NCBI RefSeq assembly: GCF_913775355.1
Contig: NZ_CAJYIU010000041.1
Location: 1,503-65,502, forward strand
Length of the DNA stretch: 64,000 nt
DNA from: an uncultured Aureimonas sp.
GTDB lineage: Bacteria; Pseudomonadota; Alphaproteobacteria; Rhizobiales; Rhizobiaceae
Direction of reading: 5' to 3'
Shown here: in pieces, positions 1 through 64,000 of the stretch
Layout of the letters: every line of letters begins with the position of its first letter
How positions within the stretch are numbered: position 1 is the first letter of the stretch
Translations under genes and position numbers: made by a program
Notes under the pieces: generated by a model
The model's input: the letters and a program-made list of their open reading frames with translations, nothing else
The model's database searches: none
Told to the model about the DNA's origin: nothing

Positions 1-696
1 CAGGTTGCTGGCGACCAGCGCCTCGCCCGGCCGGTCGTCCGGCGCGAACCGGGGGAGGGGCGCCGGGCGGAGCGCCGTGCGCGCGGCGTCGAGGCTGACG
101 CGAGCCGCCTCGCGCTGGGTCTCCACGAGGGCTGCGAGCCGGTCGGGCGACTGGCCGATGCGCGCGGCCTGCGCCCGCAGCGTCGTGAGATAGGCGTCGA
201 TGCCGCTGCAAAGGAACGGCGTTTCCTTCTGGGACAGGAAGTCGCCGAGATCCTCGCGGATGCGCGCGGCAATCCAGCGCGCGTTGGCGTCGAGCGGACC
301 GACGGTGCGGCCCCGCGCCTTGGCGAGATCGGCCGCCGTGCGCAGCGCCGCGGCATTGCCGCCCGGCTGCGACCGGCCGGCGGGGGGGAAGATCAGAACG
401 CCGGGAAGCGCGGCATCCGACGCACCGACATCGGCACCGGCCGCAACCTTCAGGGCCGCGAACTCGCGCTCGCGGATGGCGCCGAAGCGGGCGTGGAAGG
501 CGTCGGCGCAGGCGGCGGGCGAGGCGCGCTTCGTCATCGTGGCGACCGTCGCGGCCTGGCCTTCTGTCGTCCCGGCGGCGCCGACGACGATAACCGACGA
601 GGCGGCGGCCGGGCTTCCCGCGACGGCGGCCGTGGCGGCGAGGGCGAGGAACAGCGAGCGGACCGCAGCGGTGCGGCGGTGGGTCGTCGTGGCCAT
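1..696 (-). CDS. hypothetical exported protein (3' end beyond window)
   Basis: ATG at 696, stop-free frame to base 1 (absent from ORF track as no stop in window); MATTTHRRTAAVRSLFLALAATAAVAGSPAAA resembles a signal peptide; co-oriented downstream of AsmA gene. Confidence 0.7.
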   Translation of the reverse strand, partial: MATTTHRRTAAVRSLFLALAATAAVAGSPAAASSVIVVGAAGTTEGQAATVATMTKRASPAACADAFHARFGAIREREFAALKVAAGADVGASDAALPGVLIFPPAGRSQPGGNAAALRTAADLAKARGRTVGPLDANARWIAARIREDLGDFLSQKETPFLCSGIDAYLTTLRAQAARIGQSPDRLAALVETQREAARVSLDAARTALRPAPLPRFAPDDRPGEALVASNL

Positions 697-740
697 GGGC
701 GTCCGGCTCCCGGGCAAGGGTGGCACCCCGCCCGCCGGAT

Positions 741-2624
741 TCAGATCGGCGCCTTGGGCGCGTCCACGGTCATGACCGGGCGGGGCCATTCTCCCTGGAT
801 CGTAAACGGAATGGGTTGAGAGGAGGTGAACGCGCCCCCCGCGCCCGACGCTTCGACCACCGAGGATTGCGTCGTGCCGAAGAGGTTCAGGCGCCGCGTG
901 TAGGCGTCGAGGACGCCGCGCGCCTCGCTCTTGCCCGCGGTCGTCGTCATCGACAGGGCGTCGAGGCGCATGCGCGTGCCGAACCCTTCGAGCGAAGCGG
1001 TGAGCGACTGGAAGCCCTGCGCCGCCGACGCTGCGCCGGCTTCGATCTCGTGCCGGCCAGACGCGCGCATCAGCTCGTTGGCAAAGCCGCGCATCCGCCC
1101 GTCCGAGACGCGGAGCGACAGGGTCGAGCGCCCGTTGGCCAGAAGGTCGCCCCAACTGGCGGCGGGGCCGCGGAACGAGACATCGAGATCGCCCGACCCG
1201 GCCGACACCGGCAGCGGCACGCCGGACAGGGCGTCGAGTTCGGTCATGCTGACGGCCGAGAGGCGGAGGCTGGCGTCGACGCTCGGATGCCCGTTGGTCG
1301 AGGCGAAGCGCAGGCGCAAGCCGCCGCGCCCACCGAGCGCCGCCATGTCGCCGATGTCGAGCGTGCCGGCCCCGCCGACCACCTTGATGGCGGCTGCAAG
1401 CTCGCTCGCCGCCACGGGGCCGAGCTGGGCGCGTTCGGCCGACAGGCGGAGATCGATGTCGAGGTCGCGCCCGAGCGCGAAGCGCATCGGCCGCTGGAGA
1501 TCGAGAACGTTGCGCGGGATCGGGGCGATCGCCTGGAACGCACGCCCGAGGTCGAGATCGGAAAACGCGAGGGTTCCCGACAGCGAGCGCCGTCCCGCCG
1601 TGCCCGACAGATCGGCCTCCAGCGCGCCACGCGCCTGGTTGCCGCCGAGGTCGAGCTGGACCGCGCCGAAGTTCAGCCGCTCGCCCGACAGCTCGATCCG
1701 CGTTTCCAAGGCGAGCGCGCCGAGATCGGGCACCGACGGTTCGCCGAGCCAGCGCGCCGCCCGCGACAGGGAGGGGGTCGCCAGGCGCACGAGACCGGAC
1801 AGCTGCAGCGGCGTCCGGCCGGAGCCCTCGCCCGAGAAGCTGACCTCGCCGGAAGGGCCGGACAGGACGAGCCGGAGCGGGCTCGTCTCGCCGTCGAAGA
1901 AGGGGACGGGACGGTCCAGCTGCCCCTGGACCTTGGCCGGCTGGCCGTTCCAGACGAAGGAGCCGGACAGGTTGGCAGGCGCGCCGTCGCCGTTCCAGCG
2001 GAAGTCGATGTCGGCGCTGGACACGGGACTGTCCATTCCCGGCAGGCGGACCAGCCCGTCGCGCAGCCGCAGTTCGTTGACGCCCTGGAACCGTGCGAGC
2101 CGGGCCCGCATCGCCTCGCGCCCGCCGGCGGGCGCCGCCGGCGCGGGCACGGTCGCGTCCGGCGGGGTTGCGGCCGCGGTCGGGACAGGGGGACTGAGCG
2201 CTGCGGGATCGGCGGGGCCGAGTTCCGGCCGGACCATCGTCACCCGGCGGATCTCGGCGCGCCCGGCCAGGGCGTCGAGGAGGTTGAAGTCGGCTTCCAG
2301 CCGGTCGACGTCGAGCTGCAGCGCTGCGCCGTCCGCCGTGGTGACGGCACGCACGTCGGAAAGGATCACGCTCGGACGTGGAAGGAGCGAGAATTCCGCC
2401 GTGCCCGCCACCGAGACCGGCGCGCCGACCAGCCGGCCGAGCCGGGCCTCGATTTCGGCCTGCGCCGCGGGCAGGGTGAGGGGGAAGGTCGAGAAGGCCG
2501 CGGCGAGGCCGCCGCCCAGCACCAGCGCCACCGCGCCGCCGATCGCCAGCGAGCGCCTGACCCCGCGTCGGCGCGGGCTCGCATCCGTCGGGACACGAGG
2601 TGACGGATCGCGCGCTGAGGTCAA
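741..2624 (-). CDS. AsmA family protein
   Basis: 627 aa; N-terminal TM anchor then LGAPVSVAGTAEFSLLPRPSV..., beta-rich repeats typical of AsmA; start (TTG) uncertain. Confidence 0.8.
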   Translation of the reverse strand: MTSARDPSPRVPTDASPRRRGVRRSLAIGGAVALVLGGGLAAAFSTFPLTLPAAQAEIEARLGRLVGAPVSVAGTAEFSLLPRPSVILSDVRAVTTADGAALQLDVDRLEADFNLLDALAGRAEIRRVTMVRPELGPADPAALSPPVPTAAATPPDATVPAPAAPAGGREAMRARLARFQGVNELRLRDGLVRLPGMDSPVSSADIDFRWNGDGAPANLSGSFVWNGQPAKVQGQLDRPVPFFDGETSPLRLVLSGPSGEVSFSGEGSGRTPLQLSGLVRLATPSLSRAARWLGEPSVPDLGALALETRIELSGERLNFGAVQLDLGGNQARGALEADLSGTAGRRSLSGTLAFSDLDLGRAFQAIAPIPRNVLDLQRPMRFALGRDLDIDLRLSAERAQLGPVAASELAAAIKVVGGAGTLDIGDMAALGGRGGLRLRFASTNGHPSVDASLRLSAVSMTELDALSGVPLPVSAGSGDLDVSFRGPAASWGDLLANGRSTLSLRVSDGRMRGFANELMRASGRHEIEAGAASAAQGFQSLTASLEGFGTRMRLDALSMTTTAGKSEARGVLDAYTRRLNLFGTTQSSVVEASGAGGAFTSSQPIPFTIQGEWPRPVMTVDAPKAPI

Positions 2625-2748
2625 GAAGGGCCTTTCGAATGGCGGAATCGGGCGGTCGGCCGGACAACGGTCCGTCGGATCACTGCCTGTGTCGCACCGA
2701 ATTGTGCCGGAGCCAAGGCGTCGGCGCGCCCGGCTTGCCCGAACCTTG

Positions 2749-4464
2749 TCAGTCGGCGCGCGGTCGGCCGTCCCGCGCGAGGCTTCGGGTGAGGACGACG
2801 ACGGGGAGGATGCCGGTCGCGACGATCAGAAGGCTGGCGATCGCGCCATCTTCGAAGGCGGCGCGCGAGGCCTGCGCGTAGACGAAGGTGGCGAGCGTGT
2901 CGAAGTCGAAGGGACGAAGCAGGATCGTCGCCGAAAGCTCCTTGGCGGCTTCCACGAAGACGAGAAGCATGGCGGTGAGGAGGGCCGGGCGCATGAGCGG
3001 CAGGAGAACCCGCCGCAGCGTGCCGCCCGGTCCGTGACCGAGCGCGCGCGAGGCCATGTCGAGATGCGGCGACAGGCGCGCGAAGCCGTTGTCGAGCGAG
3101 CCGTGGCCCATCGCCATGAAGCGCGCCGTGCAGGCGAAGACGATTGCAAAGCCTGAGCCGGACAGGAGAAGCCCGGTCGACACCCCAAGCGAAGCGCGAA
3201 GGGCGGCGTCCAGCGCGTTGTCGAAGGCGGCGAAGGGCACGAGGATGCCCATGGCGAGGATCGTGCCCGGCACCGCATAGCCGAAGGCGGCCAGCCGCGA
3301 CAGGACGCGGAGCGGCCGGGCGTTGGTGAGGCGAATGCCGTAGGCGACGAGAAAGCCGATCGCGACCGTCAGGAGTGCGGTCGAACCGGCAACGACGATC
3401 GTGTGCCGGAGCGCGCGCCAGAGCTGCGGATCGGCGAAGTCCTCCGGCCGCCGGACGGCGTATCCGCCGAGGATGGCGAGCGGCACGCCGAAGCCCGAGG
3501 CGATCGGCAGGAGGCAGGCCGCGGCGGCCGCCCAGCCCTTCCAGCCGCCGAGCCGCTCGGCGCCGGCGCGCACGGTGTCGGACCGCCCCGCAGTGAATCG
3601 CTGGCGCCGCCGCGCGAAGCGCTCGATCCAGAGGAGAAGGAGGATGAAGGCGAGCATTAGGAGCGCGATCTGCGTCGCGCCGGCGAGATCGCCCCGGTTG
3701 AGCCAGGTCGCATAGACCGCGAAGGTCAGCGTCTGGACGCCGAGGAATTCGACCGCGCCGATGTCGTTGACGGTCTCCATGAGGACCAGCGCGACGCCGA
3801 CCGCGATCGCGGGGCGCGCCATCGGCAGGAGCACGGTGGCGAGGATGCGCAGGCGACCCGCGCCGAGCGTGCGCGCGACGTCGGCCGCCTTGCGACCCTG
3901 CATCAGGAAGACGAGCCGGACCGTCAGGAAGACATAAGGGTAGAGGACGCTCGACAGGACGAGGACGGCGCCGCCGGCCGAACGGATGTCGGGAAACCAG
4001 TAGTCGGAGCGCATCGTCCAGCCGAACAGCGCCCGGAGGCCGGACTGGACCGGCCCGACATAATGCAGGAGTTCGTTGAAGCAGTAGGCCGCGATATAGG
4101 TCGGTACGGCGAGCGGCAGCACCAGCGCCCAGGCGAAGACGCGCTGGCCGGGGAAGCGGAAGCTCGTGACCAGCCAGGCGGTGAGCGTGCCGACGACGGC
4201 GGTCGCAAGGCCGACGCCCGCCATCAGCGCCAGCGTCGTGCCGGTGGCGCGCGGCAGGACGGTGCGGGCGAGGTGCGACCAGTTCGCGGTGCCGCCGGTG
4301 AGCGCGATCGCCGCGAGCGACAGGACGGGAAGCGCGACGAGGAGCCCGACGGCAAGCGCCGCGGCCAGGAACAAGCGCTCCGAGCCGACGCTCGCCCGCC
4401 GCGCCGGCACGACGCCCGCGCTGCCCAACCGCAATTCGCTCAAAGCCGTCCCTCGTGTGTCCAC
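2749..4464 (-). CDS. fbpB: Fe3+ ABC transporter permease (FbpB/SfuB-like, two BPD_transp_1 repeats)
   Basis: 571 aa polytopic; LPLAVPTYIAAY, two EAA-like loops (ARTLGAG, ASRALGHG); next to iron SBP. Confidence 0.9.
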   Translation of the reverse strand: MDTRGTALSELRLGSAGVVPARRASVGSERLFLAAALAVGLLVALPVLSLAAIALTGGTANWSHLARTVLPRATGTTLALMAGVGLATAVVGTLTAWLVTSFRFPGQRVFAWALVLPLAVPTYIAAYCFNELLHYVGPVQSGLRALFGWTMRSDYWFPDIRSAGGAVLVLSSVLYPYVFLTVRLVFLMQGRKAADVARTLGAGRLRILATVLLPMARPAIAVGVALVLMETVNDIGAVEFLGVQTLTFAVYATWLNRGDLAGATQIALLMLAFILLLLWIERFARRRQRFTAGRSDTVRAGAERLGGWKGWAAAAACLLPIASGFGVPLAILGGYAVRRPEDFADPQLWRALRHTIVVAGSTALLTVAIGFLVAYGIRLTNARPLRVLSRLAAFGYAVPGTILAMGILVPFAAFDNALDAALRASLGVSTGLLLSGSGFAIVFACTARFMAMGHGSLDNGFARLSPHLDMASRALGHGPGGTLRRVLLPLMRPALLTAMLLVFVEAAKELSATILLRPFDFDTLATFVYAQASRAAFEDGAIASLLIVATGILPVVVLTRSLARDGRPRAD

Positions 4465-4522
4465 GCGTCGGCGCGGGCGGCCTTTCCGGCCGCCAGCGCC
4501 ATCATCCCTGCAAGAGGAGGGG

Positions 4523-5569
4523 TCAGGACTTCGGGCCGTTGTCGAAGCCGACCTCGTCGACGAGCTCCGAGGCCTTGGCGCGGTTGGCCGCGATGTCGCT
4601 CAGCGACAGCGTGTCCGGCTTCAGCGTGCCGAAGCTCTTCACCGTCTCCGACAGGGCGACGCCCGGCTTCAGCGGGTACTCGTAGTTCACCTCGGCGTAG
4701 ATGCGCTGGGCCTCGTCGGTCGTGAGGAATTCCATGAACTTCACCGCGTTGTCGCGGTTCGGAGCGTTCTTGGCGAGGCCCATGCCGGAGATGTTGACGT
4801 GGGTGCCGCCGTTCTCGAAGGTCGGCAGGATCACCTTGATGGCGTTCGCCCACTCCTTCTGCTCCGGCTCCTTCTCGTTGTTCTGCATCAGGCCGACGTA
4901 ATAGGTGTTGCCGATGGCGATGTCGCACTGGCCGGCCGCGATGTTGCGCGCTTGGTCGCGGTCGCCGCCCTCGGGCGCCGAGGCGAGGTTGTCGCGCAGG
5001 CCCGTCAGCCAGGTCCGCGTCGCCTCCTCGCCGTGATGGGCGAGATAGGCCGCGATCAGCGCGACGTTGTACTGGTGCTGGCCCGAGCGGATGCAGATCT
5101 TGCCCTTCCACTTCGGGTCGGCAAGGCTCTCGTAGGTGATCGCCTCGTCGCCGACGCGCTCCTTCGAGGCGTAGACGACGCGGGCGCGCGAGGTGACGCC
5201 CGACCATTCCTTGCCCGCATCGCGAAATTCCGCCGGAATGTCCTTCTCGATCACCGCGTCCTCGAGCGGCTGCAGCACGCCGGCCTGCTTGGTGGCGTCG
5301 AGGCGGCCGATGTCGACCGTCAGCACGACGTCGGCCGGCGAGTTGGCGCCCTCCGCCTTGATGCGCTCCTCGAGACCCTTCTCGATGAAGATCGTCGCCG
5401 TGGTGAGGCCGGTCTCCTTGGTGAAGGCGTCGAGCAGCGGCTGGATCAGCGCCGGCTGGCGCGAGGAGTAGATGTTGACGTCGGCCGCCTGCGCCACGGC
5501 CGGCGCGGACAGAGCGAGGGCGCAGACGCCCAGTCCGAAGGCGGCTCGGCTCGAAAGAAGCTTGGTCAT
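4523..5569 (-). CDS. fbpA: Fe3+ ABC transporter substrate-binding protein (FbpA/FutA-like)
   Basis: Start MTKLLSS at 5569 with GAGG RBS; signal peptide, VNIYSSRQ, EGANSPADV, GNTYY motif, HVNISG. Confidence 0.92.
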   Translation of the reverse strand: MTKLLSSRAAFGLGVCALALSAPAVAQAADVNIYSSRQPALIQPLLDAFTKETGLTTATIFIEKGLEERIKAEGANSPADVVLTVDIGRLDATKQAGVLQPLEDAVIEKDIPAEFRDAGKEWSGVTSRARVVYASKERVGDEAITYESLADPKWKGKICIRSGQHQYNVALIAAYLAHHGEEATRTWLTGLRDNLASAPEGGDRDQARNIAAGQCDIAIGNTYYVGLMQNNEKEPEQKEWANAIKVILPTFENGGTHVNISGMGLAKNAPNRDNAVKFMEFLTTDEAQRIYAEVNYEYPLKPGVALSETVKSFGTLKPDTLSLSDIAANRAKASELVDEVGFDNGPKS

Positions 5570-5744
5570 ATCGGGTCCTCGTGGCATCGCCGACGCCGGG
5601 CGCCGGTCGCAGAAGGGGACGGCGGCACCAAAACGGCCCCGCCGGGCGGTCCGCAAAACTTGTGTCTCGCAGTCCGGTTTCGGATGCCCCAGTCGGCAAA
5701 CGGAATCAAGTAGAAACGGCAGTAACGTTCCGTTCAACTGCCAC

Positions 5745-5761
5745 ATTGGAATCGTTCTAGA
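5745..5761 (-). promoter_or_regulatory. Irr box (iron control element, ICE)
   Basis: TCTAGAACGATTCCAAT matches 15/17 of TTTRGAAYNRTTCYAAA; about 175 bp upstream of fbpA. Confidence 0.7.
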
Positions 5762-5800
5762 AGCAACGTTCAGACGATAATGCTTGCGAAGGATTGTGCG

Positions 5801-8794
5801 TCAGTCCGCCAGAACCCGCTGCGCGGGGAAGACGATCTCGACCAACGTTCCCTCGCCGGGTGTCGAGGCGATGGAGAACTGCGCCCGGTTCGCCTCGGCC
5901 ATCGCCTTCGTCAGCGGCAGGCCGAGGCCTGTGCCTTCGCCGCGTTCGTCGCGCCCGGCATTCACCTGCTGGAACGGGGTCAGCGCGATCTCGATCTCGC
6001 GCTCGGTCATGCCGATCCCCGAATCGCGGAAGCGCAGCGCCACCTCGCCGGACGACCCGTAATGGGTCGAGGCGACGATCTGGCCGCCGGCCGGCGTGAA
6101 GCGCACGGCGTTGGCAATGAGGTTCAGGGCGATCTGGCGCACCGAGCGCCGGTCGGCGACGACGCTCGGCACGCTCGCGGGCAGCACCGAGCGGACGATG
6201 ACGCGCTCGCGGTTGGCCTGCGGCTGCATCAGCGACACGACCTCGGCGACCACCTCGTTGAGCGACACCGCCTCGAAGGCGAGGTCGACCTTGCCGGCCT
6301 CGATCTTGGAGATGTCGAGGAGGTCGTTGACGAGATCGAGCACGTGGTGGCCCGAGCGCTTGATGTCGCCGAGATACTCGAGATAGCGCTCGTGGCCGAT
6401 CGGGCCGAAGCATTCCGAGGCCATGACGTCGGCAAAGCCGATGATGGCGTTCAAGGGCGTTCGCAGCTCGTGGCTGATATTGGCGAGGAAGCGGCTCTTG
6501 TGGAGGCTGGCGTCCTCGGCGAGGCGGCGCGCCTCGATCAGATCGGATTCGGCGCTCTTCCACTGCGCGATGTCGCGGATCACCACGCACCAGCCGCGGC
6601 CCTGGCTGAGGCGGCCGAGGGTCATGAAGAGCGGGATCGTGCGGTCGCCGCCCGCAACCCGCGCCTCGACCTCGCGCCCGTCGTTGAGGATCGCGGCGAG
6701 CCCATTGTCGCGCAGGGTGCCGATGTAGTCGGTGAGGACGCGGCGGCTGTCGGGCGCCAGAAGCTCCTGCAGCGGCAGGCCGACGTAGGACTCGGGGCGA
6801 AGACCGAACAGCGCCTCGGCGGCACCGTTCATCTTGCGCAGCCGCTCGCCCTCGTCGAGGAGGAGGATGCCGTCGGTGGCCGTGTCGAGAACGGCCTGGA
6901 GTTCCTCCACCTCGCCCTGCAGGTCGAGAAGGATCGGCGTCATGTCCTCCTCCGGCTCGGCCTCGGCCGGCGGGAAGGACATGAGAAGGCAGGAGCGCCC
7001 GGCGACGCTGATGCGCTGAAGATGCAGGCGCGCGCGCTCGAACGAGCCGTCGGCGCACTGGATCAGCGCCGTCTCGTCCTCGAAGCCGGAGCCCGACGTC
7101 TGCACGAGGTGATCGAGGCCGCCGGCCGCTTCCAGCGCGTCGAGGTCGTCGTAGCGCGTCAGCGTGAAGAAGCGCCGGTTGGCGAAGATCAGCCGCTCCT
7201 GCATCTGCACGAGGACGGCCAGCGGCAGGGCGTCGAGCATGTCCTCGAGTTCCTGCACCGGCAGGAGCAGCGTCGAGCCGTCGTCCGGCGCGGCGTCGGA
7301 GGCCGCGGTCTCGACCGGCGCGGCGAGGGGCGCCTGCGCGTCGGCCAGAGCCTCGTGCGCGCGAAGGCCGAGCTTCGCCCCGATCGCCTTGAAGGCCGCG
7401 ACCTCGGCATTCGAGAGATTAGCCTCACGGCGGCGGCGCTCGGCGACCGTCTCGACGCCCATCATCGGGGGCGCCGTGCGGCGTCCGAAGGCCGCTGCGG
7501 CTTGCGCCTCCGGCGCGTCGTCGCCCGCGGGTGCGCTCGCCGAGGCGACGTCGATGCGGGCGCTGCGCTCGGGGAGCGCGAGCGCGAGGCCGATCGCCGC
7601 CGGATCGCTCTCGTGCTCGGACGGCCGCACCACGCCGAAGCCGCGGAAGCCGAGGAACTCGCGATCGCGGCTGTAGAGCGGCAGCCCCGCGAGATCGATC
7701 GGCGCGCGGCGGTCGGTGCCCTCGATCGGCCACAGGATCGTGCGGCCCGACCACGTGTCGCGCCGCTGCAGGAGGCGCTCGATCTCGCCGGTCTCGTCGA
7801 AGCCGAAGACGCGCGCGACATCGGCGAAGGGCCGGCCGATCACGTCCGCCGCGCGCGGGCCGACGATCGCGGCGAACTCCGGCGACAGCTGCGAGAAGCA
7901 GGTCTCGGCGTCGGTCTGCCAGACGAAGCGAACGGGCTCGGCGTCGAGGACGGCGCGGAAGGGCTCGGCGGACAGGGCGGCCGGGGCCGGCTCGGGCATC
8001 TCGTCGGGAAGGTCGAGCATGTCGGCCGGAGCGCTTGCCTCGGCTTCGGCCAGTAGCGGAACGACGGCTTCGCGCGCATCGTCATCCGCGTCGAGGGCCG
8101 GTTCGGCGGAGGCGGGCGCCTCGGCTTCCGCCTCGGCCGGCGGTTCGTCCTCGGCCGGCGTGGCGACCGTCTCGGTGTCGTCCGGCGTGCCCTGATCCCC
8201 GGCAGCGCCCCCGGCCTCGGTCGGCATGTCGATGTGGATCAGCACCAGCCCGCTGCCGACGCGGGTGAACGACAGGGCGCCGGCCTCGTCCTCGACCACG
8301 AGGCGGTCCTCGTCGGCCTGCAGGAACTCCTGTCCCTGGATCGCCAGAAGCGAGTGCTCGTCCTCCGGCAGGCGATCGGTCGCCGCCAGCATTCCGGTCG
8401 GTCCGACGACGCAGGCCAGGGCCTCGGTCAGCCCCGCGTCCCGCAGGAATTCGCGCGCCTGTTCCCCGGGCGTGGGGGCCGCATCAAGGCCGAGCTTCAC
8501 GGACAGGAGCGCCAGATGGGCGCCCCCGGCCGAGATCGCCTCGAGCCGCGCCAAGAGCGCCTTGCCGAGGCCGCTGGCTTCGGGCGGGCGCAGGAGAAGC
8601 TGGGTGCGGCCCTTGCCCGCGAAGGCCTCGCGCGCCGAGCGAACCTGGCGCATGGCGTCGGCATCCGGCGTCTCGGCCTGCCCCAGCAGCCGTCGGCCGG
8701 CCGCATTCATCCAGAGGATTTGCGACAGCCCGGCATCCAGCACGGCCACGGCCGAACCGGTCTGCGCGGCCGCGCGGACGGACTTCAGCGACAT
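5801..8794 (-). CDS. pdhS: PAS-domain sensor histidine kinase, PdhS-like (PleC/DivJ family)
   Basis: 997 aa; H-box SHELRTPLNAIIGF, N-box LNLIANAVRF, G boxes DSGIGM/GTGLGL; long acidic N-terminus with PAS domains; divergent from phasin. Confidence 0.75.
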   Translation of the reverse strand: MSLKSVRAAAQTGSAVAVLDAGLSQILWMNAAGRRLLGQAETPDADAMRQVRSAREAFAGKGRTQLLLRPPEASGLGKALLARLEAISAGGAHLALLSVKLGLDAAPTPGEQAREFLRDAGLTEALACVVGPTGMLAATDRLPEDEHSLLAIQGQEFLQADEDRLVVEDEAGALSFTRVGSGLVLIHIDMPTEAGGAAGDQGTPDDTETVATPAEDEPPAEAEAEAPASAEPALDADDDAREAVVPLLAEAEASAPADMLDLPDEMPEPAPAALSAEPFRAVLDAEPVRFVWQTDAETCFSQLSPEFAAIVGPRAADVIGRPFADVARVFGFDETGEIERLLQRRDTWSGRTILWPIEGTDRRAPIDLAGLPLYSRDREFLGFRGFGVVRPSEHESDPAAIGLALALPERSARIDVASASAPAGDDAPEAQAAAAFGRRTAPPMMGVETVAERRRREANLSNAEVAAFKAIGAKLGLRAHEALADAQAPLAAPVETAASDAAPDDGSTLLLPVQELEDMLDALPLAVLVQMQERLIFANRRFFTLTRYDDLDALEAAGGLDHLVQTSGSGFEDETALIQCADGSFERARLHLQRISVAGRSCLLMSFPPAEAEPEEDMTPILLDLQGEVEELQAVLDTATDGILLLDEGERLRKMNGAAEALFGLRPESYVGLPLQELLAPDSRRVLTDYIGTLRDNGLAAILNDGREVEARVAGGDRTIPLFMTLGRLSQGRGWCVVIRDIAQWKSAESDLIEARRLAEDASLHKSRFLANISHELRTPLNAIIGFADVMASECFGPIGHERYLEYLGDIKRSGHHVLDLVNDLLDISKIEAGKVDLAFEAVSLNEVVAEVVSLMQPQANRERVIVRSVLPASVPSVVADRRSVRQIALNLIANAVRFTPAGGQIVASTHYGSSGEVALRFRDSGIGMTEREIEIALTPFQQVNAGRDERGEGTGLGLPLTKAMAEANRAQFSIASTPGEGTLVEIVFPAQRVLAD

Positions 8795-8844
8795 GATGTC
8801 GAGGGCGGACGGAATGGCCTTGCGCTCCTGCGGGCGGTCGATCG

Positions 8845-8860
8845 GTTACTGCTTCGTTAA
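8845..8860 (-). promoter_or_regulatory. putative CtrA-binding site
   Basis: TTAA-CGAAGCA-GTAAC matches 8/9 of TTAA-N7-TTAAC, about 50 bp upstream of the pdhS-like start; extra GTTAAC half site at 8925-8930. Confidence 0.6.
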
Positions 8861-9037
8861 TAAGGCCAGCGTGAGATCAAATCCAGAACCGACGGCCGCC
8901 GCCGCACCTGAAAGCCGGGGCAGGGTTAACATGGCTGTGTGAATGCCGTGCCGGCCCTGTTCGAGCCCCGCGCACGCCCCTAGTTTGTCGTTTGCGGATT
9001 GTGGATCCGCCATCATCCGGTCGAGGAGAATGCCGTC

Positions 9038-9526
9038 ATGTCCGATACCGAGAACTTCAACTCCGGCGATCCGGCGCGCGACGCCTTCGACAACGCCAAG
9101 CGCGCCCAGGCCGCCATGGGCATCGACCCGTCGAAGATGGGCGAGGCCTTCCGCACGATGACGCAGACGTCGATCGAGCAGTCGAAGGAAGCCTATGCGC
9201 GGATGAAGTCGGCCGCCGACCAGGCGACGCAGACGCTGGAAGCGACCGTCGAGAACGCGCACTCGGGCTCGCTGAATCTCACCAAGCGCGCCATCGAGGG
9301 CATGCGGGCGCAGGCCGAGATGAACTTCCAGCATTTCGAGAAGCTCGCCTCCGCCAAGTCGATGGCCGAGTTCGTGGAACTGCAGACGAGCTTCATGCGC
9401 CGCCAGATGGAACTCTTCGCCGATCAGGCGAAGGAAATGCAGTCGTTGTCGCAGAACGTCGCGCAGGACGTCATCCGCCCGAGCCGCGACGCCGCCCAGA
9501 AGGCCACCGGCCAGGACAATTTCTGA
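9038..9526 (+). CDS. phaP: phasin (PHA granule-associated protein)
   Basis: GAGGAG RBS then MSDTENF; helical A/Q/E-rich sequence, AKEAY-like and FVELQTSF motifs of alphaproteobacterial phasins. Confidence 0.85.
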   Translation: MSDTENFNSGDPARDAFDNAKRAQAAMGIDPSKMGEAFRTMTQTSIEQSKEAYARMKSAADQATQTLEATVENAHSGSLNLTKRAIEGMRAQAEMNFQHFEKLASAKSMAEFVELQTSFMRRQMELFADQAKEMQSLSQNVAQDVIRPSRDAAQKATGQDNF

Positions 9527-9534
9527 CATGAGAT

Positions 9535-9573
9535 CGCCTCGGGCGCCGATCGCGCGCCCGAGGCTTGCCTTTG
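9535..9573 (+). terminator. intrinsic terminator-like hairpin after phasin
   Basis: gcctcgggcgc...gcgcccgaggc followed by ttgccttt. Confidence 0.5.
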
Positions 9574-9607
9574 CCGCAAAAGTTTTCTATTGCGGGCCCA
9601 TCGGTAT

Positions 9608-9684
<77 letters not shown>

Positions 9685-9828
9685 CCGTTTTCTCAGACGA
9701 ATGATGGCACCAGACAGCGGCGCGACGCGCTTCGCCTGACCCCTCCGCGGTCGTGCCGGGGCTTGTCCAAATCGCAAGGCGCCCGAATTGTGCCTGCGAT
9801 CGGCGCCGACGCGCCGGACGGAGGCCCC

Positions 9829-10802
<974 letters not shown>

Positions 10803-10806
<4 letters not shown>

Positions 10807-11564
10807 ACCTCCATGCGATCCGCTCGATCTACCTCTTCGAGATGGCGCGCGCCTGGCGCACGCTCCTCCAGAGCATCGTCGCGCCGGTGATCTCGACCTC
10901 GCTCTACTTCGTGGTGTTCGGCTCTGCCATCGGCTCGCGCATGGACGCGATCGAGGGCGTCTCCTACGGCGCCTTCATCGTGCCGGGCCTCATCATGCTC
11001 TCGCTTCTGACGCAGAGCATCTCCAACGCCTCGTTCGGCATCTACTTCCCGAAGTTCACGGGCACGATCTACGAGATCCTGTCGGCGCCGGTCTCGGCGA
11101 TCGAGATCACCATCGCCTATGTCGGCGCGGCGGCGACGAAGTCGGTGATCCTCGGGCTAATCATCCTCGCCACGGCCGCGCTCTTCGTTCCGCTCCGGAT
11201 CGAGCATCCCGGCTTCATGCTGGCCTTCCTGATGCTGACGGCGGTGACCTTCAGCCTTCTCGGCTTCATCATCGGCATCTGGGCGGAAGGGTTCGAGAAG
11301 CTGCAGATCGTGCCGCTCCTGATCGTCACGCCGCTGACCTTCCTCGGCGGCAGCTTCTACTCGATCTCGATGCTGCCGCCGGTTTGGCAGACGGTGACGC
11401 TGTTCAACCCGGTCGTCTATCTCGTCAGCGGCTTCCGCTGGAGCTTCTACGGCACGTCCGACGTCGGCGTCGGCTGGAGTCTGGCGGCGACGCTCGGCTT
11501 CATGGTCCTGTGCGTCGCCGGGATCTGGTGGATCTTCCGCACGGGGTGGCGCATCCGCGCCTGA
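10803..11564 (+). CDS. ABC-2 type transporter permease (YadH-like)
   Basis: ATGA overlap with ATPase; [18 protein letters not shown], six TM segments. Confidence 0.9.
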
Positions 11565-11584
11565 CCCGGCGGGTGGCGTCGCCG

Positions 11585-12004
11585 TCAGATCGACGAGACG
11601 CCGAGCTGCTTCAGGAGCCCGAGATTGTCGAGCAGCGCCCAGTGCTCGACGAGCTTGTCGCCCTGGAAGCGGAAGAGGTCCATGACCCCGATGTCGATCG
11701 GCTTGCCGGTCGGCTCCAGTCCCATCAGCTCGCCGCCATGCGTGCCCTGCACGCGCAGGTGGATGAGCACGAGGTCGCCCTCGGCGATGGCGTGGCTGAT
11801 GGGCAGCTTCATGTCGGGAATGCCGGGGTTGAGGACGTCTGCGAGCTTGCGCACCCCCTCGATCCCGCGCACCTCGAAGGGCAGGCCGGGGTCGTGGCGC
11901 ACGAAGTCGTCGGCGATGTGGGCGGCCCACCAGGCCTCGTCATGGGCCTGGAACGCCTTGAAGTAGTCCCTGGCCAGTTGCTTGTTCTCTTCCGGCGTCG
12001 CCAT
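11585..12004 (-). CDS. SnoaL-like ester cyclase family protein
   Basis: 139 aa; PDMKLPISHAIAEGDLV, GTHGGELMGLEPTGK, EHW motifs. Confidence 0.85.
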   Translation of the reverse strand: MATPEENKQLARDYFKAFQAHDEAWWAAHIADDFVRHDPGLPFEVRGIEGVRKLADVLNPGIPDMKLPISHAIAEGDLVLIHLRVQGTHGGELMGLEPTGKPIDIGVMDLFRFQGDKLVEHWALLDNLGLLKQLGVSSI

Positions 12005-12034
12005 GTGTCGTCCTCCCGAGACGGCTCTGTGATG

Positions 12035-12631
12035 TCAAAGGCTGGGTACGGTCGCCGCGAAGGCGGGGCGGTCGGCGACCCGGGCGCGCAGGTCTTCGAG
12101 CCGCGGATAGGCCTCGACCCAGGGTTCGCCGGGAAAACGCAGCGCGAGGTAGTCGAGCGCGACCACGCTCGCGATCACCGCGATCGAGGGCGTGCCGCCC
12201 TCGTAGTCGGGCGGATCGCTCTCCAGCTGGCGCATCCCCTCGACGATCGTGCGCCGGCGCTTGAGGCCGACGCGGTGCTCGCCGAAATTCGGGTCGACCT
12301 GCATCCGGTTGGTGACGATGTTGGCCATCGCGTCGACGACGCCCATCGCGCGGCCCGCAAGGCTGATCGTCCGGTCCAGCGGGCCGGGCAGGAGCGAGGG
12401 CTCCGGCACCTTGCGCTCCAGCCAGAGGACCACGAGCAGGCTTTCCGTGATCGGCAGGCCCTCGTCGGTCTCGATCGTCGGCACGCGCGCCGCGCTGTTC
12501 AGGGCAAGAAGGCCCGGATCGTCGCTCCACGGATTGACGATCTCGGTGCCCGAGAGGTCGAACCCCTTCTCACCGAGCGCGATGCGGGCGATCCGGGCAT
12601 AGGGTGACGTCGTGTTGGTGAGGATGCGCAT
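12035..12631 (-). CDS. glutathione S-transferase family protein
   Basis: MRILTNTTSPYARIARIAL, ARVPTIETDEG, TESLLV; TGATG overlap with upstream GST. Confidence 0.85.
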   Translation of the reverse strand: MRILTNTTSPYARIARIALGEKGFDLSGTEIVNPWSDDPGLLALNSAARVPTIETDEGLPITESLLVVLWLERKVPEPSLLPGPLDRTISLAGRAMGVVDAMANIVTNRMQVDPNFGEHRVGLKRRRTIVEGMRQLESDPPDYEGGTPSIAVIASVVALDYLALRFPGEPWVEAYPRLEDLRARVADRPAFAATVPSL

Positions 12632-13581
12632 CAGGCGGCCTCGGCCTGCGAGGCGGCGGCCTCGAGGGGAACCGCGCTGTAGCCGAAGCGCGGGAAGTGG
12701 ACGTGGACGAGCCCGACCCGCTCGTTCTCGTGGCGGATCACGATCTCGTTCCGGTCGGCGGTGACGAGAACGCCGTGGATCGGATCGTTGGCGTCGTCGG
12801 ACCGGATCGCGACCGCGTCGCCCGCCTTCAGGCCGCTCGGGTCGTCGAGATCGACGCCTTCGAGGACGACGGGTTCGGCGGCGCGCGCGATCGCCAGCGC
12901 CTCGTCGGCGCCGAGCGGGCTGCGCGTGCCGTGGCCGAGCGCCGCGACGCGCTCCATCCAGGCGAGGATCGCCGGATCGAAGGGCAGGAGACGATCCGCC
13001 TCCACGCCCGCATGGGTGCGCACGAACCAAAGCGGGTGATAGGCGGAGAGGTCGGCGGCCGATACCGTGTCGCCGATCAGGAAGGGGCGGCCGTCGCGCA
13101 GCATGTCGGCGAGATGCGTCATCTGGGCGGCGACACGCTGGCGGTTGAGGCCGAGGTCGCGCAGCGAGGCGGCTTTCGAGAAGTCATGCCGCATAAAGGC
13201 GATGCGGTCCTCGATGAATTCGGGCGGCACGCCGTCGCCGATGATCGAGGTCGCGATCGAGGCCGCGGGGATGAAGGTCGTCGTGTCGGCCCACCAGGAC
13301 AGGATGGCGGCCAGCCCCGTCTGCCCGCCGGGATAGAGCGTCGGTTCGGGATAGCGGCGTTCGAGCTCCCGGAAGATGAGGAGCGTGTCACAGTAGACGT
13401 CGGCGCCGATCTGCAGCACCGGCGAACGGCGATAGCCGGCCGTCAGCGGCACGGTGTCGGGCCGCGGCGGCCAGATCGGCGTCTCCACCGAGCGCCAGGC
13501 CAACCCCTTGAGCCCGAAGGCGAGACGGACCTTCTCGCCGAACGGGGACAGGTCGTAGTGGTGCAGGATCGGCTGGTCCAT
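12631..13581 (-). CDS. glutathione S-transferase family protein with C-terminal extension
   Basis: 316 aa; LHHYDLSPFGEKVR, GYRRSPVLQIGADVYCDT, C-terminal VHVHFPRFGY. Confidence 0.88.
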   Translation of the reverse strand: MDQPILHHYDLSPFGEKVRLAFGLKGLAWRSVETPIWPPRPDTVPLTAGYRRSPVLQIGADVYCDTLLIFRELERRYPEPTLYPGGQTGLAAILSWWADTTTFIPAASIATSIIGDGVPPEFIEDRIAFMRHDFSKAASLRDLGLNRQRVAAQMTHLADMLRDGRPFLIGDTVSAADLSAYHPLWFVRTHAGVEADRLLPFDPAILAWMERVAALGHGTRSPLGADEALAIARAAEPVVLEGVDLDDPSGLKAGDAVAIRSDDANDPIHGVLVTADRNEIVIRHENERVGLVHVHFPRFGYSAVPLEAAASQAEAA

Positions 13582-13624
13582 GGCGACGTTCCTCCCGAGA
13601 ACGCGTTTCGATGATGACGAGGCC

Positions 13625-14830
13625 TCAGGCGAGGCAGCGCCGGAAGATGGCCTCGGCTTGCCCGACCGTCATCTTGCGGGCCGAGGGACAGGCGATCACG
13701 GTGTGGTCGTTGGCGGTGGCCGGGTCGAAGTCGCGTGCGGCGATGCCGGCATAGAGGCCGGGCACCGCGCGCTGCGCCATCTCGCGCACACGATCCTCGT
13801 GCAACTGCTCGCGGGTGAAATGCTCGGGGAAGCCGATGTCGCGGTAGAGCGAGCGGATCGCCTCCGCGCAGGCTTCGATCATCTCGGACCGCGCCAAGCC
13901 GGCGGTCTCGACCTCCAGCGCTTCGGCGAGCGGCTTCACCTTGTGGGGCAGGACGGCAAGGTTGAAGGCCGTCACATGCGGCAGGAGAACGCCGACGCCG
14001 TAGGGGTGGGGCAGGTCGAGATGGCCCTCGAGCGGCAGCGACAGGGCGTGGCCGTGACCGAGCCGGGCGTTGCCGCAGGCGATGTTGGCCATGCAGGAGG
14101 CGACGAGATTGTCCTCGCGAGCGCGCTCGTCGTCGGAATTGATCGATGCGCGCAGCGACCCGTACTGGAGGCGCACGGCCGCGATCGCCAGCGCGTCGGT
14201 GATCGGCGAGCCGATGGCGCTGAAATAGGCCTCGACGGCATGGGTCAGCGCGTCGACCGCCGGCAGGGCCGCCACGCGCATCGGCAGCGAGCGCAGCGTC
14301 ACGGGATCGAGGATCGCCGCATCCGGAAAGCTGAGCGGTCCGCCGCCGAGAAGCTTCAGGTGGCGCTCCTCGTCCTTGACGATCGTCCACTGCGAGACCT
14401 CGGAGCCCGAGCCGGCCGTGGTCGGCACCATGATCATCGGAAGCGCGCGCTTGTCGAACCGGCCGACGCCGGTGCACTCGGCCATCGGCTTGTGGTTGGT
14501 CGCGACGATGGCGATGCCCTTGCCGGTGCACATCACCGACCCGCCGCCGATACAGACGACCCCGTCGATGCCCTCGCGCCGGACGCGCGCGCCCTCGGTG
14601 TCGATATGCGAGCAGCGCGCGTCGATGCCGCAGTCGTCGAAGCGGGCGGTGGTGATCCCGGCGGCCTCGAGCGCGGCGATCGCGTCGGTATGGAAGGGCT
14701 GCTGCGAGATCACCGGGTCGGACACGACGAGGACGCGGCTCATCGTCAGATCGCGCGCGAGCGTCCCGATCGTGGCGAGCGAGCCCTGGCCGGCGACGAC
14801 GCGCGTCGGCATGTAGAAATGGCTGATCAA
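13625..14830 (-). CDS. iron-containing alcohol dehydrogenase
   Basis: TTG start with GGGAGG RBS; GGGS, VPTTAGSGSE, DALTHAVE and metal-binding His motifs. Confidence 0.88.
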   Translation of the reverse strand: MISHFYMPTRVVAGQGSLATIGTLARDLTMSRVLVVSDPVISQQPFHTDAIAALEAAGITTARFDDCGIDARCSHIDTEGARVRREGIDGVVCIGGGSVMCTGKGIAIVATNHKPMAECTGVGRFDKRALPMIMVPTTAGSGSEVSQWTIVKDEERHLKLLGGGPLSFPDAAILDPVTLRSLPMRVAALPAVDALTHAVEAYFSAIGSPITDALAIAAVRLQYGSLRASINSDDERAREDNLVASCMANIACGNARLGHGHALSLPLEGHLDLPHPYGVGVLLPHVTAFNLAVLPHKVKPLAEALEVETAGLARSEMIEACAEAIRSLYRDIGFPEHFTREQLHEDRVREMAQRAVPGLYAGIAARDFDPATANDHTVIACPSARKMTVGQAEAIFRRCLA

Positions 14831-14956
14831 CGACGTTTCCTCCCGAAGCGCCGAGGCGGGTCTGGCCGCCGGTCGGACCGAAGATGGCGCGGCGGTCGAG
14901 CGCCGCGCCAATAGGGCTTTTGTGGAGCCGCTATCGTCGCACCCTATGGCGCGCGA

Positions 14957-16423
14957 TCAGCCGTGCTTGATGATCGTGGTGCGGATCGTCGAGATGTCGT
15001 GGAGGGCCGCAAAGCCCTTCTCGCGCCCGTGGCCGGACTTTTTCATGCCGCCGAAGGGCAGCTCGATGCCGCCGCCCGCGCCGAAGGCGTTGATGTAGAC
15101 CTGCCCCGCCTTGATGCCGCGCGAGACGCGAACGGCCCGGTTGCCGTCGTGCGACCAGACGGCGGCCATCAGGCCGTAGTCCGTGCCGTTGGCAAGGCGC
15201 ACGGCGTCAGCCTCATCTTCGAAGGGGAGGACGGACAGAACCGGGCCGAAGACCTCCTTGTTGGCCAGTTCGTTGCCGCGCGGCACCGGGCCGTAGATGC
15301 GCGGCGCCACGAAGAAGCCGCCGTCCGGCACGCCAGCGGCGATCGTGCCGCTGGCGAGCACCGGGACCGATCCGTCCTCGGCACGGGCGAAGAAGCCCTC
15401 GATGCGCTGCTTCTGCGTGGCGTTGATCACCGGACCGAGGTCGCGGTCCATCTCGGGCGTGCCGGCGACGAGCTTGCCGAACCGATCGGCGAGCGCGGTG
15501 ACGACCCGTTCGTAGGCGGCCTTCTCGACAAGGACGCGCGAGCCGGCCGAGCAGGTCTGCCCGGCGTTCTGCACCATGGTATTGGCGATCACGCTCGCGG
15601 CCGTGTCGAGGTCGGCGTCGCCGAACACGACATGCGGGCTCTTGCCGCCGAGCTCCAGCGTGCAGCCGATGTGGTTGCGCGCGGCCGCCGTCTGGATCAG
15701 CGTGCCGACCTCGGGCGAGCCGGTGAAGGAGATGAAGTCGATGTCGGGATGGCCGGAAAGCGCCGCCCCCGCCTCCTCGCCGAGCCCCGGCACCACGGCG
15801 ATGGCCCCTTCGGGAAAGCCCACCTCGGCCATGAGTTCCGCAAGGCGCAGCGGGGTGAGGCAGGCGTCCTCTGCCGGCTTGACGACGCAGGCATTGCCCA
15901 TCGCGAGCGCCGGGCCGACCGTGCGCCCGAACATCTGCGCCGGGTAGTTCCAGGGAATGACGTGGGCGGTGACGCCGAAGGGGACGCGCTCGGTGGTGAC
16001 GAAGTAGCCCGGCAGGAAGGGGATCGTCTCGCCGTGGACCTTGTCGGCCGCGCCGCCGTAGAACTCGAAATAGCGGGCCGTGGCGACCATGTCCGCCCGC
16101 GCCTGCTTCATCGGCTTGCCGGTGTCGCGCGCCTCGAGGCGGGCGAGGTCCTCGGCGTTGGCCTCGATCGCGAGGGCGAGCTTCGTCAGGAGCCGGCCGC
16201 GCTCGGTCGCCGACATCCGGCCCCAGGCTCCGCCCTCGGCGGCCTTGCGCGCCGCCTTGACCGCGCGGTCGACATCCTCCGCGCCACCGGCGGCGATCTC
16301 GGCGAAGACGGTGCCCTCGGCCGGCGCGACCACCGGAACGGTGCGCCCGCTGGCCGGTGCGTGCCAGCGGTTGTCGATGAAGACGCCCTTGGCGGCTTCG
16401 GGAGCTTTGGTGTGGGCGTTCAT
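14957..16423 (-). CDS. aldehyde dehydrogenase
   Basis: IPWNYP, FTGSPEVG, LELGGKSP, catalytic GQTCSA, EVFGPV, GGMKKSG. Confidence 0.95.
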   Translation of the reverse strand: MNAHTKAPEAAKGVFIDNRWHAPASGRTVPVVAPAEGTVFAEIAAGGAEDVDRAVKAARKAAEGGAWGRMSATERGRLLTKLALAIEANAEDLARLEARDTGKPMKQARADMVATARYFEFYGGAADKVHGETIPFLPGYFVTTERVPFGVTAHVIPWNYPAQMFGRTVGPALAMGNACVVKPAEDACLTPLRLAELMAEVGFPEGAIAVVPGLGEEAGAALSGHPDIDFISFTGSPEVGTLIQTAAARNHIGCTLELGGKSPHVVFGDADLDTAASVIANTMVQNAGQTCSAGSRVLVEKAAYERVVTALADRFGKLVAGTPEMDRDLGPVINATQKQRIEGFFARAEDGSVPVLASGTIAAGVPDGGFFVAPRIYGPVPRGNELANKEVFGPVLSVLPFEDEADAVRLANGTDYGLMAAVWSHDGNRAVRVSRGIKAGQVYINAFGAGGGIELPFGGMKKSGHGREKGFAALHDISTIRTTIIKHG

Positions 16424-16581
16424 GAAGGTCTCCTCGCCACGACGCGACTGGGGAGGCGGACGCATCCGGCGGCGAGCGCTCTCGCTCAAGCCACCCTCCT
16501 CGAACGCGTCCGCCCGTTCGGTGTCGCAGGAGGATATCGGCCGCGGCGGGCACGCTGCCCAACACAGTTTTGCGCGACCTC

Positions 16582-16600
16582 GCATAGGCTTGCCCTATGC
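16582..16600. promoter_or_regulatory. LysR-type (T-N11-A) operator upstream of ALDH operon
   Basis: Perfect dyad GCATAG-N7-CTATGC containing ATA-N9-TAT, between LysR stop and ALDH start. Confidence 0.65.
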
Positions 16601-16617
16601 CCGGCCCGGTGTGGCGG

Positions 16618-17565
16618 CTAGCTGCTGACCCGCATCTGCGCGCCGCTCCATTCGCCCGAGCGGACGAGGTCGCGCAGCGTCTGCCGGCACAGCTTCTCCA
16701 CGGCCTGCACGGCGTGCGACAGCGGCCGGTCGATCGGCTCGACGAGATGCACCGTCCGCAGGAAGGCCGGCTCGAACGGCCAGGCACGGATCGCCCCGCC
16801 CTTGGTCTCGCGCCGGATCGCATGGGCGGGAAGGACGGAATAGCCGAGGCCCTTCTCGACCAGCGACTTGATCGCGCCGTAGGCGTCGATCTCGATGGCG
16901 GCGGACAGGCGCGTTCCCTCGGTGGCCGCCCGTTCGTCGAGAAGGTCGCGTAAGCCATGGCCGGGGCTCGGCAGAATCAGCGGCAGGCCCGCCAGCAGCG
17001 AGGCCGGAACGGAGGACCCCGACGGGGGGAGCGCTGCCGTATCGGGGTCCGACGCCGGGCCGAAGAGGTGCAGCGCCTCCGACAGGAGGCCGATGGAGCG
17101 CAGGCCCCGATCCTCGACGAAGGCGTAGAGAAGGCCGAGGTCGACGCGTCCGAGCCGCAGCCAGTCGAGGACGTAGCCGCTCATCGCCTCGGCGATGCGA
17201 AGCTTGACCTTCGGCAGGCGCTCCTGCGCGGCCAGCACCAGCGGAACGCCGAGCACCTGCGCGATCGAGGAGGGGAGGCCCAATCGCACCTCGCCCGCCG
17301 GCTCGGCGCCGCTGCCGCGGATCTCGCGCTCGGCCTCCTCGAACTGCGCGACGATGGCGCGCGCGTTGCGCAGGAGAATCTCGCCCGCTTCCGTCGGCTG
17401 CACGCCCTGCGCGGTGCGGAACAGGAGCGGCACGCCAAGATCGGCCTCCATGTTGCGCACATGAAGGCTGAGCGAGGGTTGCGCGATGTTGAGCCGCCCC
17501 GAGGCGCGCGAGATCGAGCCGCTCTCCACTATGGCGACGAAGTATCGAAGCTGCCTGACGTCCAC
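16618..17565 (-). CDS. LysR family transcriptional regulator (Nac-like)
   Basis: MDVRQLRYFVAIVESGSISRASGRLNIAQPSLS HTH, LFRTAQGVQPTEAG. Confidence 0.95.
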   Translation of the reverse strand: MDVRQLRYFVAIVESGSISRASGRLNIAQPSLSLHVRNMEADLGVPLLFRTAQGVQPTEAGEILLRNARAIVAQFEEAEREIRGSGAEPAGEVRLGLPSSIAQVLGVPLVLAAQERLPKVKLRIAEAMSGYVLDWLRLGRVDLGLLYAFVEDRGLRSIGLLSEALHLFGPASDPDTAALPPSGSSVPASLLAGLPLILPSPGHGLRDLLDERAATEGTRLSAAIEIDAYGAIKSLVEKGLGYSVLPAHAIRRETKGGAIRAWPFEPAFLRTVHLVEPIDRPLSHAVQAVEKLCRQTLRDLVRSGEWSGAQMRVSS

Positions 17566-17633
17566 GCGCGAATCCTCCAGCGTCGAGGATAGCGGCTCCC
17601 CCGATCGCCGTCACCGCGTGGAATGCCCCACGC

Positions 17634-17666
17634 AAAAAAGCCGCCGCACCGAAGTGCGACGGCCTT
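17634..17666 (-). terminator. intrinsic terminator
   Basis: minus strand ggccgtcgcac-ttcg-gtgcggcggc followed by TTTTTT. Confidence 0.75.
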
Positions 17667-17683
17667 TCCGTTCAGAGATGGCC

Positions 17684-18067
17684 TTAGTTGGCAGGCGTGA
17701 CCGTGTCGTCACCGGCGCTCGTGCCCGGGACCGGCACCGACGAGTCGCGCGCAACCGGCGCGGCGTCGCGCGGCACGACGACCGTGCTGGCAGCCTCGGC
17801 GTCGATCGCCGAACCGATGCCCGACGTGTTGCCCGGGACCGGGATCGAGCTGGTGGCGGCGTCGGTCGTGGCCGGGGGCGCGTCGCGGTTGGTCTTGACC
17901 TCGGAGGCCTGATCGGCCGGCAGGACGCTGTCGAGGCCCGCGCTGGTGCCCGGCACCGGGACCGACGAGGAGTTCTGCGGGGTCGCGACCGACGGCGCGG
18001 ACTGCGCGAGGGCGGCGCCGCTGGTCAGGGCAAGGGCGGAGACGGCGGCAAGGATGGTGAGTTTCAT
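17684..18067 (-). CDS. small exported low-complexity protein with three SS(V/I)PVPG(T/N)(S/T)xG repeats
   Basis: MKLTILAAVSALALTSGAALA signal peptide; three spaced repeats; own terminator. Confidence 0.8.
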   Translation of the reverse strand: MKLTILAAVSALALTSGAALAQSAPSVATPQNSSSVPVPGTSAGLDSVLPADQASEVKTNRDAPPATTDAATSSIPVPGNTSGIGSAIDAEAASTVVVPRDAAPVARDSSVPVPGTSAGDDTVTPAN

Positions 18068-18094
18068 GGAGTGATCCCTTTCATTTTGCCGAAT

Positions 18095-18120
18095 AAGCAA
18101 ATGGGAGGGCTCCTCGTTCC
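18095..18120 (-). promoter_or_regulatory. putative EcfG/RpoE2-type promoter
   Basis: GGAAC-N17-GCTT (GGAAC-N19-TT), about 28 bp upstream of the repeat-protein ATG. Confidence 0.45.
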
Positions 18121-18417
18121 CATCGTGTACGAGATTATTTCAAAAATATGGCGCGCGGCGTTCCTCGAGGTGCCGCAACGTCAGATTTCCTCTCGGGCAT
18201 CGCATTTTGAAAGCGAGCAGCGGCCACTTCCAGGCAAAGCGATTGCGGCCGGGCGCACGCGCGAGACGGGTGGGACGCTCGGCCGAATCGTGCCATCGTG
18301 CGCCCGCGCCGGCCGGGAGGAAACAGGCCGCGCGGGCGTCCGTCTGCGCCGCCGCACCGCCCGTTCGCGGCGGCGGCGGCGGGCGGCGGCCGCTTCGCAA
18401 GGGGAGGACGACGCAGG

Positions 18418-19476
18418 ATGAAGACCATCAAGGGACCGGGCATCTTCCTGGCGCAGTTCGCCGGGGACGAAGCGCCCTTCAACTCCTTCGACGCGATCTG
18501 CGGCTGGGCCGCCGGGCACGGCTACAAGGGCGTGCAGATCCCGACCTGGGACGCCCGCCTCTTCGATCTCGAGCGCGCGTCGGAATCGAAGGACTACTGC
18601 GACGAGATCGCCGGTGTCGCCGCGCAGCACGGTCTCGCGATCACCGAGCTGTCCACCCACCTCCAGGGCCAGCTCGTCGCCGTGCACCCGGCCTACGACG
18701 AAGCCTTCGACGGCTTCGCGGCACCCCATGTGCGGGGCAACGCGAAGGCGCGTCAGGACTGGGCGACCGACCAGGTGAAGCGCGCGCTCACCGCCTCGCG
18801 TCATCTCGGCCTCAAGGCGCACGCGACCTTTTCCGGCGCGCTCGCCTGGCCCTTCGTCTACCCGTGGCCGCAGCGGCCGGCCGGCCTCGTCGAGACCGCG
18901 TTCGACGAGCTGGCGCGCCGCTGGAAGCCGATCCTAGACCATGCCGAGACCGAAGGCGTCGACATCGCCTACGAGATCCATCCCGGCGAAGACCTCCACG
19001 ACGGCGCCTCCTACGAGATGTTCCTGGAGCGCACCGGCGACCATGCCCGCGCCAACCTCCTCTACGATCCCTCGCATTTCGTCCTGCAGGGCCTCGACTA
19101 CCTCGCCTATATCGACATCTACCACGAGCGCATCCGCGCCTTTCACGCCAAGGACGCCGAGTTCAATCCGACCGGCCGCCAGGGCGTCTACGGCGGTTTC
19201 CAGTCCTGGGCGAACCGGGCCGGCCGCTTCCGCTCGCTCGGCGACGGGCAGGTCGATTTCTCCGGCGTCTTCTCCAAGCTCACGCAATACGGCTTCGACG
19301 GCTGGGCGGTCTTGGAATGGGAGTGCGCGCTCAAGCACCCGGAGCAGGGCGCGGCCGAGGGCGCGCCCTTCATCGCCGCCCATATCATCCGCGTGACCGA
19401 GCGCGCCTTCGACGATTTTGCCGCCGGCGGCACCGACGACGCCGCCAACCGCCGCATGCTCGGCCTCGACGCTTAA
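18418..19476 (+). CDS. sugar phosphate isomerase/epimerase (xylose isomerase-like TIM barrel, AP2Ec/IolE superfamily)
   Basis: MKTIKGPGIFLAQF; metal motifs YEIHPGE, YDPSH, FHAKD, LEWEC. Confidence 0.85.
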   Translation: MKTIKGPGIFLAQFAGDEAPFNSFDAICGWAAGHGYKGVQIPTWDARLFDLERASESKDYCDEIAGVAAQHGLAITELSTHLQGQLVAVHPAYDEAFDGFAAPHVRGNAKARQDWATDQVKRALTASRHLGLKAHATFSGALAWPFVYPWPQRPAGLVETAFDELARRWKPILDHAETEGVDIAYEIHPGEDLHDGASYEMFLERTGDHARANLLYDPSHFVLQGLDYLAYIDIYHERIRAFHAKDAEFNPTGRQGVYGGFQSWANRAGRFRSLGDGQVDFSGVFSKLTQYGFDGWAVLEWECALKHPEQGAAEGAPFIAAHIIRVTERAFDDFAAGGTDDAANRRMLGLDA

Positions 19477-19487
19477 GGAGACGCAAC

Positions 19488-20666
19488 ATGGCCATCGAGG
19501 CAGGCAAGGGAACCGAAGGCGGCGCGCGGCGCATCCGGCTCGGCATGGTGGGCGGCGGGCAGGGGGCCTTCATCGGGGCCGTCCACCGCATCGCCGCGCG
19601 GCTCGACGACCGGTACGAGCTCGTGGCGGGCGCGCTCTCGTCGGACGCCGAGCGTGCCCGCGCGTCGGCGGCCGACCTCGGGCTCGCCCCGGATCGCTCC
19701 TACGCGAGCTTCTCCGAGATGGCCGCGGCCGAGGCCGCGCGCGCCGACGGGATCGAGGCGGTCTCGATCGTCACGCCCAACCACATGCACGCTCCGGCGG
19801 CCAAGGCCTTCCTGGAAACCGGCATCCACGTCATCTGCGACAAGCCCCTGTCGGTCTCGGTCGCGGAGGCCGAGGACCTCGTGGCGCTGCAGGCGAAGAG
19901 CGGGCGCATCTTCGCGCTCACCCACAACTACACCGGCTACCCCCTGATCCGGCAGGCGCGGGCGATGGTCGAGGCGGGCGAGCTCGGAGAGATCCGCCTC
20001 GTGCAGATGGAGTACGCGCAGGACTGGCTGTCCGAGCGCGCCGAGGCGACGGGCTCGAAGCAGGCCGAGTGGCGCACCGACCCGGCGCGCTCGGGCGCCG
20101 GCGGCTGCATCGGCGACATCGGCACGCATGCCTACAATCTCGGCGCCTTCGTCTCGGGCCTGAAGACGCGCGAGCTTCTGGCCGAGCTCACGACCTTCGT
20201 CGAAGGCCGAGCACTCGACGACGACGTGCGCGTGCTCCTGCGCTACGAGGGCGGCGCCAAGGGCGTGCTCTGGGCGAGCCAGGTCGCGGTCGGCAACGAG
20301 AACGCGCTGCGGCTGCAGGTATACGGCACCAAGGGCGGGCTCGAATGGTGCCAGGAGAACCCCAACCAGCTCTGGTTCTCGCGCCTCGGGCAGCCGAAGC
20401 AGCTCCTCACCCGCAACGGCGCGGGCTCGCTGGCTGCCGCTGCGCGGATGACGCGAGTGCCGCCGGGCCATCCCGAAGGCTATCTCGAGGGCTTCGCCAA
20501 CATCTATTCCGAGGTGGCCGAGGCGATCCTCGCCGCGCGCGGCGGCGGGGCACCGGACGGTGCCGTCACCTATCCCACCGTCGCGGACGGGCTGGCCGGC
20601 ATGCGCTTCATCGAGGCGGCCGTCGCCTCGTCGCGCGGCGGCAGCGTCTGGACGCCGGTCGGCTGA
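19488..20666 (+). CDS. Gfo/Idh/MocA family oxidoreductase
   Basis: RLGMVGGGQGAFIG, IVTPNHMH, ICDKP, GDIGTHAY. Confidence 0.92.
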   Translation: MAIEAGKGTEGGARRIRLGMVGGGQGAFIGAVHRIAARLDDRYELVAGALSSDAERARASAADLGLAPDRSYASFSEMAAAEAARADGIEAVSIVTPNHMHAPAAKAFLETGIHVICDKPLSVSVAEAEDLVALQAKSGRIFALTHNYTGYPLIRQARAMVEAGELGEIRLVQMEYAQDWLSERAEATGSKQAEWRTDPARSGAGGCIGDIGTHAYNLGAFVSGLKTRELLAELTTFVEGRALDDDVRVLLRYEGGAKGVLWASQVAVGNENALRLQVYGTKGGLEWCQENPNQLWFSRLGQPKQLLTRNGAGSLAAAARMTRVPPGHPEGYLEGFANIYSEVAEAILAARGGGAPDGAVTYPTVADGLAGMRFIEAAVASSRGGSVWTPVG

Positions 20667-20710
20667 TCCGGGTCGTTGACGGTTGTGTGAACTCGCGCGA
20701 GGCGATTGAT

Positions 20711-20723
20711 TTTGTCGGACAAA
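20711..20723. promoter_or_regulatory. putative GntR/FadR-type operator
   Basis: Perfect dyad TTTGTC-G-GACAAA in the 137-bp gap before the sugar ABC ATPase. Confidence 0.5.
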
Positions 20724-20803
20724 TCGACAAGCTAGACTGATGATCGAGGAGACGACGGAATCGGGCTTGGGAGAGCCCCCGTCGGTCTTGGGAGGGAACA
20801 GCG

Positions 20804-22363
20804 ATGATCGGTCCCAGCGCGGGAGCCGATCGCGGCGCGCGCGTCGCGATCGCGGCCGAGGGCATTTCGAAGTCCTTCGGGCCGGTGGAGGTGCTGGGCG
20901 ACATCCGCTTCGACCTTCGGGCGGGCGAGGTGCACGCCATCATCGGCGAGAACGGCGCCGGCAAGTCGACGCTGATGAAGATCCTCGCCGGGCATCTCCA
21001 GCCGACCGGCGGACACCTGTTGCTCAAGGGCGAGCCGGTGCGCCTGTCGGGACCGGTCGAGGCCGAGCGGCGTGGCGTCGTTCTGGTCCATCAGGAGATC
21101 CTGCTCGCACCCGACCTGACGGTCGCCCAGAATATCCACCTCGGGCGCGAGGTGCGCCGCGGGCTGACGCTCGACGATCGCGTGATGAACGCCTCGGCAC
21201 GGGCTGCGCTGGAGGGCCTCGGCGCTTCGATCGACCCGCGTGTGCGTGTCGGCTCGCTGTCGATCGCGCAGCGCCAGCTCGTGCAGATCGCCCGCGCCCT
21301 TCTCGTGCCGCACGAGGTGGTGATCTTCGACGAGCCCACTGCCTCGCTCACCCCGCACGAGACCGAGGCGCTTCTCAGGGTGATCGCGGACATTCGCGCT
21401 CGCGGCGTCGGCGTCCTCTACATTTCGCATCGCCTGCCGGAGGTGAAGCGTCTCGCCGACCGCGTCACGGTCTTGCGCGACGGGCGGCGGGTCGGCAGCT
21501 ACGATGCCGCCGACCTCGAGCCCGCCGACATGGCGCGCCTGATGGTCGGGCGCGACGTTTCCAAGCTCTATCCCGATCGCGTGGCGCAGGGGCGCGGCAC
21601 GCCGGTGCTGGCGGCCGAGAACATGCGCGTGCCGGGCTATGTCCGATCGGGCGCGTTCGAGGTGGCTAAGGGAGAGATCCTCGGCTTTGCCGGGCTGGTC
21701 GGCGCCGGGCGCACCGAGCTTCTCGAGGGCGTTCTCGGCCTTCGGCCGGCCGAGGGCACGGTGCGCCTCGACGGCGAGCCGGTTCGCTTTCGCGACGCGC
21801 GCGAGAGCATGGACGCGGGGATCGTCTACCTCAGCGAGGACCGCAAGGGCAAAGGGCTGCTGCTCGCCCAGACGCTGCGCACCAACCTGACCCTCGCCGC
21901 GCTCGACCGCTTCGCCAGCGGCCCGCTGCTTCAGCCGGCGCGCGAGGACAAGGCGCTCGACACGGCCATCCGCGACTTCGACATCCGCACCCGCCGGCGC
22001 GATCTTCTCGCGGGGCAGCTGTCCGGCGGCAACCAGCAGAAGCTGCTGCTCGCCAAGATGATGCTGCTCGACCCGCGCGTCGTCGTGGTCGACGAGCCGA
22101 CCCGCGGCATCGACATCGGCACCAAGGAGCAGATCTACCGGTTCCTCGCCCAGCTCGCGGCCGAGGGCCGTGCGGTGATCGTGATCTCGTCGGAAATGCC
22201 GGAACTCATCGGCCTGTGCGACCGCATCGTCGTGATGCGCGAGGGGACGATCGCGGGCGAGGTCGCGGGCGAGGCGATGACCGAGCGCAACATCGTGATG
22301 CTGGCGACGGGCGCCGGCGAGAAACAGGCCGCGCTGGCGGTCGAGGGAGCCGAACCCGCATGA
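20804..22363 (+). CDS. sugar ABC transporter ATP-binding protein (CUT2/RbsA-like)
   Basis: GENGAGKST, second ABC domain LSGGNQQK, VDEPTRGID. Confidence 0.93.
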   Translation: MIGPSAGADRGARVAIAAEGISKSFGPVEVLGDIRFDLRAGEVHAIIGENGAGKSTLMKILAGHLQPTGGHLLLKGEPVRLSGPVEAERRGVVLVHQEILLAPDLTVAQNIHLGREVRRGLTLDDRVMNASARAALEGLGASIDPRVRVGSLSIAQRQLVQIARALLVPHEVVIFDEPTASLTPHETEALLRVIADIRARGVGVLYISHRLPEVKRLADRVTVLRDGRRVGSYDAADLEPADMARLMVGRDVSKLYPDRVAQGRGTPVLAAENMRVPGYVRSGAFEVAKGEILGFAGLVGAGRTELLEGVLGLRPAEGTVRLDGEPVRFRDARESMDAGIVYLSEDRKGKGLLLAQTLRTNLTLAALDRFASGPLLQPAREDKALDTAIRDFDIRTRRRDLLAGQLSGGNQQKLLLAKMMLLDPRVVVVDEPTRGIDIGTKEQIYRFLAQLAAEGRAVIVISSEMPELIGLCDRIVVMREGTIAGEVAGEAMTERNIVMLATGAGEKQAALAVEGAEPA

Positions 22364-23358
22364 CCGACGCCACCTCGCCAGCCCAGGCGCCGAGCTCCCG
22401 CCGCGAGATCGACCTTCGGGCGGTCGCGCCCTTCGTCGCGCTCGCCGCGCTCCTCGTCTTCGGCGCGCTGATCAACCCGAACTTCCTCGGGATCGACAAC
22501 CTCTCCAACGTCGTGACCCGCTCGGCCTTCATCGCGATCATCGCAGTGGGGGCGACCTTCGTGATCTCGGCCGGCGGGCTCGACCTGTCGGTCGGCTCCA
22601 TGGCGGCCTTCGTCGCCGGGACGATGATTCTGTTCCTGAACGCGGCGCCGGTGGAGGGCGCCGTGCCGACGATCGCGCTCGGCATGGCGATGGCGCTCGG
22701 GGTCGGGGCGCTCTGCGGCCTCGCCAACGGCCTGATGACGACGCTCGGCCGCATCGAGCCGTTCATCGTCACGCTCGGCACGATGGGTATCTTCCGCGCC
22801 CTCACCATCTGGCTTGCCGAGGGCGGGTCGATCGCCCTGAGCTCGCAGGAGCTGCGTGCGGCCTACCGGCCGGTCTATTTCGGCAATGTCCTCGGCGTGC
22901 CCGTGCCGGTGATCGCGTTTCTCGTGGTCGCCGCGCTCGGCGCCTTCGTCCTCTACCGCACGCGCTTCGGCCGACACGTCATGGCCGTCGGCTCCAGCGA
23001 GGACGTCGCGCGCTATTCGGGCATCCGCGTTAACCGCGTGCGCACCATCACCTACGTCATCCAGGGACTGTGCGTGGCGGTCGCGGTCCTCGTCTACGTG
23101 CCGCGCCTCGGCGCCGCGACGGCGACGACGGGTCTTCTGTGGGAGCTGCAGGCGATCACCGCCGTCGTCATCGGCGGCACGGCGCTGCGCGGCGGCGTCG
23201 GGCGGGTCTGGGGCACGATCTGCGGGGCGCTGATCCTCGAACTCGTCGGGAACATCATGGTCCTTTCGGACCTCGTCAGCGAATACCTCATCGGCGCGGT
23301 CCAGGGGGCGATCATCATCCTGGCGATGCTGATCCAGCGCTCCCTGTCGCGCCGGTGA
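22360..23358 (+). CDS. sugar ABC transporter permease (RbsC-like)
   Basis: ATGA overlap; GGLDLSVG, AVVIGGT motifs. Confidence 0.92.
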   Translation: MTDATSPAQAPSSRREIDLRAVAPFVALAALLVFGALINPNFLGIDNLSNVVTRSAFIAIIAVGATFVISAGGLDLSVGSMAAFVAGTMILFLNAAPVEGAVPTIALGMAMALGVGALCGLANGLMTTLGRIEPFIVTLGTMGIFRALTIWLAEGGSIALSSQELRAAYRPVYFGNVLGVPVPVIAFLVVAALGAFVLYRTRFGRHVMAVGSSEDVARYSGIRVNRVRTITYVIQGLCVAVAVLVYVPRLGAATATTGLLWELQAITAVVIGGTALRGGVGRVWGTICGALILELVGNIMVLSDLVSEYLIGAVQGAIIILAMLIQRSLSRR

Positions 23359-23436
23359 CCGAAGCGGGCGGCGCCCTGTCCGGGGCGCGCCGTCCGCCGC
23401 AAACCAGATAAGCTCCGGCATTCGGGAGGAACCCAC

Positions 23437-24384
23437 ATGAAACGCATCGTCGCCGGGCTCGCGGCCCTCGCCGTCCTGTCCACCGCCGGTCTCGCGCTCG
23501 CGCAGGACAAGAAGCTCACCATGGCCGTGTCGATCCCGGCCGCCGACCACGGCTGGACGGGCGGCGTCGTCTACCACGCCGAGCGCGAGGCCAAACTCCT
23601 CGAGGAGCGCTATCCCGGCCTCGACATCGTGGTGAAAACCTCGCCCGACGGCGCGTCCCAGGCGAACGCCCTGGAGGACCTGACCGCGCAGGGCATCAAC
23701 GCCCTCGTCACCCTGCCGCACAATTCCGACGAACTGACCGACCCGATCCGGCAGGTGAAGGAGAAGGGCGTCTTCGTCACGGTGGTCGACCGGGCTCTCT
23801 CCGATCCCTCGATCCAGGACCTCTATGTCGCCGGCGACAACCACGGCCTCGGCCGCGTTGCGGGCGAATACATGAAGGAGCGCATGGCGGACGGCGGCGA
23901 CATCGTCGTCATCCGCGGCCTGCCGATCGTCATCGACGAGGAGCGCCAGAAGGGCTTCGACGAAGGGATCGCGGGCTCCAAGGTCAAGATCCTCGACCGC
24001 CAGTTCGGCAACTGGTCGCGCGACGACGCCTTCAAGGTGATGCAGGACTACCTCGCCAAGTATCCCAAGATCGACGCGGTCTGGGCGCAGGACGACGACA
24101 TGGTCGTCGGCATCCTTGAGGCGATCGCCCAGAGCAACCGGTCCGACATCCAGTTCGTGGTCGGCGGCGCCGGCATGAAGGACATGATCAAGAAGGTGCA
24201 GGACGGCGACAAGATGGTTCCGGTCGACGTTCTCTATCCGCCCGCGATGATCGCGACCGCGATGGACCTGACGGCCGCCGGCCTCTTCGACCAGAACCCG
24301 GTGCGCGGCAACTACGTCCTCGACGCGACGCTCGTCACCAAGGACAACGCGAAGGAGTTCTACTACCCCGACTCGCCGTTCTGA
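23437..24384 (+). CDS. sugar ABC transporter substrate-binding protein (RbsB-like)
   Basis: Signal peptide; Peripla_BP_4-like motifs VVDR, WAQDDDM. Confidence 0.9.
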   Translation: MKRIVAGLAALAVLSTAGLALAQDKKLTMAVSIPAADHGWTGGVVYHAEREAKLLEERYPGLDIVVKTSPDGASQANALEDLTAQGINALVTLPHNSDELTDPIRQVKEKGVFVTVVDRALSDPSIQDLYVAGDNHGLGRVAGEYMKERMADGGDIVVIRGLPIVIDEERQKGFDEGIAGSKVKILDRQFGNWSRDDAFKVMQDYLAKYPKIDAVWAQDDDMVVGILEAIAQSNRSDIQFVVGGAGMKDMIKKVQDGDKMVPVDVLYPPAMIATAMDLTAAGLFDQNPVRGNYVLDATLVTKDNAKEFYYPDSPF

Positions 24385-24513
24385 TCGACCGGACGGGGGC
24401 GGTTCCGCCGGAGCAGCCCCTCGGTCTCCCGCGCCGCGCTGGAAATCCGGCGCGGCGCGGTCTACCTGTCGGAGCGTGCCCCTGTTCCGCTTCCCGCCAA
24501 CGAAGTCCCCGCC

Positions 24514-24972
24514 ATGCTGACGATGAAGGGCAAGTACGGCCTGAAGGCCATGCTGCATCTTGCCGAACTGCCCGAAGGCCAGCGCGCGCTCTCCGAGGAG
24601 ATCGCAAGGGCGCACAATATCTCCAAGAAGTTCCTCGACACCATCCTCGGCGAACTGCGCGTCGCCGGGATGATCCATGCCCGCAAGGGGCGGGGCGGCG
24701 GCTACATTCTCGCCCGCCCGCCGTCCGAGATCCGGGTCGGCCATGTCCTGCGCGTGCTCGACGGGCCGCTCGCGCCCATCCCCTGCGCCAGCCGGACCGC
24801 CTATCGCCGCTGCGACGACTGCCGGGACGAGCGCTCCTGCGCCGTGCGGCGGATCATGCTGGAGGTGCGCAACGCCATCTCCGCCGTGCTCGACGAGCGC
24901 ACGCTGGCGGAGGCGGCGGGCGCACCCGAAAGCCTCGAGGCCGAGTTCCGCGAACTGGCGCTCGGCGCATAA
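24514..24972 (+). CDS. Rrf2 family transcriptional regulator (CymR-like)
   Basis: KGKYGLKAM, ISKKFLDTIL, RKGRGGGYILA; C-terminal C-x8-C-x2-C-x5-C. Confidence 0.9.
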   Translation: MLTMKGKYGLKAMLHLAELPEGQRALSEEIARAHNISKKFLDTILGELRVAGMIHARKGRGGGYILARPPSEIRVGHVLRVLDGPLAPIPCASRTAYRRCDDCRDERSCAVRRIMLEVRNAISAVLDERTLAEAAGAPESLEAEFRELALGA

Positions 24973-25097
24973 GGTGGCGGGCGGCGGATCGGCTTTCCGC
25001 CTCAGTCGATAAAAAGAGTATGTTGTGCGTGTCGGCCGGCGACGTCGGGCCTTACCTTCCCTGTCGACTTCGATGCGGCAGGAAAGGCTCGCGACCC

Positions 25098-25733
25098 ATG
25101 ACCGAGACGCTGATCGTCCCCGGCCTCAACGGCTCGCCCGCCGGCCACTGGCAGCACCATTGGCTGGAAATCGACCCGCAGGCGACGCTGGTGGAGCAGG
25201 AGGACTGGGCAAGGCCGGTTCTCACCGACTGGCTGCACCAGCTGGAGGCGGCGCTGATGGCGAGCCGTCCCGGCGTGATCCTCGTCGCCCATAGTCTGGG
25301 CTGCGCGCTGGTCGCTGCGCTCGCCGGCCGCCCGGCCGCCTCCCATGTCGGGGGTGCGCTGCTGGTTGCTCCGGCCGATGTCGCCAGCCTCTCGCAAACC
25401 GTGCCGAGTGCCGCCTCTTTCGCAGAGGGCGCGCAATCCCGCCTGCCGTTCGCCTCGATCCTCGTCGCCAGCCGCAACGATCCCTACATGAGCTTTGCGG
25501 GCGCCGAGCGTTGCGCCGCGACCTGGGGCTCCGCGCTCTACGATCTCGGCGAGGCGGGGCACGTCAACATCGCGAGCGGCTTCGGCCCCTGGCCCGACGC
25601 GCTGACGCTGGCCGAAGGCCTGCGCGGTCGCCCGGCACGCGCCGGGCGGGTGCGGGCCGGCGCGCCGTCACCGGTCCCGCGGGACCGAAGCTACGCGCCG
25701 CGGTTGCACGATTCCGGTCTTGGCCTCGGCTGA
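25098..25733 (+). CDS. RBBP9/YdeN family alpha/beta hydrolase
   Basis: VPGLNGSPAGHWQ, AHSLG nucleophile, ASRNDPY, GHVN. Confidence 0.88.
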   Translation: MTETLIVPGLNGSPAGHWQHHWLEIDPQATLVEQEDWARPVLTDWLHQLEAALMASRPGVILVAHSLGCALVAALAGRPAASHVGGALLVAPADVASLSQTVPSAASFAEGAQSRLPFASILVASRNDPYMSFAGAERCAATWGSALYDLGEAGHVNIASGFGPWPDALTLAEGLRGRPARAGRVRAGAPSPVPRDRSYAPRLHDSGLGLG

Positions 25734-25885
25734 ACGCGCGTTCAGGGGGTTCCCATCCGTTGCCGGCGCACCATTTAGAATTTCAAGCGCTCGCCCGGCT
25801 ATGTTGAAGCCGGGATGGAACCACCCTCATGAGATCGGCGGAGCCAGCTTTCTTCAGGCTCCCGATCGGACGGACAGGCATCGGA

Positions 25886-26257
25886 ATGCACGGTGATTTG
25901 CAGACTGGGTCGCGGAAGGTCGTGCTCGTCGTCGACGACGAGCCGCTGGTGCGATTGAACGCGGTCGACATGTTCGAGGAGATGGGGTTCGAGGTGCTGG
26001 AAGCCTCCGACGGGGCCTCGGCCCTTCGGGTTCTGGAGCGTCGTCCCGAGGTCGCGCTCCTGTTCAGCGACTGTCGCATGCCCGGCATGTCGGGTCCCGA
26101 GCTCGCGCAGGCGGTGGCAGAGCGCTATCCGCATGTGCGCATCGTGCTCGTGTCGGGCTACGTCAACGTCCAGAAGCTCGACTGGCCGCTCCTGCCCAAG
26201 CCCTACGACGCCAACTCGCTGCGCAAGGTCGCCGGCGACATCGCGCCGACGAACTGA
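25886..26257 (+). CDS. single-domain response regulator (REC)
   Basis: VLVVDDE, LLFSDCRMPG phospho-acceptor, VSG, LPKPY. Confidence 0.88.
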   Translation: MHGDLQTGSRKVVLVVDDEPLVRLNAVDMFEEMGFEVLEASDGASALRVLERRPEVALLFSDCRMPGMSGPELAQAVAERYPHVRIVLVSGYVNVQKLDWPLLPKPYDANSLRKVAGDIAPTN

Positions 26258-26303
26258 CGGTCGGCGCCCGAGCGGCGCCAGATCCTGCCCACGCTCCCGC
26301 ACT

Positions 26304-26339
26304 GGCCCGGAGCGGCTTCGGTCGCCGCCGGGCTTTTTC
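26304..26339 (+). terminator. intrinsic terminator
   Basis: gcccggagcggc-ttcg-gtcgccgccgggc followed by TTTTT. Confidence 0.7.
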
Positions 26340-26394
26340 ATGTCCGGCGTGTCTTCCGGCGGCGCCGTGGCCGCGGCGACGCGCGTGATGCGGC

Positions 26395-29349
26395 TTAGGT
26401 TTCGTCGAGGGCGTCGCGCAGCTTCATCGCCAGATCCTCCAGCGAGAAGGGCTTCGTCAGAAGCCGCACCCCGGCATCGAGCACGCCATGGTGGACGATG
26501 GCGTTGCGGGTGTAGCCGGTGGTGAAGACGACCTTCAGGTCGGGGCGCTCCCGCCGCGCCTCTTCGGCCAGCATGCGCCCATCGATGTCTGGCATCACGA
26601 CGTCGGTGAACAGGAGGTCGATGTCGGTCCGCTGCGCCAGAAGCCGTAGAGCCTCCGCCGCGCCGTCGGCCTCGAGCGTGCGGTATCCCAGTTCCTGCAC
26701 CGCCTCGATCGTGACGCGACGCACGCTTTCGTCGTCCTCCACCACCAGGATCAGCTCGGCGGACGGGTCGGTGAGCTCCGGCAGCGCTGCCGCGACCTGA
26801 TCGGTCACGTCGTGCTCGCCGACGAGCCGCGGCAGGTAGATCTTCACGCTCGTGCCCCGGCCGGGCTCGGAATAGATCTTCACGTGCCCGTCGGACTGCT
26901 TCACGAAGCCGTAGACCTGGCTGAGGCCGAGACCCGTGCCCTTGCCAATCTCCTTGGTGGTGAAGAACGGGTCGAAGGCCTTGGCCATGACATCGGGGCT
27001 CATCCCGGTGCCGGTGTCGGTCACCGCCACCAGGACGTACTGGCCCGGCACGATGCCGATGTCGGCCGCGGCATAGCGGTCGTCGAGATGGGCGTTCTGC
27101 GTCTCGATCGTCAGGCGCCCGCCCTCCGGCATCGCGTCGCGGGCGTTGACGGCGAGGTTGACGATGACGTTCTCGAGCTGGTTGGCGTCGACCGAGCAGG
27201 ACCAGAGACCGCCGCCGAGAACGGTCTCAAGCCGGATGTTGCCGCTCAGCGTCCGGCGCATGAGTTCGGACATGCCCGAGACGAGCTTGTTGAGGTCGAC
27301 CGCCTGCGGGTTGAGCGGCTGCTGGCGCGAGAAGGCGAGAAGCCGATGCGTCAGCGTCGCCGCACGCCGCGCGCCCTCCATCGCGTTCTCGGCGTAGCGG
27401 CGCAGCCGCGCCTCGCCCTCGGGCAGGCGGCGGCCGAGGAGGTCGAGCGAGCCGATGATCACCGACAGCATGTTGTTGAAGTCGTGCGCGATGCCGCCCG
27501 TCAGTTGGCCGACGGCCTCCATCTTCTGCGCCTGCCGCAGCACCTCCGAAGTGCGCTCGAGCTCGGCGGTGCGCTCGCGCACACGCTCTTCCAGCGAGGC
27601 GTTGAGTTCGATCAGGGCGGCTTCCGCGCGTGCGCGCTCCAGCGCCTCGCGAGTGCGAGCGGCGACCTCGTCGCAGAGCTGGATTTCGGCCGGCGTCCAG
27701 CGCCGGGGGAGGGGCTCGTGAAGGTAGAGGAGCGAGCGCAACGCGCCGTCGCGCAGCATCGGTACGACGACGAGCGCCCTGCAACCGATCCCGTCCCATG
27801 TCCCGTAAAAGCTTTCGTCGATGCGCGCATCGGCGCGCACGTCCTCGACCACCAGCGTCCGGCCCGCGTGCAGTTCGGCGATGGCGGAGGGGCCGAACTT
27901 GTTGAGGATGCGGTTCTCGCCGGCAAGGCTCATGATCTCCGGCGAACGGGTCCAGTCGCGCGCGACACGCACGATCTCGCCGCTGGCATCCATGTCGCCG
28001 TAGCCGCAGCGCGCGACGCCCAGCCGTTGGCCGAGAAGCCGGGTTGTCGTCGTCTCGACGCCGGCAGGATCGGGGTGGCCGAGCAGCGTGTCGCTGAGGT
28101 CGAGGAGGAAGGCGCGGCGCTCCTCCTCCAGCTTGAAGTCGTGGATGTCGGTGCAGGTGCCGAACCAGCGGATGATGCGGCCCGCCGGGTCGCGCATCGC
28201 CTGCGCGCGGCCGAGCACCCAGCGGTACTCGCCCGAGCGGTGCCGAAGCCGGTACTCGATATGGTAGGGCTCGCCGGTCGCGAGGCACCGGCGCCACACG
28301 CCCCAGGCCCGGTCCTGGTCGTCCGGGTGGAACATTCCGTTCCAGCCCTCGCCGTCGGTCGAGCCGTGCGGCATGCCGGTGAACTCGTACCAGCGATCGT
28401 TGTAGTAGTCGTGGAAGCCGTCGGGCAGCGTCGTCCAGACCATCTGGTCGATCGTGTTGGCGATCGCCTGGAACCCGGCTTCGCTGGCGCGCAGGCGATC
28501 CTCGCCGGCCCGGCGCTCGTCGATGTCGATCACCGATCCGACGAAGCCGAGAAACGCGCCGGTCTCGTCGAACCGCGGCGAGGCGGCGTCGATCGCCCAG
28601 CGATAGCGACCGTCGCGGTGACGGAGGCGATACTCGAGCCGGAACGCCTCGTGCGCGGCGTTGGCGCGGCGGAAGACGCGCCCCGCCTCCTCGGCGTCGT
28701 CGGGATGCGTGGCATCGAGCCAGCCGAAGCCTTCCGCGGCCTCCGGCGTCTGCCCGGTGGTCTCGTACCAGGATCGGTTGAGATAGGTGCAGCGCCCGTC
28801 CGGGTCGGTCACCCAGAGCATCACCGGGGCGTTGTCGGCCATGTTGCGAAATCGGCTCTCGCTCTCCAGAAGCCGACGCTCGCCGATGACGCGGCCCGTA
28901 GTCTCCGACACGATGCACAGGACGCCCGCGACCGCGCCGCTTTCGTCGTGCACCGGCGAGTAGCTGATGTCGAAGAACACCTCTTCGTGAAAGCCGTGGC
29001 GCTCGATCCGGAACGGGCGGTCCTTGGCCGATATCGTCTCGCCGGTCCGCACCACACCGGCGAGAAGCGGCCCGAGATCGTCCCAGAGTTCGGACCAGTT
29101 CTCGCGGGCGGGTCGGCCAAGCGCGCGCGGGTGCTTCGTCCCGATTGTCGGCGCATAGGCGTCGTTGTAGAAGGCGAGATGGTCCGGTCCCCAGAAGAGG
29201 ACGATCTGGGCGTGCGACGAAAGGATGAGGTCGACGGCGGTGCGCAGCGTCGGCGTCCAGGCGGCCGGGGGCCCGAGCGGGCCGTCGCTCCAGTTGCGCG
29301 AGCCGATCAGCGCGCCGATCGCGCCGCGTTCCTCGAGAGGGAGCACCAT
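26395..29349 (-). CDS. soluble hybrid histidine kinase PAS-PAS-PAS-GAF-HisKA-HATPase-REC
   Basis: H-box [36 protein letters not shown]; start at 29349 or 29367 preferred over ORF-track 29424 because of promoter position. Confidence 0.9.
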
Positions 29350-29414
29350 GCGAGGTCGAGTCTCCATAGTCACTGCGGGGGAGGGAGCCTTGTCGGTTCC
29401 CACCCGTTGGTCCG

Positions 29415-29439
29415 AACGCACCATCGGCGGATTGGTTCG
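29415..29439 (-). promoter_or_regulatory. putative EcfG (general stress sigma) promoter
   Basis: CGAAC-N16-CGTT; shares CGAACCAATC with the csbD upstream region. Confidence 0.6.
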
Positions 29440-29463
29440 CCGGCTTATGGCGCGCCTGGTCCG

Positions 29464-30033
29464 TTAGTCCTTGGCGCGCTCGACGTAGGAGCCGTCCGCC
29501 GTCATCACCACGATGCGGGTGCCGGCCGCGATGTGCGGGGGAACCAGCGTGCGCACGCCGTTCGACAGGACGGCCGGCTTGTAGGACGAGGAGGCCGTCT
29601 GGCCCTTGGTGGTCGGCTCGGTCTCGGTGACCTCGTAGATCGCGCGCTGCGGTAGCTCGATCGAGATCGCAAGGCCGTTGTAGACGGCGACCTGAACCGC
29701 CATGCCTTCCTGCAGGTAGGGCGCGTAGTCGCCGACGACGCTCTCGGGCACCGCGACCTGGTCGAAGGTCTCCGGGTTCATGAAGTGGAAGCCCTCGTCG
29801 TCCGAGTACAGGAACGTGTGCTCGCGCTCCTCCACGAAGGCGCGCTCGACCTGCTCGGTGGTGCGGTAGCGGTCCGACACCTTCACGCCATCGGAAATGC
29901 GGCGCATGTCGAGCTGGGTGACGGGGGTGCCCTTGCCGGGGTGGATGTTCTCCGCGGACAGGATCACATAGAGCTTGCCGTCGTCGCGTTCGACGACGTT
30001 GCCTTTGCGGAGCGAACTGGCGATCACCTTCAC
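29464..30033 (-). CDS. efp: elongation factor P
   Basis: GTG start [13 protein letters not shown]; HPGKG loop with modifiable Lys; C-terminal GSYVERA. Confidence 0.96.
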
Positions 30034-30185
30034 GGGCTTTGTTCCTGATTTCGGTCTGATGTTGTAAGGGAGCTCGTCCGAGCCTCGATCCCCGGGCCCT
30101 AGCGCATCTGACGGTCCGCCGCCAGTCGGGCGGGTCCGTTTCGATCGGCCGCTCCAGCCAACGCGCCCCCTTGTCCAAGGCCGCC

Positions 30186-31238
30186 ATGACCGATGCCTCG
30201 CCCTGGTGGGCGCCCCATGTCCACGCCGATCGCCGCCCGCGGCTGATGCTGCGCAACGCCCTGTCCGGCGCGCTGCGCGCATGGTTCGGCGCACGCGATT
30301 TCGTCGAGGTCGAGGCCGGGGCGCTGCAGGTCTCGCCCGGCAACGAGGCGCATCTGGCGGCATTCGCCACGCTCGAGGCGCGTTCCGACGGCACGCGCCA
30401 GCCGCTCTACCTCCACACCTCGCCCGAGTTCGCCTGCAAGAAGCTCTTGGCGGCGGGCGAACAGCGATTGTTCTCGCTCGCGCCCGTCTACCGCAACGGC
30501 GAGCGCAGCGCGCTGCATCATCCTTCCTTCACGATGCTGGAATGGTACCGCGCCGGCGAGACCTACGACGCGCTGATGGCGGACTGCGCGGCGCTTCTGG
30601 CGCTCGCCGCCGACACGGCCGGCGTCCGGCGCTTCGCCTTCCGCGACCGGCGGGCCGACCCCTACTTCGAGCCTGCACGCATCAGCGTCGCCGAGGCGTT
30701 CCAGCTCTTTGCGGGCATCGACATCCTGGCGAGCGTCGAGCCGGGCGGCGCGACGGATCGCGACCAGCTGGCCGCGGCGGTCCGGGCGCTGGACCTGCGC
30801 ACCGCGCCCGACGACACCTGGGCCGATCTCTTCAGCCGCGTCCTGACGGAGCGGATCGAGCCGCGCCTCGGGCAGGGCCGTGCGACCATCCTCTACGACT
30901 ACCCGGTGCCGGAAGCGGCGCTGGCGCGCGTCAGCGCCGGCGATCCGCGCGTTGCCGAACGCTTCGAGCTCTACTGCTGCGGCGTGGAGCTTGCCAACGG
31001 CTTCGGCGAACTGACCGACGCCGCCGAGCAGCGCCGTCGCTTCATGGCGGAGATGGACGAGCGCGAACGCGTCTACGGCGAGCGCTATCCGCTGGACGAG
31101 GACTTCCTCGCGGCGCTAGGCGCGATGCCGGAGGCCAGCGGCATCGCGCTCGGCTTCGACCGGTTGGTGATGCTGGCGACCGGCGCCTCGCGCATCGAGG
31201 ACGTCGTCTGGACACCGGTCGCGGATATCCGCTCGTGA
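30186..31238 (+). CDS. epmA: EF-P lysine aminoacylase (GenX/PoxA)
   Basis: [46 protein letters not shown]; divergent from efp. Confidence 0.95.
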
Positions 31239-32284
31239 CGCGCCCCCTGCGCAGCGCCGCCGCGCTGGTCGAGGCCGGCCTCGCGCCGCCGGAGCGGCTG
31301 GCCGAACTGGAACAGGTGGCCGCGCGCTACGCCGTCTCGGTCACGCCCGACATGGCCGATCTCATCGACGACCCCGACGATCCGATCGGCCGGCAGTTCG
31401 TGCCGAGCGAGGCCGAGCTTCAGGCGACGCCCGAGGAGGATGCCGACCCGATCGGCGACGACGCGCATTCGCCGGTGGCGGGCATCGTCCACCGCTATCC
31501 CGACCGGGTGCTCCTCAAGCCGCTGCACGTCTGTCCGGTCTACTGCCGCTTCTGCTTCCGGCGCGAGATGGTGGGGCCGGACGGCAACGGCAGCCTGTCG
31601 GAGGCGGAACTCGACGCCGCGATCGCCTATATCGCCAGCCGGCCCGAGATCTGGGAGGTCGTGGTCACCGGGGGCGACCCGTTCCTCCTGTCGCCCCGCC
31701 GGGTGGAGGCGCTCGGGCGCGCGCTCGGGGCGATCGGACACGTCAAGGTCATGCGCTTCCACACGCGCGTGCCGGTGGTCGAGCCGGCGCGCGTCGATGC
31801 GGCGCTGGTCGCCGCGCTGCGCGCCTTTCCCGGCGCGACCTTCGTCGCGCTCCACGCCAACCACCCCCGCGAGTTCACCCCGGCCGCGCAGGCCGCGGTC
31901 GCCCGCCTCGTCGACGGCGGCGTGCCCCTCGTCAGCCAGTCGGTGCTCCTGCGCGGCGTCAACGACGACGCGGACACGTTGTCGCGTCTGATGCGCTGCT
32001 TCGTCGGGAACCGGATCAAGCCCTACTACCTCCACCAGGGCGATCTCGCGCCGGGAACCAGCCACCTGCGCACCACGGTGGCGAAAGGGCAGGCGCTGAT
32101 GAAGGGCCTTCGCGGCCAGATCTCCGGCCTTTGCCAGCCGATCTACGTGCTGGACATCCCTGGCGGCCATGGCAAGGTGCCAATCGGGCCCGGCTTCATC
32201 GAGGAGGTCGACGAGGCGTACGAGGTCACCGATCCGAGCGGGCAGGTGCATCGCTACCCGCCGACCGGCTACACGCCGAAGTAA
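31235..32284 (+). CDS. epmB: lysine 2,3-aminomutase (radical SAM, EF-P beta-lysylation)
   Basis: GTGA overlap; HRYPDRVL, CPVYCRFCFR, TGGDP, PYYLHQGD. Confidence 0.93.
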   Translation: MTRPLRSAAALVEAGLAPPERLAELEQVAARYAVSVTPDMADLIDDPDDPIGRQFVPSEAELQATPEEDADPIGDDAHSPVAGIVHRYPDRVLLKPLHVCPVYCRFCFRREMVGPDGNGSLSEAELDAAIAYIASRPEIWEVVVTGGDPFLLSPRRVEALGRALGAIGHVKVMRFHTRVPVVEPARVDAALVAALRAFPGATFVALHANHPREFTPAAQAAVARLVDGGVPLVSQSVLLRGVNDDADTLSRLMRCFVGNRIKPYYLHQGDLAPGTSHLRTTVAKGQALMKGLRGQISGLCQPIYVLDIPGGHGKVPIGPGFIEEVDEAYEVTDPSGQVHRYPPTGYTPK

Positions 32285-32446
32285 AAAACGCAAGACGCGA
32301 GGCCCCATTGGGCGTATACGTTGAACGCCCGTTCAACGCGCGTGCCCGGCTGGTCCGATGGCGCCGTCGATCGACGCAATGACCACACAAAAATTGATTG
32401 AAACGGCCATTCAACGACGCATGCGTGTGCCTCCCGCGCTAGGGTT

Positions 32447-33022
32447 GTGAGCGACGTGCCCAGGCTTTGGAAGGCGATGATGCAGACGGCGATGCAGATG
32501 TTCGATCCCGAACCGGCCAAGGGGCCGCGCGATCAGATCGCCGCGCTCCCGGTCCGCCTGCGCGAGGACGGCGAACTGGAAGTGCTGCTGGTCACCTCGC
32601 GCGAGACGCGCCGCTGGATCATTCCCAAGGGCTGGCCGATGAACGGCCTCGACGACCACGATGCGGCGGGTGTCGAGGCCCGCGAGGAGGCCGGGGTTAA
32701 GGGCAAGCTTCTGGCCGAGCCCGTCGGACGCTACGCCTACTGGCAGCGCGGCCGGGTCGAGACCCGCCTTCTGCAGGTGGACGTCTTCCTCCTGCGCGTC
32801 GAGAAGGCGCTGAAGACCTGGAAGGAAAAGGACCAGCGCGAGCGGCGCTGGTTTTCGATCGTCGATGCCGCCGACCACGTGCAGGAGGCCGACCTCGGCC
32901 AGCTCTTCCTGCGGCTTCCCGGCCATGAACCCGCCCGGCGTTTCCTCGTCCTCGACGGCAAGCGGGCCAGGAAGGCGGCGCGGGACGGACGGCCGTCGGC
33001 GGGTGGATCGGGTCCCGGTTGA
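32447..33022 (+). CDS. NUDIX hydrolase (DIPP/Ap6A-like)
   Basis: QIAALP, EVLLVTSRETRRWIIPKGWP, Nudix box ending EAREEAGV; start may be 32477. Confidence 0.85.
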   Translation: MSDVPRLWKAMMQTAMQMFDPEPAKGPRDQIAALPVRLREDGELEVLLVTSRETRRWIIPKGWPMNGLDDHDAAGVEAREEAGVKGKLLAEPVGRYAYWQRGRVETRLLQVDVFLLRVEKALKTWKEKDQRERRWFSIVDAADHVQEADLGQLFLRLPGHEPARRFLVLDGKRARKAARDGRPSAGGSGPG

Positions 33023-33147
33023 TCCCGCCCCGCGAGAGGGTTAAGAGCGGGGAACAGGTCCACGCAAGGTCCGGCCGGGCGCAGCCCGGTCCGTGATCGG
33101 ACCGTTTCGGCGCGCCGCGCCCTCGTTCAACCAGCTCCCGGATCGGA

Positions 33148-34539
33148 ATGCCGCTCTTCGACGTCCTGCCGCCGGATCTCTTCAAGCCGTTGGCGGCTCC
33201 GGCGAAGCGGCTCTATTCCGACCTCCTCCTCCACATCTTCCACGAGACCTTCGAGCCCTCGGCCGAGGCGCCGCGACGGGTCGACGTCCTGCGCGCGATC
33301 GAGACGTTCCTTGCCGCACGCAATGACGACGAGCCGGACATGCCGGCTGGCCGACCCGAGGAGCGGGCGCGGGCCGTTTACGACCGTCTTGTCGAGACCG
33401 GCTGGATGGTCGAGCACCGCGACCGCTACCTGCGCCTCGTCGACCTCGATCCGGAGGCGGCCGGGCTTCTCCATCTTCTCTCGCGCATCGAGCGCGGCGA
33501 GACGCGCTCCTACGGCGGCGCGGTGCTGGAGGTGTTGAGCGGCCTCGAGGGTGCCGCCGCCCATCCCGACGAGCGCTCCGAAGCCCTGCGCAACGCGCTG
33601 CGCGGTGCCGAGGACTTCATGGGCCATATGCGCACGGTCGCGGTCTCGCTCCGGCAGGCGGAGGAGCGCATCCTGCGCCAGCCCTCCTTGCGCGCGATCT
33701 TCCACCAGTTCTTCGGCGACTTCGTCGAGCGGCACCTCATCCGCGACTTCAAGACGCTTCAGACCAAGGACAACCCGTTCCGCTTCCGCACTGCGATCAT
33801 CCGGCAGGCGACGGAGATGTTCGAGAACCGGGCGCTGCTCTCGACGCTCGGCGATGCCTATGGGCGCGAGGGGCGGCTCGAGGACGGCGCCGACGGCGAG
33901 GCGGAGATCCGCGAGGAACTGTCGCGCATCGTCCACGTCTTCGAGGCCGCCGAGCGGCACCTCGACGCGATCAACGCGACGGTCGCGCGCATCGAGCGAC
34001 GCATGGTCAACGCCGCGCGCCAGATGGACCGCATCGCCGCCGGCTCGACCGCGGAACTCGCCGAGGCGCTGCGGCTCGTCGCCTTGCGGCCGGAGGAGGG
34101 CGAGGTGCCGGTCGCGCCGATGCTGATCCCGCGCATCCTGCCGCTCGGGCCGCCGCATGTGCCGGCGCCCCGACGCGACAAGGCGCCGGTGGCTGTGGTG
34201 GCCTTGCGCGATCTGACGCCCGATCCGGCCGCCGTGCTCTATGCCCGCGCCAAGGAGGAATACGTCCGCCGCACCCGCGTCACCGCGCCGGTGCTGTCGG
34301 CCTATGTCGAGCGCGTCCTCGGGCCGCGCGCGGAGGTGCGGGCGCGCGACGTGACGCTCGCCTCGGTCGACGACTTCGTCGCCTTCCAGCGCCTGCGCGA
34401 ATTGCCCTCGATCTTCGGCGGCCTGCTGGCCAAGCGCTACGAGATCGAGTTTCTCGAGGACCGCTGCGCCAACCGCTGGATCACCTGCCAGGACTTCGTG
34501 ATCCGCCGCCGGCCGGGAGCCCATGTCGATGCCGCCTGA
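33148..34539 (+). CDS. jetA: Wadjet JetA / MksF-like kleisin subunit (DUF5716/DUF3375-like)
   Basis: 463 aa helical protein with winged-helix-like segment RLVETGWM; first gene of overlapping three-gene SMC operon. Confidence 0.7.
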   Translation: MPLFDVLPPDLFKPLAAPAKRLYSDLLLHIFHETFEPSAEAPRRVDVLRAIETFLAARNDDEPDMPAGRPEERARAVYDRLVETGWMVEHRDRYLRLVDLDPEAAGLLHLLSRIERGETRSYGGAVLEVLSGLEGAAAHPDERSEALRNALRGAEDFMGHMRTVAVSLRQAEERILRQPSLRAIFHQFFGDFVERHLIRDFKTLQTKDNPFRFRTAIIRQATEMFENRALLSTLGDAYGREGRLEDGADGEAEIREELSRIVHVFEAAERHLDAINATVARIERRMVNAARQMDRIAAGSTAELAEALRLVALRPEEGEVPVAPMLIPRILPLGPPHVPAPRRDKAPVAVVALRDLTPDPAAVLYARAKEEYVRRTRVTAPVLSAYVERVLGPRAEVRARDVTLASVDDFVAFQRLRELPSIFGGLLAKRYEIEFLEDRCANRWITCQDFVIRRRPGAHVDAA

Positions 34540-35233
34540 GACCGACGAATTCCGCGACATCGTCGACGGCGACTGGGCCGGCGGCCACATCGCCGGCAAG
34601 CGACCGACGGCCGACGAGATGACGCGCGCGCTGCAGGTGATGATGACGCGCCAGTGCGTCTATTCGCATACGCCCAATGTCGGGCGCACCTACGATCTCG
34701 TGCGCGCCTATCCGACCTTCTTCGAGCGCTATTTCGGCTCGCTCGGCTACCGGCTCATGGTCTCGCCGCGCGACCAGATGGTGGCGCTCGCCGTGCCCGC
34801 CGACGCGCCGCGCTACGACGGCCTCTTCGAGCGGCTGCGCAAGGACGAGACGATCGTGCTCCTCGCGCTGCGTCTTCTCTGGGAGGAGGCGCTGCGCGCC
34901 CACGAGGCCGGCGACGGGAGCGTCGTCACCGCCACCACCGACGATCTCGTCGATCGCATCGCGGCGCTGACGCAGGCTCCGCCGCCGGAGGAGGTCCGGC
35001 TTCTCGAGATCCTGCGCACCTTCGCCCGCCACGGCGCCCTGCGCCTTGGCGAGCGCGACCGCGTGCGCCGCCTGTCGCCGCTGACGGTTCTGCCCGGCGT
35101 CGGCATTCTCGTGCCCGATTCCTATGTGAAGGAGCTGATCCTGTGGGCGAGCGCCCCGGTGGCCCTTCCCTCCGGGGCGAGAACCGCCGACAACGATCGC
35201 GACGCGTCGCCCGGGGACGAGCCGAATGTATAG
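34523..35233 (+). CDS. jetB: Wadjet JetB / MksE-like KITE subunit (DUF4194-like)
   Basis: 236 aa; YFGSLGYRL, RLRKDETIVLLALRLLWEE typical of DUF4194; 17-bp overlap with jetA. Confidence 0.75.
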   Translation: MSMPPETDEFRDIVDGDWAGGHIAGKRPTADEMTRALQVMMTRQCVYSHTPNVGRTYDLVRAYPTFFERYFGSLGYRLMVSPRDQMVALAVPADAPRYDGLFERLRKDETIVLLALRLLWEEALRAHEAGDGSVVTATTDDLVDRIAALTQAPPPEEVRLLEILRTFARHGALRLGERDRVRRLSPLTVLPGVGILVPDSYVKELILWASAPVALPSGARTADNDRDASPGDEPNV

Positions 35234-38200
35234 CCTCAGGCGGATCTCGCTTTCGAACTGGTACCTGATCGACGCCAAGGACATCGACATCCGCGGCGAG
35301 GCGGCGCTGATCGGCCCGACGGGTGCCGGCAAGACCTCGATCCAGGATGCGATCCAGACCGTCATCACCGGCGCCAGCCAGAACCGGCTGAACCTCAACG
35401 CCAGCGCCTCCGGTCGCTCCTCGCGCTCGGTGCTGGAATACTGCCTCGGGATGACGGGCGATCCGGCCGAGAACGGCCGCCCGCTGCGTTCATCCTGCGA
35501 GACGCTCCTCGTCCTCACCTTCGCCAACGACCAGACCGGCGAGCCGATCGCCGTCGGCATCGCCATGGCCGCCCGCCAGGGCGACACGCGCGAGGAGATC
35601 CTGTCGCGCTTCATCGCGCCCGGCCATGCCTTCTCGCTGGAAGCCGTCCGGCGCCGCGAGAACGGCGTCGAGACGGTGATGCCGTGGAGCGAGATCGCCG
35701 CCGACCTGCGGGCGAACTGCCCGGCCTTTGCCGAGTACAAGGCGTCGGCCGAGAAGTTCACCGCCGAGATGCTGGTCGCCATGCGCGGGCCGGCGGCGGC
35801 GCCCAACGCGCGCCATTTCCTGCGCGCCTTCTCCAACGCGCTCGCCTTCCGCCCGATCTTCGACCCGACCGTCTTCGTGCGCGATTTCGTGCTGGAGCCC
35901 GATCCGCTCGACGTCGAGCGCGTGCGTGCCTCGATCGCGACCTGGCGCGAGCTGGAGGGCCTCATCGAGGAGGCCGAGGCGAAGCACGCCCACGTTTCGC
36001 GCATCGCGTCGAAATTCCAGACCTGGGGGCGCGAGCGCCTCGCGGCCGATCTCGGCCGCTGGCGCTCCGCCGCCTTCCAGGCGCGCCGCACGGGGCAGGA
36101 ATGGCTCGGCATCCGGCGCACGCTGGCCGAGCGGCAGGGTGAACTGTCGATCGAGCAGGGCGTTCTGGCGACGCGGCGCGAATGGATCCGCTCGTGGGAC
36201 GAGGAAATCCGCGACAAGACCGCCCGTCTGGCCGCCGGCGGCGGCGAAGGACGGTTGCGCGAGATCGCAGCCGAAACGCGTCTGAACGAACGCGACATTC
36301 GCGAGATCGAGCAGGGTTGGGGCCGGATCGCAGCCGCGCTTGGCACGCTCGCCCGTCTCGTGCTGCGCCATGCGGCCGACCTGCCGCCGGGCGCGGTCGA
36401 GGCCGGCCGGGCGGCCGCCGAGGCGCTGACCCTGGTGCGCGACGGCGACAGCTTCCTCGACCATGCGCGCGGCAAGGGCGACCGGCTGGAGGACCTCGTG
36501 GCGGCGGCGCGCCGCGCGGACGGGTTCGAGGCGGCGCTCGACAAGGCGACCGAGCGCCTCGGGAGCCGCGCCCATGCGCTGGAGGCCGAGCTCGAGCGCC
36601 TGCGCGGGGCCCTGTCGCGGCCGAAAGGGGCGGGCGGCAGCCTGTCGCGCGAGGCCTCGCGCCTTCTCGCCCAGCTTCAGGCGGCCGGCATTCCGGCCGT
36701 GCCGCTCTGCGACGTGGTCGATGTCGCCGATCCGAGCTGGCAGTACGCCGCCGAGGCTCTCCTCGGCCGAGGCCGCGAAGCGCTGATCGTCGAGCCGGCG
36801 CTGCTCTCGCAGGCCTTCGACCTGATGTGGCGCGACCGGAACGCCTTTGCCGGCTGCACGCTGGTCAAGACCTCCGCGACGCGCTCGACCAACGCCCGCC
36901 CGCCCGCCGGCAGCATTCTCGAGGCGCTGACGACCGACGATCCGCATGCGCGTGCCTTCCTCAATGTGCGCATCGGCGCCTTCCGCAAGGCCGAAACCGA
37001 CGCCGAACTCGACCGGCTGGAGCGCGGCGTCATGCGCAACGGCAAGACCTCGTCGGGCATGGGCCTCTCGGTCCAGCGCGACCTCGGCGATCTTCTGTTC
37101 GGGCGCGGCAACGCAATGAGCGACGGCGCCGGGCTCGAGGCGGAGCGGGGGCGGCTGGAGGTGGAACTCGTTGAGGTGCGCGCCCGGCTTCGCGAGGCGC
37201 GCGAGGGGGCGCGGGCGCTGGGGCCGGCTCTGGCCGCCCTGTCGCCGGAGGCCGGACCGGCCGAACTCGCGCGCCGCGCGCTCACCGTGCGCCAGCGCGC
37301 CGACGAACTGGTCCGCGACCGCAAGGCGCTGGAAGACGGCGAGGCGGCGACGCTGAAGGCCGAGATCGAGGAGGTCCGGGCCGAGCGCGATGCCTATGCG
37401 ACGGAACTCGCCGAAGAGGTCGAGCCCAAGGTCGAGACGCTGCGCCAGACGGTGGCGACGCTGACCGCGCGCGCCGACATGGCGGCCGAGCGGCACAGGG
37501 CGGCGTTCGCGCGCCGGCGGCGGAGCTGGGCGGTGCTCGCGACCGATGCCACCGCCGAGCTTCTCGCCCTCGTACCGGCCGGCGACGGTGCGCCGCGCAC
37601 GCTCGCCGGCGTGGCCGCCGCCTTGCGGGCCGAGATCACTGGGGGCGAGGCCGAGCGGCGCGATGCGCCGGCGTGGCTGGCGACCCGGCGCAACGAGGCG
37701 GAGGCGGCCGCCGAGAGCGCCGAGGGCACGGCACGGCGCGAGCAGCTGTCGGCGCTGCGCGAGCTCACCGAATATGCCGGACGCTGGAGTGCGCCGGTGC
37801 CGGCCTTCGACGGCGAGACCATGGTCGCGGCGCTCGCCTGGGTGCTGGAGGAAACGGCGCGGCTGGAGACGCACGAACTGCGCGGCCACCGCGACGCCTG
37901 CGTGAAGGCGGCGGCCGAGATGCGCCGGATGATGCGCGAGGATCTCCTGGCGCGCCTGTCGGAAAAGCTGGCGCGCGTCGGCTACCGCCTCGCCGGCATC
38001 AACCGGCTCCTCAAGCGCCACCGCTTCACCGGCCAGACCTACGCGTTCTCCTATGCGGTGAATGGCCGCTTCGAGGGGATGCACGACCTCGCGCAGCGCG
38101 CCGCCGACGGACAGCTGTCCGACGAGACGTTCGAAAGCTCGATGGGCGAGGTCGAGGCGATGATCGAGGGGGCGGAGGATGCGGCGCTGCTCGCCGATTA

Positions 38201-38669
38201 CCGCCAGTACTACACGTTCGAGATCGTGATGAGCGACGCCGACGGCAATCGCACCACGCTGTCGTCGCGCGCCATGAAGGGTTCGGGCGGCGAGGCGCAG
38301 GTGCCGTTCTACGTCGCGATCGCCGCTTCGCTGGCGCTCGCCTACTTCCCCGGCCACATCGCCGGGCGTCCGGTCGGCATGGGCCTTGCGCTCTTCGACG
38401 AGGCCTTCAACAAGCTCGACGTGCCGAACACGCAGGCGCTCCTGCGCTTCTTCCGCGACATGGGGCTTCAGCTCCTGATCGCAGGCCCCGAGGACAAGCG
38501 CGCGACCTTCACCGAGGTTCTCGACACGATCATCCTCGTCAACAAGTCGCTGGACGGGCGCGCGGTCTACATCGACACGGAATATCCCGGCGAGACCGCC
38601 AAGGAGGCGCTGGCACGCCTCAACCCCGACCATCGCGGGGTGGAGGGGTTCCGCTCGGCCGCCGAATAG
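35226..38669 (+). CDS. jetC: Wadjet JetC / MksB-like SMC ATPase
   Basis: 1147 aa; Walker A GPTGAGKTS, long coiled coils with central hinge region, signature GSGGE, Walker B LFDEAF, D-loop NKLD. Confidence 0.85.
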   Translation: MYSLRRISLSNWYLIDAKDIDIRGEAALIGPTGAGKTSIQDAIQTVITGASQNRLNLNASASGRSSRSVLEYCLGMTGDPAENGRPLRSSCETLLVLTFANDQTGEPIAVGIAMAARQGDTREEILSRFIAPGHAFSLEAVRRRENGVETVMPWSEIAADLRANCPAFAEYKASAEKFTAEMLVAMRGPAAAPNARHFLRAFSNALAFRPIFDPTVFVRDFVLEPDPLDVERVRASIATWRELEGLIEEAEAKHAHVSRIASKFQTWGRERLAADLGRWRSAAFQARRTGQEWLGIRRTLAERQGELSIEQGVLATRREWIRSWDEEIRDKTARLAAGGGEGRLREIAAETRLNERDIREIEQGWGRIAAALGTLARLVLRHAADLPPGAVEAGRAAAEALTLVRDGDSFLDHARGKGDRLEDLVAAARRADGFEAALDKATERLGSRAHALEAELERLRGALSRPKGAGGSLSREASRLLAQLQAAGIPAVPLCDVVDVADPSWQYAAEALLGRGREALIVEPALLSQAFDLMWRDRNAFAGCTLVKTSATRSTNARPPAGSILEALTTDDPHARAFLNVRIGAFRKAETDAELDRLERGVMRNGKTSSGMGLSVQRDLGDLLFGRGNAMSDGAGLEAERGRLEVELVEVRARLREAREGARALGPALAALSPEAGPAELARRALTVRQRADELVRDRKALEDGEAATLKAEIEEVRAERDAYATELAEEVEPKVETLRQTVATLTARADMAAERHRAAFARRRRSWAVLATDATAELLALVPAGDGAPRTLAGVAAALRAEITGGEAERRDAPAWLATRRNEAEAAAESAEGTARREQLSALRELTEYAGRWSAPVPAFDGETMVAALAWVLEETARLETHELRGHRDACVKAAAEMRRMMREDLLARLSEKLARVGYRLAGINRLLKRHRFTGQTYAFSYAVNGRFEGMHDLAQRAADGQLSDETFESSMGEVEAMIEGAEDAALLADYRQYYTFEIVMSDADGNRTTLSSRAMKGSGGEAQVPFYVAIAASLALAYFPGHIAGRPVGMGLALFDEAFNKLDVPNTQALLRFFRDMGLQLLIAGPEDKRATFTEVLDTIILVNKSLDGRAVYIDTEYPGETAKEALARLNPDHRGVEGFRSAAE

Positions 38670-38681
38670 CGGGCGACAACG

Positions 38682-38717
38682 AAAAACCTCCCGCGCGCCG
38701 GTCGGGCACGCGGGAGG
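38682..38717 (-). terminator. intrinsic terminator of csbD (convergent with jetC)
   Basis: cctcccgcg...cgcgggagg stem with T5 tail on minus strand. Confidence 0.7.
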
Positions 38718-38742
38718 CGTCAGGCATGGTCAGTCCGCTCGA

Positions 38743-39084
38743 TCAGTCGCGGTCGCGGGCCAGAAGGCCGAGCACGAAGCCGACGGCACCGGCCGCCAGC
38801 AGCGACGAGAGCGGATGCTCGTGGATCGTCCGGCGCACGACGCGCGTGCCTTCCTCGGCGTAGGCGCCGGCGTTCTCGTAGAGGTCGGTCGCATACTTCT
38901 GCGCATCGTGGGTCGCCTCGCGCACGGCATCCTTGCCCTGGCCGAGAATGTTCTGCGCGGCCCCTTCGGCCTGGCGGCGACGGCCTTCGGCCGAGTCCTT
39001 CTCGGACCCGAACGCGTCACCCAGAGCGCCCTGCACCTTGCCGCCAAGCTCCTTGGCGGCGCCCTCGAGACGGTTGTTGTCCAT
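38743..39084 (-). CDS. csbD: CsbD-like stress protein with C-terminal DUF883-like hydrophobic tail
   Basis: NRLEGAAKELGGKVQGALGDAFG...EGRRRQAEG...QGKDAV; C-terminal HPLSSLLAAGAVGFVLG. Confidence 0.85.
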   Translation of the reverse strand: MDNNRLEGAAKELGGKVQGALGDAFGSEKDSAEGRRRQAEGAAQNILGQGKDAVREATHDAQKYATDLYENAGAYAEEGTRVVRRTIHEHPLSSLLAAGAVGFVLGLLARDRD

Positions 39085-39135
39085 GAGTTCGAAACTCCTT
39101 GATAGGCGAGCGGTTGATCCGCTGTCGGAGCCTAT

Positions 39136-39160
39136 AAGTCGTTAGGCAGCGATTGGTTCG
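39136..39160 (-). promoter_or_regulatory. putative EcfG promoter of csbD
   Basis: CGAAC-N16-ACTT, 52 bp upstream of csbD ATG. Confidence 0.5.
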
Positions 39161-39183
39161 ATCTGTCGCACCTTAAATTCTCG

Positions 39184-41232
39184 TTAGCGGACCACTGTCA
39201 TCGCGGCGCTCCGGCAGGGATGGCGGAGGAGATCGAGCAGTTCGTCGTCGCAGTGAAGGAGCGACAGGGAGACGCCGGCCATGTCGAGCGAGGTGTAGTA
39301 GGGACCGACCCAGGCCCCCACGACCTCGACGCGACGCGCCGCCAGCCGCTGCGCCACGCGGCGGTGGACGACGTAGAGCTCCATCGCGGGCGTTCCGCCG
39401 AGCGAGTTGACGAGGACCGCGACCCGGGCCCCGGCCGCAAGGCGCATCTCGGCGAAGAGGCGGTCGACGAGGAGGTCCGCCACCGCGTCGGCGCTCGCCA
39501 GCGGCTCGCGTGCGACGCCGGGTTCGCCGTGGACGCCGACGCCGATCTCCATGTCTGTGGGTCCCAGCGCGAAGCTCGGGCGGCGCGTCTCCGGCATGGT
39601 TCCGGGTTCGAGCGCGACGCCCATCGAGAAGGTGCGCGCCGCGGCCCGGCGCGTCACCGCCTCGCAGGCGTCGAGCGGCATCATCCGGTCGGCCGCCGCG
39701 CCCGCGATCTTGAAGACGAAGACGTTGCCGGCGACCCCGCGCCGCGAGCCGACCGCCTCCGCCGGCGCCGAGGCGATGTCGTCGATCGTCACGACCGAGC
39801 GCGTCTCGATGCCGTCCGCCGCGAGTTCCTCGGCGGCCATCTCGAAGTTCATCACGTCGCCGGAGAAGTTGCCGAAGACGTAGAGGACGCCGGCGCCTCC
39901 GTCGATCGCGCGGGTGCCCGCGAGGATGGGGCCGGGCGGCGGGGCGGCGAAGAGGTTGCCGACGACCGCCGCGTCCGCAAGGCCCGGCCCGACATAGCCC
40001 CAGAAGGCCGGCTCGTGGCCCGAGCCGCCGCCGATCACGACGCCGACCTTGCCCGGCCGCGGGCCCTGAACGGCGCGCACGGCGCGCGGCGTGCCCGGCA
40101 CCGGCGCGATCGTGTCGCCGTGGGCGGCGAGGGCGCCCTCCAGGGCCTCGTCGACCGCCGCACGGGGATCGTTGAGGAGCTTCTTGGTGTGCGTGCGGCC
40201 GAGCGGCGGCGAGGCCGGCGGCGATGGGGCGGCGCGGCGCGGCGTCTCGCTCCAGCCGTCCGCCGTCAGAATGCCCCAGCCGGTCTGCGTGTCGGTCACC
40301 AGAACGCTGACGAAGCCGCCGCGCAGCGCGCCGAGGATGGCCGGCACCTTGTCGGACCCGCCGGCCACGGCGATGCGCTGCGGCACGGCGCGAAGGGCCG
40401 CGAGGTCGATGCCGATGGTCCGTCCGTCGAGCGGTCCCGGCACGCGCTCGCCGGAAGCCGAGATGAAGCGCCCCGCGATCGAGCCGATCGCCACCTGCTC
40501 GTAGTCGTGGCGCTCCGGCCCGTCGAGGAAGCCGCTCGTGTGGATCGTGCTTTCCGGCCGCAGCGAGGAGATGCCGAAAAGGATGCGGTTCGCCTCGGAG
40601 AGGACCGCCATCTGTTCGGCCAGCACGGGCTCGGCAAAGAGCATGTCGCGCATCGCCGCGCTGGAGACGATCGCGGGCGCCGACAGCGGGATGCAGCGAC
40701 CGCCGAGCGCTTCGGCGAGGCGCGATGCGCAGGCTTCCGGCGTCCAGGGGATCTTGGCCGTGGTGCCGCCCGTCGCCTGCACCACGCGAACGTCGCCGAG
40801 CGGGGCGACCCGGAGCGCCTCGACCAGCTCGAGGATGGTGCGGCCCCAGGTCACGGCGAGCGTGTCGCCGGGCCGCGCGAAACGGGCGAGCGCCTGCGCG
40901 CCGGCTGCGCCGAGGCGCGCGTTCAGAGATCGCTCGCCGCCGTTCGTCGGCACGACGAGGCAGTCCTCGAGGTCGAAGCGCTTGCGCAGCGCCTCGGCGA
41001 GCGACAGCGCCCGGAACTGGCGCGGCTCGATCTCGATTGTCACGAGGCCACGCGTGCGGGCCTCGGCGAGATAGGTGTTCACCGAGGCCCGCGAGACGCC
41101 CATCTCGGCGGCGATGTCGCCCTGCGTCATGCCCTCCTCGTGGTAGAGCCAGGACGCCCAGAGCAGCGCGTCGTCGCCGAAGCGGAGCGGGATCGCCGTC
41201 TCGCCGGCCGCGCGGGGGGAGGGGCGGGCCAT
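39184..41232 (-). CDS. SorC/DeoR-type sugar-binding regulator fused to a DhaK (Dak1) domain
   Basis: 682 aa; HTH YHEEGMTQGDIAAEMGVSRASV, sugar-binding domain GVAGG/GGFVSVLVTD-like, then KKLLND, GGGSGHEP, GVGVHGEPG. Confidence 0.88.
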   Translation of the reverse strand: MARPSPRAAGETAIPLRFGDDALLWASWLYHEEGMTQGDIAAEMGVSRASVNTYLAEARTRGLVTIEIEPRQFRALSLAEALRKRFDLEDCLVVPTNGGERSLNARLGAAGAQALARFARPGDTLAVTWGRTILELVEALRVAPLGDVRVVQATGGTTAKIPWTPEACASRLAEALGGRCIPLSAPAIVSSAAMRDMLFAEPVLAEQMAVLSEANRILFGISSLRPESTIHTSGFLDGPERHDYEQVAIGSIAGRFISASGERVPGPLDGRTIGIDLAALRAVPQRIAVAGGSDKVPAILGALRGGFVSVLVTDTQTGWGILTADGWSETPRRAAPSPPASPPLGRTHTKKLLNDPRAAVDEALEGALAAHGDTIAPVPGTPRAVRAVQGPRPGKVGVVIGGGSGHEPAFWGYVGPGLADAAVVGNLFAAPPPGPILAGTRAIDGGAGVLYVFGNFSGDVMNFEMAAEELAADGIETRSVVTIDDIASAPAEAVGSRRGVAGNVFVFKIAGAAADRMMPLDACEAVTRRAAARTFSMGVALEPGTMPETRRPSFALGPTDMEIGVGVHGEPGVAREPLASADAVADLLVDRLFAEMRLAAGARVAVLVNSLGGTPAMELYVVHRRVAQRLAARRVEVVGAWVGPYYTSLDMAGVSLSLLHCDDELLDLLRHPCRSAAMTVVR

Positions 41233-41900
41233 CAGCCGCGCCCACCGCGTGCGGCGCGGATCGCCTCGAAGGCCTCGCGCAGCGCGTCGACCACGATCGC
41301 GGCCGAGGCGGCGCCGGGATCGACATGCCCGAGGCTGCGCGTCCCGAGCCGCGCCGCGCGGCCCTTCGAGGCGACCATGGTCCGGGTCGCGTCGCGGCCC
41401 TGCGCGGCGGCCCGGGCCGCTGCGCCGAGCGCGGTCCCCACGTCCACGCCGGATGCTTCGGCCGCCCCGATCGCCCGCAGCGCGGGGCCGAACGCGTCCA
41501 TCATCGTCTTGTCGCCCGGCACCGCCTTGCCGCGCCGCGAGATCCCCTCGCCGAGGCCCGCAACGAGCGCCAGGAGATCGCCGTCCGACAGCTCGGCCCG
41601 TCCCGCAAGGCGCCGTCCGGCTTCCTGGAAGCCGCTGGCATAAAGGGGTCCGGCCGTCGCGCCGACGGCGTCGAGGAAGGAGCGGGCGGCGATCGGCAGG
41701 AGGTCGGCCGCGCCGGCGCCGGCATGGGCCGCGTCCTGCGCATCGCGGACCACGGCCGCAAAACCTTCCGACATGGTACGGCCGTGGTCGGCATCGCCAA
41801 TTGCGCCGTCGAGCTCGGCCAGATGCTCGCGCGCCTCGTCGATCCGGCGCGCCACCGTGCGCAGGATCTCGACGAACTGGTCGGCTGTGATTCGTGACAT
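41232..41900 (-). CDS. dhaL: dihydroxyacetone kinase DhaL (Dak2) subunit, copy 1
   Basis: LDGAIGDADHG, GDKTMMD, KGRAARLG, DPGA; TGATG overlap with the regulator fusion. Confidence 0.88.
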   Translation of the reverse strand: MSRITADQFVEILRTVARRIDEAREHLAELDGAIGDADHGRTMSEGFAAVVRDAQDAAHAGAGAADLLPIAARSFLDAVGATAGPLYASGFQEAGRRLAGRAELSDGDLLALVAGLGEGISRRGKAVPGDKTMMDAFGPALRAIGAAEASGVDVGTALGAAARAAAQGRDATRTMVASKGRAARLGTRSLGHVDPGAASAAIVVDALREAFEAIRAARGGRG

Positions 41901-41982
41901 GGGCCGAGTGTCGGAGCGCGCGGGCGATCGTGCAAGCGCCGGCCGGCCGACGACGGTCCGGCAGCGCATTCGGATGCGGCGT

Positions 41983-42015
41983 TGACATTTGTCGGAAACA
42001 ATCTGACTAATGTCG
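41983..42015. promoter_or_regulatory. tandem dyad operator between divergent dha operons
   Basis: TGAC-ATTT-GTCG and TGAC-TAAT-GTCG, 21 bp apart. Confidence 0.55.
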
Positions 42016-42080
42016 AAACGAGGCGTCGAAGGGAGAATCGGCGCCGGGAACGCCGTAAGGGTGTTCCGGGAGGATGTTGA

Positions 42081-43562
42081 ATGTCGGAACCGCTTCTCAA
42101 GGTGGAAGGGCTGCGCAAGTCCTTCGGCGGCGTCGCTGCGCTGCGAGACGGCCGCTTCGAGCTCGAAGCCGGCTCCGTGCATGCCCTGTGCGGCGGCAAC
42201 GGCGCGGGCAAGTCCACCTTCCTCACCATCGTCATGGGCATCCAGAAGCGCGACGGCGGCACGATCTGGCGCAACGGCCAGCCGGTCGACTTCTCCAGCC
42301 CCGCCGATGCGCTGAAGGCCGGCATCGCGATCATCGAGCAGGAACTGAGCCCGGTTCCCCACATGAGCGTCGCCGAGAACATCTTTCTCGGGCGCGAGCC
42401 GTCCGGCCGCTTCGGCGGCATCGACTTCCGCACCATGAACGCCCGCGCGCAGGCGCTGCTCGACGATCTCGGCTTCGCAATCGACGCGCGTCAGGCGATG
42501 GCGACGCTCTCGGTCGCGCAGATGCAGCTCGTCGAGATCGCCAAGGCGCTGAGCCACGACGCCGAAGTCATCTTCATGGACGAGCCGACCTCGGCCATTG
42601 GCGAGCGCGAGGCGCAGCACCTCTTCGCCGCGATCGAGCGCCTGAAGGCTCAAGGGCGCGGCATCGTCTACGTCTCGCACCGCCTGTCCGAGATTTTCCA
42701 GATCGCCGACAGCTACACCGTGTTCCGCGACGGCGCCTATGTCGCGAGCGGCAAGCTCGCCGAGATCGACCGTCCCGGCCTGATCGGCATGATCGTCGGT
42801 CGCGAGCTCGGCGAGGAATACATCAAGACCAACACGCCGTCCGAGACGGTCGGCCTGCGGGTCGAGGGGCTGGCGAGCCCGGGCCGGATCGAGGACATCT
42901 CGTTCGACGTGCGCAAGGGCGAGATCTTCGGCATCTACGGGCTGATGGGCTCCGGCCGCACCGAGATCTTCGATGCGCTGTTCGGCCTCGACCCGAAGGC
43001 CGAGGGGCGCATCGCCGTCGATGGCCGGGAGATCGTGGTCCGCAAGCCGGCCGATGCGATGGCGGAGGGGCTGGCGCTCGTCACCGAGGACCGCAAGCAG
43101 ACCGGCCTCAACCTCCACGATTCGGTGCGCGGCAACATCGCGCTGGCGAGCCTGCCCGAGATGAGCCCGGCCTTCGCCATGCGTGGCCGGGACGAGGCGG
43201 CGGCCGCCCACGAGATGATCGCGCGCTTCGGCATCAAGGCGGCGCGCGACACGATGCCGGTGTCCGGCCTATCGGGCGGCAACCAGCAGAAGGTCGTGCT
43301 CGGCAAGTGGTTCCTGCGCAATCCACGGGTGCTGCTTCTCGACGAGCCGACGCGCGGCGTCGATGTCGGCGCCAAGCGCGAGATCTACCGCATAATCTGC
43401 GAGTTCGCCGCCGCCGGCGGCACGGTCGCGATGATCTCGTCGGAGATCGACGAGGTGCTCGGCTTGTCGGACCGCGTGATGGTGATGCGGGGCGGGCGCT
43501 CGGCCGGCATCCTCGGCCGCGGCGAGGCCAGCGCGCAATCGCTCGTCCATCTTTCGACCTGA
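42081..43562 (+). CDS. sugar/polyol ABC transporter ATP-binding protein
   Basis: GGNGAGKST, LSGGNQQK, LLDEPTRGVD. Confidence 0.93.
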   Translation: MSEPLLKVEGLRKSFGGVAALRDGRFELEAGSVHALCGGNGAGKSTFLTIVMGIQKRDGGTIWRNGQPVDFSSPADALKAGIAIIEQELSPVPHMSVAENIFLGREPSGRFGGIDFRTMNARAQALLDDLGFAIDARQAMATLSVAQMQLVEIAKALSHDAEVIFMDEPTSAIGEREAQHLFAAIERLKAQGRGIVYVSHRLSEIFQIADSYTVFRDGAYVASGKLAEIDRPGLIGMIVGRELGEEYIKTNTPSETVGLRVEGLASPGRIEDISFDVRKGEIFGIYGLMGSGRTEIFDALFGLDPKAEGRIAVDGREIVVRKPADAMAEGLALVTEDRKQTGLNLHDSVRGNIALASLPEMSPAFAMRGRDEAAAAHEMIARFGIKAARDTMPVSGLSGGNQQKVVLGKWFLRNPRVLLLDEPTRGVDVGAKREIYRIICEFAAAGGTVAMISSEIDEVLGLSDRVMVMRGGRSAGILGRGEASAQSLVHLST

Positions 43563-43617
43563 ACCGGGCTTCCCGCAGCCCGCGCCCGCGCAAGACCCTT
43601 TGGGGGGAGACGATCCC

Positions 43618-44622
43618 GTGACCGACATCAACGCAAAAGCCGCCGATCCCAATGCGGGCGCCGAGCGCCGCCGGCTCCTAATCCAGGAATACGGCATCTT
43701 CATCGCCTTCCTGATCCTGGTCGGCGTGCTCGCCGTCTCCAGCCCCTACTTCCTGACGGCCGGCAACATCTCGAACGTCCTCCTGCAAACGTCGATCAAC
43801 GGCATCCTCGCCATCGGCATGACCTTCGTCATCCTGACGCGCGGCATCGACCTGTCGGTCGGCTCCGTCGTGGCGCTGGCCGGCATCGTCAGCGCCAGCT
43901 TCGTGACGACGACGGCGAACGCCAGCGTCGCGGGCGGTCCGTACCCGATGGTACTGGCGCTCGCAATCGGCATCGGCGTCGGCGTTCTCTCCGGCGCGAT
44001 CGTCGGCCTCATCGTCTCGCGCTTCAACGTGCCGGCCTTCGTGGCGACGCTCGGCATGCTGTCGGCCGCACGCGGCATGACGCTGATCTACGGCGGCGGC
44101 CGCCCCGTGCCGGGCCTCATCCCCGAGTTCCGCTGGATCGGCACCGGCAACGTCTTCGGCGTGCCGCTGCCGGTCGTGATCCTCGCCGTCGTCTTCGCCG
44201 TCTCGTGGTGGCTTCTCTCCTCGACCCGCTTCGGTCGCTACATCTACGCCGTCGGCGGCAACCCGCACGCGGCCAAGACCTCGGGCATCAACGTCGCCCG
44301 CATCCGCTTCATGGTCTACGTCATCTCGGGCGCGCTCGCGGGTCTGGCCGGCATGATCCTGTCGGCGCGCACCGGCTCGGCCCTGCCGCAGGCGGGCGTC
44401 GCCTACGAGCTCGACGCGATCGCGGCGGTCGTCATCGGCGGCACCTCGCTCTCGGGCGGCGTCGGCCGCGTCACCGGCACCCTGATCGGTGCGCTGATCA
44501 TCGGCGTGATGAACAACGGCCTCGATCTCATGGGCATCCAGTCCTACTACCAGCAGATCCTCAAGGGCGCCCTGATCGTGGGCGCGGTGATGCTGGACCA
44601 GAAGCGCAGTCACGCCGGCTGA
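43618..44622 (+). CDS. sugar/polyol ABC transporter permease
   Basis: GTG start; GIDLSVG, AAVVIGGTS. Confidence 0.92.
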   Translation: MTDINAKAADPNAGAERRRLLIQEYGIFIAFLILVGVLAVSSPYFLTAGNISNVLLQTSINGILAIGMTFVILTRGIDLSVGSVVALAGIVSASFVTTTANASVAGGPYPMVLALAIGIGVGVLSGAIVGLIVSRFNVPAFVATLGMLSAARGMTLIYGGGRPVPGLIPEFRWIGTGNVFGVPLPVVILAVVFAVSWWLLSSTRFGRYIYAVGGNPHAAKTSGINVARIRFMVYVISGALAGLAGMILSARTGSALPQAGVAYELDAIAAVVIGGTSLSGGVGRVTGTLIGALIIGVMNNGLDLMGIQSYYQQILKGALIVGAVMLDQKRSHAG

Positions 44623-44716
44623 GCGCTCGGAAAATTCCGCCCGGCGGCGACGCCGGGCCGATGGGAGAGGTGCCATCCCGGCGCTCTCCGAGACAGGTTC
44701 CACAGGGAGGAAGACG

Positions 44717-45697
44717 ATGAAGACCCTATTGCTGGCCCTCGGCCTTGCCACCGCACTCTCGGCGCCCGTCATGGCGCAGGAGAAGCTGAAGATCGGCGCG
44801 ACCGTCTACGGTCTCAACGCCGAGTTCATGCAGATCTGGACCGCCGCGCTGCAGAAGCATCCGGCCGTGCAGAAGGGCGAGGTCGAGGTGACCGTGTTCG
44901 ACGGCCGCTACGACGCGCTGGTCCAGCAGGAGCAGTTCAACACGATGATCACGCAGAAGTACGATGCGATCATCTTCGTTCCGATGGACATCGAGGCGGG
45001 CGCCGCGCCCGTGCAGGCCGCGGTCGACGCCGGCATCCCGGTCGTCGGCTCGAACGCGCGCGTCAACTCCGATCTTCTCACCTCCTATGTCGGCTCCAAC
45101 GACGTCGAGGCCGGCGAGCTCGAGGGCAAGGCCGTCCTCGACAAGATGGGCTGCAAGGGCAACCTCGTGATCATCGAGGGCCCGATCGGCCAGAGCGGCC
45201 AGATCCAGCGCCTCGAGGGCAACGAGAAGGCGCTCGCCGCCTGCCCCGACGTGAAGGTGCTGGAGAAGCAGACCGGCAACTGGTCGCGCGCCGAGGCCCA
45301 GACGCTGATGGAGAACTGGCTGACCTCGCATCCCGGCCAGATCAACGGCGTGATCGGCCAGAACGACGAGATGGCGCTCGGCGCGATCGAGGCGATCAAG
45401 GCCGCCGGCCTCAACGTCAACGACTTCGCGATCGCCGGCATCGACGGCGTGACCGACGCGATCAACTCGGTGAAGGCCGGCGAGATGGCGTCGATCCTGC
45501 AGGACGCGAACGCGCAGGCCCAGGGCGCGCTCGACGTAGCGATCAAGGCCGTGAAGGCGGACTACCAGCCGCAGTCGCCGATCTGGAACCAGTATCCGTC
45601 GATGAAGTGGGAAGACGGCAAGGCCAAGACCTACCTCGTCCCCTGGACGCCGGTGACGACCGCCAACGCCGACGAGCTCCTGAAGTCGCGCCAGTAG
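44717..45697 (+). CDS. sugar/polyol ABC transporter substrate-binding protein
   Basis: Signal peptide; RbsB-like GQNDEMALG, IAGIDG. Confidence 0.9.
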   Translation: MKTLLLALGLATALSAPVMAQEKLKIGATVYGLNAEFMQIWTAALQKHPAVQKGEVEVTVFDGRYDALVQQEQFNTMITQKYDAIIFVPMDIEAGAAPVQAAVDAGIPVVGSNARVNSDLLTSYVGSNDVEAGELEGKAVLDKMGCKGNLVIIEGPIGQSGQIQRLEGNEKALAACPDVKVLEKQTGNWSRAEAQTLMENWLTSHPGQINGVIGQNDEMALGAIEAIKAAGLNVNDFAIAGIDGVTDAINSVKAGEMASILQDANAQAQGALDVAIKAVKADYQPQSPIWNQYPSMKWEDGKAKTYLVPWTPVTTANADELLKSRQ

Positions 45698-45774
45698 ACG
45701 CCTGACGGGCGGCGGCCGGCAGTCCGGCCGCCGCCCATCGCCCGTCCCTTTCCCCAAAGCCCGGAGCCCGTCCC

Positions 45775-46542
45775 GTGAGCGACGCCCCTTCCATCGATCT
45801 CGACTTCTCGCTGGCCGCCAAGGTCGCGCTCGTCACGGGCGGCGGCTCGGGCATCGGCCAGGCGATCGCGCGCGCCCTGAGCCAGAAGGGCGCGCGGGTC
45901 GCGCTTCTCGACAACAACCTCCAGGCCGCCGAGGCGACCGCCGGCGAGCTGGCCGACGCGCGCGCCTTCCGCTGCGATGTCGCCGATCCCGCCTCGGTCG
46001 AGGAGGCCGTCGCGGCGGCCGAAAGCGCGTTCGGCGCGATCGACATCGTGGTCAACAGTGCCGGCATCGTCGCGCTCGCGCCGGCCGAGAGCCTGACGCT
46101 CGACCAGTGGGACCGCACGATCGCGATCAACCTGAAGGGCACGTTCCTCGTCAGCCAGGCCGCCGGAAAGCGCATGATCGCGGCCGGGCGCGGCGGGCGC
46201 ATCGTCAACCTCGCCTCGCAGGCCGGAACGGTCGCGATCGAGGAGCACATCGCCTACTGCGCCTCGAAGTTCGGCGTGATCGGTCTCACCAAGACGCTGG
46301 CGGCCGAATGGGGCCGTCACGGCATCACCGCCAATACGATCTCGCCGACCGTCGTCCTCACCGAACTCGGCAAAGCTGCCTGGGCCGGCGAGAAAGGCGA
46401 GGCTGCCAAGAAGCGCATCCCGACCGGCCGCTTCGCCTATCCGGGCGAGATCGCGGCGGCGGCCGTCTTCCTCGCCTCGGATGCCGCGGCCATGGTCAAC
46501 GGTGCCGACCTCGTCGTCGACGGCGGCTACACCATCCTCTGA
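45775..46542 (+). CDS. SDR oxidoreductase, GolD/DthD (polyol dehydrogenase)-like
   Basis: TGGGSGIG, NSAG, YCASK catalytic motif, SPTVVLTELG; adjacent to dhaK/dhaL. Confidence 0.85.
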   Translation: MSDAPSIDLDFSLAAKVALVTGGGSGIGQAIARALSQKGARVALLDNNLQAAEATAGELADARAFRCDVADPASVEEAVAAAESAFGAIDIVVNSAGIVALAPAESLTLDQWDRTIAINLKGTFLVSQAAGKRMIAAGRGGRIVNLASQAGTVAIEEHIAYCASKFGVIGLTKTLAAEWGRHGITANTISPTVVLTELGKAAWAGEKGEAAKKRIPTGRFAYPGEIAAAAVFLASDAAAMVNGADLVVDGGYTIL

Positions 46543-46586
46543 AGCCCGGCCTTCCAGACCATCCTTTTCACAACGGACCCCGCGCC

Positions 46587-47585
46587 ATGCAGCGTTTCAT
46601 CAACGATCCCGACAATGTGGTGGACGACACCGTCCGCGGCTTCGTGAAGGCCCATCGCGACCTCGTGCGCCTGTCGGAGACGAACCGGCGCGTGGTCGTG
46701 TCGACGAACGCGCCGAAGAGCGGGCGCGTCGGCGTCGTCACCGGCGGCGGCTCCGGCCACGAGCCGGCCTTCATCGGCTACACCGGCAAGGGGCTGGTCG
46801 ACGCGGTGGCGGTGGGCGAACTGTTCTCCTCGCCGACCGCCAAGAGCTTCCATGACGCGATCAAGGAAGCCAGCGGCGGCGCGGGCGTCGTCTGCCTCTA
46901 CGGCAACTATGCCGGCGACAACATGAACGTGAAGATGGCGCAGAAGCTCAGCGCCAAGGACGGCATCGAGGTCGCCGTCGTGGTCGCCAACGACGACGTC
47001 TGCTCGGCCCCGCCGGAGGAGCGCGAGAAGCGCCGCGGCGTCGCCGGCGAGATCTTCATGTGGAAGATCGGCGGCGCCAAGGCGAACGAGGGCGCGAGCC
47101 TCGAGGAGGTGCGCGCCACCGCCCAGAAGGCGATCGACAACTGCCGTTCGATCGGCGTCGGCCTCGGCCCCTGCACCCTGCCGGCCGTCGGCCATCCGAA
47201 CTTCCAGATCGAGCCCGGCACGATGGAGGTCGGCATCGGCCACCACGGCGAGCCGGGCATCCGCGTGGAACCGCTGAAGACCGCCGCCGAGGTGGCGCGC
47301 GACATGGCCAAGATCGTCCTCGACGACCATGCGCTCGCCTCGGGCACCGAAGTCGCGGTCCTGGTCTCCGGCCTCGGCGCGACGCCGCTCAACGAGCTCT
47401 ACATCCTGAACGACACGATCGAGGCCGAGATCGTCGGTCGCGGCCTCTCGGTCTACCGCACCTATGTCGGCAACTACTTCACTTCGCTGGAGATGGTCGG
47501 CGCGACGCTGACGGTGCTCGCGCTCGACGACGAACTGAAGCGCCTTCTCGACGCCGAGGCCCGCGCGCCCGGCTTCCAGGGTTGA
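46587..47585 (+). CDS. dhaK: dihydroxyacetone kinase DhaK (Dak1) subunit
   Basis: MQRFIND, GGGSGHEP, NYAGD, GIGHHGEPG, TSLEM. Confidence 0.92.
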   Translation: MQRFINDPDNVVDDTVRGFVKAHRDLVRLSETNRRVVVSTNAPKSGRVGVVTGGGSGHEPAFIGYTGKGLVDAVAVGELFSSPTAKSFHDAIKEASGGAGVVCLYGNYAGDNMNVKMAQKLSAKDGIEVAVVVANDDVCSAPPEEREKRRGVAGEIFMWKIGGAKANEGASLEEVRATAQKAIDNCRSIGVGLGPCTLPAVGHPNFQIEPGTMEVGIGHHGEPGIRVEPLKTAAEVARDMAKIVLDDHALASGTEVAVLVSGLGATPLNELYILNDTIEAEIVGRGLSVYRTYVGNYFTSLEMVGATLTVLALDDELKRLLDAEARAPGFQG

Positions 47586-47599
47586 GGGAGACCGGACCG

Positions 47600-48241
47600 A
47601 TGCAGAGCTTCCCGAATGCCGGCAGCGGCGCGATCGTCGAGGCGATGGCGGCGCGGATCGTCGAGAACAAGGCCTACCTGTCGGAGATCGACGGCAAGAT
47701 CGGCGACGGCGACCACGGCGTGAACATGGCCAAGGGCTTCGGCATGGCGGCCGAGCGGCTGAAGGGCCGCGACGCGTCGCTGGCAGAGGCCTTCGCGCTT
47801 CTCGGCGAGGTGCTGATGGGCGAGATCGGCGGCTCGATGGGGCCGCTCTACGGCATGACCTTCACCGAGTTCGCGGAAAGCATCGAGGGCCGGGACGCCA
47901 TCGACGCCGCCCTGTTCTCGACCATGCTCCACAAGGGCCTCGAGGGCGTGCAGTCGATCGGCTCGGCCAAGGTCGGCGACAAGACCCTCCTCGACACGTT
48001 CGTGCCGGCGGTCGAGGCGTTCGATGCGGCGACGGCTGAGGGCAAGTCGTTTGCCGAGGCGCTGGACGCGCTGACGGCCGCGGCCGACACGGGGCGCGAC
48101 TCGACGATCGATCTCGTGGCGAAGATCGGCCGGGCGAGCCGTCTCGGCGAGCGCTCGCGCGGCGTGCTCGACGCGGGCGCGACGTCCTGCGCGATGATCC
48201 TCGGCACGCTTGCGGACGGCGCGAAGACCCGGCTCGGCTGA
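47600..48241 (+). CDS. dhaL: dihydroxyacetone kinase DhaL (Dak2) subunit, copy 2
   Basis: IDGKIGDGDHG, GGSMGPLYG, GDKTLLD, GRASRLG, DAGA. Confidence 0.92.
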   Translation: MQSFPNAGSGAIVEAMAARIVENKAYLSEIDGKIGDGDHGVNMAKGFGMAAERLKGRDASLAEAFALLGEVLMGEIGGSMGPLYGMTFTEFAESIEGRDAIDAALFSTMLHKGLEGVQSIGSAKVGDKTLLDTFVPAVEAFDAATAEGKSFAEALDALTAAADTGRDSTIDLVAKIGRASRLGERSRGVLDAGATSCAMILGTLADGAKTRLG

Positions 48242-48271
48242 GGCGGGCGGCGCAACGCAGACAAGCCGTCC

Positions 48272-48304
48272 GAGGGGGAGGGGCTGCGGCGCCTCCCCTT
48301 TTTC
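48272..48304 (+). terminator. intrinsic terminator of dha operon
   Basis: ggggagg...cctcccc stem followed by TTTTT. Confidence 0.65.
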
Positions 48305-48339
48305 GTGTCGGGGCTTGGCCGATGATCGTGCCCCAACGC

Positions 48340-48445
48340 AAAACGCCCCGCCGGGGGAGGACCGGCAGGGCGTCATGGGTAAAGCCAGCGTGGGAGGAAC
48401 GCGGGCTTCGATCCGCTTCGGTCGTTGGGAGGAGGATGACCGATG
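48340..48445 (-). ncRNA. cuckoo / alpha-r14-like small RNA with three anti-SD hairpins
   Basis: Minus strand: cggtc-at-CCTCCTCCC-aac-gaccg; agcccgcgt-TCCTCCC-acgctggct; acgccctgccgg-TCCTCCC-ccggcggggcgt-TTT; 5' end may extend to about 48503. Confidence 0.75.
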
Positions 48446-48563
48446 CGAAACTCTCGAACGGTGCGGTCACGTCCCGAAGGGCTGTCCGTCTCGCTCTGTT
48501 GATTGGAATATAAGCGCCTCCCCCGGAATGCTGTAGTGCAAAAAGCGCATAGCTGCATTGCGG

Positions 48564-48580
48564 CATAAGTCTGCGTTATG
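48564..48580. promoter_or_regulatory. LysR-type (T-N11-A) dyad
   Basis: Perfect CATAA-N7-TTATG between the sRNA and the divergent membrane-protein gene. Confidence 0.5.
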
Positions 48581-48693
48581 ACGATCGGTTGATCGAGCCG
48601 CCCGAGCGGGTAGGCGGCTATTCATCATTCCGTCATACGGGATGACAGGCATCCTTACGGTCTCTAGCATGTCGCCGAGACTGAGGGGACACG

Positions 48694-49347
48694 ATGCCAC
48701 ATCTGGAATTTCGAAACGGCTTCGCCAGGCTTCTGGCGGGCGCGGTGGGATTGACCCTTGCGGGCACTCTCGTCGCGGCCTGGATTCTCGGCCTGCCGCT
48801 GGCGGCGCACGAGAACGGACCGCTGGAATGGACGCAGGAAGCCGCGCTTCTGGCTGCTGCGTTGTTCTCGGGCGCGGCGGCGCTCGGCCTGAGGGGCGCC
48901 GAGCGTCTGGCCGCCTATCTCGCGACGCTGCTCTATCTCGTCTTCCTGCTGCGCGAGCTGGAACTGCCGCCGACGGGGCCGGTGACGACTTATCTCGTGT
49001 CGGACGCCTTCCGCTGGCACGAGGCGATCGCGCTCGCCGTCCTCGTCCTGCCGCCCATCGTCGCCGGCCGGCGTCATTGGCGCACCTTCCTGCGCTACGG
49101 GCTCGGCTTTCAGGGCTGGCCGTTCGTGCTGGCGGCGGGCTTCGTCGGCCTCGGCGCCGTGTTCGACGGCGCGCCCTATCTCGGCGGCATCGCCGATCTC
49201 GGCACCTTCCTCGAGGAGACCGCCGAACTTGCCGGCTACGTCGTCCTCGCGACCGTCGCCGGCTGGGTGCTCGCCGGCACTTGCAGCGAGGCGACGACGA
49301 CCCGCGCCGTCGCGCTGCAGACCGGCGAGCCGGCCGTCACTCAGTAG
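48694..49347 (+). CDS. hypothetical integral membrane protein
   Basis: 217 aa, about six hydrophobic segments, ENGPLEWTQE and FLEETAEL motifs. Confidence 0.7.
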   Translation: MPHLEFRNGFARLLAGAVGLTLAGTLVAAWILGLPLAAHENGPLEWTQEAALLAAALFSGAAALGLRGAERLAAYLATLLYLVFLLRELELPPTGPVTTYLVSDAFRWHEAIALAVLVLPPIVAGRRHWRTFLRYGLGFQGWPFVLAAGFVGLGAVFDGAPYLGGIADLGTFLEETAELAGYVVLATVAGWVLAGTCSEATTTRAVALQTGEPAVTQ

Positions 49348-51086
49348 CCGATCGCGGCGCCCGCGGTCGCGCGGCTGTCGATCGCGCCAAAGAAGCGCTC
49401 CTTCGACGACGGGTCCCGCGCGGCAAGGCTCGGGCCGCCGATCAGGATGCCGGCCGCCTCGCCCCAGACCGGCCAGTCCGGGTCCTCGGCGACCTTGTGG
49501 CCTTTGGCGGCCAGAAGCGCGATCGTGTCGGGCGACAGGGCGTGCGGCTCGATCGTGATGCGGTCGGGCTGCCACTGGTGGTGGATGCGCGGCGCGTCGA
49601 TCGCCTCTTGGATGTCCATTCCGTGCTCGATGACGTTGAGGATCGCCTCCAGCGTGATGGTGATGATGCGCGAGCCGCCGGGGCTGCCGATCACCATCAG
49701 CGGCTCGCCGTCCTTCGAGACGACCGTCGGGCTCATCGAGGAGAGCGGCGACTTGCCCGGCTCGATCGCGTTGGCCTCGCCCTGCACGAGGCCGTAGAGG
49801 TTGGGCACGCCGGGCTTCTGCGTGAAGTCGTCCATCTCGTTGTTGAGGAGGATGCCGGTGCCGGGCGCGACGACGCGCGCGCCGAACGAGCCGTTCAGGG
49901 TGTAGGTGACGGCGACCGCGTTGCCGTCCTTGTCGACGATCGAATAGTGCGTCGTCTCGTGGCTCTCGCCCATGCCGGCGGGCTTGAGGTCGGCCGAGAC
50001 ACCCGCGCGGTTGGGGTCGATCTTGGCGCGGATCTCGGCCGCGTGCTCCTCGGACAGGAGTTTCTCGACCGGGTTCTTGACGAAATCCGGGTCGCCGAGC
50101 GCCGAGTTGCGGTCGACATAGGCGTGGCGCATCGCCTCGGCCATCAGGTGGACGGTCTCGGCCGAGCCGAACCCGGTATAGGCGATCGGGTAGGCCTTCA
50201 GGATGTTGAGGATCTCGCAGATGATGACGCCGCCCGAACTCGGCGGCGGCGAGGAGACGATCTCGTAGCCCTTGTAGTCGCAGCGGATGGGCGCGAGTTC
50301 ACGGACCTTGTAGCCCTCGAAGTCGGCGGTCTCGAGGATGCCGCCATGGGCGCGCGAGGCGTCGACGATCGCCTGCGCGGCCGGCCCGCGATAGAAGCCA
50401 TCGGGGCCGCGTTCCGAGATCGTCCGCAGGACGCCGGCGAGATCGCCCTGCACCAGCCGCTCGCCGACCGCGTAGGGCGTCGCGCCGGCTTTCAAGAAGA
50501 TCGCGGCGGCCGCGGGGTCCTTGGCGAGGTCCGCGTTGCCCTCCCGGAAGCTCGCGACATCGCCGGGCGAGAGCGCGAAGCCGTCGCTCGCGAGCCGGAT
50601 CGCCGGGGCGAGAAGGTCGGGTCGCTCGCGCGTGCCGTAGCGCTCGCGCGCGTATTCGAAGCCCGCGACCGAGCCGGGCACGCCGACCGCGAGATAGCCG
50701 TCGGTGGACAGGCCCTCGACCGGGTTGCCGTCCCGGTCGAGATACATGTCGCGGGTCGACCGTCCGGGCGCGCGCTCGCGAAAATCGATGAAGGTTGAGC
50801 GCCCGTCCTTGAGGCGGATCGTCATGAAGCCGCCGCCGCCGAGATTGCCGGCGGTCGGATAGGTGACGGCGAGCGCGTAACCGACGGCGACCGCAGCATC
50901 CACCGCGTTGCCGCCCGCCTTCAGGACCTCGACGCCGACTTCGCTCGCCAGCCGCTGGGCGGTGACGACCATGCCGTTCTCGCCGGCGACCGGCGCGGGC
51001 GAGGCGGCGAAGGCGGCGGTGGTCTGCAGCAGGCAGAGCGTCAGGACGCCGGCCTGGCCGGCGCGCGCAAGTCGATGGATGGACAT
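49341..51086 (-). CDS. ggt: gamma-glutamyltransferase
   Basis: GGNAVDAAVA, IDFRE, autocleavage site ETTHYSIVD, LNNEMDDF, PLSSMSPT, GSPGG. Confidence 0.95.
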   Translation of the reverse strand: MSIHRLARAGQAGVLTLCLLQTTAAFAASPAPVAGENGMVVTAQRLASEVGVEVLKAGGNAVDAAVAVGYALAVTYPTAGNLGGGGFMTIRLKDGRSTFIDFRERAPGRSTRDMYLDRDGNPVEGLSTDGYLAVGVPGSVAGFEYARERYGTRERPDLLAPAIRLASDGFALSPGDVASFREGNADLAKDPAAAAIFLKAGATPYAVGERLVQGDLAGVLRTISERGPDGFYRGPAAQAIVDASRAHGGILETADFEGYKVRELAPIRCDYKGYEIVSSPPPSSGGVIICEILNILKAYPIAYTGFGSAETVHLMAEAMRHAYVDRNSALGDPDFVKNPVEKLLSEEHAAEIRAKIDPNRAGVSADLKPAGMGESHETTHYSIVDKDGNAVAVTYTLNGSFGARVVAPGTGILLNNEMDDFTQKPGVPNLYGLVQGEANAIEPGKSPLSSMSPTVVSKDGEPLMVIGSPGGSRIITITLEAILNVIEHGMDIQEAIDAPRIHHQWQPDRITIEPHALSPDTIALLAAKGHKVAEDPDWPVWGEAAGILIGGPSLAARDPSSKERFFGAIDSRATAGAAIGY

Positions 51087-51224
51087 GAAGAGGCTCCCCG
51101 ATCTCTTGGACACGCGGGAGGATGGCGCAACTCGGCCGCGCTGTCGAAACGAAAGCGACATGGGACCTGTCGTTCGGGAGAAACCGACTAGCGGCAGAAC
51201 GAGGCCGATCCAAAGGAGGACGCC

Positions 51225-51380
51225 ATGCTCGCCCGTTTCAGCCGTCTCGTCAGCGCTCGCCGTCGCCGCCGCGCGGCGCTCGACGCCATTCGTCACCTCG
51301 ACGCGCGGTTGCTCGCCGATGTCGGTCTCCGCCGTGCGGGTGGCGGCTGGCTCGTCGAGCGCCTTCCGGCCGCTGGCTGA
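51225..51380 (+). CDS. DUF1127 (YjiS-like) small Arg-rich protein, 51 aa
   Basis: AAAGGAGGA RBS; MLARFSRLVSARRRRRAALDAIRHLDARLLADVGLRR matches the DUF1127 pattern; below 60-aa ORF cutoff. Confidence 0.8.
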   Translation: MLARFSRLVSARRRRRAALDAIRHLDARLLADVGLRRAGGGWLVERLPAAG

Positions 51381-51384
51381 ACCA

Positions 51385-52389
51385 TCAGCCCTTCACATCG
51401 ATCCGGCGGCTCTCGGACACTACGGTCTCGCCGTTGCGCACCACATCGACCGACACCGTCCAGAGGCCGGGGGCGAGGGGGCGCTTGCGTCCGGCAAAGG
51501 CGGAATAGGCCGCCTTGCTGCTGTCGACCGGGGAGCTCGATCCCTCGTAGAACGGCGTGCCGTCCGGCGCCGTCATGCGGAAGGCGAGCGTGTCGCCCTT
51601 CGACAGGTTGTTGACCCAGGCCCAGACGATCGCCGCATCGCCGCCAGCCAGCGGGGTCGGCGGCCCGCCCTCGACGACGAGGCGCGCGTAGTCGACCGGG
51701 GCTGCGGCGATGCCGAGGCCGAGAACGGCGGTCGGCCCCTTCGAGAGCGCCGCGACGGCCACCGGATCGAAGAGCGTGCCGGCGAAGGCCGGGCCGGCGG
51801 AGCAGCCCGCGCCCACCGCGCGCCCGCTCGCCGGATCGATCTTCTCGCCGTTGTGGCGCACCGACAGGTGGACATGCGGAAACTCGGCGGCGCCCGACGC
51901 ACCGATCTGCCCGAGCACCGCCCCGGCCTCAACCCGGTCGCCGGTCTTCACCCGGATGCTGCCGCGGCGGAGGTGACAGACCTGCGTTTCCCAGCCGTCG
52001 CCGTTGTCGATCACGACGCCGTTGCCGCACTCGACGCCCTTCACGCTGTCGCGCGATTCTCGCGTCGGCCCGATCAGCCGGTCGGGCATCGCGTCGCGAA
52101 AGCCCTTCACGGTGCCGGCGGCGGGCGCGACCACGGCGACGCCCCGCGCCACGTCGGCCATGGAGCGCACGCGGATGTCGAGCCCGTCGTGCCCGTCATA
52201 GGCGGCCATGCCGCAGAACGGGTCGCTGGCGCCCGGCCCCGCGTCCATGTCGGGCCACTGCTGGACGAAGCAGTCCTGCCCGATCGTGCAGGCGACGGGC
52301 AGCCCGAGCCGGAACTCGGCGCGGGCCGCCGGGATGCCGGTCCCGAGCGCCGCGGCGGCAAGGGCGGCGATGATCGCGTGGCGTGTCAT
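51385..52389 (-). CDS. M23 family metallopeptidase
   Basis: Signal peptide; YDGHDGLDI, CGNGVVI, TQVCHL, FPHVHL zinc motifs. Confidence 0.88.
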   Translation of the reverse strand: MTRHAIIAALAAAALGTGIPAARAEFRLGLPVACTIGQDCFVQQWPDMDAGPGASDPFCGMAAYDGHDGLDIRVRSMADVARGVAVVAPAAGTVKGFRDAMPDRLIGPTRESRDSVKGVECGNGVVIDNGDGWETQVCHLRRGSIRVKTGDRVEAGAVLGQIGASGAAEFPHVHLSVRHNGEKIDPASGRAVGAGCSAGPAFAGTLFDPVAVAALSKGPTAVLGLGIAAAPVDYARLVVEGGPPTPLAGGDAAIVWAWVNNLSKGDTLAFRMTAPDGTPFYEGSSSPVDSSKAAYSAFAGRKRPLAPGLWTVSVDVVRNGETVVSESRRIDVKG

Positions 52390-52567
52390 GAGGGGTCCGC
52401 TCCCGTCAGGTGTCCCGTCGCCGAGGCGTCGGCTGCAAATCGGGCACAGGCATGGCGGGAACCGTTGATGCAGGGGCCATCCAAGGCTTTGAAGGGTTTG
52501 TCAGGTGCTCGCGCGTTCGGCTAAGGGTCGATCGCCCCACGAGCGCCAGCGGACGCCAGGACGAATC

Positions 52568-53872
52568 ATGGTCGCCATCGACATCGCCACCCGGGTCTGG
52601 AACCACACGTTCAAGCTCGACCCCATCGTCCGCTCGCTGCTCGACACGGACTTCTACAAGCTCCTGATGCTGCAGATGGTCTGGGGGCTGCACGGCGACA
52701 CCGACGTCACCTTCCGCCTCATCAACCGCACGAAGACCGTGCGCGTCGCCGACGAGATCGACGAGGGCGAACTGCGCGCCCAGCTCGACCACGCGCGCTC
52801 AGTCCGCTTCTCCAAGCGCGAGATGATCTGGCTCGCCGGCAACACGTTCTACGGCGAGCGCCAGATCTTTCGGCCCGCCTTCCTCGAATGGCTGAAGGAC
52901 TTTCAGCTTCCGCCTTACGAATTGTCCAAGCGCGACGGCCAGTACGAACTCATGTTCTTCGGGCGCTGGACCGACACGATGATGTGGGAGATCCCGGCGC
53001 TCGCCATCATCAACGAGCTGCGCTCGCGCGCGGCGATGAAGACCTACCGCCGTTTCGAGCTCGATGTGCTCTACGCCCGCGCCAAGGCGAAGATGTGGGA
53101 GAAGGTCGAGCGGCTCGACAAGCTGCCGGCGATCCGCATCTCCGACTTCGGCACGCGCCGCCGCCACTCGTTCCTGTGGCAGCGCTGGTGCGTCGAGGCG
53201 CTGAAGGAAAAGCTCGGCCCCCGCTTCATCGGCTCGTCCAACGTGCTCCTCGCGATGGAGGCCGATCTGGAAGCCATCGGCACCAACGCGCACGAGCTGC
53301 CGATGGTCGCGGCCGCGCTCGCCGACACCGAAGCCGAGCTGCGTGAGGCGCCCTACCGTGTGCTCGAGGAGTGGCAGAGCTGGTACGGCGGCAACCTCCT
53401 CGTGGTGCTGCCCGACGCCTTCGGCACCGCCTCGTTCCTTGAGCGCGCGCCCGACTGGGTCGGCAACTGGACGGGATTCCGCCCCGATTCCGCGCCGCCG
53501 ATCGAGGGCGGCGAGGCGATCATGGCGTGGTGGCGCTCGAAGGGGATCGATCCGCGCGAGAAGCTTCTCGTCTTCTCCGACGGGATGGACATCGACACGA
53601 TCGAGGAGACCTACCGCCACTTCGACGGGCGCGTGCGCATGAGCTTCGGCTGGGGCACCAACCTCACCAACGATTTTCGCGGCGTCGCGCCGGAGGAGAA
53701 CTTCGGCCTCCACCCGATCTCGCTGGTCTGCAAGGTGATGGAGGCGAACGGCCGCCCGGCGGTCAAGCTCTCCGACAATCCCGCCAAGGCGACGGGCCGG
53801 CCGGAGGACATTGAGCGCTATCGCCGGGTGTTCGGCACGGCGGCGAAAATTCCGCGCGAGGTCGTGGTTTGA
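52568..53872 (+). CDS. pncB: nicotinate phosphoribosyltransferase
   Basis: [43 protein letters not shown]. Confidence 0.96.
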
Positions 53873-54004
53873 GAATATCGTCCCTTCAAGCCTGACCCGT
53901 CTTCGTGCAAACGGGTGGATCATGACCTCCGCGGGGCTTTTGCTGCACCGCATCCGGCTCTATCTCCGGAGCCGACACACGATCTCTTGCCCGAAGGTTC
54001 GATC

Positions 54005-54832
54005 ATGACCGCCACCGCCGAGACCGCGGCCCAGGCTTCCGGCGCGCCGAGCTTCCCGATCCCCGCCAACGTCTTCGCCGAGACGGTGACCGAGGTGAAG
54101 CACTACACCGACTCGCTGTTCAAGTTTCGGATGACGCGTCCGGCGAGCTTCCGCTTCCGCACCGGCGAGTTCGCGATGATCGGCCTGCCCAACGCCGAGA
54201 AGCCGGTGTTCCGAGCCTATTCGATCGCGAGCCCCTCCTGGGACGAGGAACTCGAGTTCTTCTCGATCAAGGTGCCGAACGGCCCGCTCACCGAGCACCT
54301 GCAGAAGATCAAGCCCGGCGATACGGTCCTGATGCGCAAGAAGCCGACGGGCACGCTGGTGCTCGACGCGCTCCTGCCGGGCAAGCGGCTCTATCTCTTC
54401 TCGACAGGCACCGGCATCGCGCCGTTCGCCGGCACGATCCGCGACCCGGAGACCTACGAGAAGTTCGACCAGATCATTCTGACGCATACGACACGCACGC
54501 TGGCCGAACTGCACTACGGCGAAGAACTCGTCGAGGCGCTGCGGACCGACGAGATGCTGGCCGAGATCAGCCAGGGCAAGCTCCTCTACCACGGCTCGGC
54601 CACCCGCGAGGGCGAGCACAAGGGCGAGCGCATCACGACGCTGATGGAGACCGGCAAGCTCTTCACCGATCTCGGCGTGCCGCCGATCGACCCGGCCGAA
54701 GACCGCGCGATGATCTGCGGCTCGATGGCGATGCTGAAGGATACGGCCGCGATGTGCGAGCGCTTCGGCCTCGTCGAGGGTTCCAACGCCAATCCCGGCA
54801 CCTATGTCGTGGAGCGCGCCTTCGTCGACTGA
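54005..54832 (+). CDS. fpr: ferredoxin--NADP(+) reductase
   Basis: RAYSIAS, GPLT, TGTGIAPF, MICGS, VVERAFVD. Confidence 0.95.
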   Translation: MTATAETAAQASGAPSFPIPANVFAETVTEVKHYTDSLFKFRMTRPASFRFRTGEFAMIGLPNAEKPVFRAYSIASPSWDEELEFFSIKVPNGPLTEHLQKIKPGDTVLMRKKPTGTLVLDALLPGKRLYLFSTGTGIAPFAGTIRDPETYEKFDQIILTHTTRTLAELHYGEELVEALRTDEMLAEISQGKLLYHGSATREGEHKGERITTLMETGKLFTDLGVPPIDPAEDRAMICGSMAMLKDTAAMCERFGLVEGSNANPGTYVVERAFVD

Positions 54833-54866
54833 TAGAACGGGGCTCGTTTCCCGCCGGAGAGCCCCG

Positions 54867-55712
54867 ATGACAGCCTGGACGCCCGTCGCCGACTTCGACG
54901 CCGCCTACGACAATTCGGCGGCGGTGCCGGGCTCCGCCGCGATCATCGCCGAGCTTCCGCGCCAAGCCGCCGCCTATCGCGAGGCGGCGGGCGCGCGGGG
55001 CTTCGCCGAGTTCGATATTCCCTATGGGCCGCACGAGCGCCATCGCCTCGACCTCTTCCGGCCCGACCGCGACACGCCGGCCGGCCTCGTCGTCTATGTC
55101 CACGGCGGCTACTGGAAGGCGCTCGACAAGTCGGTCTGGTCGCATCTGGCAAGGGGCGCGCGCGACAACGGGTTCGCGGTCGCCGTCCCGAGCTATCGCC
55201 TGGCGCCGGAAGCGCGCGTCGCCGAGATCGGCGAGGACGTGGCGCGAGCCATCGTCTACGCCGCAGGGCTCATCGCCGGCCCGATCCGCCTCGTCGGCCA
55301 TTCCGCCGGCGGTCACCTTGTGGCGCGCCAGATCGCGAGCGACTCGCCGCTGCCCGCGCCCGTCATGTCCCGCATCGATCTCGTGGTACCGATCAGCGGC
55401 CTGTCGGATCTGCGCCCCATCCGGCGCACGCGGATGAACGATGTTCTGCGCATCGACGAGCGCGAGGCGCAGGCGGAAAGCCCGGCATTGCTCGAGCCGG
55501 TCGTCGACTGCCGGATCGAGGCGGTGGTCGGCGCGGACGAACTTCCCGAACTGCGCCGCCAGACGGATGCGCTCGCCTCGGCCTGGGCGGGGCTCGGCGC
55601 GCGGATTACCGCGACCGAGCTGCCCGGCACCCATCACTTCGACGTCGTCGAGAGCCTCGGGCAGGCCTCCGGCCGGCTGTCGCGACTTTTGACGGGCGGC
55701 GCGCCGCTCTGA
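54867..55712 (+). CDS. alpha/beta hydrolase (arylformamidase/AFMID-like)
   Basis: YVHGGYW, GHSAGG, HHFDV. Confidence 0.85.
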   Translation: MTAWTPVADFDAAYDNSAAVPGSAAIIAELPRQAAAYREAAGARGFAEFDIPYGPHERHRLDLFRPDRDTPAGLVVYVHGGYWKALDKSVWSHLARGARDNGFAVAVPSYRLAPEARVAEIGEDVARAIVYAAGLIAGPIRLVGHSAGGHLVARQIASDSPLPAPVMSRIDLVVPISGLSDLRPIRRTRMNDVLRIDEREAQAESPALLEPVVDCRIEAVVGADELPELRRQTDALASAWAGLGARITATELPGTHHFDVVESLGQASGRLSRLLTGGAPL

Positions 55713-55735
55713 TAGGCGAAGGCCGGAGGTCCCCC

Positions 55736-55984
55736 ATGCAAGCCATCTTCGTTCAGTTCAAGTGTCGCCCGGGCAAGGCCTATGCCGTCGCCTCCGCCCT
55801 CGTCGAGACGGTGGAGGAAATCTCCGAGGTCTATTCGACGTCGGGCCAGTACGACCTCATCGCCAAGTTCTATCTCGAGGCCGGGCGCGACATCGGCCAC
55901 TTCGTCACCGAGCGCCTGCAGGTGCTCGACGGGGTGTCGGATACGTTCACGACGGTCGCCTTCAAGGCGTTCGGACGCGCCTGA
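55736..55984 (+). CDS. stand-alone Lrp/AsnC ligand-binding domain protein
   Basis: 82 aa; EVYSTSGQYDLIAK, no HTH. Confidence 0.85.
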   Translation: MQAIFVQFKCRPGKAYAVASALVETVEEISEVYSTSGQYDLIAKFYLEAGRDIGHFVTERLQVLDGVSDTFTTVAFKAFGRA

Positions 55985-55987
55985 CCG

Positions 55988-56851
55988 ATGGCACAGAAGT
56001 CCTGCCGCCTCGCCGCGCTGGTCTCCTCGCCGGACGAGGCACGACGGGCCTTGGAGGCGGGAGCCGACTACGTGCTGGCTCCCACGCGCCGCGACCGCTC
56101 CGGCCTCGGCGTGCCCGACCGGCTGAAGGGCGATGGCGAGCAGACGCTGTATGCGATCGCCGCCGACGAGTCCCTGCCGTCGGAGCCGCGGCGGGTGCGC
56201 AGCGTCGAGACGCCTGCCGATCCAACCGCTCTGCGCGCCGATGCGGGCGGCATCGTGCTTCTCGATCCCGGCCGCCCGAGCCTGCGGGCCTTTTCCGCCG
56301 AGACCATCGCCAACCACATCGCGGCGTGTCGCGCGGCCGGCGCCGAATGCTGGCTGGCCGGCGCGCTGGAACTCCCCGACATTCCGCGGTTGATGGCCCT
56401 CTCGCCGGACGTCCTGGTCGTCGAGGGCTTCGACGAGGCGGCGCTGGCTCAGGCCGGCCGGATGCTGCGATCGGCCGAGGCGCCGCTCGCAGACGCGCCG
56501 ACCGATCTCATCCGCGTCACCAATTTCATCCTGCAGGCGCGGGTCGGGGCCTACGGCTTCGAGCGCGAACGCAACCAGCGCGTCCGCTTCAGCGTCGAGG
56601 CGGCGGTCCGGCGTTCGGTCGCGGGCGTGCCGAGGGCGATGGGCGACGTCTATTCCTATGACATCGTGATGGATGCCGCGCGGCGGCTGTGCGAGCGTGG
56701 GCATACCGACCTCGTGGAGACGCTGGCCGAGGACCTCGCCGCCGAGCTTCTGGCGGATCGCCGCGTCGCCGAGGTGATGGTGCGGGTCGAAAAGCTCGAC
56801 CTCGGGCCCGAAGCGGTCGGCATCGAGATCCGGCGGAAGGCCGGCAGCTAG
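55988..56851 (+). CDS. folB: degenerate MfnB/DUF556-like domain fused to dihydroneopterin aldolase
   Basis: N-term LVSSPDEARRALEAGAD and LAGALELPDIPRL resemble DUF556; C-term GAYGFERE, YSYD, LVETLAE, RVEK are FolB motifs. Confidence 0.72.
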   Translation: MAQKSCRLAALVSSPDEARRALEAGADYVLAPTRRDRSGLGVPDRLKGDGEQTLYAIAADESLPSEPRRVRSVETPADPTALRADAGGIVLLDPGRPSLRAFSAETIANHIAACRAAGAECWLAGALELPDIPRLMALSPDVLVVEGFDEAALAQAGRMLRSAEAPLADAPTDLIRVTNFILQARVGAYGFERERNQRVRFSVEAAVRRSVAGVPRAMGDVYSYDIVMDAARRLCERGHTDLVETLAEDLAAELLADRRVAEVMVRVEKLDLGPEAVGIEIRRKAGS

Positions 56852-56977
56852 AGGAGCTTGCCCCGGGCTCACGCTTGCGTGAGAAGGAACCTTCCAACCC
56901 GCAGGAAACTTGTTCAAAATACGGCGCGGGGCAGGATCGCCGCGTGCGTGTTTCGGTTGAGTCGGGAGTTGCCTGAA

Positions 56978-57622
56978 ATGAAGGACGTCCTCGTCGTCAA
57001 GTTCGGCGGAAGCTCGATCGCGTCGACGGACCTGCGCAAGTGGGTCGAGGCGATCGAGAAGTCCAAGCGCCGCCTCGTGGTCGTGCCCGGCGGCGGTCCG
57101 TTCGCCAAGCTCGTGCGCCAGTACCAGACCCGCATCGGCTACGACGACGACGCGGCCCATCGCATGGCGATCCTCGGGATGGAGCAGTTCGGCCACGCGC
57201 TGGCGAGTCTGGGCACGCGCCTGCGCCCCGCCGCGACGCTGGATGCGATCGCCGCCGCGCACGGCGAGGGCCTGATTCCCGTCTGGATGCCGGCCAAGCT
57301 CGTGATCCGCGCCGACGAGATCGAGCACACCTGGAGCACCACGTCGGACAGTCTCGCCGCCTGGCTCGCCGGCCAGTTCGAGGGCGCCTCGCTCTGCCTC
57401 ATCAAGCAGATCGACCTGCCGGCCGGCTCGACGATCGAGGCCGTGTCGGCCGCCGGCGTCGTCGATACCGGTTTCGCCAGCCTCCTCCATCCGGCGACCC
57501 GCGTCTTCGTAGCCGGACCGTCCGATCTGGCCATTGCCGGCCGGCGGCTGACGGAAGGCGCCGTGCCCGGTCGCGAGGTGACGCACGAGAAGCAGAACGG
57601 CTTCGTCGAAGCCGCGCAGTGA
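56978..57622 (+). CDS. amino-acid-kinase-fold protein (MfnE/methylotroph Orf21-like)
   Basis: VVKFGGS, VVPGGGPFA, AHRMAILGM, TSDSLAAW. Confidence 0.75.
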   Translation: MKDVLVVKFGGSSIASTDLRKWVEAIEKSKRRLVVVPGGGPFAKLVRQYQTRIGYDDDAAHRMAILGMEQFGHALASLGTRLRPAATLDAIAAAHGEGLIPVWMPAKLVIRADEIEHTWSTTSDSLAAWLAGQFEGASLCLIKQIDLPAGSTIEAVSAAGVVDTGFASLLHPATRVFVAGPSDLAIAGRRLTEGAVPGREVTHEKQNGFVEAAQ

Positions 57623-58485
57623 CGCTCCTCGACGACGCGCCCGCCAGTACGGATACGCCGTTTCCCGCCGCCCCGCCGCCGCGCCTCCAGCGCGCTCGGG
57701 GCGAGGCTCGCGCGAGCGTCGGGCCGGTCCCGCGAGGGCCCGGCACCCGTACCGCCATCCGTCGCCTCCATCAGGCCGGCTGCCTCAAGCTGCGGTTTCC
57801 GCGTCTGGCGGACGGCGAATGCCAGGCCGTCGTCATCAACACCTCGGGGGGCCTGACCGGCGGCGACCGGCTGACGCTCGGCTTCGAGGTCGAGCCGCGC
57901 GGGGCCCTCACCGTCACCACGCAGGCCTGCGAGCGCGTCTACCGCTCGGTGGGCGGCGCGGCGGAGGTCGATTTGTCGATTCAGCTCGGACCGGAGGCGT
58001 CGCTCGCCTACCTGCCGCAGGAGACGATCCTCTTCGAGGGCGGGCGCCTGTCGCGCCGCCTCACGCTCGATGCCGCCACCGACAGCCGGTTCCTGCTTCT
58101 GGAAAGCGTGATTCTCGGCCGCGCGGCAATGGGGGAGACGGTCGCCGACGGCCTCATCGCCGATCGCTGGCGGATCCGGCGCGACTTGCGGCTGATCCTG
58201 GCCGAGGACCTCCGTCTCGGCGGCGACATCGCGGCGCTCGGGCGGGAGGGCGCGACGCTCGGTGGCGGCCGCGCCTTCTCGACACTGGTCTGGCAGGGGC
58301 CGGACCCGGCCGGGATGCTGACGAACGTGCGCGCCGGGCTGGGCAAGACCGAAGGCGCGAGCCTCGTCGATGGTCTTCTCGTGGTGCGGGTCGTGGCGGC
58401 GGACGGTTACGCCTTGAGAAAACGTCTCATGCCGCTGATCGGCCGTCTGGCGCATGCCCCGCTGCCGCTAGTATGGTCGATGTGA
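57619..58485 (+). CDS. ureD: urease accessory protein UreD
   Basis: GTGA overlap; [27 protein letters not shown]. Confidence 0.92.
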
Positions 58486-58513
58486 ATCCTGCGACCGATC
58501 GGAATCGAGCCTG

Positions 58514-58816
58514 ATGAACCTGACCCCGCGCGAGAAGGACAAACTCTTGGTGGCCATGGCGGCGATCGTGGCGCGCAAGCGCCTCGAACGCGGCGTGAAG
58601 CTCAATCACCCGGAGGCGATCGCCCTCATCACCGACTTCGTGGTCGAGGGCGCGCGCGACGGGCGCTCGGTGGCCGACCTGATGGAGGCGGGCGCCCATG
58701 TCGTCACCCGCGATCAGGTGATGGAGGGAATCGCCGAGATGATCCACGACATCCAGGTCGAGGCGACGTTCCCGGACGGCACCAAGCTCGTCACTGTGCA
58801 CGAGCCGATTCGCTGA
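58514..58816 (+). CDS. ureA: urease subunit gamma
   Basis: [31 protein letters not shown]. Confidence 0.97.
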
Positions 58817-59036
58817 CGGCCGCGCCCGGCACCATCGCGACGACCTCGTCGTGCGGCGTGGTGACGATGAAGCGGTAGCTTCGCGTCGCATGCGAATAGT
58901 AGGCGGGGCCGCTTGTCCCGTTCATCGTCACGATGCGGACCTGGAAGGGTTCCGGCGCGCCTGCGGGGATCGCCGTACCCGCCGTTCCCAGGATGGCCGC
59001 CGCCAGCGCGAACGCGCCCGTCAGCTTGCGTTTCAT
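58791..59036 (-). CDS. hypothetical small exported protein
   Basis: 81 aa with signal-peptide-like [17 protein letters not shown]; overlaps ureA end by 26 bp on opposite strand. Confidence 0.45.
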
Positions 59037-59255
59037 GGTCGCTCATTCCCTGTGCCGCCGGTTCTATCGTCGTTCGGCGCTTGCCCGCCGCCGCTGACCG
59101 GCTTGTCTCATCGAAAACTAGCAGCGCGAGGTTTCGATCCGGTGTCGCTCGATCGGGCCCGCTAGAGCGGTCTCTTCGGACCCTCAGCTTTGACAGGGGC
59201 AGCCCGCGACGCCATGATCGCGGGACACGAGGCGACCGGCAGGCAGGCGACGACG

Positions 59256-59567
59256 ATGATCCCAGGCGAGATCCTGACGCGCGAGGGCGAGATCGTTCTC
59301 AACGAGGGGCGTGAGGCGCTGAGCTTGAAGGTCGCCAACACCGGCGATCGCCCGATTCAGGTCGGGTCGCACTATCATTTCGCCGAGACCAACCCAGCGC
59401 TCGACTTCGACCGCGCCGCCGCGCGCGGGATGCGCCTCGACATCGCGGCGGGAACGGCCGTGCGGTTCGAGCCGGGACAGTCGCGCGACGTGCGCCTGAT
59501 CGCCCTTTCGGGCGACCGGCAGGTTCATGGCTTCAACGGCCGCGTCGGCGGCGCCTTGGACGTCTGA
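59256..59567 (+). CDS. ureB: urease subunit beta
   Basis: [30 protein letters not shown]. Confidence 0.96.
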
Positions 59568-59582
59568 CCGCCCTCCGGTGGC

Positions 59583-60092
59583 TCAGTTGCCGCGCGAATC
59601 CGGGGTCGCGTTCGGGCCCATGCGCAGCGCCGAGCGAATGGCGCCGAGATCGACGTTCACGCGCGGGCGCGGTATGTTGTAGAGCGAGGCCGGGCCGGCG
59701 CCGGCCTGGCCGTATCCCGTGCCGTTCGAGCCGCTGGAGCCGAGCGTTCCGTCGCTGCCGATGGTCGACGCCGCGCCGACATTGCCCGTGCGCGCGGCCG
59801 CATCCGCGTTGATCGGGTTGAGGGTGGTGGAACCTGCCGTCGCGCGCTGCTGCGTCGAGGTCGCGCTGGAACCGACGCCGCCGGACGAGCCGATCGGGTT
59901 GCTCGCGCCGCCAAGGCTCGGCGTCAGGCCCGTGCCCGTCGTGCCGCCGCTGCTGCCGACGCTGGAGCCGCCGGTTCCCGACGACCCGACCGAGTTCGAC
60001 GCGCCGCCGAGCGACTGTGCGCCGGCCGGGACCGCGATCGACACGGCGGCGAGGGTGGCAAGACCGAGAAGCGACGACGAAGCGCGGCGCAT
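59583..60092 (-). CDS. hypothetical exported Gly/Ser-rich protein
   Basis: Signal peptide MRRASSSLLGLATLAAVSIAVPAGA; repeated GGASNxVGSSG; codon usage coding-like. Confidence 0.7.
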   Translation of the reverse strand: MRRASSSLLGLATLAAVSIAVPAGAQSLGGASNSVGSSGTGGSSVGSSGGTTGTGLTPSLGGASNPIGSSGGVGSSATSTQQRATAGSTTLNPINADAAARTGNVGAASTIGSDGTLGSSGSNGTGYGQAGAGPASLYNIPRPRVNVDLGAIRSALRMGPNATPDSRGN

Positions 60093-60219
60093 GGGACGGG
60101 CCTTTCGGGGTTGGGGCGCTCGCGCCGAATCGGTCGCGCGCAGCCCGAAAACAGGGACGGACACCGTATCCGTTCTACAAGCGAAAGTCTGAGCGCTTGT
60201 TTAAGTTGCATCCGCCCCG

Positions 60220-60636
60220 CTAGCGCACGATCCGGGCGCGGCGCGGCGGCGAGATCGGCCGCGTCACGCCGCTGTTGTTGATTACCGAACCGTCCGAGCG
60301 CGCGAAGTCGCCCGCCGTGTCCGAACCGATCGTCGCGCGCCCTTCCGCTGCGCGCAGGCGCGTCGAGGTGCCGTCGGCGTCGGGCCGCACGACGCGCGGG
60401 CGGAGATAGGAATTGTCGTAGTCGCGCCCGTACGTCCGCTCCTCCACCGTGTCGCCGAACACCGGCGCGTTCGGGATGGAGAGGGGGCGGGAGGGCGCGC
60501 GATAGCCGCCGATCGGGGCGCCCGACATCGATTGGCCGACGACGGAGCCCTGCGGGCCGGGATCGAAGGGCTGAGCAGTGGCCGGGACGGCGAGCGGCGC
60601 GGCGGCAGCGAGGGCGAGAAGCGATCGGACGATCAT
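60220..60636 (-). CDS. hypothetical exported protein
   Basis: Signal peptide MIVRSLLALAAAAPLAVPATA; co-oriented with 59583-60092. Confidence 0.65.
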   Translation of the reverse strand: MIVRSLLALAAAAPLAVPATAQPFDPGPQGSVVGQSMSGAPIGGYRAPSRPLSIPNAPVFGDTVEERTYGRDYDNSYLRPRVVRPDADGTSTRLRAAEGRATIGSDTAGDFARSDGSVINNSGVTRPISPPRRARIVR

Positions 60637-60769
60637 GTGAGGTCTCGTGTTCGAAAGGTGCAACGCACGAGGCGGGAAAAAAGCTCAAGGCCAAAGCGAC
60701 AGGAGGAAGACAAGGCGGCTCCGGGCGCTTAAGTCTTTTGCAGTGCAAACGCCCGACGCCGGAGGAGCC

Positions 60770-62482
<1,713 letters not shown>

Positions 62483-62491
62483 GCTTCCCGC

Positions 62492-62950
62492 ATGGCCAAG
62501 CCGCAGCCCGCCGACTTGCCGCTCTACGAGCGCGACTTCTACGCCTGGACCCAGGACCAGGCGGCGAAGCTGCGCGCGCGGGCGCACAACTCGATCGACT
62601 GGGACAACGCGGCTGAGGAACTGGAAAGTTTGGGCGACTCGCAGCGGAACGAGATCGAAAGCCGGATCAACGTCCTGTTGGTTCATCTCCTGAAATGGCG
62701 TTACCAGCCTGATCGCCGATCCGGCAGTTGGAAGGGCTCGATCGTCGAGCAGCGCAGCCGCCTGCAACGCCGAATCGCCAAGAGCCCGAGCCTGAAGCCC
62801 TACCCGGCCGAGGTTCTCGGCGACGAATACGCGCTGGCCCGGACACTCGCGGCGGCCGAAACCGATCTGCCCGACACCATCTTCCCGGTCGACTGTCCTT
62901 TCACGCTCGACGACATCCTCGATCCCACCTTCTACCCGGACGGCGAATGA
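62492..62950 (+). CDS. DUF29 family protein
   Basis: LYERDFYAW, IDWDNAAEELESLG, HLLKW, SPSLK, CPF. Confidence 0.85.
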   Translation: MAKPQPADLPLYERDFYAWTQDQAAKLRARAHNSIDWDNAAEELESLGDSQRNEIESRINVLLVHLLKWRYQPDRRSGSWKGSIVEQRSRLQRRIAKSPSLKPYPAEVLGDEYALARTLAAAETDLPDTIFPVDCPFTLDDILDPTFYPDGE

Positions 62951-63306
62951 AGAGGCTCCCGAAAGCGCTGGCGGCGCTTCTGGCGTCCGCTGCCGGCGCG
63001 CACGCCGATCCCCTGACGCTCGATCTACCGGGGACGCCGGAGCGCATGCGCTTTGCCTACGAGTGCTCCGACGGCGTGGCCCGCGTGGTCGAATACGTCA
63101 ACCTGCCCGACAACGACCTCGCGCTCGTCGAGGCGGGTCCGAGCCGGCGGCTGTTCGTCGGCGTGATCGCCGCGTCCGGCGCGAAATACGCGGCCGGCGG
63201 GCAGGTCTGGTGGTCGAAGGGCAGCGAGGCGAGCCTTCTCGACGTCACCAGGGGCGATGCGCCCGTTGCCGAATGCCAACAATCCAGGAAAGGGTCACGC
63301 GGTTGA
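62947..63306 (+). CDS. MliC family lysozyme inhibitor-like protein
   Basis: Signal peptide; YEC...ASGAKY...WWSKG...C pattern. Confidence 0.8.
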   Translation: MKRLPKALAALLASAAGAHADPLTLDLPGTPERMRFAYECSDGVARVVEYVNLPDNDLALVEAGPSRRLFVGVIAASGAKYAAGGQVWWSKGSEASLLDVTRGDAPVAECQQSRKGSRG

Positions 63307-63770
63307 TCGAGGCGGGAGAGATCCGGGAGCGCGGGCACTGGCAGGGGCCGGCCGATGACACGATCACGCTGGACGAGGCGCAGCGCCATCGCCGGCGGAT
63401 GGCGATGGTGTCGGACGGCGGCATTGCCTTCCTCCTCGACCTGCCGGAAGCGCGTCTCCTCGTCGAAGGCGATGCGATCGCCCTGTCCGACGGGCGTCTT
63501 GTCGAGGTGAAGGCGAAGCCCGAGCCGCTCCTGTCCGTGGGAGGCCGTGACGCCGACCATCTTCTCCAGATCGTCTGGCAGATCGGCAACCGGCATCTAC
63601 CCTGTCAGATCCGCGACGGGCGCATCCTCCTGCGCCGCGACCATGTCGTGGCGGACATGCTGAAGGGTCTCGGCGCCCACGTCCACGAGGTCGAGGCGGC
63701 CTTCGATCCCGTCGGCGGGGCCTATGCCGGCGGCCACCATCATGGGGGCCACCATCACGGCCATGACTGA
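63273..63770 (+). CDS. ureE: urease accessory protein UreE
   Basis: RHRRR, WQIGNRHLP, His-rich C-terminus HHHGGHHHGHD; start uncertain. Confidence 0.92.
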   Translation: MPTIQERVTRLIEAGEIRERGHWQGPADDTITLDEAQRHRRRMAMVSDGGIAFLLDLPEARLLVEGDAIALSDGRLVEVKAKPEPLLSVGGRDADHLLQIVWQIGNRHLPCQIRDGRILLRRDHVVADMLKGLGAHVHEVEAAFDPVGGAYAGGHHHGGHHHGHD

Positions 63771-64000
63771 CGGAGCGCCTTCGGGCGAGCGGACCGGGCT
63801 GGATGGGCTCCTGAAGCTCCAGACCTGGCTGTCGCCAGCCTTTCCGATCGGTGCCTTCGGCTATTCCCACGGGTTGGAGGCTGCGATCGCGGACGGCCTC
63901 CTGCGGACGGGCACGGATTGCGAAGCGTGGATCGCGACGCTTCTCCAGCATGGAAGCGGCTGGAACGACCTCGTGCTCCTCGCGGCGGCCTACCGGGCCG
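63763..64000 (+). CDS. ureF: urease accessory protein UreF (partial)
   Basis: LQTWLSPAFPIGAFGYSHGLE; runs off window end. Confidence 0.92.
   Translation, partial: MTDGAPSGERTGLDGLLKLQTWLSPAFPIGAFGYSHGLEAAIADGLLRTGTDCEAWIATLLQHGSGWNDLVLLAAAYRA

Follow-up and report, generated by a model that had tools for sequence, protein, structure and literature searches.

A JetD-less Wadjet-type operon of Aureimonas and Methylobacterium as a probable chromosome organiser

The 64,000-nucleotide stretch of Aureimonas sp. DNA analysed here (the window) carries three genes, jetA, jetB and jetC, which were confirmed as intact type-I-like Wadjet genes without an adjacent jetD. The operon belongs to a monophyletic alphaproteobacterial clade found in Aurantimonadaceae, Methylobacterium/Methylorubrum and a few other Hyphomicrobiales. 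The nuclease gene jetD was lost once, at the base of this clade, and the jet genes of the window are under strong purifying selection. The operon is probably a chromosome organiser and not a plasmid killer. On balance, we favour the view that the JetABC clade represents a domesticated, nuclease-free Wadjet that, much like MukBEF, serves as a chromosomal condensin in hosts without SMC.

It is not settled how SMC complexes with a defence role (Wadjet) relate to condensins with a housekeeping role (MukBEF, MksBEF). Speculation in reviews derives MukBEF from a Wadjet-like ancestor by nuclease loss, but its divergence is too great for the steps to be visible. The present clade offers a clearer case, with a defined single JetD loss, surviving nuclease-bearing sisters, strong constraint on the three remaining genes and SMC-less hosts. 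The functional switch is also directly testable in an established laboratory organism, Methylorubrum extorquens.

Operon architecture and chromosomal setting

The first gene, jetA (33148..34539, forward strand), encodes a kleisin-like subunit of 463 aa, an analogue of MksF/MukF, which matched Pfam PF18982 with 310 bits (cut-off 26.2) and the PADLOC JetA1 model PDLC00466 with 533 bits. The KITE subunit encoded by jetB (34523..35233, forward strand; 236 aa) is an analogue of MksE/MukE and was assigned to DUF4194 (PF13835; 61 bits, cut-off 32.7) and to the PADLOC JetB1 model PDLC00475 (300 bits). The third gene, jetC (35226..38669, forward strand), encodes an SMC-type ABC ATPase of 1147 aa with Pfam matches to AAA_29 and SbcC_Walker_B and a full-length match of 1393 bits to the PADLOC JetC1 model PDLC00506. 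According to the ORF listing, jetA and jetB overlap by 17 bp and jetB and jetC by 8 bp. Direct reading of JetC revealed a Walker A motif (GPTGAGKT, residues 30–37), a signature motif (SGGE, 1020–1023), a Walker B motif (LALFDE, 1054–1059) and a D-loop. The overlapping genes, family assignments and intact ATPase motifs described in the first-pass annotation of this DNA were thus borne out.

JetC is not a canonical SMC protein, as it scored 27.8 bits against SMC_prok_B (TIGR02168), for which the cut-off is 567. The MukB, MukE and MukF families were absent from the Pfam matches of all three proteins at E ≤ 0.01. A sequence search against solved Wadjet structures gave a weak match for the JetC head alone (8dk1, E = 5e-11) and none for JetA or JetB.

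Upstream of jetA lie the genes for EF-P (reverse strand), EpmA, EpmB and a NUDIX protein (32447–33022), followed by a 125-bp intergenic region (33023..33147, forward strand) presumed to hold the promoter. A promoter scan of this region returned no sigma-70 consensus, which is weak evidence in an alphaproteobacterium of 70% GC. Downstream, jetC is separated by 73 bp from the convergent csbD (38743–39084, reverse strand), beyond which a Dak1/sugar-binding regulator and sugar ABC transporter genes are encoded. A GC-rich hairpin with a 14-bp stem (38686–38718, annotated without strand) begins 17 bp past jetC, with a folding energy of −41.1 kcal/mol (z = −4.1). The operon ends at this hairpin, and a fourth gene would not fit in behind jetC; no jetD lies between jetC and csbD, as first described. 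The terminator formerly ascribed to jetC stood in part: the hairpin exists, but the T-tract lies on the minus strand, which formally makes it the terminator of csbD. No mobility genes could be found among the neighbouring genes, and GC content was flat (about 0.68–0.75), in agreement with the earlier description.

Distribution of JetD and selection within the clade

In the JetA tree, 81 JetD-less rows grouped together with an SH-aLRT of 97, and the 36 JetD-less rows of the JetC tree did so with an SH-aLRT of 99; on each tree, one change suffices to explain the JetD state. Two JetD-bearing loci (L054 and L062) branch just outside the JetD-less clade, and the nearest JetD-bearing relatives are two MAGs at 36–41% identity. 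The clade covers two families, with 64–97% identity within Aurantimonadaceae, and the operon is also carried by Mesorhizobium sp. SP-1A and Pararhizobium sp. BT-229.

JetD was sought using Pfam JetD_C and a purpose-built JetD HMM. These replaced DUF3322 (PF11795), which was rejected as a probe because it matched nothing in the genome and missed even the genuine JetD encoded on another contig (C108). With the purpose-built HMM, JetD was present in 2 of 93 clade loci and absent from the other 91. Pfam JetD_C scored the two JetD-bearing loci at 55–57 bits, which indicates adequate sensitivity. Window-type jetA occurs in 11 of the 22 Aureimonas species genomes, and JetD_C was found in none of the ten besides that of the window (nine with intact operons, one split at contig ends), nor anywhere in the window-type Methylobacterium genomes G277, G435 and G461 of the order sample. 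In the survey of the order, genomes with canonical-type JetA carry JetD_C approximately 5 kb downstream, whereas those with window-type JetA carry none.

The arrangement efp-epmAB-NUDIX ... csbD is preserved in six species, and in M. extorquens jetC adjoins rpsL. The NUDIX protein was considered as a partner and rejected, since it is linked to the operon solely in the Aureimonas sub-group of the window and not in other contexts. No clean empty-site boundary was definable in the Aureimonas species without jetABC: A. glaciei has a NUDIX homologue in another context, and Aureimonas sp. AU12 keeps efp-epmAB while NUDIX, jetABC and csbD are missing downstream.

Purifying selection was evident from dN/dS values of 0.07 for jetA against the closest species, 0.12–0.23 for jetB and 0.055–0.065 for jetC. 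Neighbouring genes gave 0.16–0.18 (NUDIX), 0.17 (dakReg) and 0.02–0.07 (csbD), so that jetA and jetC both lie below the NUDIX neighbour and dakReg; some pairs involving over-long epmB and dakReg ORFs were disregarded owing to frame problems. The Walker A, signature and Walker B motifs were conserved in all 36 aligned JetD-less clade members. Values of 0.06–0.19 were obtained even for Methylobacterium jetC genes separated from jetAB by insertions. A few Methylobacterium loci are irregular, with jetC fragmented in two (L066 and L078), jetA frameshifted in one (G593) and jetC not within 9 kb in 11, which hints at dispensability.

SMC absence, proposed role and alternative readings

A TIGR02168 search with internal positive controls detected canonical SMC in 0 of 22 Aureimonas genomes, compared with 103 of 120 genera in the same family, and tblastn using the SMC proteins of relatives as queries gave no match in the genome of the window. 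These searches superseded a motif-based SMC hunt, which was too crude. Among 61 Methylobacterium genomes, 52 had JetA and no SMC, eight had SMC and no JetA, one had neither and none had both (Fisher p = 3e-9, with genomes treated as independent, which overstates their independence). The exclusion may reflect a single evolutionary event, in which case the SMC-bearing genomes would form one basal clade. The Pseudomonas-like role of a second, auxiliary condensin was not sustained, since the genus has no canonical SMC and the operon and SMC exclude each other in Methylobacterium. The broader proposal of the first-pass annotation, a nuclease-less, domesticated SMC complex and not standard Wadjet, gained support from the single jetD loss, the purifying selection, the housekeeping contexts and the lack of JetD in relatives. 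The SMC/JetA complementarity appears to be unreported so far, and literature searches turned up no paper that connects either Methylobacterium or Aureimonas with MksB, with Wadjet or with the loss of SMC.

In the scenario proposed here, the operon goes back to a type I JetABCD system for plasmid restriction, from which jetD disappeared a single time, at the base of the clade. What remains would be a nuclease-free complex in which a JetC ATPase dimer is joined by the JetA kleisin and the JetB KITE subunit. This complex may still load on DNA and extrude loops at the expense of ATP; lacking a Toprim nuclease to bring in, it would act on the chromosome in a condensin-like way and could take on at least part of the work of Smc-ScpAB, by analogy with MukBEF in enterobacteria (host absence was scored on the SMC subunit). 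Action on the chromosome is proposed on the strength of genomic patterns, namely the SMC-less hosts and the JetA/SMC exclusion in Methylobacterium. It is conceivable, though we hold it tentatively, that in most Methylobacterium/Methylorubrum a former Wadjet has taken the place of Smc-ScpAB and is now the sole SMC-kleisin condensin, and that it has the same role in jetABC-bearing, SMC-less Aureimonas. Such a replacement, if true, would be a second takeover of the MukBEF kind, independent of the first and much younger, with nuclease-bearing sisters that differ at only about 60% of residues and with the tractable M. extorquens inside the clade. SMC and jetABC are both missing from eleven of the 22 Aureimonas species, and about 11 further genera of the family, normal in size, have neither SMC nor window-type JetA. 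An SMC-less background thus does not demand JetABC, and in this lineage SMC was lost before JetABC came in or independently of it.

The complex could instead still serve defence, either without cleavage or through an unlinked, non-JetD effector, a reading that we consider rather unlikely. Small circular DNA would then be sensed by complete extrusion and be compacted, silenced or mis-segregated, as extrachromosomal DNA is by Smc5/6, or be given to a nuclease encoded elsewhere. The ancestry in plasmid restriction fits such a role, with the closest relatives outside the clade keeping JetD, and so does the patchy presence in half of the Aureimonas species (50%), which is typical of defence systems. 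An AbiEi/AbiEii pair also lies 3 kb from one metagenomic member, and PADLOC and NCBI annotations call these proteins Wadjet. However, apart from jetA, jetB and jetC, no neighbouring gene family was common to 20 genomic contexts, which leaves the earlier suggestion of coupling to a different effector without a conserved candidate, and the Pfam search revealed no fused extra domains on any of the three proteins. The surroundings are housekeeping genes with no defence island, and transformation of M. extorquens with small plasmids of broad host range is routine. Nor would defence predict that the Methylobacterium operon is near-universal (52/61), tracks species groups and is exactly complementary to SMC. 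The label 'Wadjet anti-phage system' that PADLOC and NCBI give to proteins of the clade is probably a functional mis-annotation, which would inflate defence-system counts in phyllosphere Alphaproteobacteria.

Another chromosomal role, such as support of repair or recombination or the handling of replication or segregation intermediates, could be unrelated to SMC absence. SMC-family complexes including RecN, Smc5/6 and mycobacterial MksB have such roles, the last in replisome positioning (PMC11329512), and half of the SMC-less Aureimonas species manage without jetABC. This reading seems improbable, as it leaves the perfect JetA/SMC complementarity in Methylobacterium unexplained and no repair genes are linked to the operon.

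The first-pass annotation had held that a jetD elsewhere in the genome, complementing plasmid restriction, would speak against its proposal, and one is indeed encoded there. JetD_C is present in a single copy on contig C108, in a full-length JetD1 of 390 aa (PADLOC PDLC00521, 475 bits; JetD_C, 46.5 bits). Use of this protein in trans by the JetABC of the window would make the complex a plasmid-cleaving Wadjet in this strain. This jetD, however, is the fourth gene of a separate, complete jetABCD, the JetA, JetB and JetC of which are 26%, 26% and 31% identical to those of the window (operon range 26–33%). In solved complexes, the head of JetC is where JetD binds (bioRxiv 10.1101/2023.11.03.565488), which at this divergence makes cross-recognition doubtful. 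Furthermore, the C108-type operon is present in this genome alone: none of the 21 other Aureimonas species has it, and in ten of these the window-type operon persists under purifying selection. A partnership in trans is thus very unlikely and cannot explain the clade. A functionless Wadjet remnant decaying after jetD loss, for which the few fragmented or frameshifted Methylobacterium genes might speak, is effectively refuted by the selection data (omega 0.055–0.23 here and 0.06–0.22 in Methylobacterium), the invariant ATPase motifs, the three intact and apparently translationally coupled frames, and the spread of the clade across two families.

Comparison with known SMC complexes

Type I Wadjet, JetABCD, is equivalent to MksBEFG and EptABCD and is known from E. 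coli GF4-3, P. aeruginosa PA14 and C. glutamicum, among others. The operon of the window shares with it the JetA, JetB and JetC families, the gene order, the overlapping genes and similar sizes; PADLOC models group it there, and its nearest outgroups are true JetABCD systems. It differs in having no cognate JetD, adjacent or elsewhere, and in its housekeeping chromosomal context.

Pseudomonas aeruginosa MksBEF resembles the operon as a three-gene operon without JetD/MksG; its MksF is presumably a member of another Pfam family (DUF3375). In P. aeruginosa, MksBEF is an organiser of the chromosome that is likely to have originated when JetD was lost (PMC10586767), and roles in chromosome organisation and segregation have been demonstrated for it and for M. 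smegmatis MksB (PMC7485682; bioRxiv 10.1101/2020.05.18.101659; PMC11329512). In both species, MksBEF is an auxiliary condensin beside Smc-ScpAB, whereas the hosts of the window's operon have no SMC.

Bürmann et al. (Cell 2025; Fig. S1A and Data S1; PMC7617805) have compiled a catalogue of nuclease-less operons of the Wadjet group, and the operon of the window falls in that category, being an F-E-B operon with JetD absence conserved across relatives. The Data S1 rows 'Aureimonas sp. AU20 ... FEB' and 'Methylobacterium durans ... FEB' denote MksF-E-B without G, and their coordinates match two clade members (G133 and G557). The JetD-less status of the clade is thus already on record in that catalogue; in the accessible portions of its text and supplements, the clade is not singled out, and its monophyly, the single JetD loss and the SMC complementarity are not reported.

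MukBEF is a further member of the Wadjet group without MksG/JetD (bioRxiv 10.1101/2024.10.02.616235). It shares with the present complex the nuclease-free SMC-kleisin-KITE composition and hosts without Smc-ScpAB, in which MukBEF is the chromosomal condensin, and the JetA/SMC exclusion in Methylobacterium follows the same pattern. Unlike MukBEF, the complex of the window is outside the Muk families and is much closer in sequence to nuclease-bearing Wadjet, with 36–41% identity; this closeness suggests a younger event, independent of MukBEF.

The jetABC operon of the window

The window, with a GC content of approximately 70% and a flat composition, is contained in contig C41 of a 4.2 Mb Aureimonas assembly of 337 contigs (98.7% complete). 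Three co-directional ORFs were identified on the forward strand as jetA (33148–34539), jetB (34523–35233), and jetC (35226–38669), overlapping by 17 bp (jetA/jetB) and 8 bp (jetB/jetC). JetA matched Pfam JetA PF18982 (310 bits) and PADLOC JetA1 PDLC00466 (533 bits), JetB matched DUF4194 and JetB1 PDLC00475 (300 bits), and JetC matched JetC1 PDLC00506 end to end (1393 bits) together with Pfam AAA_29 and SbcC_Walker_B; these were the best-scoring PADLOC models for the three proteins. JetC carried Walker A (GPTGAGKT), signature (SGGE), Walker B (LALFDE), and D-loop motifs. A canonical SMC identity could be ruled out, since JetC scored 27.8 bits with TIGR02168, for which the cut-off is 567.

The operon was flanked at its 5' side by efp (minus strand), epmA, epmB, and a NUDIX gene, and at its 3' side by a convergent csbD-like gene, a Dak1/sugar-binding regulator, and sugar ABC transport genes; its surroundings contained no mobility gene. 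The gap between jetC and csbD is only 73 bp and therefore leaves no space for a fourth gene; a strong hairpin (38686–38718; −41 kcal/mol, z = −4.1) with its T-tract on the minus strand lies between the two. The first-pass annotation had described three overlapping ORFs with these motifs, efp/epmAB, NUDIX, and csbD as neighbours, and no adjacent JetD, the Toprim nuclease subunit of Wadjet, and this description was correct. The EF-P beta-lysylation genes efp, epmA, and epmB occupy 29464–32284, immediately 5' of the operon. Relatives of EpmB occur very widely across Hyphomicrobiales and Caulobacterales (at least 586 among the 600 pattern matches listed), so the cluster is ordinary for these groups.

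Comparison with the two closest species gave dN/dS values of 0.07 for jetA, 0.12–0.23 for jetB, and 0.055–0.065 for jetC, with 0.16–0.18 for the flanking NUDIX gene and 0.17 for the flanking dak regulator. In Methylobacterium, omega was 0.06–0.22 for jetA and even for jetC copies displaced from jetAB. Walker A, signature, and Walker B were conserved in all 36 aligned JetD-less JetC proteins. Simple decay, which the first-pass annotation had named as an outcome that would refute its reading, was excluded by the low dN/dS values together with the conserved ATPase motifs, and this pattern indicates that the jetABC genes are functional.

Extent and origin of the nuclease-less clade

JetD was absent within 8 kb in all nine orthologous loci compared (JetC identity 64–97%). 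The epmB-NUDIX-jetABC-csbD synteny was kept in six of them, and three showed different contexts with convergent housekeeping genes after the operon. Homology search extended the clade to Roseibium, many metagenomic sequences, and Methylobacterium/Methylorubrum; in M. extorquens four unrelated genes lie between jetAB and jetC and no jetD was found, with which two long metagenomic contigs agreed. An order-wide survey of JetA and JetD_C co-occurrence in 401 genomes revealed that window-type JetA (42–44% identity; three Methylobacterium genomes) never co-occurred with JetD_C, and that canonical-type JetA (25–28% identity) in contiguous assemblies was in every case followed by JetD_C on the same strand, at a distance of approximately 5 kb. 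A profile-guided sweep retrieved 80 named loci, and JetD HMMs built from nine diverse JetD proteins were run against every reading frame of 93 clade loci. JetD could be detected in two, L054 (Rhodospirillaceae MAG) and L062 (alphaproteobacterial MAG), where it lies directly 3' of jetC and was confirmed as JetD1 by Pfam and PADLOC. Pfam JetD_C scored 55–57 bits on these two proteins and is therefore sensitive enough for the window lineage.

The JetA tree (89 sequences, rooted on five canonical JetABCD systems) united the 81 JetD-less sequences, without exception, in a single clade (SH-aLRT 97), divided into an Aurantimonadaceae/Mesorhizobium/Pararhizobium branch and a Methylobacteriaceae branch with 100% support each, and left L054 and L062 outside. 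The JetC tree (43 sequences) agreed (99% support), the clade being joined first by L062 and next by L054 as successive sister lineages. Either tree can be explained by one change of JetD state, which implies a single loss of jetD. These nearest nuclease-bearing relatives share 36–41% identity with the window proteins, and their long branches make their exact position less sure, leaving the monophyly of the JetD-less group unaffected. The nuclease-less state is a property of the whole clade.

No gene family beyond jetA, jetB, and jetC was common to 20 different genomic contexts, and domain search found no additional fused domain in the three window proteins; nothing therefore points to a replacement effector such as the first-pass annotation had considered. 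The sole defence-like neighbour seen in the clade was an AbiEi/AbiEii toxin-antitoxin or abortive-infection pair (L016:17818–19431, MAG GCA_036704275.1), approximately 3 kb downstream of a member whose jetC was called in fragments.

Several irregular arrangements were also observed. In many Methylobacterium/Methylorubrum species jetC lies 1.8–5 kb from jetAB, with unrelated genes (LysR regulator, glyoxalase, hydrolase) in between (loci L013 of M. extorquens CP073633, L057, L066, L071, L073–L078, L081, L087, L089–L092, L094, L100, and L106). Co-evolution with jetA and purifying selection persist in displaced jetC, and that of M. extorquens abuts rpsL, on its upstream side. Fragmented jetC occurred in M. 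phyllosphaerae P14 (L066) and M. oryzae TC3-10 (L078), jetA was frameshifted in genome G593, and 11 species had no jetC within 9 kb of jetAB. Two short contigs, one with a Methylobacterium-type JetA nested within the Methylobacterium clade (L072, labelled 'uncultured Nakamurella sp.') and one with an alphaproteobacterial EpmB (L200, labelled 'uncultured Bifidobacterium sp.'), are most likely mis-binned in their MAGs.

SMC status of the hosts and the proposed role of JetABC

Canonical SMC (TIGR02168) gave only noise (24–35 bits) in 22 Aureimonas species genomes, three of them single-contig, with control genomes scored correctly, and tblastn of three SMC proteins from family relatives found no match in the window's genome. 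Within the same GTDB family (one genome per genus), 103 of 120 genera had SMC, at approximately 850–880 bits, and 16 further genera, five of which have genomes of 1.1–1.5 Mb, lacked it. Among 61 Methylobacterium/Methylorubrum species genomes, SMC was present in eight and absent from 53, and JetA profile search detected JetA in 52. All 52 JetA-bearing genomes lacked SMC, and the nine JetA-less genomes were exactly the eight SMC-bearing ones (5.7–7.8 Mb, thus large) plus one with neither. Fisher's exact test gave p = 3e-9 for this exclusion, a statistic which ignores phylogeny; if, as is possible, the eight SMC-bearing genomes are a single basal clade, a single event accounts for the pattern.

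Read most economically, the clade would be a Wadjet type I derivative which has lost its nuclease and now serves as a chromosomal condensin-like loop extruder. In Methylobacterium, JetABC has apparently replaced Smc-ScpAB. That JetABC extrudes loops, loads onto the chromosome, and stands in for SMC is inferred from sequence comparison. In Aureimonas carriers, JetABC is the only SMC-kleisin-KITE complex, save for an extra canonical Wadjet in the window strain. JetABC may instead have some other chromosomal role. The JetA-SMC association is weaker in Aureimonas, where SMC was absent from 22/22 species and window-type jetA was found in 11 (one split at contig ends); the other eleven apparently lack both SMC and window-type JetABC. 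Window-type JetA was likewise absent from approximately 11 further genera of the family that lack SMC and have genomes of normal size. JetABC may also still serve in defence without cleavage, a role that agrees with the patchy Aureimonas distribution but disagrees with the Methylobacterium pattern.

The second Wadjet operon and known systems

Pfam JetD_C (PF09983) scored above cut-off at one place in the window's genome, on contig C108; the other 21 Aureimonas species genomes had no JetD_C. The whole-genome search proposed in the first-pass annotation thus located the sole JetD in a separate operon, a complete four-gene type I Wadjet (C108:30865–37692; L003:6866–13693) followed by a PAS histidine kinase. 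It encodes JetA (506 aa, PDLC00453), JetB (230 aa, PDLC00469), JetC (1151 aa, PDLC00504), and JetD (390 aa, PDLC00521, 475 bits), and looks like a recent acquisition because the other 21 genomes lack JetD_C. Identities to the window proteins of 26%, 26%, and 31% for JetA, JetB, and JetC mark the two systems as distant cousins and reject recent duplication. Borrowing of this JetD by the window JetABC is unlikely, since JetD docks on the JetC heads in canonical complexes (bioRxiv 10.1101/2023.11.03.565488) and the C108 JetC is only 31% identical.

Wadjet-group operons without the nuclease are known from earlier work. Data S1 of Bürmann et al. 2025 has entries for 'Aureimonas sp. AU20 ... FEB' and 'Methylobacterium durans ... 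FEB', which by coordinates are members found here (genomes G133 and G557), so that the observation by itself is not new. The searchable literature yielded no delineation of the JetD-less clade, no single JetD loss with surviving JetD-bearing sisters, and no report of SMC absence in clade hosts or of exact JetA/SMC complementarity in Methylobacterium; the last two stand out among these. The proposed defence-to-condensin transition would lie within reach of a tractable model organism. PDLC00466 (JetA1) and PDLC00506 (JetC1) score near-maximally on nuclease-less Methylorubrum proteins (746 and 1970 bits), and NCBI names the clade JetA 'Wadjet anti-phage system protein JetA family protein'; given these scores and this name, the clade's defence annotation is probably functionally misleading.

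The condensin reading fits the precedent of MukBEF and P. aeruginosa MksBEF. MukBEF and 'several other Wadjet group members' are without MksG/JetD (bioRxiv 10.1101/2024.10.02.616235; PMC7617805), and P. aeruginosa MksBEF, a chromosome organiser (PMC7485682), is thought to be derived from JetABCD via JetD loss (PMC10586767); both thus resemble the window operon in being without the nuclease.

Follow-up and report, generated by a model that had tools for sequence, protein, structure and literature searches.

The window, which is the whole 64,000-nucleotide stretch of Aureimonas DNA analyzed here, contains an ordinary copy of a known family of small RNAs (sRNAs), the cuckoo/ar14 family, whose relatives include NfeR1 and CcsR. 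Very probably this copy is an independently transcribed sRNA gene and one of three paralogues in its genome, for which a start, expression, targets and mode of action are predicted below. A cmscan search of Rfam 15 matched the locus over the full length of the ar14 model (RF02344, model positions 1-123 of 123) with 70.9 bits and an E value of 8.8e-11, where the gathering score used as cut-off is 58.8 bits. The same match was recovered in the whole-genome search. The initial annotation had named the element cuckoo/alpha-r14-like, and this assignment is correct, given the full-length match above the gathering score, the several copies in the genome and the covariation that backs the three-hairpin fold. 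A literature search found no report of a cuckoo family sRNA for the genus Aureimonas. The annotation itself carries little weight alone, as the family is known and very widespread. The elements of the locus are as follows.

48339-48453, minus strand: ar14/cuckoo sRNA core with three anti-Shine-Dalgarno (anti-SD) hairpins including the terminator, from the Rfam RF02344 match
48410-48451, minus strand: hairpin 1, with the loop CCUCCUCCC at 48427-48435, from RNAfold
48381-48409, minus strand: hairpin 2, with the loop UUCCUCCC and (U)UCCUCCC at 48392-48398, from RNAfold
48340-48374, minus strand: hairpin 3, the intrinsic terminator, with the loop UCCUCCC at 48355-48361, from RNAfold and a terminator scan
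48456-48496, minus strand: predicted 5' leader hairpin without an anti-SD loop, from RNAfold and a covarying stem
48507-48512, minus strand: -10-like hexamer TATATT, conserved in the syntenic loci
48528-48563, minus strand: upstream promoter block CCGCAATGCAGCTATGCGCTTTTTGCACTACAGCAT, a candidate activator site, near-invariant in seven syntenic loci

The minus strand of the core reads GAGUUUCGCAUCGGUCAUCCUCCUCCCAACGACCGAAGCGGAUCGAAGCCCGCGUUCCUCCCACGCUGGCUUUACCCAUGACGCCCUGCCGGUCCUCCCCCGGCGGGGCGUUUUG. Cuckoo RNAs are defined by two to four hairpins with CCUCCUCCC loops (PMC4615179). Three adjacent hairpins with the loop motif are present here, and in the RNAfold structure all three anti-SD motifs are placed in hairpin loops, where they mimic the anti-SD sequence of the ribosome. 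Sequence and folding thus confirm the three minus-strand stem-loops described earlier, which expose CCUCCUCCC, UCCUCCC and UCCUCCC. Loop 1 holds the full 9-mer, and loops 2 and 3 carry just the motif core of 7-8 nt, with the 7-mer UCCUCCC; the motif of hairpin 2 is therefore shorter than the CCUCCUCCC of the family. Such shortened motifs recur in further Aureimonas copies scoring above the ar14 threshold, and the 5-nt shortening of loop 2 is common to the C28 copy of the same genome, Aureimonas sp. Leaf324, A. phyllosphaerae and AU22. Hairpin 3, whose stem-loop spans 48342-48374, has a GC-rich stem of 13 bp followed by UUUU at 48340-48343 and is near-invariant among Aureimonas copies. The terminator scan, which is independent of RNAfold, flagged 48362-48345 on the minus strand. 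The description of the last stem as GC-rich and followed by a U run stands, but the U-tract is short, with four U and then G.

The 171-nt minus-strand stretch folds with a minimum free energy of -70.6 kcal/mol (z = -3.29), a stability matched by only one of 200 shuffles; for the plus strand, z is -1.70. The 7-mer TCCTCCC is not over-represented in the window (15 seen against 12.8 expected). Since the count alone is ordinary, the evidence lies in the arrangement, in which one strand carries three copies of the motif inside 81 nt and every copy falls in a loop. The Rfam covariance model scores this arrangement at E = 8.8e-11.

The fold is further supported by covariation. Thirty Aureimonas ar14 copies were aligned and the alignment was folded. 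The consensus consists of four helices: the outer and inner helices of hairpin 1, hairpin 2 and hairpin 3. Standard pairs occupy 96.0% of the cells in these copies compared with 87.6% in column shuffles, and 12 of the 25 pairs show changes on both sides. Compensatory changes were seen in four of the five pairs of the hairpin 1 inner stem and in six of the seven pairs of hairpin 2. The covariation score was 0.257 against 0.115 in the shuffles, and none of 500 shuffles reached it. When the 3' partner was slid by 1-3 columns as a control, pairing fell to 29-48%. The family definition requires invariant loops together with varying stems (PMC4615179). Across the Aureimonas copies the loops are invariant, and the stems vary while their pairing is kept. 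That the RNA strand is the minus strand is fixed by the U-run together with G-U pairs at columns 6-48 and 56-88.

Three ar14 matches above the threshold were detected in the 4.2-Mb assembly to which the window belongs, namely C11 (74 bits), the window copy (70.9 bits) and C28 (64.4 bits). Matches were found in all 18 congeneric genomes searched (1-9 in each) and in 78 of 81 sampled genera of the GTDB family, 74 of them above the cut-off. Several paralogues per genome and a Rhizobiales/Rhodobacterales range are features of cuckoo RNAs, and both are seen here. A search with the neighboring protein assigns the genome to Aureimonas, and the closest relative is Aureimonas sp. Leaf324, with 85% identity for that protein.

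The C28 paralogue is located at G000:C28:229-343 on the minus strand, 10 nt past the stop of a 47-aa DUF1127 gene (MRFANALRSFRKARETANELNRLSNRELADLGISRSDIPALARQASR), and the module reaches upstream to about 490. It is a module of the CcsR/CcaF1 type. Its hairpins 2 and 3 are near-identical to those of the window copy; one stem base differs in hairpin 3. In some relatives, tandem clusters of two or three ar14 copies stand behind one DUF1127 gene (G001:C97:9121-9493 and G007:C1:2238889-2239131). These clusters resemble the CcsR1-4 cluster of Rhodobacter, but the genome studied here has single copies only. Within one genome, the two classes of loci, DUF1127-linked and orphan (compared in this genome, G006 and G008), are 93-94% identical in two of the three species, and ar14 orthologues of different species are 85-91% identical. 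These values give a weak hint of concerted evolution or gene conversion between the paralogues.

The gene lies in a conserved setting. As the initial annotation noted, it is convergent with the dha operon, which the positions of the neighboring genes bear out: a Dak1 domain protein (dhaK) is encoded at 46107-47585, and the Dak2 protein (dhaL) ends at 48241. The sRNA element is downstream of dhaL, 98 nt from its stop, and dhaL is followed at 48280-48295 by a terminator-like hairpin of its own and then a T-run. The divergent neighbor is a 217-aa ORF at 48694-49347 on the plus strand, for which no match was found in Pfam or NCBIfam. The same arrangement, with ar14 (63.9-88.5 bits) about 240 nt upstream of the 217-aa gene and divergent from it, recurs in six named Aureimonas species, among which the protein differs by 15-40%. 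In front of the ORF there is a conserved palindrome, TGTCAT-N5-ATGACA, at 48631-48647. It overlaps the only sigma-70-like promoter match of the region (48642-48670, plus strand) and is probably the promoter or operator of this uncharacterized, membrane-anchored protein conserved in Aureimonas. Elsewhere in the window, Rfam matched 5_ureB_sRNA at 60924-61211 on the minus strand with 110 bits against a threshold of 40. This match may reflect similarity of urease coding sequences rather than a conserved antisense RNA, if the family matches urease coding sequences generally, as we presume.

Seven intergenic regions, from the window and six other Aureimonas species, were aligned for analysis of the promoter. 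The TATATT at 48507-48512, proposed earlier as a -10 element, is present on the minus strand, and its reading as a -10 is backed by conservation: TAT(A/G)TT or TACATT occupies this position in all seven syntenic loci. A few bases downstream of the hexamer, CA(A/T)C(A/G)GAGC is conserved in the seven loci. The upstream block (48563-48528) has the consensus CCGCAATGCAGC(C/T)ATGCG(C/T)TTTTTGCACTACAGCAT. The sequence TGCACTACNGCA occurs just twice in the 4.2-Mb genome, each time upstream of an ar14 copy. The C11 paralogue and its orthologues share an ATGCAGC...TGCACTAC motif with the window class. GCACTAC is 41 nt upstream of ar14 model position 1 in the C11 class versus 86 nt in the window class. 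TAGTTT in the class C loci and TATATT in the window class are equally far from GCACTAC, and in class C this spacing puts the start at ar14 model position 1. From this equal promoter geometry we infer a transcription start near 48496 (about +/-3), which would give the window class a leader of about 43 nt.

The minus strand yielded no canonical sigma-70 -35/-10 pair in the promoter scan, and inspection by eye revealed no convincing sigma-54, RpoH or EcfG signature in the minus-strand promoter. The upstream region 48497-48570 includes the elements TGCACTACAGCAT and ATGCAGCTATGC. Relative to the predicted start, the conserved block places TGCA-N5-GCAT at about -43 to -31 (center near -37) and ATGCAGCTATGC near -60. 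The promoter of NfeR1 contains an LsrB box, TGCA-N6-GCAT, at -72 to -57 and an NtrC box, TGC-N11-GCA, further upstream (PMC10746234). Boxes of the NfeR1 type were considered for the window copy and rejected, for the half-sites are similar but their spacing and position differ. TGCA-N6-GCAT followed by a -10 had one match only in the genome. The TGCA/GCAT half-sites may thus recall the LsrB box as a lead, not as a match. The family-specific promoter block provides a handle for finding the regulator.

The leader offers information about the origin of the locus. Its predicted terminal stem covaries among six species (GAGCG/CGUUC, GGAG/CUCC, GAGC/GCUC, AGAG/CUCU, GAGCGG/CCGCUC). The syntenic locus of Aureimonas sp. 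ME7 has the conserved promoter block too, and downstream of it come, in order, a hairpin in the 5' UTR, a Shine-Dalgarno site, an ORF of 47 aa and the ar14 core; the ORF is a DUF1127 gene (Pfam, 55.3 bits). The leader interval of the window corresponds to the ME7 interval that holds the 5' UTR and this ORF. In Aureimonas the majority of ar14 copies come immediately after a DUF1127 ORF; one of them is the C28 paralogue, whose linked ORF was also assigned to DUF1127 (Pfam, 52.5 bits). In the CIN1/CcsR arrangement the sRNAs are cut from a DUF1127 mRNA (PMC8034643, PMC4615179). Adjacency to a DUF1127 ORF is seen at the C28 paralogue and at the syntenic ME7 locus; no DUF1127 ORF was found within 400 nt upstream of the window copy. 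Because ME7 holds a DUF1127 gene in the same interval between promoter and sRNA, the window copy is probably a DUF1127-sRNA module of the CcsR type that lost its ORF. Deletion of the ORF on the branch that gave rise to six of the seven species is the simplest reading; the opposite polarity, with the ORF gained in ME7, may instead apply. A cuckoo locus that probably lost DUF1127 and a sister species with the intact arrangement form a natural pair for the role of the DUF1127 partner.

The same stretch can be read in other ways. The plus strand contains GGGAGGAGGATGACCGATG, in which GGGAGGAGG at 48427-48435 could be taken as a strong Shine-Dalgarno site of a small ORF beginning with ATG at 48436 or 48443, and a plus-strand ORF of 63 aa is listed at 48322-48513. 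That the plus strand is the functional one is nevertheless extremely improbable. This Shine-Dalgarno sequence abuts the first ATG without a spacer, neither position holds an ATG in five of the six orthologues (A. flava, SK2 8, A. phyllosphaerae, AU22 and ME7), no antisense ORF of at least 15 aa is common to the orthologues, and the indels of the leader region are not multiples of three. The plus-strand ORFs have no Pfam match, and only the minus strand matches the covariance model and accounts for the G-U pairs and the U-run. The small ORF at 48443, which the initial annotation had named as the case that would speak against the sRNA, was rejected as a candidate, its ATG being found only in the window and in the nearest relative. 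A multi-copy element built of hairpins and situated 98 nt downstream of dhaL might also be a non-functional repeat or a terminator relic, perhaps a bidirectional terminator serving the convergent dha operon. However, the terminator-like hairpin and T-run that dhaL already has, the presence of just three copies, each in a defined context, and the promoter block, unchanged loops and compensatory stem changes kept across species at a syntenic site make this a poor explanation, which we regard as improbable.

It is somewhat less improbable, yet still unlikely, that the RNA works mainly through protein binding, for instance by sequestering DUF1127/CcaF1-like proteins or Hfq or having one of them as its chaperone, instead of pairing with ribosome-binding sites (RBS). 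The CcsR RNAs are bound by the DUF1127 protein CcaF1, which influences their abundance (PMC8034643), the family has a history of linkage to DUF1127 genes, and the present genome keeps at least one DUF1127-ar14 module. On the other side, the invariant features are the single-stranded C/U loops and not the stems, NfeR1 acts through anti-SD seeds on the start regions of its targets (PMC10746234), and the window copy probably lost its DUF1127 partner. The conservation pattern does not favor a mainly protein-binding role.

To look for candidate targets, 3,707 home-made and rather crude gene models, which take in 73% of the genome, were combined with a heuristic rule for signal peptides. GGGAGGA, the exact complement of UCCUCCC, was found in the RBS of 93 of these crude models. 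A signal-peptide-like N-terminus was predicted for 34% of the GGGAGGA models and for 12% of those with plain GGAGG, about a threefold difference (Fisher p about 1e-6). The fraction was 36% for G-GGAGG-A and 31% for G-GGAGG-C; extensions that improve pairing with the 16S tail showed no excess (10% for A-GGAGG, 8% for GGAGG-T). Among 20 GGGAGGA-led signal-peptide proteins scanned, 15 were solute-binding proteins (Peripla_BP_4, Peripla_BP_6, SBP_bac_1, DctP, TctC and NMT1_2). Two gene models of the window, at 23437-24381 and 44717-45697, both on the plus strand, were confirmed by Pfam as solute-binding proteins; their RBS, GGGAGGAAC and GGGAGGAAG, are complementary to loop 2 over 9 and 8 nt, respectively.

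In NfeR1, the three anti-SD loops act redundantly on translation initiation regions, two mRNAs of ABC-transporter periplasmic binding proteins are validated targets, and ntrB is another target (PMC10746234). Targeting of GGAGG-led transporter genes by the window copy is plausible, because GGGAGGA sites are enriched on binding-protein genes and two validated targets of NfeR1 are binding proteins of ABC transporters. The GGGAGGA sites on binding-protein genes could also come from other selection, such as that for high expression or by another regulator. Upstream of ntrC (a match of 682 bits) the ntrB gene was identified, with its ATG 4 nt after the stop of the preceding ORF. Its start region contained no SD-like motif or complement, and the best duplexes with the loops were -6 to -10 kcal/mol. 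It was rejected as a conserved target for want of a pairing site, and the NfeR1-NtrBC loop is probably not conserved here. A search of the genome for long complements of the 160-nt RNA yielded 10-17-mers about as often as chance predicts; most matched stem segments and lay within coding regions, and the result was uninformative. When RNAduplex was used to rank some 3,650 crude start regions for pairing with the loops and their flanking stem bases, stem nucleotides that would be inaccessible dominated the outcome, and the exact loop-complement test replaced this ranking.

These observations and the homology with NfeR1 and CcsR suggest how the gene may act. Transcription would begin near 48496, driven by the family-specific upstream block and the TATATT -10, and would end at the hairpin 3 terminator near 48340. 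The primary RNA of about 157 nt would consist of the leader hairpin and three hairpins with the loops CCUCCUCCC, UUCCUCCC and UCCUCCC, and possible trimming of the leader would leave the canonical RNA of about 115 nt. By homology, the C/U-rich loops would base-pair with Shine-Dalgarno regions that are G-rich, of GGGAGGA(A/G) type, and occlusion of the RBS would lower the translation or stability of a set of mRNAs. The targets would probably be mostly periplasmic solute-binding proteins of ABC, TRAP and TTT transporters, and the three loops may act redundantly. By analogy, the copy most likely dampens the translation of transporter genes. The locus would have descended from a DUF1127-sRNA module of the CcsR/CIN1 type in which the ORF was deleted and the promoter, a 5'-UTR-like hairpin and the sRNA were kept.

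AbcR1 and AbcR2 (ar15, RF02345), found in Agrobacterium, Sinorhizobium and Brucella, are trans-acting sRNAs that use C/U-rich single-stranded motifs to repress mRNAs of ABC-transporter binding proteins at the RBS. Since the same class of mRNA is repressed at the same site, AbcR is a competing explanation for GGGAGGA-type sites on binding-protein genes. AbcR1 and AbcR2 differ from the window copy in fold and family. The ar15 model of Rfam was matched in 28 of 40 other sampled genera of the GTDB family and in none of 21 Aureimonas genomes, the present one included; ar14 was present in all 19 Aureimonas genomes searched for it. Aureimonas may have lost AbcR, or AbcR may have diverged beyond recognition.

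A wider reading that joins these points can be offered tentatively, although it is rather unlikely to hold as a whole. Cuckoo RNAs would be the sole anti-SD riboregulators of the genus, and the RBS of solute-binding proteins (GGGAGGA/C) would have evolved to fit the cuckoo loops and not the 16S tail. Transporter synthesis would then be restrained globally by the three paralogues, and the window locus would be a DUF1127-sRNA operon decaying to a free-standing sRNA gene that keeps the mRNA promoter and the 5'-UTR-like hairpin. The link between GGGAGGA RBS and solute-binding proteins, in a genus without detectable AbcR, provides a simple system for studying target choice among SD-bearing mRNAs.

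Among known systems, CcsR1-4 and ccaF1 (RSP_6037, DUF1127) of Rhodobacter (Cereibacter) sphaeroides form a cuckoo locus of the CIN1 type with the same loop motif as the window copy. The CcsR RNAs originate in the DUF1127 mRNA's 3' UTR, and their arrangement, in which the DUF1127 ORF is followed directly by the sRNA, recurs in the syntenic ME7 locus and the C28 paralogue (PMC8034643). Because the window copy has no DUF1127 ORF, it must be a primary transcript and not a 3'-UTR processing product as in CcsR. CcsR RNAs have two hairpins and form a tandem cluster of four, whereas the window copy has three hairpins and is single; unlike in CcsR, no promoter of the RpoHI/HII type was recognized at the window copy.

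NfeR1 (Smr14C2/SmelC397) of Sinorhizobium meliloti is the type example, representing the three-hairpin HP3 variant of ar14. Several differences separate it from the window copy, in which UCCUCCC is all of the motif that loops 2 and 3 contain, the canonical start is preceded on the 5' side by a predicted leader hairpin of about 43 nt, and the TGCA/GCAT half-sites differ in spacing and position from the LsrB box of NfeR1 (PMC10746234). The start region of ntrB in the present genome also offers no pairing site. The host of NfeR1 is a nodule symbiont, whereas Aureimonas is a plant-surface genus, as the leaf-isolate or 'phyllosphaerae' names of relatives indicate. Both RNAs nevertheless consist of three adjacent anti-SD hairpins with C/U loops, the last of which is the terminator, and both occur as several paralogues per genome in the order Rhizobiales (PMC10746234, PMC4615179). 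By analogy, the likeness likely extends to action on the RBS of mRNAs for transporter binding proteins (PMC10746234).
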